Below are positions 1-29,139 of a DNA stretch of 29,139 nt, piece after piece. The notes below the pieces were generated by a model. The model ran no database searches, was not told where the DNA came from, and saw nothing but the letters and a program-made list of their open reading frames with translations. The position numbers were made by a program, and so were the translations under genes. Every line of letters begins with the position of its first letter. Positions within the stretch are counted from its first letter, which is position 1. Source of the DNA: Candidatus Coatesbacteria bacterium (lineage in GTDB: Bacteria; JAFGND01); assembly GCA_016927185.1 (NCBI GenBank), contig JAFGND010000065.1:1-29139 (forward strand). Reading direction: 5' to 3'.

Positions 1-27
1 TACAAGGAGAGGGGCTAGGGGTGAGGT
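1..27. repeat. Partial REP-like intergenic element, cut by the window edge
   Basis: GC-rich GGAGAGGGGCTAGGGGTGAGG (reverse complement CCTCACCCCTAGCCCCTCTCC) in AT-rich DNA. It resembles the CCCTCACCCC..CCCTCTCC..GGAGAGGG palindromic repeat class. A weaker GGAGAGGGAAGGG lies at 183-195. Confidence 0.5.
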
Positions 28-238
28 GTCAAAAAGAAGCTTTTTCTAATGATGGTTTGTAAAGTCTTCGGGGATTTCCTTGCTGGATTAAAACATCAGC
101 CAGATAAATCAATATCTATAAAGCACTTACAAAAATACCTCATTTGGTGAATAATTTCTGAAAGCATCTTTTAATACGCATTGGAGAGGGAAGGGAGTTT
201 CATCAATTCAGTTTATAATTTCCAGGGGATGGATTTAA

Positions 239-1591
239 TCAGGTTCTTTTATGTTTTTTGCGATTTTTTTCGGGAATTATCAATCTGCATAAATATTCAT
301 CTGCTCGCATACCCAATTGTTCCCATGAGTATTTTTCTATCTCCTCAGGAATGCCAGAAGGCTCTATAGAAGGATTTTCAATTGTTTCTACAAGATAATC
401 GTAACATGACGCTTGATTCTCAAGTGGAAAGACTTTGCCGACTCTGGCTTTCCTGAATGCTCTTGCAGTATCACTATCATCTGGAGCAAGCACAAGAGTT
501 GGTTTCCTCCAGTATAAGTATTCTGAAATCTTTGTAGAAAGTGCTGATTTTGCCCTTGGTGATGGAGAAATAATGTGAAATAGCATGTCAGCTTCTCTTT
601 GAAGCCTTAAGGAATAGTCATGAGGAACTCTTGAAACAATGCTTATGGAATCTTGCAGGTTGTTTGCCTTTATATATTCCTGTGTCAGCAAATCCACTTC
701 TCCCAGTAGAACTAACCTGACAGGACGTTTGTTTTCCCTTGACATTAGCTTTTTCCAGACTTCAAGAAAAGGCTCTATCCTTCTCGTGTTCAGAAGATTA
801 CCTGTATGTGCAATAATGAACTCATCTGGAGTTTTCCTTATATTTACAGGCAAAGAGGAAAAAGTTTCCATTTCCCACTTTGAATAACCATTTGTAAGAC
901 AAATGAACTTATCCTCAGGTTCAGTCTTTTTATATCTGTCTTTCAGTTCCTTCACAAGCCCTGGAGTTACTCCCCATACCTGATCTGCATAGGAAATGAA
1001 TTTTCTCTCAAGATAATATGCGGCTTTATCCATCAATGGATTTGTGAATGTCACGAATTGCCTGTTCACGAAGAAATCTCTGAAATCTGCTACCCATGGA
1101 AGATTTGGGAATTTTTTCTTGAGAAGCATTGCAACTATATGGTTTGTTTCAGGAACACTTGTAGAAAACATCGCATCAAAATTGTTTTCCTTTATAAGCT
1201 TTACAGCTTTCCTGTATGCAAAAGGAATCCATCCAATGAAATGATCCGGGAACATGAAAGTATATGCAAGCCAGCGCATTAATCTTGAATAAAGTGCAGG
1301 AGCAGGAAGTTTTGTAGATGAAAGATGCCTCGGATATGGAAGCAGTCTCTCTTTCAGAAAAAAAGAAGGATCAGGACTGAATGCCTTGACTATCTCTACT
1401 TCCTTTGGAAGCGTCTTTAGAATATCTGGTTCATAACACCAGTAATGTCTTTTTTTCCCGGCAAGCGCAGTTATTCGCCAACCATGCTTCGGAAGCTCTC
1501 TTGAAAGATTGGTAACCCTTATAACCATATTCCCGCCAAAAGGTGGATAATGGTTATAAATAAGAAGAAGATGTTTGGAAGGAATTGTCAC
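239..1591 (-). CDS. Glycosyltransferase family 4 (GT-B fold)
   Basis: N-terminal LLIYNHYPPFGG, PDHFIGW, WVADFRD, HTGNL and C-terminal STKISEYL..KPTLV. GTG start overlaps the upstream stop (GTGA). Confidence 0.85.
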   Translation of the reverse strand: MTIPSKHLLLIYNHYPPFGGNMVIRVTNLSRELPKHGWRITALAGKKRHYWCYEPDILKTLPKEVEIVKAFSPDPSFFLKERLLPYPRHLSSTKLPAPALYSRLMRWLAYTFMFPDHFIGWIPFAYRKAVKLIKENNFDAMFSTSVPETNHIVAMLLKKKFPNLPWVADFRDFFVNRQFVTFTNPLMDKAAYYLERKFISYADQVWGVTPGLVKELKDRYKKTEPEDKFICLTNGYSKWEMETFSSLPVNIRKTPDEFIIAHTGNLLNTRRIEPFLEVWKKLMSRENKRPVRLVLLGEVDLLTQEYIKANNLQDSISIVSRVPHDYSLRLQREADMLFHIISPSPRAKSALSTKISEYLYWRKPTLVLAPDDSDTARAFRKARVGKVFPLENQASCYDYLVETIENPSIEPSGIPEEIEKYSWEQLGMRADEYLCRLIIPEKNRKKHKRT

Positions 1592-2727
1592 TTCTTGTTA
1601 TTTCCCTTGAATATGCTGAAACCTCTGCGATCTGTAATAGTTATTTCTTTGAAAAACTCTTCCATTATTGCCTGATGATTTTTCTTCTCTTTGCCTACCA
1701 TAAAAACTACTCCATCATTAAGTAGAATTTCTGAAGCAATTTGAAGAAGTCTTCTTGCTATCTTGAAATTGCCATAGTACGGAGGATTTATTAAAGCAAG
1801 TGAGTATTTATCCTCTCCCGATTTTTCCTGAGAATCAACAATTATCAGCTTATCAGGTTTTAGTTTATTCAGCTTAACATTCTCCTTGGTCATAGAAATC
1901 GCTCTTGTATTTGAATCCATTAGCAGAAGTTCTGATGGATTTATAAATGATGCTGATACAATACCAAGTATGCCATAACCGCATCCAATATCTGCAATGG
2001 ATTGAAAATCAGGTATTTCGTTTAGTGAAGGAATCAAGATTTCAAGAAGTGCAAGGCTTCCTTCATCTATTTCTTTATGTGAAAATATTCCTGCACGTGT
2101 CTTGAAAACGAATTCCTTTCCCCTGAAATTGAAATCAATTCTCCAGATTTTGCTCTTATCAGGAATTTGCTTTTCTGAATGCTTTCTCGATATATATAAT
2201 CTCGCTCTTCTTGAATGGTCAGCAATTGTAACACTTCCGAAAGCCTCTTTCATGTTTCTCTGAAAAAAGCGGTCTTCAGGATTATTTGTTGAAAGGAACA
2301 GTTTTCCGTTCAACTTCAGGCTATTGAAGCATTGAATAATTATATCCTGAATTAATTCAGTTATTCCTTCAGCTTTTGTTGATAAAAAGATTGTATCAAA
2401 CTTTTTTTCAGGCAGATCTTTCATGCATGAATAGGTTATCTTCTTCAGATCATTTGCCTTCATTACATATTTCAAATTGTCTATTGAATATTTATCATAA
2501 TTCCATGAAGTTATCTGGTTATCTGGATTGAGCATTCTGAGAATTCCTGTTATGAATCCCTGAGAATCAAGTATAACAAGTATTTCTCCAAGATTCTTTG
2601 TTTTCTCTATTTCTTTCAGAAGAATCTTGTCTTGAGGAGACATTCCATTCATGCTTACAAGCTCAATATCTGAAACCTTCTCCTTGAAATTTTCCCTTCC
2701 CTTGAACTCAATACTAAATTTCCTCAT
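1588..2727 (-). CDS. Class I SAM-dependent methyltransferase, RsmC/RlmG-like (two-domain rRNA m2G MTase type)
   Basis: GIFSHKEIDEGS, DIGCGYGILG (motif I), NPPY (motif IV) and a degenerate N-terminal MTase domain. ATG 2727 is preceded by AGGAG. Confidence 0.8.
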   Translation of the reverse strand: MRKFSIEFKGRENFKEKVSDIELVSMNGMSPQDKILLKEIEKTKNLGEILVILDSQGFITGILRMLNPDNQITSWNYDKYSIDNLKYVMKANDLKKITYSCMKDLPEKKFDTIFLSTKAEGITELIQDIIIQCFNSLKLNGKLFLSTNNPEDRFFQRNMKEAFGSVTIADHSRRARLYISRKHSEKQIPDKSKIWRIDFNFRGKEFVFKTRAGIFSHKEIDEGSLALLEILIPSLNEIPDFQSIADIGCGYGILGIVSASFINPSELLLMDSNTRAISMTKENVKLNKLKPDKLIIVDSQEKSGEDKYSLALINPPYYGNFKIARRLLQIASEILLNDGVVFMVGKEKKNHQAIMEEFFKEITITDRRGFSIFKGNNKK

Positions 2728-3598
2728 CAAATTCTCCTATGAAACATACTTCAGGAACAAGGTCTATTCCAAACTTGTTTCTTACTTCATTTCTTGCTTT
2801 CTTTGCAAGATTGATTATATCTTCTGCCTTAGCATCTCCCAGGTTTATGAAAAAGTTTGCATGATATGGAGATATCTGGGCATTCCCGGAGCGCAAACCT
2901 TTTAAAGAACAAGCATCTATTAGTTTTCCTGCTGAATTACCTGACTTATAATCGTTCCTGAAGAAACATCCGCAAGAGGGATAATCAAGCTGATGCTTCG
3001 AAATCCTGTCTTCAATGTTTATCAGAGATTTTTCTTCAATACCTCGATGATCTCCCTTATGTACTATAAATTTCGCTCCAAGGATGAAGCAAGGCTCTTT
3101 CTGGAAAACAGTATCCTTGTATCCCTTGAAAGCTTTATCAGCATCTATTGTGCATATATCACCTTTATGATTAAGATAAATCACCTTACAGCAGATTTCG
3201 CTGATTTCGCTTCCATAACATCTTGCATTCATGTAAATCGCTCCACCTATTGTACCAGGAAGTCCAGACATCCACTCAAAACCAGTTAAATTCTCTCCCC
3301 TGGCTATTTCCGATATTTTATTGCTTTCCAGACCTGAAGGGAAATATATTTCGTCATCTCTTATTTCAATATCCTTATCAAGGAGTGTAGTGCAAACCAG
3401 TATCCCATCGTAACCATTATCACTTATCAAGATATTACTCGTTTTACCAATTATTGTCCATTTACTTTCACTATCAAGTAATTGCTTGAAAATTATGATT
3501 ACGTCTTTTATTGTTTCTGGATAAATAATCTTTCTGATTATTCCACCGATTTTATAATAGCTGATTGACTTACCATACACATTCTCGATTATTTTCAT
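2714..3598 (-). CDS. murB: UDP-N-acetylenolpyruvoylglucosamine reductase
   Basis: IGKTSNILISD, GLPGTIGGAIYMNA, PSCGCFFRN, HANFFIN, LVPEV. Confidence 0.93.
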   Translation of the reverse strand: MKIIENVYGKSISYYKIGGIIRKIIYPETIKDVIIIFKQLLDSESKWTIIGKTSNILISDNGYDGILVCTTLLDKDIEIRDDEIYFPSGLESNKISEIARGENLTGFEWMSGLPGTIGGAIYMNARCYGSEISEICCKVIYLNHKGDICTIDADKAFKGYKDTVFQKEPCFILGAKFIVHKGDHRGIEEKSLINIEDRISKHQLDYPSCGCFFRNDYKSGNSAGKLIDACSLKGLRSGNAQISPYHANFFINLGDAKAEDIINLAKKARNEVRNKFGIDLVPEVCFIGEFDEEI

Positions 3599-3734
3599 GA
3601 ATTACTTGCACTCAATTACTGATAATTAAGTCAATTGAATATTATTAATTGCAGTAATTTATTAAGATAATTTTATAACTATTTACTTGACAAAATGTTA
3701 TATATACTGAGTCTTGTCATGCTAAAGATTATAA

Positions 3735-4646
3735 ATGGAAATAAAAAGAAGAGATTTACTTAAAATTATTGTATCAACTGCAATTGGTCTACCTTTTGCT
3801 GAATTATTATCAGCTCAGCCTGATTTAAAAACCAATAAAATACTCCATGTCTTTTATCATCATATTGGAAGTTTCAAAGGCAAATACTGGAGGAATGTTT
3901 CGGACTTCGAAAATGATATAAGGTTATTAAGAAGATCTGGATTTGAAAGCATTTCATGTTCTGATTATCTTTTGTATAGAAACGGAAGAAAAACTATTCC
4001 CAGAAAGTCAGTTATTATCTCGTTTGATGATGGATATGCTAACGTTGTAGATAATGGTATGCCTGTCTTGAGAAAGTATGGCTATAAAGCATGTTTTTTC
4101 ATAGTTGCAGGATGGGTAAGCAGTTCAAGAAAAAAGGGGATTGTCTCATGGAAGGATCTTAATAATATCCTGAAAGAAGGACATGATATTCAGTGTCATA
4201 CCTGGTCTCATCCCAATTTGAAGACATTAGCGGATGATCAGAAAAAGTGGGATCTGGAGATTGGTTATTCAAAAGAGATTTTGGAAAGGGAAACAGGAAA
4301 GGCAATAAGATTTTTTGCTTATCCATATGGTTCTCATAATGATTTCATAATTGATAAGGTAGAACAATACTCTTTTGAAGCGGCATTTACAACAAAACCC
4401 GGATTGAGTTATTCTGATTCTAGCATTTACAGACTCAAGAGAGATCAACCAGGAGTAAAGATTGAGATGGATGAAATACTATATAAATACCAGGATCAAT
4501 TTGGATATAGAATAAAACCAAAACCCAGGGTTGTGAAAGAAGCAGAAAAGCCAAAAAAGAACAAAGTAATAAATTCAAAATCAAGGGAAAACGATTTTTC
4601 AGATAGAATAAACATGAATGATGTATTGAGGCAGATCCTGAAGTAA
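3735..4646 (+). CDS. Polysaccharide deacetylase (CE4/NodB, PgaB/IcaB-like) with a twin-arginine signal peptide
   Basis: KRRDLLK followed by a hydrophobic segment. SFDDG, HTWSH and FAYPYG motifs, then a Lys-rich C-terminal tail. Confidence 0.88.
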   Translation: MEIKRRDLLKIIVSTAIGLPFAELLSAQPDLKTNKILHVFYHHIGSFKGKYWRNVSDFENDIRLLRRSGFESISCSDYLLYRNGRKTIPRKSVIISFDDGYANVVDNGMPVLRKYGYKACFFIVAGWVSSSRKKGIVSWKDLNNILKEGHDIQCHTWSHPNLKTLADDQKKWDLEIGYSKEILERETGKAIRFFAYPYGSHNDFIIDKVEQYSFEAAFTTKPGLSYSDSSIYRLKRDQPGVKIEMDEILYKYQDQFGYRIKPKPRVVKEAEKPKKNKVINSKSRENDFSDRINMNDVLRQILK

Positions 4647-4867
4647 TACTCACTTCTGTTTTCAGCTTTAATCAAGCAAGCATATTGAAGAATTAATCTT
4701 ATAACATTTGCATTAATGAGGATTAATTTCATTCTGATATGCTCAGATGTTAATGAATAGATACTAAATAACTTCTGAACCTGTAAAATCTGTAAATATA
4801 TAACATGCTCCAGTACGAGTTTTTATGGATTGGATAAGCTAAGAGTGAGACAGGAAAAAACTAAGGC

Positions 4868-4901
4868 TTGACATATTCTCTTTTTATTTGCATTTTAAAT
4901 A
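4868..4901 (+). promoter_or_regulatory. Putative sigma70 promoter of the marR operon, with an overlapping imperfect palindrome (possible MarR operator)
   Basis: TTGACA (4868), 17 bp, then CATTTT preceded by TG. The inverted repeat TATTT-GCATTTT-AAATA (4885-4901) covers the -10. Confidence 0.5.
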
Positions 4902-4923
4902 CGACAAAGGATTTGGATTTATA

Positions 4924-5370
4924 ATGAGAGATGAGAATTATATCATTGCTGAGAGGATGCTGTTAATTATGCAGAAACTCAGCTTCTTATGCGAAAAGGA
5001 AGAATGCAGACTTATGGAAAAAAGAGGACTACATCTATCTGAAGGAAGACTCCTGTCAATACTTCTAAGCAGGGAATCTTTTTCAATGCAGCAGCTAGCT
5101 TCTATCCAAAAAGTGACTACTGGCAGGATGACAAAGATAATTGATGGTCTTGTGGAAAAAAAACTGGTAGAAAGGAAAGCATCTCATCTGGATAGAAGGT
5201 TTTTTTCGGTGAGTCTTACATTAAATGGAAAGTCAGTTGCCCAGAATCTTAAAAAATCTATTGTTGAAGACTATATAAAAATAATAAAAAGATTGAACTC
5301 AAAGACAAAAGATTCTATTCTTGAAGTTCTTGAAGAAATATTGACAAGTCTAGAAGAGCATATGACATGA
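4924..5370 (+). CDS. MarR-family transcriptional regulator
   Basis: GLHLSEGRLL, MTKIIDGLVEKKLVER, DRR..VSLTLNG winged helix. ATG 4924 is preferred to TTG 4888, which lies inside the promoter. Contains CEKEEC. Confidence 0.9.
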   Translation: MRDENYIIAERMLLIMQKLSFLCEKEECRLMEKRGLHLSEGRLLSILLSRESFSMQQLASIQKVTTGRMTKIIDGLVEKKLVERKASHLDRRFFSVSLTLNGKSVAQNLKKSIVEDYIKIIKRLNSKTKDSILEVLEEILTSLEEHMT

Positions 5371-5546
5371 AAATCTTGCCAAAATATGCATTGAGTGTTT
5401 CTGCTGGCGCTTTAGCAGGATTTGGTATAAGCCAGCTTTTTGCATGTACAGGAGGCGGCTGATCAATTTACAGTAATCCTTATCTTTCTTCACTATTAGG
5501 TGCTTTGATAGGAGGATTATTAGCTTCAGGTAGAAGCAATACTTAG
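5367..5546 (+). CDS. Small two-TM membrane protein (DUF6132-like) with an in-frame TGA; candidate selenoprotein (CxxxxU)
   Basis: ATG overlaps the marR stop (ATGA). Translation is MKILPKYALSVSAGALAGFGISQLFACTGGG[TGA 5460-5462]SIYSNPYLSSLLGALIGGLLASGRSNT-TAG. It matches the C-x-x-G-x-C-x-I-x-S-N-P...GAL.G pattern on both sides of the TGA and fills the gap up to the guaA stop. Confidence 0.8.
5472..5521 (+). other. Candidate SECIS-like stem-loop downstream of the in-frame TGA
   Basis: TAATCCT (5474-5480) pairs with AGGATTA (5513-5519), TATC with GATA, and an apical CACT/GGTG closes an ATTA loop. The core stem starts 11 nt after the TGA. The loop lacks the usual 5' G. Confidence 0.4.
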
Positions 5547-5547
5547 A

Positions 5548-7077
5548 CTATTCCCATTCTATTGTTGCAGGTGGCTTGCTGCTTAAATCATAGACAACCC
5601 TGTTTATTCCATGAATCTCATTTATAATCCTGTTGGCTACTTTGCCAAGAAACTCATTAGGCAATGGAGCCCAATCCGCAGTCATTCCATCTTCTGCCAT
5701 AACCGCTCTCAATGCAATTACCTGTTCATAAGTTCTGCTGTCTCCCATTACACCTACACTCCTAACTGGAAGAAGCACTGCAAATGCCTGCCATACATAA
5801 TCATATAAGTTATTGCTTTTAAGCTCGTCTATGAAAATAGCATCAGCTTTTCTTAGCAAATCAATATTTTCTTTATTTACGTCCCCAATTATTCTGACAG
5901 CTAATCCTGGTCCAGGGAAAGGATGCCTCCCAAGAATGTAATCTGGTATCTTCAATTCTTTTCCTAATGCTCTTACTTCATCCTTGAATAATTCCCTGAA
6001 TGGTTCAAGCAACTTGAATCTGAATTTTTCTGGTAAACCTCCAACATTATGATGACTTTTGATTACTGAAGCTGGTCCCTTTACTGAAGCACTTTCTACA
6101 ACATCAGGATACAAAGTGCCTTGTGCAAGATATTTAAAATTTGTATATTTTTTCTGAGCTCTCTCGAAAGTTCTTATAAATATCTTTCCAATAATTTTCC
6201 TCTTTTCTTCTGGATCAATTATTCCTTTAAGATTTTTAAGGAAGAATTTACGAGCATCAATTAGATTGACAGGTAATGATAATGATTTAACGTTTTTCAT
6301 CACTTCTTCTGCCTCATTAAGCCTTAGCAATCCATTATCAATAAAAAAACACTGCAGCCTTTTTCCAATTGCCTTGTGAAGAATAGCTGCTAAAACCGTG
6401 CTGTCAACTCCTCCTGACAATCCACATAAAACGTTTTCTTCCTTAACTTCTGATTTTACTGAATCTATTGTCTCTCTCAGGAAATTTGCTGGAAGCCAAT
6501 TGAAACTAAGATCAGAAGTCCTCAGGAAGTTCTTTATTATTTCAGTACCATGTTCTGTATGTACAACTTCAGGATGAAACTGCAATCCATAAATAGGAAG
6601 TTTGTTATGCTTGACGGCTGCATTTTTACAGGTTTTGGTTGAAGCTATTGATTCGAAATCCTCAGGAAGTTCTGTTACCTGATCATAGTGACTCATCCAG
6701 ACTGTAGAGTGATTTTTGATATTCAGCCAGAGGCGGTCTTTTTTTAAAGAAATGCTTGCTTGTCCATATTCTCTTTTATCTCCATGCTCTATTTTTCCCC
6801 CAAATTGCTTTGCAATTACCTGTAATCCATAGCAAATCCCAAGTATTGGTTTTCCTATTCTATAAATATCAGGATGAGGTTTAGGTGCTGTTTTGTCATT
6901 TACGAATGAAGGACCTCCGCTCAAAACTATAGCTTTTATCTCCCTTGCCTTCAATTTGCTTGCAGGGATATTGAATGGCACAAGTTCAGAATAAACACCA
7001 GAAGACCTGATACGCTTCAATATTAACATACTGAATTGGCTACCAAAATCAAGAACAAGAACTTTCTCTCTTTTCAT
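5548..7077 (-). CDS. guaA: GMP synthase (glutamine-hydrolysing)
   Basis: VLDFGSQ, GICYG, QFHPEV, SGGVDS, IKSHHNVGGLP, KPPATIEWE. Start reassigned to MKREKVLV (ATG 7077). Confidence 0.97.
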   Translation of the reverse strand: MKREKVLVLDFGSQFSMLILKRIRSSGVYSELVPFNIPASKLKAREIKAIVLSGGPSFVNDKTAPKPHPDIYRIGKPILGICYGLQVIAKQFGGKIEHGDKREYGQASISLKKDRLWLNIKNHSTVWMSHYDQVTELPEDFESIASTKTCKNAAVKHNKLPIYGLQFHPEVVHTEHGTEIIKNFLRTSDLSFNWLPANFLRETIDSVKSEVKEENVLCGLSGGVDSTVLAAILHKAIGKRLQCFFIDNGLLRLNEAEEVMKNVKSLSLPVNLIDARKFFLKNLKGIIDPEEKRKIIGKIFIRTFERAQKKYTNFKYLAQGTLYPDVVESASVKGPASVIKSHHNVGGLPEKFRFKLLEPFRELFKDEVRALGKELKIPDYILGRHPFPGPGLAVRIIGDVNKENIDLLRKADAIFIDELKSNNLYDYVWQAFAVLLPVRSVGVMGDSRTYEQVIALRAVMAEDGMTADWAPLPNEFLGKVANRIINEIHGINRVVYDLSSKPPATIEWE

Positions 7078-7236
7078 GATTGTTAAAGACAAGATAAATA
7101 GTTTTTGGTCAAGTACTAGTTTTTGAAAATGCATGGATGACATGAAAGCGATGTTTTTGACTTTAGTACCTTGACAGATTATTTAATCTGAGCAAAGATA
7201 GCCATTGGATAACATTGAACAGAAGAAAGGTTTATA

Positions 7237-8631
7237 ATGTCACTAAGGTTTTTTAATACTCTTGGAAGAAAGGTTGAGAAATTTGTACCTATTGAGATGC
7301 CAAAAGTTGGCTTATATACATGTGGACCAACAGTTTATAATTATGCTCATATAGGAAATTACAAATCCTATATTTTCGAGGATGTGCTTAGAAGAACTCT
7401 GGATTTCCTGGGATATCAAGTAAAGCATGTTATGAATATCACTGATGTTGGTCATCTTGTCAGTGATGAAGATGAGGGTGAAGATAAAATGGAAATAGGA
7501 GCAAGGAGAGAAAATAAAACTCCCTGGGAGATAGCAGAATTCTATGAGAAAGCTTTTTTCAACGATACAAATGAGCTTAATATCTTGCCTCCTCATATAA
7601 AATGCAAGGCAACAGATCATGTCCAGGATATGATTGCATTGATAGCAAGACTTGAATCAAGAGGATTGGCTTATACATCAGGTGGAAATGTCTACTTTGA
7701 TGTTGAAAAATTCAGAAATACCTATAATTACTCAAAACTAGATACTGCTTCATATGAGACCGGAAAAAGAATAGAAGAGGATCAGCAAAAGAAATCTCCT
7801 TGCGATTTTGTATTGTGGTTTACGAAGAGCAAATTTGAAGGACATCTTATGAATTGGGATTCTCCCTGGGGATATGGATATCCTGGCTGGCATATAGAAT
7901 GCTCAGCCATGAGTATGAAATATCTTGGAGAGCAATTTGATATACATTGTGGAGGAGTGGATCATATTCCCATCCATCATTCAAATGAGATAGCTCAGTC
8001 AGAAGGAGCTACTGGAAAAATACCATGGGTAAAGTATTGGTTACACAGTGAATTCCTTATAACTACTGCAGACAAAATGAGTAAATCATCTGGCGAATTC
8101 CTGACATTATCCAAACTCAAGGAAAATGGATTTAATCCTTTATCCTTCAGATATTTATGTCTTACAGCGCATTACAGATCTCAGCTTCAATACAATGATT
8201 CTGCGATAGAGAATGCAGAGCAGAGCTATAACAGACTACTCAATATTGCAATGAGTTTGAAGGAAGAATCAACCAACATCGGGAAAGCTGATGAAGAGTA
8301 TTTGTTTCAATTTAGGTCAGCACTGGAAGATGACCTTAACACTCCACAAGCATTAGCTATAGTCTGGGGAATGCTTAGGGATAAAGGTTTAACAAATGAA
8401 GTTAAATGGGCAGGTTTGATTGAGTTTGATAAAGTTCTGGGTTTTGGATTTGCAATAATGGAAAAAGATAAAGAATTATTGCCGCTAGAGATAGAAAATC
8501 TTATCAAGGAGAGAGAACTCTCCAGAAAGAATAAGGATTATTCTCGGGCAGATGAGATAAGAAACATATTGCTTGTAAAAGGTATTACTCTTCAAGATAC
8601 TCCTCAGGGAGTAAAATGGGAGAAACTTTAA
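7237..8631 (+). CDS. cysS: Cysteine--tRNA ligase
   Basis: YTCGPTVY, HIGN, PGWHIECSAM, HCGGVDH..HHSNE, KMSKS. Confidence 0.97.
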   Translation: MSLRFFNTLGRKVEKFVPIEMPKVGLYTCGPTVYNYAHIGNYKSYIFEDVLRRTLDFLGYQVKHVMNITDVGHLVSDEDEGEDKMEIGARRENKTPWEIAEFYEKAFFNDTNELNILPPHIKCKATDHVQDMIALIARLESRGLAYTSGGNVYFDVEKFRNTYNYSKLDTASYETGKRIEEDQQKKSPCDFVLWFTKSKFEGHLMNWDSPWGYGYPGWHIECSAMSMKYLGEQFDIHCGGVDHIPIHHSNEIAQSEGATGKIPWVKYWLHSEFLITTADKMSKSSGEFLTLSKLKENGFNPLSFRYLCLTAHYRSQLQYNDSAIENAEQSYNRLLNIAMSLKEESTNIGKADEEYLFQFRSALEDDLNTPQALAIVWGMLRDKGLTNEVKWAGLIEFDKVLGFGFAIMEKDKELLPLEIENLIKERELSRKNKDYSRADEIRNILLVKGITLQDTPQGVKWEKL

Positions 8632-8644
8632 CTAAGGAAAAAAC

Positions 8645-9079
8645 ATGAAAGAACTTCTGAAAAAAGGATACATTCCTATTCAATTGAAAAAAAACAGGTT
8701 AGGGCATTTCCTTATTCCAGTCAAAATAAAAAACAGAAGATTTGATTTTATTCTGGATACAGGTGCAACAGCTACTTGCCTGGATAGAGATCTGATATAT
8801 ATACTTGATTTCAAAAAGAGCTCTAAAAAGGATCCTCAAGCTCAGGGATTGGGAGGAAGCGTTGCAGCAGAGATTATCAATTTATCTTTAGTCAGTATAG
8901 GGGAAATAGATATCAGTTCAATAAATGTCGCTTTGATTGATTTGACTTCTGTTAAGCAAGCATGTGAACTAAAGAAGGCAAAAACCATTCAGGGGATTAT
9001 TGGAGTGGATTTGCTGGAGAGATGTAAAGCTGTGATAGATTGGGCTAACAAGACTATCTGGTTGAAGCAGACTACTTAA
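8645..9079 (+). CDS. Retropepsin-like (clan AA) aspartic protease
   Basis: GHFLIPVKI, FILDTGA catalytic motif, GLGG flap, GIIGVDLL. SD AAGGA. No signal peptide. Confidence 0.85.
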   Translation: MKELLKKGYIPIQLKKNRLGHFLIPVKIKNRRFDFILDTGATATCLDRDLIYILDFKKSSKKDPQAQGLGGSVAAEIINLSLVSIGEIDISSINVALIDLTSVKQACELKKAKTIQGIIGVDLLERCKAVIDWANKTIWLKQTT

Positions 9080-10613
9080 AAAGTGATTTCTTGCGCCTTT
9101 GTCTGTGAAAAGCTACTGCAAAACGGTGAGCCTCATCTCTTATTCTCTGCAGCAATTGAAGACCAGGATTATCAAGCGATAATTTTATTGGATTAACCTT
9201 GTCTATTCTGTAAATCATTTCCTCCTCTTTTGCAAGAGATATAACATTAATATTAGATAATCTCTCTTTAAGAGATTTGTAAATTTCTCTAAGCTGTGGT
9301 TTACCGCCATCAATAACTAAAAGATCTGGTTCATCCTGGCTTCTTGAGAATCTTCTGTCCAAAACTTCAACAAGACTCTGGAAATCGTTTTGCCCTTCAA
9401 CTGTCTTTATTTTATACTTCCTGTATTGCTCTTTCAAGGGATGACCATAATAAAACACAACCCTGGAAGCAACTGTCTCAAAGCCTTGTAATGTAGATAT
9501 ATCATAACATTCAATAGTTGCAGGGAGTTTTGTCAAATTGAGGCTGTCCTTAAGTTTTTTCAGCACTGTCAAACCAAGTTTCTCAAAAGCATTCTTCTCA
9601 ACAAGGGAAAGAAGTTTTTTCTTATATCCCCTCTTAGGAATTGTTATGATAAGCTTTCCTGAGCATTGTTTTTCGAGATAAATCTTAACAACTTCCTCAA
9701 TTTCATTTCCGATTACGATCTCTTCAGGAATAGTATGAGTAGTATAATACTGAATAAGGAAATCATCAAGTGAATCTACTTCCATTCTGAATAAATAATG
9801 TTTCCCCGCCTGGAGAACTCCTCTTTTAACCTGGAATACCATTGCTATGCTAACAGGACCTTTAAGATAGATTACAAAGTCTTTATCAGATCCTTTTGGT
9901 CTGATTACTTTTTGTTTGTCTTTTGCTGTTTCCAAAGCTTCTAACTGCTTCTGAAATAGTAAAGCTTTTTCATATTCTAAATTGGCTGAAGCTTTGTCTC
10001 TTTCTTCAATAAGAACTTTCTTTAGATCCTCTTTACCTCCTGTAAGAATTTGCTTTGCTTTTTTAACATATTCATTATAGGTTTCTTCCGAGACTTTATT
10101 AACACAAGGAGCACAGCATTTTCCCAGACTGAGGTTTATGCAAGCTTTAGACGAAAGTATATTACAAGTTCTGAATTTAAATAAGCTGTAGATAAGAGAT
10201 AGTAATCCTTTTCTTGTATCAGAATTAGGATAAGGACCATAAAATGTATCTTTGCTATTTGTGGAAAATGAACTTAGAATTCTTGGGAATTTCTCGTTTG
10301 TTATTTTTATATATGCATACCTGTTTCCTTCTCTTAGGCTAATATTATAAGGTGGTTTATGCTTCTGTATCAATTCTGATTCAAGTAATAGTGCTTCCCA
10401 TTCATTATCAGTTATTATATATTCGATTCTATGAATTCTTTTTACGAGATGTCTTGTTTTTTCATCAACTTTATTCTCTGTGAAATAAGATGCTACCCTT
10501 TTGTCTATTCTCTTTGCTTTTCCTATGTAAAGGAGTAATTCATTATTATCATAGTATAGATAACAGCCTGAGCAAGAGGGTGGAGGATAATCATTCAAGA
10601 TATTTTTATTCAT
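9072..10613 (-). CDS. uvrC: Excinuclease ABC subunit C, lacking the C-terminal HhH domain
   Basis: GIY-YIG (GCY..YIGKAK), Cys cluster, UVR coiled coil, IECYDIS, IDGGKPQ, RIRDEAHRFA. Confidence 0.93.
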   Translation of the reverse strand: MNKNILNDYPPPSCSGCYLYYDNNELLLYIGKAKRIDKRVASYFTENKVDEKTRHLVKRIHRIEYIITDNEWEALLLESELIQKHKPPYNISLREGNRYAYIKITNEKFPRILSSFSTNSKDTFYGPYPNSDTRKGLLSLIYSLFKFRTCNILSSKACINLSLGKCCAPCVNKVSEETYNEYVKKAKQILTGGKEDLKKVLIEERDKASANLEYEKALLFQKQLEALETAKDKQKVIRPKGSDKDFVIYLKGPVSIAMVFQVKRGVLQAGKHYLFRMEVDSLDDFLIQYYTTHTIPEEIVIGNEIEEVVKIYLEKQCSGKLIITIPKRGYKKKLLSLVEKNAFEKLGLTVLKKLKDSLNLTKLPATIECYDISTLQGFETVASRVVFYYGHPLKEQYRKYKIKTVEGQNDFQSLVEVLDRRFSRSQDEPDLLVIDGGKPQLREIYKSLKERLSNINVISLAKEEEMIYRIDKVNPIKLSLDNPGLQLLQRIRDEAHRFAVAFHRQRRKKSLFK

Positions 10614-10615
10614 TT

Positions 10616-10646
10616 AAAAAAAGAAGCGCCTTACTAAAAGACGCTT
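10616..10646 (-). terminator. Rho-independent terminator after the ytfJ-like gene
   Basis: Minus strand AAGCGTCTT-TTAGT-AAGGCGCTT (9-bp stem, one G-U) followed by C and T7. Confidence 0.7.
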
Positions 10647-10673
10647 TGATAATTCTCCTACAAAAAACTATGA

Positions 10674-11057
10674 TTAGTCTTCATCTTCTTCGATTTTCGT
10701 ATCTTCAGAAGGAGTAGATGCAGAATTGAAACCTGGTAATTGGCTCATTACTGCTGGCACTAAATCTATGATTTTATTAAGCAGAGTACTTTTGTCTTCT
10801 GTACTCAGGATTTCAATTCTATCCTTTTGTTGAACTATAAATGCCATTGGTTGTACAACCAAACCTCCACCAGCTCCACTTCCTTCTCCCTCATCACCAC
10901 GATATCCTCCACCAGCTCCAAAACCTAAGATTATCTTGCTTATTGGAACAACTTTTGAATTTCCCAAATCAATTGCATCTCCAACGACAGTTTCTGTCTT
11001 CGCAATCTTGGAAATTTCTCCCAGCATGTCTTTAATTACTTCTTGAGTCGATGACAT
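10674..11057 (-). CDS. YtfJ/GerW-family protein
   Basis: KTETVVGDAI..VVPISKI..GFGAGGG..GAGGGLVVQPMAFIV. Strong SD AAGGAGG. Confidence 0.85.
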   Translation of the reverse strand: MSSTQEVIKDMLGEISKIAKTETVVGDAIDLGNSKVVPISKIILGFGAGGGYRGDEGEGSGAGGGLVVQPMAFIVQQKDRIEILSTEDKSTLLNKIIDLVPAVMSQLPGFNSASTPSEDTKIEEDED

Positions 11058-11462
11058 AGTTATTACCTCCTTAGAATATTCCTTATTTTGCTATAGTTTT
11101 TCAGTTTAAATATGTTTTTTTTGTCAAGGTCTAAAGGAGTTTTTGATTAACAAGCTGCTTCAGAATAAATAGTATCTTATTCTGCATTTTGCCAGAAATA
11201 TCAATAAATAGTTATTTTACGAGGGAAAAAGATAGTAAAAAGAATATTTTGAATACTTATTCATCCCTGTTATAAAACAGATGGAAGTGATAGGATCACA
11301 GGTAGTAAAGCATTTATAAATGATCAAGTTTATTTATCTTGAAGATTAAGAGTTTATTTTTTTAAAACGAAGAATAATAAATAATTACTATAAAAGTATT
11401 GACATAGATTTACTGATAAAAAGCCATAACCGATAGGTTAATATTTAGGTCAGGAGGTTATA

Positions 11463-12638
11463 ATGTTACCAACATATCTAGCAAAATGGATGTCGCGTCT
11501 TGGCACAGAAAATGCTTTTGTTGTATTAGCTAAAGCAAGGGAACTTGAGGCAAAGGGTAAGGAAGTAATTCATCTGCAAATAGGTGAGCCCGATTTTGAT
11601 ACTCCATCAAATATTATAGCTGCAGCAAAAAAGGCCTTAGATGATGGATTTACACATTATGGTCCTTCAGCTGGTTTACCTATATTGAGAGAAGCAATCT
11701 GTAAAGAAATGAAGAAAACAAGAAATCTTGATGTCAAACCTGATCAGGTAGTTATAGCTCCTGGTGGTAAGCCAATAATGTTTTATACAATGATGACTTT
11801 GATTGATCCGGGAGATGAGGTAATAATTCCGAATCCAGGATATCCAATCTATGAAAGTGTTGCTAATTATGTTGGCGCTAAAGTGATTCCCCTGCCACTT
11901 CTGGAAGAGAAAGACTTCAGATTTGATCCAGATGTTATAACAAAACTGGTTAATGAAAAGACAAAACTTATAGTTGTTAATTCACCACAGAATCCAACAG
12001 GAGGGATTCTTACAAAAGAAGACCTGAAAGTAATAGCTGATTTGGCAATCAAATATGACTGCTGGATATTAGCTGATGAAATATACAGTCACATGGTATA
12101 TGAAGGCAAATTCGAGACAATAACTCAGTTCAATGGATTGCCAGAAAGAACTATACTCCTTGATGGTTTTTCCAAGACATATGCAATGACAGGATGGAGA
12201 ATGGGTTATGGAGTAATGCCTAAAGAACTAGCTTCCTATATGACTCAGCTTCAAACAAATGTTGTATCTCATACTGCATCATTTATTCAGATAGCTGGCG
12301 TAGAAGCCCTTTCCGAAAGGACAGATAATGCAGTCAATAAAATGGTAGATGAATTCAAGAAAAGAAGGGAAGTTATAGTAGCAGGCCTTAACAGAATTCC
12401 CAAAATCCATTGTTGCATGCCACATGGTGCTTTTTATGTTTTCCCGAATATATCCGCTTATGGCATTGATGAGCAAACCTTTGCAGATAGACTTCTCAAT
12501 GAAGGAGGAGTTGCGGGTTTATCTGGGACAAGTTTTGGACAATACGGTAAAGGTTTCATAAGATTATCTTATGCTAATAGTATAGAAAATATTAATAAGG
12601 CTTTGAACAAAATAGAGGATTTCGTTAAGAAAATATAA
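11463..12638 (+). CDS. PLP-dependent class I/II (aspartate-type) aminotransferase
   Basis: IGEPDFDTP, NSPQNPTG, DEIY, SKTYAMTGWRMG (PLP lysine), GAFYVFP. SD AGGAGG. Confidence 0.93.
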   Translation: MLPTYLAKWMSRLGTENAFVVLAKARELEAKGKEVIHLQIGEPDFDTPSNIIAAAKKALDDGFTHYGPSAGLPILREAICKEMKKTRNLDVKPDQVVIAPGGKPIMFYTMMTLIDPGDEVIIPNPGYPIYESVANYVGAKVIPLPLLEEKDFRFDPDVITKLVNEKTKLIVVNSPQNPTGGILTKEDLKVIADLAIKYDCWILADEIYSHMVYEGKFETITQFNGLPERTILLDGFSKTYAMTGWRMGYGVMPKELASYMTQLQTNVVSHTASFIQIAGVEALSERTDNAVNKMVDEFKKRREVIVAGLNRIPKIHCCMPHGAFYVFPNISAYGIDEQTFADRLLNEGGVAGLSGTSFGQYGKGFIRLSYANSIENINKALNKIEDFVKKI

Positions 12639-12640
12639 AG

Positions 12641-12669
12641 ATAGACTCACTGAATAGTGAGTCTATTTT
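12641..12669 (+). terminator. Rho-independent terminator after the aminotransferase
   Basis: Perfect 11-bp stem ATAGACTCACT-GAAT-AGTGAGTCTAT followed by TTT, starting 2 nt after the stop. Confidence 0.8.
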
Positions 12670-12748
12670 AAAGACTTGAAATGTGTCAAGATATTACTTA
12701 TGAATAGTCTGTTTTTTCAGGTAATATAATGAACAGATTTTAATTAAA

Positions 12749-13615
12749 ATGCAGAATAACTATCTGAATAAAATATTGAATGGTAATACTTTTGACATAC
12801 TCAAAGAAATTCCTGATGAGATAGTAGATCTTGGTATCACATCACCACCATACAACAAGGGAGAAAACAAGAAAGGCTGGCTTGTAAAGAATGTTAAGTA
12901 TTCCAGTTCATCTGATAAAATGAACGAGGAAGAATACCAGGAAGATCAGATTAAAGTACTTAATGAGCTTTATAGAATAGTTAAATCAGGTGGTTCCTTT
13001 TTTTATAATCATAAAATAAGGTGGGAGAAGGGGAATCTAATTCATCCAATTGACTGGTTAAGGAAAACTGAATGGATTGTCAGACAAGAAATAATATGGG
13101 ATAGAATGATAGCAGCAAATATAAGAGGTTGGAGATTCTGGCAAGTTGATGAAAGGATTTACTGGCTGTATAAACCTATCGCTGGAAACAGAATAGGTAA
13201 GGAATTGAACGCAAAACATGCACTTTTAACTTCAATATGGAGGTTTCCACCTGAAAAGAAAAATCCTCACCCAGCTCCATTTCCATTATCACTGCCAGTA
13301 AGAGTTATTAATTCAATCTTGCATGAAGAAAGAGGAGTTATTATTGATCCATATAGTGGTAGTGGTACAACCTTGGTTGCTGCTAGAATACTTGGACATG
13401 ATTATATTGGAATAGACATATCAAAAGATTATATTAGCATCGCAAATAAAAGAATTAAAAACTCTGAACTTGAAGTGAAAATAGCTGAATTAGAGAAGGA
13501 AAAGCATAAAGTGAGAAAAACATTTTCAGACAGAAAAATGAAAGGAGATTTTACTGGAAAACATAGAATTAACTCTAAAAGCATTTCAGTTATCAAGAAA
13601 GACTTGCAGCAATAA
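12749..13615 (+). CDS. Site-specific DNA amino-methyltransferase (N4C/N6A, beta class)
   Basis: TSPPY (motif IV) precedes HPAPFP and DPYSGSGTT (motif I). GIDIS. Confidence 0.9.
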   Translation: MQNNYLNKILNGNTFDILKEIPDEIVDLGITSPPYNKGENKKGWLVKNVKYSSSSDKMNEEEYQEDQIKVLNELYRIVKSGGSFFYNHKIRWEKGNLIHPIDWLRKTEWIVRQEIIWDRMIAANIRGWRFWQVDERIYWLYKPIAGNRIGKELNAKHALLTSIWRFPPEKKNPHPAPFPLSLPVRVINSILHEERGVIIDPYSGSGTTLVAARILGHDYIGIDISKDYISIANKRIKNSELEVKIAELEKEKHKVRKTFSDRKMKGDFTGKHRINSKSISVIKKDLQQ

Positions 13616-13665
13616 ATGATAATAAGTTTTTATTCTTGTTCTACTCAAACTAGTGAGATTTCTTT

Positions 13666-13996
13666 ATGAAGACAATTATTCTTCTATTGTTATCCAATGT
13701 TTTTATGACTTTTGCATGGTATGGACATTTGAAATTCAAGGAATCTCCCATCTGGATTGTAATTCTTGAAGCTGGGGGATGGTTTTTTTGAATACTGTCT
13801 TCAAGTACCTGCCAATCGATATGGTCATACACAGTTTAATGCAACCCAGCTCAAGACAATTCAAGAAGTAATCAGCCTTTTTGTTTTCAGCTTGTTTTCA
13901 GTACTATATCTGGGTGAAAAATTCAAATGGAATTATCTAGTTGGTTTCCTGTTGATAACAGGAGCAATATTTTTCATTTTTAAGGATTGGAACTAA
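13666..13996 (+). pseudogene. DMT-superfamily small membrane protein (DUF486/DMT_6-like), frameshifted
   Basis: ATG 13666 gives MKTIILLLLSNVFMTFAWYGHLKFK..IWIVIL and stops at TGA 13789. The rest (FFEYCLQVPANRYG..QLKTIQEVISL..) is in the +1 frame. Confidence 0.8.
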
Positions 13997-15097
13997 TCAT
14001 CTCAACTTTAAGGCAGATAATCCAATTATCATTAATACAGCAGATATCATCCATAATCTAACCACTACTTTCACTTCTGCCTGACCTCTGTATTGTAAAG
14101 AATGGTGCATTGGGGACATTGGAATTATTCGTCGTCCTAGAAATTTGATAGAAACCATCTGAAGAAGAACACTCAAAGCTTCAGCCAGGAATATTCCTCC
14201 TGCAATTGGTAATAACAACTCCTGTTTTACAAGTATTGCAAAAATCCCAAGTAGTGCCCCTAAGGTTATGCTGCCTACATCACCCATGAAAATCTGAGCA
14301 GGATATGCATTAAACCATAAGAAACCAGCTGCTGCTCCTAATATGGCTGCGGCTGGAATAATAAGTTCACCTATATTTGGAATATAAGTAAATTGGAGAT
14401 AGGAAGCTATCTTGATATTACCAAGTACGTATGCGAATACTCCCAGTACCATCATTGTAGTCATCACGGGCACTATGGCCAAACCATCCAAGCCGTCTGC
14501 AAAGTTTACTGCATTACTCATTGAGGTTATTACAAATGCTACCCAGAAGATATATGCTATTCCTATATAAAGATTAACACTCTTCACAAATGGAAACCAT
14601 AAAGTACCTCTGAGGTCTTGTTGAAATGGAGAACCCCATTTAAGTAAAATAATTCCTATTATTAACCCAAAAATTATCTGACCGAGAAGCTTATACTTTC
14701 TTGCTAATCCAATTTTCTGATTATCTCCTATACATAGAAAGTCATCATACGCTCCAAGCAATCCAAATGGAATAATTGACCATATAATGAACTGAGTAAA
14801 CCTGTTCAAGAGATTGCCCCATAATAATATTGAAACAATAACTGATACAAGAAGCAGTAATCCTCCCATTGTGGGAGTTCCTTTCTTGAATGATGTATCT
14901 ACTTGTAATATATCTCTATTAATATCACTTATATGATGTCTTTTTAACCATCTTATGAAATATGGAGCTATTATCAAATAGATAAAAAAACCTGTTATCA
15001 GTGCTCCTATTGATCTTACTGAAAGATATCTAAATATTCTCAGGAAACTTAATGTAGTTTCAGGATCATAGAAGAATTTGTAAAAGTAATAGAACAT
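13997..15097 (-). CDS. mraY: Phospho-N-acetylmuramoyl-pentapeptide transferase
   Basis: KKGTPTMGG, YDD, NAVNFADGLDG, WFNAYPAQIFMGDVGS, many TM segments. Confidence 0.93.
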   Translation of the reverse strand: MFYYFYKFFYDPETTLSFLRIFRYLSVRSIGALITGFFIYLIIAPYFIRWLKRHHISDINRDILQVDTSFKKGTPTMGGLLLLVSVIVSILLWGNLLNRFTQFIIWSIIPFGLLGAYDDFLCIGDNQKIGLARKYKLLGQIIFGLIIGIILLKWGSPFQQDLRGTLWFPFVKSVNLYIGIAYIFWVAFVITSMSNAVNFADGLDGLAIVPVMTTMMVLGVFAYVLGNIKIASYLQFTYIPNIGELIIPAAAILGAAAGFLWFNAYPAQIFMGDVGSITLGALLGIFAILVKQELLLPIAGGIFLAEALSVLLQMVSIKFLGRRIIPMSPMHHSLQYRGQAEVKVVVRLWMISAVLMIIGLSALKLR

Positions 15098-15099
15098 TC

Positions 15100-15828
15100 T
15101 TATTCTCCTAGTTTTTTCATTATTTCAATATAAGTCATACTTAAAGGAGATTTAGCTATTAGATCTTTGCAACTCAAATCCATATCCCTGATAATATTTT
15201 TAAGAGGAAAAGGTTCTTTCAGAAATAAATCATACATTGCAAGAAGTGTTTTCTCCCTTACTTTCCAATTACTGTCTTCCAGTAAATCACTGAATAATGG
15301 CAGAATTTGCTGAATTGGTTTTATTTTAGTGAGTGCTCCTGGAAGCTGCATTTTAACTTCGAAATGTCTCTCTTTTAATCTATCCTTTTTCCAGAATGAG
15401 TTCAAGAAAGGTTCCCAGAGATCTTCAAAGCCAAAATGTGACAGAAACTGTACTGCCTCGCGTCTTACTTCCCAGTAGTCACTAATAAAAGCAGATTTTG
15501 CAAGTTCTATTGCTTGCTGAGGAGGTTTCCGGATAGATCTGATTATTTTCAAAAATTGAGCTTTTTCCATTGATGCGAAAGAGGTTTTTGGAAGGTTTTC
15601 TGCATATTTGACTATTAATCTAGGATTTAGTTTTCTTTTCAAAACACGCAATATTGTCCATCTTACTTGCCAGTATTCATTTATGATAAGTTCTTCTATT
15701 ACATCCCAGTCTTCATAAGTAAATTCGTTGTTTTTTTCTGCCTTGTTAAAGTAGCTTTTTGCTTTCTTCAGATCATCCTTACCTTTTCTGGATAGATACA
15801 TTTTTATGGAATTGAATAAAACAGACAA
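15100..15828 (-). CDS. HEAT-repeat protein
   Basis: Repeated YWQVRW / YWEVRREAV / HFEVKMQ / NWKVREK units. TTG start after GAGAGG (start uncertain). Confidence 0.7.
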   Translation of the reverse strand: MSVLFNSIKMYLSRKGKDDLKKAKSYFNKAEKNNEFTYEDWDVIEELIINEYWQVRWTILRVLKRKLNPRLIVKYAENLPKTSFASMEKAQFLKIIRSIRKPPQQAIELAKSAFISDYWEVRREAVQFLSHFGFEDLWEPFLNSFWKKDRLKERHFEVKMQLPGALTKIKPIQQILPLFSDLLEDSNWKVREKTLLAMYDLFLKEPFPLKNIIRDMDLSCKDLIAKSPLSMTYIEIMKKLGE

Positions 15829-15830
15829 AA

Positions 15831-16961
15831 CTAACCTCTCACTGTTTGTACAGATTCCCTTGAAATAATTGTTACTGCCTTTTCCTTAAGTTGCAGTTTT
15901 AGCAGTCCAAGTTTCATATTTTGAATTATTTCATCATTCGAAATTATATTCCTTAATGAATAAGATAATTGTTGATAATCAAGATCCTTCTCCTTTATGA
16001 CCATGCAACCATTAACTGATTTAAGCAATTCAGCATTCTTTGACTGATGATTATGTTTTGCGCCTTCCCATGGGATCAGGATAGAAGGTTTGCAAAGACT
16101 TACTAATTCAGCAATAGTGGAACCTCCAGCTCTTGAAATAATCAAGTCAGATAGAGCATATAAATGATTCATCTCTTTTACATAAGGAACAAGATGCAAC
16201 CTTATGTTCTTTGGCAACTCCTGTTTTTTTATCTCGTTAAAATATCTTTCTCCAGTAATCTGTATGAATTGGAGTTTTTCTACCATACTTTCATCTTCAT
16301 CAAAAATTAAAAGCATTTTCAATAGAGTTTTGTTTAACACAAGAGAACCAAGAGAACCTCCCAGAATAACCACTGTTTTCTTGGATGGTGACAAATGCCA
16401 TCTTTTTATAAAATACTCTTTTATCCCCTCGATAAGGCTTTCCCTGAAGATAAAACCGACATGAATTGGAGAAGCATGCTTGAAGATCTTTCCTTCGGGA
16501 TTTTCAAAACAGGTAAATAGTCTTGAACTCCATCTTGAAAATATGCGGTTTGTTTGACCAAAAAGCGAATCCAGTTCTATAAGGCAAAATGGTATACCTA
16601 AAGTCTTTGCAGCTAATATAATCGGTGCAGAAATATAACTTCCAAAGCTTATCACAAGCTCAACTTTTTTATTTTTCAGGAATTTTCTAGCTCTTAGAAC
16701 ATCTATACCAGAAAACCATTTTATCCAGTTTTTTACAAGTTTCTGGGGATGCTTCCAATCGCTGGATAATGCATCTACTGGAAGTCCCTTATAGTAGTAA
16801 CCCATGGAAGGGATTATCTTGCTATCCAGCCTATTCATTGTTCCCATGAAATATAGTTTTACGGCATCTCCATAGAATGATGAAAACTCTTCTGCTAATG
16901 CAATAGAGGGATAAATATGTCCTCCTGTCCCTCCACTAACTAAAACAATTTTGGTAGGCAT
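15831..16961 (-). CDS. murG: Lipid I N-acetylglucosamine transferase (GT28)
   Basis: SGGTGGHIYP, GGSLGS, ISRAGGSTIAE, HQSKNA. Confidence 0.88.
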   Translation of the reverse strand: MPTKIVLVSGGTGGHIYPSIALAEEFSSFYGDAVKLYFMGTMNRLDSKIIPSMGYYYKGLPVDALSSDWKHPQKLVKNWIKWFSGIDVLRARKFLKNKKVELVISFGSYISAPIILAAKTLGIPFCLIELDSLFGQTNRIFSRWSSRLFTCFENPEGKIFKHASPIHVGFIFRESLIEGIKEYFIKRWHLSPSKKTVVILGGSLGSLVLNKTLLKMLLIFDEDESMVEKLQFIQITGERYFNEIKKQELPKNIRLHLVPYVKEMNHLYALSDLIISRAGGSTIAELVSLCKPSILIPWEGAKHNHQSKNAELLKSVNGCMVIKEKDLDYQQLSYSLRNIISNDEIIQNMKLGLLKLQLKEKAVTIISRESVQTVRG

Positions 16962-17644
16962 CAGAAATTAATCTGTGGTCCTATCTGCATCAATACTCCA
17001 GACAAATCTATTTCTGGATCTTCCATATTTTTCGGAATACCAGCTCCTTTTTTTATCAATCCAGGTGGGATTTTTGCATACAAGTAATTGCATCTTAATG
17101 ATATTGCAAAGGCTGGTTTATATCTATATTCCAGACCTAATCCAAATACGCCGATAGGTGAATAAGCTCTCCACTCATAGATTTTTCTAATCCCGTTTTC
17201 TCTATACCCACTGTCTTCAATATAATCTGCAAATACTATTCCAGAGCCAATTTTAAAAGAGGAGAAATATTTATTTGAAAGTTTAATTTTCCTCTCTATA
17301 AATATTTGTGTAATATCAGAATCTATTTCTATTTTAGTTGAGAATTGCTCATCCTTGGCAAAACCTGATACTGCAAAATCAGCACTACCTATTTCTACTC
17401 CTGCTTGCCATTTATGATCATGAACATATCTGAAACTACCTGTAATCATTATTTTACCAGAGAAATTGTCAAAATCTCCTTCTGATTGCCATTTGTTATC
17501 AATGCTTGTCAGAAATGGATAATAGTAACTTAAAAAAGCGGTAGCTCCAAATGGCAATTTTGGCCAATCGCTCTCTTCTTCCTTTATATCATTTGCAAGG
17601 ATAAAAGATGAGTAAAGGACTATCAAAAACATTGTTTTTTTCAT
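16961..17644 (-). CDS. Outer-membrane beta-barrel protein
   Basis: Signal peptide MKKTMFLIVLYSSFILA after SD AAGGAG (ATG 17644). Alternating strands (GLGLEYRY) and a C-terminal Phe (IGPQINF). Confidence 0.65.
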   Translation of the reverse strand: MKKTMFLIVLYSSFILANDIKEEESDWPKLPFGATAFLSYYYPFLTSIDNKWQSEGDFDNFSGKIMITGSFRYVHDHKWQAGVEIGSADFAVSGFAKDEQFSTKIEIDSDITQIFIERKIKLSNKYFSSFKIGSGIVFADYIEDSGYRENGIRKIYEWRAYSPIGVFGLGLEYRYKPAFAISLRCNYLYAKIPPGLIKKGAGIPKNMEDPEIDLSGVLMQIGPQINF

Positions 17645-17652
17645 ATTACTCC

Positions 17653-18864
17653 TTAACAAATCCAGCTATAATTCTCGCTGATAATCTTCTTCCATGTATA
17701 ATTTTCCTTAACAAACTCCCTTGCGTTATTACCTATCTGGTTTCCCAGTTTTTCATTTTCAGATAACTTGATAATAAGCTCAGACAATTCTTCAGGACTA
17801 TTTTTTTCAAGTACAAATCCTGTTTCCCCATTTTTCACAATCTCTGGCAGTATTCCATTATTAGAAACAACTACTGGTAATCCTGATGCCATAGCTTCAA
17901 GAGTCACTAAACCAAACGGTTCTTCCCATAATGGTACAAATACCAGCATACTGGAATTCCTGTAAATTAAAGGCAGTCTTTCATAAGGTACCCAATTAAG
18001 AGGTAGAAAGTTATCACCCGCATCTTTTTCATCGGTATATAAAACTTGCCAATTATTCTTTCTTGAATCTATAAGAGACATGGATTTCTTGAATAAAATG
18101 AAACCTTTCAGTGGATTATTCAACCTTGATGATAAAAAAATCCTGTAGGGATTTGTATGCCGCCTGGATAATGGATAGAATTTTTCAATGTTAACCCCAC
18201 CAGGAACTACATGAACATTCTTATTGTATCTATCAAAAATATTCTTGAACTTATTGTTATATACTATAACACCCTTGACTTTTGACAATGCCTTTATTGC
18301 CCGTCTGTGAGTATTAAACCATCTCCATGAACCTGTTATCATGAATTCATGGAAAAAAATATCAGGATGTAATCTGTCTTTAAGCAAATTCATTGTATAT
18401 CTTGGCAGGCAACACATCAAGCATTTCCATGGATTATCCAGATAATTTAAACTGCAAATAGTTCCATTTCTCCATCTTTTTATATTGTTTGGACAAAGAA
18501 GTTCATGTCCAAAAAACCTCACTATGGTAGGGTATTTTTCGGCAAAAGTCTCTATCAATGGAACTTTGAAAAAATACCCATCCCCAATGAATATTAAATC
18601 AGGCTTGTAATCTTCAACTTTCAAAAGTAAGTTTTTCATATATCTTGAAGGAATCAGCTCTCTTAATCGCACATTTATTGTTTCAACTTGAAAGGGTAGG
18701 GGACTCTCAATCCTGCCTCTTGGATAACTATAATTAAAACAAGGAACGAAAAGTTTTATTTGATTATCAAGTTTGCCTAGTTCCTCAAGAGTATGTTTGA
18801 AATCAACCCATGATCCACCCATTGGTGGCCAGGTGAACATCATATCAATCGCTGCTATTTTCAT
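17653..18864 (-). CDS. Glycosyltransferase family 4
   Basis: WPPMGG, EPFGLVTLEAMASGLPVV, EIVKNGETG. Likely start MKIAAID (ATG 18864). Cys-rich loop C-x12-C-x10-C-x2-CC. Confidence 0.9.
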   Translation of the reverse strand: MKIAAIDMMFTWPPMGGSWVDFKHTLEELGKLDNQIKLFVPCFNYSYPRGRIESPLPFQVETINVRLRELIPSRYMKNLLLKVEDYKPDLIFIGDGYFFKVPLIETFAEKYPTIVRFFGHELLCPNNIKRWRNGTICSLNYLDNPWKCLMCCLPRYTMNLLKDRLHPDIFFHEFMITGSWRWFNTHRRAIKALSKVKGVIVYNNKFKNIFDRYNKNVHVVPGGVNIEKFYPLSRRHTNPYRIFLSSRLNNPLKGFILFKKSMSLIDSRKNNWQVLYTDEKDAGDNFLPLNWVPYERLPLIYRNSSMLVFVPLWEEPFGLVTLEAMASGLPVVVSNNGILPEIVKNGETGFVLEKNSPEELSELIIKLSENEKLGNQIGNNAREFVKENYTWKKIISENYSWIC

Positions 18865-20398
18865 TTTTTGAATTCTCAATTTCTAATACGTCAAGTGATT
18901 GAATCTCATCTTCTGTGGCAAGAATCAAGGTTTTTTCTTCAGGTTCTCTGGTTATTCTCTTGAATGGATTTAATCTATTTCTCAGATTATCCCAATCTAT
19001 CATGGCAGTTTCTCTTACGCTTCTTATTGTAAGATATAAACCTAATGGACCCAAAATCCCATTAGCTAACCACATTGAAACTAACGGTGTAAGAATTAGC
19101 CTGTCAGCAAGTTTTTCTCCAGTCATTATAAATATCCAGTAAACAACAAAAAATCCCATTGAAATACCTATACCAATACCTATTCCACCACCTCTACTCA
19201 TCATACCAAGTGGTATGCCAAGTAAAACAAACACAAAACAAGCGAAAGGCATTGAGTATTTTTTATGGACTTCTACCATATATTTTGCTATTTCCTTCTC
19301 TAGCCTTTTAATTTCATCTATGTGTGTGTTCAGTCTGGAACTGAACTGAGAATCATTTGAAAATGCTTCTGAATACCTCTGTTTTCTCAATCTCTCCTGA
19401 TTGATTTTTGATTGCTGAGAAGAAGGATTAAGCCCTAATGCATTATAATTTATTTCTAACAGGGGATATGGCAATAATATCGCTTCAGTAGTATCCTCTT
19501 CAATAACTGCTTTTTCATCCATATTTAACAGGTATCTGATCCTGTTTTCTACTTCAAGTGAAATATCCTCTTTTTGTCCTGCTATTTCCTGGTTCCATCC
19601 ATAAATCAACATCAGCATATCTTGCGCACTCATTTCCCTATCACCACGCTGTGTCCTTGAGGTGCGTCTTAATGAAGCATTGCTTTTAATGTTGATTACA
19701 TTTTCCTTGAAAACAATTCTTTTATATCCTTTTGGATCATTATTATCAATTTCATGTACCTCTCCATCATAAAGCACTATTTTGAGTCTTTGTCCATTAT
19801 CAAGATAGTTCATTTCTGCTTTTTCAGCAACAATTGTAGTAGGAGGCCCATTTTGATTAGGTTCATAGATGATCACACCATACGCAACTGGTTTTTTTTC
19901 ATCTTTCTTGCGAACAAGTATCTCATAATCGCTTTCAAATTTCGTAAAAATACCTTCCTTAATATCAAGCATTGGACTTTTTTGATTTATATCCATCAGC
20001 AGATTCTTCAATCTATGATTAGTATTGGGGAGAATCTGGTTATTGAAATAAATCATTCCTATAAATACAATAAGAGAGAATATTGATGGAGCAATTATTA
20101 GTCTATAAAGACTTACACCGGATGATTTAAAGGAAATTATTTCATTATCTCCGCTTAATCTACCAAATGAAACAACCATAGCCACCAAAACACTCATTGG
20201 TATAGTTACTGCAAACATGAAAGGCAGACTCAAACCAACCACTTCTAGCACTATCCATACATCCAGTCCCTTTGAGATTATCATATCCATCATTCTTAAA
20301 AGCCTGTTCAGAAGCAGGATCATCGTTAGAAGTAATAATGCATATAAAAAAGGACCTATGATTTCCTTGAAAATGTATCTATCTATAATCTTTATCAT
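18845..20398 (-). CDS. lptF: LptF/LptG (YjgP/YjgQ) family LPS export permease, LptF-like
   Basis: IIDRYIFKE, FGRLSGDNEI..KSSGVS, EVHKKYSMPFAC..LLGIPLG, WLANGIL. 3+3 TM layout with a long periplasmic region. Confidence 0.85.
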   Translation of the reverse strand: MIKIIDRYIFKEIIGPFLYALLLLTMILLLNRLLRMMDMIISKGLDVWIVLEVVGLSLPFMFAVTIPMSVLVAMVVSFGRLSGDNEIISFKSSGVSLYRLIIAPSIFSLIVFIGMIYFNNQILPNTNHRLKNLLMDINQKSPMLDIKEGIFTKFESDYEILVRKKDEKKPVAYGVIIYEPNQNGPPTTIVAEKAEMNYLDNGQRLKIVLYDGEVHEIDNNDPKGYKRIVFKENVINIKSNASLRRTSRTQRGDREMSAQDMLMLIYGWNQEIAGQKEDISLEVENRIRYLLNMDEKAVIEEDTTEAILLPYPLLEINYNALGLNPSSQQSKINQERLRKQRYSEAFSNDSQFSSRLNTHIDEIKRLEKEIAKYMVEVHKKYSMPFACFVFVLLGIPLGMMSRGGGIGIGIGISMGFFVVYWIFIMTGEKLADRLILTPLVSMWLANGILGPLGLYLTIRSVRETAMIDWDNLRNRLNPFKRITREPEEKTLILATEDEIQSLDVLEIENSKNENSSD

Positions 20399-20466
20399 GA
20401 TTTATGCGAATAGCTTTATTATAAAAGAATCGGTCAAGTATTTTGATAAAAAACATATACTGTCAA

Positions 20467-20976
20467 CTAATAGTCTTCCTGTGTTGGTGTTGCACCAATT
20501 TGTACATTAGCAAATTTGGGAATTTTTATAACAAGTAACTTGTCATATTCTTCAAAATCATTAACTTCCTCAAGTTTTTCTTCTGGTAATTGATCTTCCC
20601 TATCTAAGTCTGTTCTTTTTCTATATCTGACAATCAAGACTCTGCTTTTTTGTGATTTTGGCTTCCAGACGGTTATTTCATCTCCAACGCCTTCTTTAAT
20701 GAATATTGCACCGAGTATTGCCCCTTCAGGAAGTTCCCATGGACCTTCCCTCATGTCCCAGCCTTGCCCCTCATATGTACCGATTACATATCTTTTTTCA
20801 GTATTTCTATCTACAACTAATGTCAGTCTGGTAAGATTTTTACCTTTCATATTCTGGTGAGGAATTTTTTCGAATTCCCAGTATATCTCTACTTTTGGTA
20901 GTTTTCTTGGATCCATCCAAGCTGGTGGAGTATCAGAGAGAAAGTGAAAGAAGAAAAACATCAATAAAATATTCAC
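20467..20976 (-). CDS. Hypothetical protein, possibly exported
   Basis: GTG start overlaps the rluD stop. Short hydrophobic N-terminus and no recognisable motif. Confidence 0.6.
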   Translation of the reverse strand: MNILLMFFFFHFLSDTPPAWMDPRKLPKVEIYWEFEKIPHQNMKGKNLTRLTLVVDRNTEKRYVIGTYEGQGWDMREGPWELPEGAILGAIFIKEGVGDEITVWKPKSQKSRVLIVRYRKRTDLDREDQLPEEKLEEVNDFEEYDKLLVIKIPKFANVQIGATPTQEDY

Positions 20977-21962
20977 TTATTGATGCTTTCTTTTATAATG
21001 AATGATTTTACAGAATGCAATATTTCTGTAAAATCATCTGAGAGAGGTGCCCTGAATATCATTTTGTTATTATTTCTTGGATGAAAAAACTGCAAGTAAC
21101 TTGAATGCAGCAATTGCCTGTTTACTTTCTTTTTTATTATCAATGCTGCTGATTTATTAGCATTTATCTGCTTGATTTTTCTATCGTCATTACCATACAA
21201 GTTATCTCCCACAATCGGGAATCCTGCATCAGATAATTGAATCCTTAACTGGTGAGTTCTTCCTGTCAAGGGAAAAGCTTCCAGCAAACAGAAACCAGGA
21301 TAATATTTCAAGACTTTGAAATTTGTTTTTGAATATCTTCCTCCTTCTCTTACTATTCTTTGTTTTTCATGATTTTTATTACTTCTTTCTATCATATTCT
21401 CTATAATAAATTCGCTTTTTGGTGGATAGCCCCAGACTAGAGCAAGATATCTTTTCAGGACGTTATGTTCTTTGAAATCCTTCATAAGAGATCTATGGGT
21501 GTCATCATTTTTAGCTATAACCATACAACCAGATGTATTCTTATCGAGTCTATGCACAATTCCTAATCTATGCTCTCCACCAATGCTTGAGAGGCTTCTT
21601 GTATGATGTAATAATCCATGCACCATAGTATTGTCAAGATTGCCAGCTCCTGGATGAACTACCATAAAAGGTGGTTTGTTTATTATTATAAGATCATCGT
21701 CCTCATAAATGATATTCAACTTCATATCAACAGGGGTTATCTTCATAGGAGCAATTTCAGTAATCTCTATGGTAATAGTATCTTTTTTCTGAACACAATA
21801 ACTAGGCTTCACTTTCCTGTTATTAACCAGGATTTTTTCTTCTCTTAGTAAGTTTCTAAAATAAGTCCTTGATTTGTTAGGCATGATCTTGAAAAGAAAG
21901 ATATCTATTCTTACAGATTCAATTATAGAAGAAACAGAGAACTGGCTTCTGCCAGTTTCCAC
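20973..21962 (-). CDS. rluD: RluA/RluD-family 23S rRNA pseudouridine synthase
   Basis: N-terminal S4 domain, INKP..VVHPG, GIVHRLDKNTSG, TGRTHQLR, GDNLYG, LHS. Confidence 0.88.
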   Translation of the reverse strand: METGRSQFSVSSIIESVRIDIFLFKIMPNKSRTYFRNLLREEKILVNNRKVKPSYCVQKKDTITIEITEIAPMKITPVDMKLNIIYEDDDLIIINKPPFMVVHPGAGNLDNTMVHGLLHHTRSLSSIGGEHRLGIVHRLDKNTSGCMVIAKNDDTHRSLMKDFKEHNVLKRYLALVWGYPPKSEFIIENMIERSNKNHEKQRIVREGGRYSKTNFKVLKYYPGFCLLEAFPLTGRTHQLRIQLSDAGFPIVGDNLYGNDDRKIKQINANKSAALIIKKKVNRQLLHSSYLQFFHPRNNNKMIFRAPLSDDFTEILHSVKSFIIKESINK

Positions 21963-21964
21963 AT

Positions 21965-22459
21965 TTAACCTTCCTTAGAAATCAGTTCGTTCTCTTCTGT
22001 ATGTTCATCTTCTTTTTTTAGAAGAACTAAATATAAATAGAATGCAATTCCTATTGTAACAGCAATATCAGCAAAATTAAAAACTGGCCAGTTTATATTT
22101 TTATAACCTATTAATATGAAATCAGTTACTTTTCCATATAGTAACCTGTCTAATACATTCCCAACTGCACCTCCAGCTATTAATGCAATAGAAAACCTTT
22201 TCCAATTGCATTTTTTAGGGATATAAAGATAAAATATGAATACAAAAAGAACTGTCAGCACTGATGTTATTTTAAAAATCAAAGGATTTCCAAGAGTTAT
22301 TCCAAATGCAACTCCATCATTTTTTACATGATGAAGTCTCACTATCCTCCACAGGATATTAACTGGTGATGAATTTAATGCTATTCTTGATATAATCAAT
22401 GCCTTGCTTACTTGATCAACGATAAGTATTCCAAGAAAAATAACCAGATCTCTTATCAA
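21965..22459 (-). CDS. lspA: Lipoprotein signal peptidase (downstream copy)
   Basis: DQVSK, NDGVAFG, GGAVGNVLDR, VTDFI, PVFNFAD. Confidence 0.92.
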   Translation of the reverse strand: MIRDLVIFLGILIVDQVSKALIISRIALNSSPVNILWRIVRLHHVKNDGVAFGITLGNPLIFKITSVLTVLFVFIFYLYIPKKCNWKRFSIALIAGGAVGNVLDRLLYGKVTDFILIGYKNINWPVFNFADIAVTIGIAFYLYLVLLKKEDEHTEENELISKEG

Positions 22460-22965
22460 TCCTGCTCCTTTTTAAGTTCATAATTAGCAGGAGATTTATT
22501 TGGGATTAGGTTGTTTTCTTGCATCTTATAGAAAAAGTATAGGTAATAAGCTATTCCAGCTGTAATTGCTATGTCAGCAATATTCAATACTGGCCAATTT
22601 ACATTTTTATAACCTATTAATATGAAATCTGTAACTTTTCCATATGCTATTCTGTCGACAAGATTCCCGAATGCTCCTCCAGCAATCAGGGCGATAGCTA
22701 ACCTCTTGCTTTTATTAGCTGCTGGTGTTAGAAAGTAGAATATTATAACAATAAAAGCAGTAAGCACTGATATAATTCTGTAAATTAATGGATTGAATAA
22801 TGTTATGCCAAATGCAATTCCGTCATTTTCAACATGATGAAGCTTAATTATATGCCATAAAATATTCACTGAATGGGAATTTAGTGGAAGAAGTGATATT
22901 ATAATCTTTTTAGTTATTTGGTCAGTAAAGAGGATGCTCATAAAGATTAATAAATCACGAACCAA
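22456..22965 (-). CDS. lspA: Lipoprotein signal peptidase (upstream paralogue)
   Basis: DQITK, NDGIAFG, GGAFGNLVDR, VTDFI, PVLNIAD. Confidence 0.9.
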   Translation of the reverse strand: MVRDLLIFMSILFTDQITKKIIISLLPLNSHSVNILWHIIKLHHVENDGIAFGITLFNPLIYRIISVLTAFIVIIFYFLTPAANKSKRLAIALIAGGAFGNLVDRIAYGKVTDFILIGYKNVNWPVLNIADIAITAGIAYYLYFFYKMQENNLIPNKSPANYELKKEQD

Positions 22966-23317
22966 TATTCTTCTCCAAATCTTCTATGCAGTCAATGCAG
23001 TAAATAGCATAAGGTTTTATCTCAAGCCTCCTATGCGAAATATTTGTATTGCATCTTTCACAAATTCCGTAATCTCCATTGTCTATTTTTTTTAGAGCTT
23101 CCTCAATCCAATATAAAATATCAGTCTCATTACTTGCCAGAAGATATGAGTGCTCTCTCTCTGAAGTTCCCAGGGACTTATCAACAATATCATCTCCTGA
23201 AGAATCATCTGATTTTAAAGAGTCTTCTTGAACCCGTCTTACAACTTTCAGAAGTTTTTCTTTCTCTTTTAGTAACTTATTTTTATAATATTTAAGTTCT
23301 TTTTCATTCATAATCAT
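22955..23317 (-). CDS. TraR/DksA C4-type zinc-finger protein
   Basis: Coiled coil with DIVDKS tip, then YGICERC..RL..PYAIYCIDC. Confidence 0.9.
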   Translation of the reverse strand: MIMNEKELKYYKNKLLKEKEKLLKVVRRVQEDSLKSDDSSGDDIVDKSLGTSEREHSYLLASNETDILYWIEEALKKIDNGDYGICERCNTNISHRRLEIKPYAIYCIDCIEDLEKNIGS

Positions 23318-23907
23318 TTCTCTTTCTTTAGAATCAGGTTATCCAAATCCCTATTATACAAACTTTCAGTCAAGGCAATAGATGAGACAGAATAATTCAA
23401 TGAATAGGCAGCTATTGCCTCAGGAGTTAACCCTATGCATGAAGCTCCCAGTTTTCTAGCCATCATTTTATCTGCATTTGTTATTAATGGATAGTGATTG
23501 GATGAAAGCTGAATTCCAATAGCTGGTTTTAGCCCTTTTTTAGAGTAATAATCAAAATTCCTTTCAAGTATTTCCTGATCATAGAGATTATCAAGATCAA
23601 TAAAAGGTGATTTATTCTCGGGTAGTTTTTTACCAATGAGAGGATTAAATCCCCAGAGATTTATATGATCTTTAATAATTAATATCTCACGATTTTCTTC
23701 AAGAATGTGCATTTGAGATATTATTGTCAGTTCAGTTTTATCTTTCCTTGATTCAACAAGGAAATCCCAAATCTCTTTTTTAAGATAGCCTCCCTTGTAA
23801 CGAACAACTATATTATCCTTGCTGTTTTCTATATGAATATCCTTTCTATACTTTTCAGTAAAAAGAATTGGTCTTTGGAAAAATGGAATTAGAATGATTG
23901 AGTTCAT
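23314..23907 (-). CDS. Degenerate purine-nucleoside-phosphorylase-like protein
   Basis: IIKDHINLWGFNPLIG, FIDLDNLYDQE and KMMARKLGASCIG..PEAIAA match the C-terminal part of trimeric PNP. Confidence 0.7.
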   Translation of the reverse strand: MNSIILIPFFQRPILFTEKYRKDIHIENSKDNIVVRYKGGYLKKEIWDFLVESRKDKTELTIISQMHILEENREILIIKDHINLWGFNPLIGKKLPENKSPFIDLDNLYDQEILERNFDYYSKKGLKPAIGIQLSSNHYPLITNADKMMARKLGASCIGLTPEAIAAYSLNYSVSSIALTESLYNRDLDNLILKKEK

Positions 23908-23910
23908 GAT

Positions 23911-24213
23911 TTATTTAAACAAGGGTATAACATATTCATTATAAGCTAGTTTCAAAGCACTTTGAACCAGAATCACCAGAAAAGTTAGAATAAATGGAGA
24001 GAAATCGATATTATAAAACCTGCATGGGATATATCTTGAGATAAAGCGCAATGGAGGATCCGTTATTTTATAAATTACTACTACTATGGGATTGTATCTA
24101 TTTGCTTCTATCCAGGATATTACCACTCGTATCAAGACGGTCCATAAATATAGATTCAAAATAAGATTTATCAGATGGTAAAACAAACCTATTATTATCC
24201 CCAAAAACTTCAT
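23911..24213 (-). CDS. yggT: YggT-family membrane protein
   Basis: IRVVISWI..YNPIV..ITDPPL..IDFSP. Confidence 0.9.
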   Translation of the reverse strand: MKFLGIIIGLFYHLINLILNLYLWTVLIRVVISWIEANRYNPIVVVIYKITDPPLRFISRYIPCRFYNIDFSPFILTFLVILVQSALKLAYNEYVIPLFK

Positions 24214-24224
24214 AATTAAATAAC

Positions 24225-24254
24225 ATTATATTAAAATATTGACTAAAAAGTCAA
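24225..24254 (-). promoter_or_regulatory. Sigma70-like promoter of the yggT-rluD operon
   Basis: Minus strand TTGACT, 18 bp, TATAAT, ending 11 nt before the yggT ATG. The -35 is half of the palindrome TTGACTAAAAAGTCAA (24239-24254). Confidence 0.65.
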
Positions 24255-24313
24255 CTTGATTTTTTTAATCCAACTATAATTATAAATGGTAAACCTGAAT
24301 GAAGAAATAAGGC

Positions 24314-25906
24314 ATGGAAGAATTTGAAAATAGAACTGAACTGAAGGTTGGCTTCAAAAAACTTGCTCCTAAGCGAGCTGAATTCAGTGTCGGTTATCTT
24401 TTTTACCAGCCAGAGAGAGATACTGTGCTGCTAAAAAAAGGAGTTATGGGACTTGTCGTTCAAACCGCTTCTTCTGCACCGACTTCAGAGGATCATTCTC
24501 AAATATTGATAAACAGCATAAAAGAAAATTATTATAAAACAGCATTTACAATTCCAACAGAAGAGGCAATAAAACAAGCAGTTGCTCAAAGCATTCATGA
24601 TTTTTATATAAATCAAACCAAGACAGAAATTTCTTTTTCTCTATCCCTGGTGGTAATTACCAAAGACGTCGCATATTTCCTGAGAAAATACTCAGGAATG
24701 GTAATAACTCAAAGACTTGATAATATAAGAATTCAAGGTTTATCACAATCAGAAGAAAGTGAAGATCCTAAAACCTTGATTGAAGAGAATCTGATTGTAA
24801 CTTTTGAAAAAATGAAGGGTGGTGATAAATACTTAATAGCAACGGAAGATACTTCTAATTGGTTATCGCATGAGAAACTAAGGGATTTTTTGAAAACCCA
24901 GCCACCTCAAGTAGTAACAGATGAGCTAGTTCTTTTGATCAGACCTAACTGTGAATATGGTTTCTCTGCTTTAGTTGTTCAAGTAGATAATGTTGAAGAG
25001 CTTAATCTTTCATATAGTTCTCAACATAGAGATTTAGGTGAATTCATACGGCGTTATGGACATTACATGCTAATAATTACTTTAATTGGTATTGTTATTA
25101 TCTTTCTGCTATTGCGAAGTTTCTTACCTTCGTCTGGCAAACAAAACAGGTATTCAACAGAGAAAATAATCCCATCAATAACTGAAACACCAAGAATTGC
25201 AAGAGATTCTCTTGCTAAGGTACCTGATGATGCAGAAGATAAAACCCAAGCTGATTCTACAAATCTACCAATAACAAAGAATAATAATAACTTACTAAAA
25301 CAAAATGCTTTTCAAATTTCCAGTGAACAAGTTGATGATGCTTTCAGAAAAGGAAAATCAACCTTGAAGAAAGATAAGAAGAAGGTAAATCCTGAAAGAA
25401 TATCTTATATAAGAGTTTTATTATATCATGCTATAAATGATCAAATGATACTTTCTGCTGAATCAAAAAAAGGTGAATTTTTACCTTATAGTTCGAAAAA
25501 CAAATCCATTCTAATTCCGGAAGATCATCTAATGACTGATTTTTTCAGTATTATTGTTTGTTTGCCTGATGGAGAAGAGAAATATAAGTATTTCCTGAAC
25601 AGTTCAGAGGAAGAATTCGAATTATCGAAGTTTTTGAAGAAAAAGAAAAGCAAACTAAAGAAGGTTAGGGTTTTAATTTATAAACCCGAGAAAGCTGGAA
25701 GATCACTTTTAAGATGGGATACTGGTGTCATAAATGTTTCAGAAACTAAATCAATCCCCTTAACTAGCAGTGGTGAATTTCAGAGAATAGAGGCAGATAA
25801 ATCAAAACTGTATATACAGCTTGGCGGCTATACAAGAGAATCTGCTTCAGCAAAAATAGCTATCTCTGCAAAAGTCTCAATTTTACCTGCTGAAGAGAAA
25901 CAATAA
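24314..25906 (+). CDS. Single-pass membrane protein with an N-terminal degenerate PP2C/PPM-like domain
   Basis: GDKYLIATED..WLSHEKL..PQVVTDELV..GFSALVVQV mirrors the PP2C C-terminal pattern. One TM (about aa 251-270), a low-complexity linker and an unknown C-terminal domain follow. Confidence 0.6.
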   Translation: MEEFENRTELKVGFKKLAPKRAEFSVGYLFYQPERDTVLLKKGVMGLVVQTASSAPTSEDHSQILINSIKENYYKTAFTIPTEEAIKQAVAQSIHDFYINQTKTEISFSLSLVVITKDVAYFLRKYSGMVITQRLDNIRIQGLSQSEESEDPKTLIEENLIVTFEKMKGGDKYLIATEDTSNWLSHEKLRDFLKTQPPQVVTDELVLLIRPNCEYGFSALVVQVDNVEELNLSYSSQHRDLGEFIRRYGHYMLIITLIGIVIIFLLLRSFLPSSGKQNRYSTEKIIPSITETPRIARDSLAKVPDDAEDKTQADSTNLPITKNNNNLLKQNAFQISSEQVDDAFRKGKSTLKKDKKKVNPERISYIRVLLYHAINDQMILSAESKKGEFLPYSSKNKSILIPEDHLMTDFFSIIVCLPDGEEKYKYFLNSSEEEFELSKFLKKKKSKLKKVRVLIYKPEKAGRSLLRWDTGVINVSETKSIPLTSSGEFQRIEADKSKLYIQLGGYTRESASAKIAISAKVSILPAEEKQ

Positions 25907-25970
25907 CAGTTTTCAGGTATATTTTTTGCTTGTTTTCAATAGAAAGGTAATTTATCTATTTTAATACAAG

Positions 25971-26375
25971 ATGAAAAAAGACAATCAAGAGAGAAGTTTT
26001 TCATCCAGATTAATATTACTTATTGATGATAGTGATATGTTAAGGGAGTTTGCTAAAATACTCCTTGAAAAAGAAGGATATACTATTCTTTGTGCAAAAG
26101 ATGGTTATGAGGCAATAAGCATTTTCCAAGAAAACAAAGCTTTCATAATGCTTGTAATTCTTGATTTAAATATGCCAGGAATTTCTGGAAAGGAATGTTT
26201 CAAAGTAATAAGGGAAATACTACCTGGTATTCCGGTAATAATTGCTTCTGGCTATATTGCACCAGAGATGAGTTACTATTTCACTTCATCTGGAAAATGC
26301 CAGATAATAACAAAACCTTATCAGATTCAGGAATTACTTACTATGGTTTCAGACTCTATTCAACCAGTGGCATAG
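25971..26375 (+). CDS. Single-domain response regulator (CheY-like receiver)
   Basis: LLIDDS, LDLNMPG (phospho-Asp), IIASG, TKPY. Confidence 0.92.
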   Translation: MKKDNQERSFSSRLILLIDDSDMLREFAKILLEKEGYTILCAKDGYEAISIFQENKAFIMLVILDLNMPGISGKECFKVIREILPGIPVIIASGYIAPEMSYYFTSSGKCQIITKPYQIQELLTMVSDSIQPVA

Positions 26376-26453
26376 AATTTGCTATATTTTATTTTAGAAA
26401 TCATATGTTTTATAAATTCGGCTGTATGATAGAAACGTGAAAGGAATAACTAA

Positions 26454-26579
26454 ATGAGTGTTGTAAAAATACAACATATTAAAAGGATGAATATAAGAAA
26501 TCCTCATTTAGGAGCAGCATTGATAATTCTTCTTGGCGCTTTCTTCCTAGTAATACCAATACTAACAACCGCTCCCTAA
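26454..26579 (+). CDS. Putative 41-aa single-TM peptide (not in the ORF track)
   Basis: AAGGA 8 nt before the ATG. Translation MSVVKIQHIKRMNIRNPHLGAALIILLGAFFLVIPILTTAP. A terminator follows. Confidence 0.45.
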   Translation: MSVVKIQHIKRMNIRNPHLGAALIILLGAFFLVIPILTTAP

Positions 26580-27370
26580 CTACCTCCAGCTCCATTAGAA
26601 GTAGCAGAGGTTCTCCCCCTCTCTCCTCTGCTACTTCTTTTTCTTTCCCATGCTTTAAGATAAGTAAGAAAACATGTAAATCCGTGAAAGTAACTTACAA
26701 GGAAACCATATTTGCCTTCTCTCCATCCTCCTCTTGCTATAAAATGATTGAGGAAAGCAGATAAACCATGCAAAACTGCTTTGAAAACGCTTACATTCAC
26801 TGATTTTGTTTTTTCGATTGAAGCTAAAGATGAATAAGTATTAATTTTGTTTACTAATCTTTTCAAATCAGGATGAGTATTATGTATTATATCAGCATTC
26901 AAATAGATAACAGGAGGAGAAATTTCAAACGATTCATGTACTTCTCTTTTTATTATACTAGTGTAGCTTTTTTTAAACAGTCTTGGTTGAAAATCTGGAT
27001 ACCAGTCGCAATGCTTTATCCATTTGCCGAGAAAGTAATTTTTCCTTTTGAAATAATAACCATTCACCATTGATTCCGATTGCAATTCCTTAATTGTTTC
27101 TTTTGTATCTTGAGGGATTATTTCATCTGCATCAATAGAAAGAATCCATTCATGTTTTGTTAACGAAATAGCATATTCTTTTTGCTGTGCATAACCTGAC
27201 CATTCTCTGAAATAAACCTTGTTGGTATATTCCTTTGCTATATCAATAGTTGAATCATTTCTTGAACTGCAAACAACAATTATTTCATCCAGCCATGAGA
27301 TGCTTTGAAGGCATAAACCAATCTGATGCTCTTCTTCGCCAGCTATCACAATTGCGCTTATTGGTTGCAA
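26576..27370 (-). CDS. Glycosyltransferase family 2, LPS core beta-glucosyltransferase (WaaE/LgtF-like)
   Basis: ISAIVIA..EE, GYAQQKEYA, WILSIDADE, WYPDFQPRLF, VHE, KINTYSS, GWREGKYG. Confidence 0.9.
   Translation of the reverse strand: MQPISAIVIAGEEEHQIGLCLQSISWLDEIIVVCSSRNDSTIDIAKEYTNKVYFREWSGYAQQKEYAISLTKHEWILSIDADEIIPQDTKETIKELQSESMVNGYYFKRKNYFLGKWIKHCDWYPDFQPRLFKKSYTSIIKREVHESFEISPPVIYLNADIIHNTHPDLKRLVNKINTYSSLASIEKTKSVNVSVFKAVLHGLSAFLNHFIARGGWREGKYGFLVSYFHGFTCFLTYLKAWERKRSSRGERGRTSATSNGAGGS
26597..26646 (+). terminator. Plus-strand terminator-like hairpin inside the 3' end of the GT2 gene
   Basis: Perfect 14-bp stem AGAAGTAGCAGAGG (26597-26610) / CCTCTGCTACTTCT (26625-26638) with a 14-nt pyrimidine loop, then TTTTCTTT. 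Confidence 0.7.
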
Positions 27371-28341
27371 AATTTTTCCTTGAATTTCATTATTATTGAA
27401 TCTGCTTTCAAATTATCGAGACATATGGTTTTTTTGCAATATGTTTTATTACATGGTCTGCATTCAGCATCAGCAGCAAGAGCTTCATGAGGTTCAGAAT
27501 ATGGAAACCAGATAGAAGGATCTTCAGCTCCAAAAATTGCCCATGTTGTAGTTCCAACAGCTACAGACAAATGCATAGGACCGCAATCGTTTCCAATTAC
27601 AAGATTGCAGATTGAAAGATAAACTGCTAGTGCCCTGATATTAGTCTCAGGAGCCATGATAGCATTTTCTCCAACTTCAAGTTTCAGATATTCTGCAAGA
27701 TTTTTGTCATTAATCCCATATAGTATAAGGATTATTACTCCAGTTTCAGCCAGATTCCTGCCAAGTTCAACAAAGTTATCTATATGCCATATTTTTGATT
27801 GCCAGCTCGCTCCAGGATATAATCCTACCACAAACCTGTTTCTTATCTTATCTTTTATTTCTGAACTTACTAGTTTCTCTTTTTCATAATCCATAAAATG
27901 GAATTCTGTACGATATTCCTTGATCTCCATTTCCAGATTCTTGACTGCAGAAAGATGAGAAATAATAGCTGAAGGATCCGAAGAGACTTTTATTTTACTA
28001 TCGTAAACACATCCTCTTAAACCTACATCATATCCGATTTTTTTCTTTGCTTTCAATCCCTTAAAAATAATCGCTGTTCTCGGATTACAGAAAAGATCTA
28101 TTGCAGCGCTGTAATTCATCTTTCTAATCTCTTTCCAAAAGTCAAGAGTTTGTTTTAATCCTTTCGGTATTATTAATATATCGTCAACACATGGATTCCC
28201 TACTAAAATATCTTTATATCTATCTTCTACAAGATATGTCACAAAGCAATTCTTGACATTTTCCTTCAAATATCTTAATAACGGAGTAGTTAACAGAATA
28301 TCTCCCATATATCTTGGTCTACATACAAGAAATCTATCCAT
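27358..28341 (-). CDS. Glycosyltransferase family 9 (LPS heptosyltransferase)
   Basis: RYMGDILLTTP, PGASWQSKIW, GNDCGPMHLS..GT..AIFG, CRPC..C..C. Start reassigned to MDRFLV (ATG 28341). Confidence 0.92.
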   Translation of the reverse strand: MDRFLVCRPRYMGDILLTTPLLRYLKENVKNCFVTYLVEDRYKDILVGNPCVDDILIIPKGLKQTLDFWKEIRKMNYSAAIDLFCNPRTAIIFKGLKAKKKIGYDVGLRGCVYDSKIKVSSDPSAIISHLSAVKNLEMEIKEYRTEFHFMDYEKEKLVSSEIKDKIRNRFVVGLYPGASWQSKIWHIDNFVELGRNLAETGVIILILYGINDKNLAEYLKLEVGENAIMAPETNIRALAVYLSICNLVIGNDCGPMHLSVAVGTTTWAIFGAEDPSIWFPYSEPHEALAADAECRPCNKTYCKKTICLDNLKADSIIMKFKEKFCNQ

Positions 28342-29139
28342 TACTTTGCTCAAACATTCCAAGAAATTCATTAAAAACTCTATTTGCATCTATTTCATTC
28401 AAGCATGCTTTGTCTATACACTCTCTTTTTCCGCATCCTTCACCTCTGCATGAAACATCAATCTGAATTGCTTTGTTTCTGCTTGATGAATATGGGAACC
28501 ATTCATCTACTGAAGATGGTCCGAAAATAATAATGACAGGAATTCCTGTTGCAGAGGCAATATGTGCTATTCCAGTATCATTACCTATATAGCACTTACC
28601 AGAAGAAATCACTCCAGCGAGCAAGGGTAAATTATCTGAAACTATTACTTTATACTTCCCGGTTATTTCCTGATTTTTATCTTCAGCAATAAATGCAACA
28701 TTATATTCTGCTTCAGAAATTTGATCTGCGAGTTCTATGAACTTTTTAAGTTCCCAGGTTTTAGAATCACAGCTAGCAAAAGGAGCTATAAAAACTGTTC
28801 CTTTTTTTATATTATTTATTTGCAGGAAATCGTATGATAATCTTTTTTGGACTTCCGAAATACTTATTACAGGTAATTTTTTCACATATGGAATATCCAT
28901 TGCTTCCAAAACAAGTAAATCCCTCCAGTGTCCATAGATTCTTTCTGCTGCTTTAGGTATTTCCAAGTCACCTTTTAATAAACCATTATGATTATGAATT
29001 ATCTTTGATTTGGCAGCTGAAAATTTTGTTAGCCATTCTGATGTCGCTGAAGAGTGAAGATTTATTATCAAATCGTATTTTTTGTTTCTTATGTTATGTA
29101 AAATTCTTAAGGTGAAAGGGGTTTTTCTATATCCAGTAA
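28334..29139 (-). CDS. Glycosyltransferase family 9, 5' end outside the window
   Basis: The frame is open to the window edge (..KKYDLIINLH). PFASCDSKTW, GNDTGIAHIASA.G.P...IFGP. Confidence 0.9.
   Translation of the reverse strand, partial: TGYRKTPFTLRILHNIRNKKYDLIINLHSSATSEWLTKFSAAKSKIIHNHNGLLKGDLEIPKAAERIYGHWRDLLVLEAMDIPYVKKLPVISISEVQKRLSYDFLQINNIKKGTVFIAPFASCDSKTWELKKFIELADQISEAEYNVAFIAEDKNQEITGKYKVIVSDNLPLLAGVISSGKCYIGNDTGIAHIASATGIPVIIIFGPSSVDEWFPYSSSRNKAIQIDVSCRGEGCGKRECIDKACLNEIDANRVFNEFLGMFEQSNG

Follow-up and report, generated by a model that had tools for sequence, protein, structure and literature searches.

The window, meaning the whole 29,139-nucleotide stretch of DNA that was analyzed, contains a small open reading frame (ORF) lodged between a gene for a MarR-family regulator and the convergent guaA gene for GMP synthase (Table 1). 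The small ORF consists of 59 sense codons and a TAG stop, and a single in-frame TGA occupies codon 32. It is tightly packed against its neighbors. It overlaps marR at its start, and one base (5547) separates its TAG from the guaA stop. This is the layout that the initial annotation had read from the letters, with an ATGA overlap, a frame broken once by TGA (FAC-TGGG-[TGA]-SIYSNPY), and an end 1 nt short of the guaA stop, and our coordinates agree with it on all three points. Gene calling with translation table 11 yields just a 31-amino-acid ORF (5367 to 5462). The start of marR is likely the ATG at 4924; counted from there, the translated N-terminal helix of MarR bears its own C-x4-C, formed by Cys23 and Cys28. 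A promoter scan of the locus found 5 candidates where shuffled sequences gave 4.3, i.e., not above the shuffles, and we saw no noteworthy operator-like palindrome upstream of marR. Two terminator-like sites were found at the locus, one of them within the small ORF.

Table 1. Positions in the window of the genes and features at the small ORF
Feature	Coordinates	Strand	Evidence or remark
marR, MarR-family regulator gene	4888..5370	+	Pfam MarR 33.8 bits, MarR_2 32.6 bits
Small ORF, DUF6132-type two-helix protein, predicted Sec at codon 32	5367..5546	+	Frame translation
ATG start of small ORF	5367-5369	+	TG-A in common with marR stop TGA 5368-5370 (ATGA overlap)
Codons 5-24, first Gly-rich hydrophobic helix	5379..5438	+	AlphaFold2; mean Kyte-Doolittle hydropathy 1.29
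TGT, Cys27, first Cys of predicted C-x4-U pair	5445..5447	+	Column at least 90% conserved in homologue alignment
In-frame TGA, codon 32, predicted selenocysteine 32	5460..5462	+	Aligned with nearly invariant second Cys
Codons 38-56, second Gly-rich hydrophobic helix, 3' of TGA	5478..5534	+	AlphaFold2; mean Kyte-Doolittle hydropathy 1.17
Candidate SECIS hairpin, 12 bp, one bulged A (5492)	5487..5516	+	Hairpin search; -9.5 kcal/mol
TAG stop of small ORF	5544..5546	+	Frame translation
guaA (GMP synthase), convergent with small ORF	5548-7143	-	Pfam GATase 154 bits, GMP_synt_C 148 bits

Reading through the TGA gives a protein with a Gly-rich hydrophobic segment on either side of that codon, as had been proposed from the sequence. 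AlphaFold2 placed a helix at each segment, although the model is of low confidence (mean pLDDT, 65.4). The two helices are joined by a loop of 13 residues (FAC-TGGG-U-SIYSNP), and basic residues lie at both ends of the protein.

We searched 1.84 billion representative proteins with phmmer, using the read-through protein as the query, and obtained 42 matches at an E value of 0.001 or lower. These were 41 full-length proteins of 55 to 97 amino acids plus an identical 31-amino-acid truncation. The consensus of the 41 homologues, GCxxGxCPITSNPYxSTxYGAL, agrees with the loop motif that the initial annotation had given for DUF6132 (GC-x-x-G-x-C-P-I-T-S-N-P). In their alignment, the columns of Cys27 and Cys32 both show at least 90% conservation, and the TGA lies in the latter. 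A profile built from these Cys homologues, with the small protein left out, matched the small protein at 64.5 bits (E = 3.9e-16, Z = 1e6). Scored by part, residues 33 to 59 alone gave 31.0 bits and residues 1 to 31 gave 27.7 bits, so the similarity continues past the TGA, as the initial annotation had claimed. Besides Cys27, the small protein keeps Gly30, Pro38, Gly45, and Gly49.

PF19628, the Pfam model for DUF6132, describes a family without known function. It was matched at an E value of 0.001 or lower by 38 of the 41 homologues, and the closest Cys homologue (P0003) belongs to the DUF6132 clusters of the ESM Atlas. The small protein itself scored 14.6 bits (E = 0.027) over residues 5 to 53 of 59 and model positions 6 to 54 of 60, which is below Pfam's gathering score of 23.2 bits, an operational cut-off. 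Among its TGA-form relatives, L028 (36.5 bits), L026 (39.0 bits), L036 (40.4 bits), and L089 (30.5 bits) pass this cut-off; L049, L039, L043, and L087 fall under it, and L029 gave no match. The assignment to DUF6132 made in the initial annotation thus holds indirectly, by homology to family members. Pfam matched nothing besides DUF6132 in the small protein, and so gave no DsbD_TM (PF02683) match; NCBIfam had no meaningful model match for it or for 10 relatives. A family search with PF19628 across the source genome returned no match at an E value of 1 or lower, and when the read-through protein was used as the query of a word-indexed search, no candidate came up. The Cys forms of DUF6132 resemble the small protein in length (about 50 to 80 amino acids), in having two Gly-rich helices joined by the loop GCxxGxCPITSNP[YW], and in the themes of the neighboring genes, which match those of the TGA forms. 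They differ in that the second Cys would be selenocysteine (Sec) in the small protein, in which, moreover, Ala replaces the Gly that precedes Cys27 and Ser replaces the Pro that follows position 32.

The source genome is equipped to decode UGA as Sec. All of the genes that the initial annotation had left to be looked for were found: selA (342 bits), selB (334.6 bits), selD (327 bits), and a tRNA-Sec (68.3 bits) that ARAGORN also called. SelA is only 383 amino acids long and is without approximately model positions 1 to 54. Two known selenoprotein genes are present, namely, selD, which has an in-frame TGA of its own, and fdhA, with an in-frame TGA at HCARL-U-HSS. Elsewhere TGA is an ordinary stop, as had been noted for the window (e.g., in marR). 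Of the 1446 open frames with 300 codons or more, 378 are closed by TGA, so the codon is not recoded genome-wide.

The TGA was also retained in other samples. Contigs assembled from runs X2, X3, and X4, which come from two other studies, all carry TGA at this codon, which brings the count to four assemblies from three studies. The X2 contig spans the whole compared stretch and shows 14 differences in 1013 nt, and the X3 and X4 contigs cover 5179 to 5574 and 5234 to 5542, respectively. Inside the small ORF, the sole difference among the three is a synonymous C-to-A change at 5408 (GGC to GGA). These other strains, being about 98.6% identical, are too close to reveal selection at the locus. Samples that contain the strain come from sediment and biogas, and no RNA run was listed among the public runs with this sequence. 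Run X3 also contains a more divergent relative whose frame closes at the identical position with TAA, leaving a loose end before 5547.

Relatives with TGA at the codon 32 position, together with conservation downstream of it, had been put forward as a check on this gene, and many were found. A TGA-specific pattern run against 185,579 species genomes gave 39 matches, 29 of which proved to be family members (E ≤ 1.5e-5) spanning 11 named phyla; L043, from Lachnospiraceae, is the sole isolate in this set. We also ran a profile search, in which TGA was not required, on 400 genomes as a sample unbiased with respect to TGA. The family was carried by 37 of them, 12 with TGA at this position. As is the case for bacterial selenoproteins, the TGA forms in this sample occurred only in genomes with selA (12/12), compared to 10 of the 25 genomes with Cys forms. 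For 12 disjoint pairs of TGA forms, the pN/pS ratio was 0.34 in the 24 codons that follow the TGA and 0.35 in the 24 that precede it (0.40 and 0.38, respectively, when codons fixed by the search pattern were removed). By these ratios, purifying selection acts equally on the two sides of the TGA.

In the tree, the small protein falls together with L081 and with three genes from Desulfobacteraceae, each of them a TGA form, and the supported clade around it comprises 14 Sec and 2 Cys rows. The nearest relatives are 49% identical to the small protein. Downstream of the TGA, the three nearest have a pN of 0.04 against a pS of 0.24. Kin of the source genome were sought in the genome collection, and none were found beyond the level of the same domain (best GuaA identity, 56%). 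A scan of metagenome contigs with a pattern from the single protein gave 597 pattern matches, none of which was confirmed. A second scan, with a pattern for the clade of the small protein, gave two records only, whose genes match L056 and L044; the L098 record contains the L056 gene exactly. We found no paper on DUF6132 or its selenium-containing form in the literature that was searched. The small protein is most likely one member of a selenium-containing branch of DUF6132 that is widespread and, it appears, undescribed.

We then considered whether the RNA following the UGA could direct Sec insertion. The candidate SECIS hairpin of the small ORF has the apical loop GUGCU at positions 5500 to 5504, 37 nt after the UGA. 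We set the hairpin criterion only after hairpins had already been viewed. When 2500 in-frame Cys codons from long ORFs in the source genome served as the background, 1.2% had a hairpin as good, and 0 of 100 codon-order shuffles of the small ORF matched its own hairpin. Across the family, the median energy of the SECIS-like hairpin was -9.0 kcal/mol for 39 TGA forms versus -3.95 kcal/mol for 24 Cys forms (Mann-Whitney p = 4e-6), and the mean z score against codon-order shuffles was -1.35 versus -0.31 (p = 0.0013); both p values overstate the difference because the sequences are related. In 14 of the 39 TGA forms, no hairpin reached an energy of -7.5 kcal/mol or lower. Plain folding energy 3' of the TGA is unremarkable for the small ORF (z = -0.77 and -0.65), and family-wide it fails to separate TGA forms (mean z, -0.82) from Cys forms (mean z, -1.19). 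In three clades, RNAalifold found conserved hairpins with little covariation (covariation terms of -0.36, -0.10, and +0.16, with 4, 1, and 1 pairs changed on both sides). Loop distances differ by clade, at 17 to 19, 25, and 29 to 37 nt. At 37 nt, the loop of the small ORF sits at the upper bound for bacterial SECIS elements.

We consider it probable that the small ORF is a genuine gene, that it encodes a DUF6132 protein of 59 residues, and that its TGA is decoded as Sec by SelB and tRNA-Sec, with a predicted redox role linked to thioredoxins. The outcomes of the refuting tests listed in the initial annotation all favored its interpretation. The product is most likely a tiny two-helix membrane protein containing selenocysteine, a reading drawn from sequence comparison. 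The SelB and tRNA-Sec of the source genome would insert Sec at codon 32, probably directed by the hairpin that the codons of the second helix form, and the resulting Cys27-x4-Sec32 pair would stand in for the C-x4-C of the family. Given the basic residues, both ends of the membrane-embedded protein may be cytoplasmic. The Cys-Sec pair could alternate between the selenol/thiol and selenenylsulfide states and trade reducing equivalents with thioredoxin-family proteins in a thiol or peroxide stress response. In the source genome, the small ORF would be cotranslated with the overlapping marR and would probably be under MarR control.

Several other explanations of the TGA have to be weighed against Sec decoding. 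The UGA may mostly or always terminate translation, leaving a 31-residue peptide with one helix or a decaying remnant of a Sec-form ancestor. We regard this as quite improbable, although three features would suit it: the hairpin loop is far from the UGA compared to those in selD (17 nt) and fdhA (18 nt) of the same genome, the plain folding of the region is ordinary, and SelA lacks its N-terminal part. However, the three nearest relatives likewise combine far loops in the small gene (29 to 30 nt) with fdhA loops at 18 nt, yet they show strong constraint downstream of the TGA (see the pN and pS values above), and the selD and fdhA genes of the source genome need functional Sec insertion. Moreover, the 27 codons that follow the TGA are open and outscore the preceding part against the family profile; after such long divergence, this is not expected of untranslated sequence. 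A one-off nonsense mutation in a Cys codon (TGT or TGC to TGA), or a sequencing or assembly error, would take only a single base change at a position where most family members have Cys. This explanation is close to refuted by the recurrence of the TGA in the four assemblies, in all four nearest relatives and 14 of the 16 rows of the supported clade, and in about a third of the family-bearing genomes of the unbiased sample. Finally, the open frame taken alone would also fit a genome in which TGA had come to encode a standard amino acid, e.g., Trp or Gly, but stop-codon usage refutes this: TGA ends marR and the many long frames counted above, guaA and selB align end to end without internal stops, and the genome has tRNA-Sec and SelB.

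For function, the initial annotation had left a choice between a redox and a metal-binding protein, and we drew on gene neighborhoods in other genomes; at the source locus, which has no thioredoxin neighbor, only the MarR gene bears on the matter. At 18 of 63 loci, thioredoxin genes occur within 1.5 kb; nearly all of them share the strand of the small gene, and many overlap it by 13 nt. The DUF6132 gene is frequently found 3' of genes for a cytoplasmic and a signal-peptide-bearing thioredoxin, and in one genome DUF6132(Sec) is fused to a thioredoxin domain. Next in rank come OsmC, peroxiredoxin, rubrerythrin, rhodanese, and thioredoxin-reductase-like genes. From these neighbors, we infer a Cys-Sec redox pair that works with thioredoxins. 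A Cys-Sec pair that instead serves as a ligand for a soft metal or metalloid (Hg, Cu, As, or Se) without redox cycling is less likely, though it draws on the ArsR-type regulators that adjoin 6 Sec-form loci, on the methyltransferases that adjoin 6 loci, and on the known membrane selenoproteins listed in a 2026 review, which are metal transporters. Against it stand the redox themes of the commonest neighbors and the top 25 neighbor families, which include no metal transporter or chaperone family. MarR-family genes account for three of 115 neighbor ORFs by Pfam, the source locus included, and the neighbors of the nearest relatives are unrelated genes, e.g., SbcC, glycoside hydrolases, and fumarase. 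As a tentative and more specific proposal, DUF6132 proteins of about 55 to 60 residues might be the smallest known selenoenzymes, each a helical hairpin embedded in the membrane with a Cys-x4-Sec loop at the membrane surface that reduces lipid or organic hydroperoxides or passes reducing equivalents between thioredoxins. They would be recycled by the thioredoxins often encoded upstream, some of them exported, and here would be induced by a thiol-sensing MarR.

The CcdA/DsbD transmembrane thiol-disulfide transporters (PF02683) resemble the predicted small protein in being membrane proteins with a Cys pair for exchange with thioredoxin-like partners, which can lie on either face of the membrane, but CcdA has six helices and no sequence relation to DUF6132. 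The source genome has a separate CcdA-type gene (G000:C69:8048-8671), and all 5 of the DUF6132-Sec genomes that were tested, the source genome included, contain a CcdA/DsbD gene, which rules out DUF6132 as a replacement for it. Within the source genome, FdhA and SelD, like other bacterial selenoproteins made by SelA, SelB, SelD, and tRNA-Sec, share with the small protein an in-frame UGA where homologues have Cys. Their coding-region hairpin after the UGA has a candidate counterpart in the small ORF, but at a shorter loop distance, and both proteins are far larger. The eukaryotic proteins SELENOK and SELENOS are very small membrane-anchored selenoproteins, as predicted for the Sec forms of DUF6132, but their one helix, the placement of Sec near the C terminus, and a SECIS element in the 3' untranslated region set them apart; they belong to another domain of life and show no homology. 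The membrane selenoproteins listed in the 2026 review are the mercuric transport protein and the SO_0444 Cu/Zn efflux family. These pair Sec with Cys in an integral membrane protein, as predicted for the small protein, but they are unrelated and larger and have a transport role.

If our reading is right, DUF6132, a Pfam family so far without a function, would gain a chemical handle in the Cys-Sec pair and partners in the thioredoxins, and it would join the list of prokaryotic selenoprotein families. It would be among very few bacterial membrane selenoproteins and by far the smallest of them. About one in three carriers in the broad genome sample would use selenium at position 32, and the family occurs in at least 11 phyla, mostly of anaerobic bacteria. 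Annotation pipelines would also have a new concrete model. Since gene callers take the TGA for a stop, they reduce this gene and its relatives to fragments of 30 residues or omit them altogether. It had been predicted that gene callers would miss the protein, and the only entry for this gene in the protein collection is indeed a 31-amino-acid fragment (P0002), a product present on 2 Logan contigs. The first Cys is missing from three of the TGA forms, in which a new Cys stands four residues beyond the predicted Sec.

The small ORF proposed in the initial annotation has the described structure: an ATG overlapping the TGA stop of the MarR-family gene, then 59 sense codons with a sole in-frame TGA at codon 32, and these coordinates were confirmed. 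Under genetic code table 11, the ORF is listed as 31 codons only, and the sole entry for the gene in a large protein collection (P0002, 31 residues) is the same as the fragment before the TGA; this fragment is present on two Logan contigs. The TGA was unchanged in contigs of three other public sequencing runs (X2, X3, and X4; two other studies). The X2 contig spanned all 1013 bases with 14 differences, none at the TGA, while the X3 and X4 contigs covered 5179-5574 and 5234-5542. The sole change within the ORF among these runs was a synonymous 5408 C>A (GGC to GGA) in an invariant Gly codon. Since these strains are so closely related, they are uninformative on selection. X3 also holds a more divergent relative ending in ...SGGSNT, followed by TAA at the same position as the window's stop. 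A separate 271-nt contig from this biogas-fermenter run (record 14) is about 85% identical to marR (5032-5290) and stops short of the small ORF; its differences fall mainly at every third base, which indicates a more remote relative of this locus.

Locations of the features discussed (window coordinates unless a contig or locus is named)
Feature	Location	Strand	Remarks
MarR-family ORF	4888-5370		Pfam MarR, 33.8 bits
MarR protein	4924-5370
Small ORF start (ATG)	5367
In-frame TGA (codon 32)	5460-5462
Candidate SECIS hairpin	5487-5516		12 pairs, one bulge, loop GUGCU, -9.5 kcal/mol
Small ORF stop (TAG)	5544-5546		
guaA ORF	5548-7143		convergent to small ORF
cysS	7237-8631		adjoins guaA
Small protein after cysS	8645-9079		retroviral-type aspartyl protease domain (PF13650, 52 bits)
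Spore_YtfJ-domain protein	10674-11057
selA	L011 1459-2610 (G000:C83)	minus	intact frame, 383 aa, without TIGR00474 positions 1-54
selD	G000:C1:9143		SCAG-U-ASK
fdhA	G000:C65:94379-96382		892 bits; HCARL-U-HSS
Relative with Sec-side Cys	L087 1498-1677
Relative with Sec-side Cys	L090 575-754
Relative with Sec-side Cys	L092 1519-1749
Thioredoxin fusion	L089 1177-1710 (G256)	minus	PF00085, 28.5 bits
Cys form	L060 1507-1701 (G319)	minus

Read through the TGA, the protein matched DUF6132 weakly over almost its full length (PF19628; 14.6 bits, cut-off 23.2) and gave nothing against NCBIfam models. Searching 1.84 billion representatives exhaustively with phmmer returned 41 full-length proteins (55 to 97 aa, E ≤ 0.001). 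The suggested relationship to DUF6132 held, as 38 of these match PF19628 at E ≤ 0.001, and the closest homologue (P0003) is placed in ESM Atlas DUF6132 clusters. The aligned homologues have the consensus GCxxGxCPITSNPYxSTxYGAL, with Cys27 and Cys32 each conserved in 90% or more of the rows; the TGA occupies the Cys32 column. A profile of the 41, with the window protein left out, scored this protein at 64.5 bits. The 27 residues after the TGA alone scored 31.0 bits versus 27.7 for the 31 before it, although the full read-through query had been used to find the 41. AlphaFold2 with this alignment placed helices at 5-24 and 38-56, with C-x4-U in the joining loop, at a modest pLDDT of 65.4. Both helices show moderate hydrophobicity, with basic residues at either end, as would fit a hairpin in the membrane whose termini both face the cytoplasm.

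The source genome (2.99 Mb, 109 contigs, 35.9% G+C) encodes selA (342 bits), selB (334.6 bits), selD (327 bits), and tRNA-Sec (68.3 bits; ARAGORN predicts it too, with anticodon TCA), so all of the machinery that the initial annotation named was found. Its selD and fdhA are themselves selenoprotein genes, each with an in-frame TGA. Judging from this gene content, the organism uses selenocysteine. One oddity is its short SelA, in which the missing model positions 1-54 correspond to the N-terminal part that binds tRNA-Sec in other bacteria; one other genome (G215) has a selA match likewise short, covering 45-455. General reassignment of TGA would also account for an in-frame TGA, but TGA is the stop of 378 of 1446 long frames, and neither guaA nor selB has internal stops. 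This rules out reassignment, in line with the earlier view that there is no genome-wide recoding.

Support for the selenoprotein reading comes from TGA-bearing relatives. We scanned one genome for each of 185,579 species with a degenerate pattern (TGY-N6-GGN-NNN-TGA plus six conserved downstream codon features). Of 39 matches, 29 are family members (E ≤ 1.5e-5 against a Cys-only profile) whose alignments cross the TGA; the remaining 10 are chance matches, 2 at E ≥ 1 and 8 without a profile match. The 29 loci, two of them from one MAG, come from 11 phyla as named in the records, including Thermodesulfobacteriota, Spirochaetota, Bacteroidota, Bacillota, Chloroflexota, and Planctomycetota. Because this pattern required a TGA, we ran a profile search without that demand on 400 genomes spread across the domain. 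The family was present in 37, with 12 TGA forms and 25 Cys forms (two atypical) at the second-Cys position. All 12 TGA-form genomes have selA versus 10 of the 25 Cys-form genomes (22 of 37 overall); these genomes are related and hence nonindependent, so an exact p-value would carry no weight here.

Across 12 disjoint TGA-form pairs (taken from 40 rows by greedy selection on identity, 0.6 to below 1.0), pN/pS was 0.34 in the 24 codons after the TGA versus 0.35 in the 24 before it, or 0.40 versus 0.38 without pattern-fixed codons. This similarity indicates that the part after the TGA is maintained as protein. In three TGA forms (L087, L090, and L092), the first Cys is replaced by Tyr or Leu and a Cys lies four residues past Sec (U-x3-C-N/Q-P). 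This arrangement looks like a move of the partner Cys to the other side of Sec and is consistent with a working Sec-Cys pair. We also built a tree in which the Sec/Cys column was masked (63 rows, few columns, and many forks open). It joined the window protein to L081 and three genes from Desulfobacteraceae, each of them a TGA form, and placed it within a supported group of 14 Sec and 2 Cys rows. A minimum of 10 Sec/Cys changes is required on this tree versus 19.7 in shuffles; its Sec:Cys row ratio is a product of sampling, not a natural frequency. One Cys form (L060), whose genome has selA, shares the W-G-S residues characteristic of one TGA-form clade, and its downstream region folds strongly (z = -3.44); it may be a recent Sec-to-Cys change.

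Plain folding downstream of the TGA gave z = -0.77 in the window and, across the family, means of -1.19 for Cys forms versus -0.82 for TGA forms, with Cys forms at least as stable. This measure is uninformative, probably since Pro and Gly codons pair in both forms. A criterion for a SECIS-like hairpin did separate them; it asks, reportedly as in bSECISearch, for a loop of 3 to 10 nt starting 16 to 37 nt past the UGA, G in loop bases 1-2, and four or more stem pairs. With this criterion, fixed only after folds had been inspected, the median was -9.0 kcal/mol for 39 distinct TGA forms versus -3.95 for 24 Cys forms, and 64% versus 8% reached -7.5 kcal/mol or lower. These counts leave out L093, L094, and L096 (motif missed by the rule), L091, L092, and one identical duplicate. 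Against codon-order shuffles, the mean z was -1.35 versus -0.31, and 15 of 39 TGA forms versus 2 of 24 Cys forms were beaten by at most 5% of shuffles. Loops lie at 17-19, 25, or 29-37 nt depending on clade; the hairpins are conserved inside clades, with slight covariation.

The window hairpin was equalled at only 1.2% of 2500 in-frame Cys codons from long ORFs of the same genome and in 0 of 100 codon shuffles. Its loop lies 37 nt from the UGA versus 17 nt in selD (loop GUC) and 18 nt in fdhA (loop GGUCU), and this distance is the main weakness of the selenoprotein reading here. The three Desulfobacteraceae genomes with the nearest relatives soften this objection: their fdhA loops lie at 18 nt and their DUF6132 loops at 29-30 nt, in genes that by their sequences are clearly maintained. 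We regard selenocysteine as well supported at the family level and a predicted Sec32 at this locus as likely.

A literature search for DUF6132 gave a sole, spurious match, on DUF6. In a 2026 prokaryotic selenoproteome review with a table of families (PMC13188914), PF19628, "DUF6," "CxxxxU," "transmembrane," and "integral" are absent, and passages from the deep-Sep paper (PMC12013277) and from a preprint by Haft covering eight selenoprotein families contain nothing resembling a Sec-containing DUF6132. NCBIfam, including the release 20 selenoprotein models, gave only noise-level matches to the window protein and 10 relatives. With no counterpart in these sources, we treat Sec-containing DUF6132 as undescribed, with the reservation that this comparison excludes the 111 families of BSepDB (PMC13326102), which are listed solely in the supplement of that paper.

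We surveyed the two nearest ORFs per side of 39 TGA-form and 24 Cys-form genes. The 115 ORFs by TGA forms were led by Thioredoxin_2 (15) and Thioredoxin (14), then OsmC, MarR, and ArsR (3 each); among the 71 by Cys forms, Thioredoxin (9) came first, ahead of Rhodanese (5), pyridine-nucleotide disulfide oxidoreductase (4), rubrerythrin (3), and AhpC/TSA (3). Clustering of the neighbors placed thioredoxin genes at 18 of the 63 loci, comprising 9 of 39 Sec-form loci and 9 of 24 Cys-form loci. Of these genes, 25 of 26 share the strand, a 13-nt overlap with the small gene is frequent, and several encode signal peptides. In L089, the reading frame of a TGA-form DUF6132 continues into a C-terminal thioredoxin-fold domain, in which the CxxC motif is seemingly absent. 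A role as a redox partner is thus suggested for the family as a whole, as the window locus has only the MarR gene amid housekeeping genes and the neighbors of its nearest relatives are unrelated. A simple stand-in for CcdA is argued against by CcdA/DsbD genes in all five DUF6132 carriers tested. In a Krumholzibacteria-type clade, a conserved protein of 131-132 aa with CPHC...CP(x)C lies directly 3' of the TGA-form gene at all six loci (L024, L025, L039, L051, L057, and L058); a Pfam scan of one member, L039, gave no family match.

The window MarR protein gave weak matches to HpaR, FabT, and OhrR-type NCBIfam models, all far below cut-offs. It has a C-x4-C (C23 and C28) in its N-terminal helix; thiol-sensing MarR proteins often have Cys in such an N-terminal arrangement. 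Beyond guaA and cysS, the Spore_YtfJ-domain protein could be a clue that this genome belongs to a spore-forming lineage.
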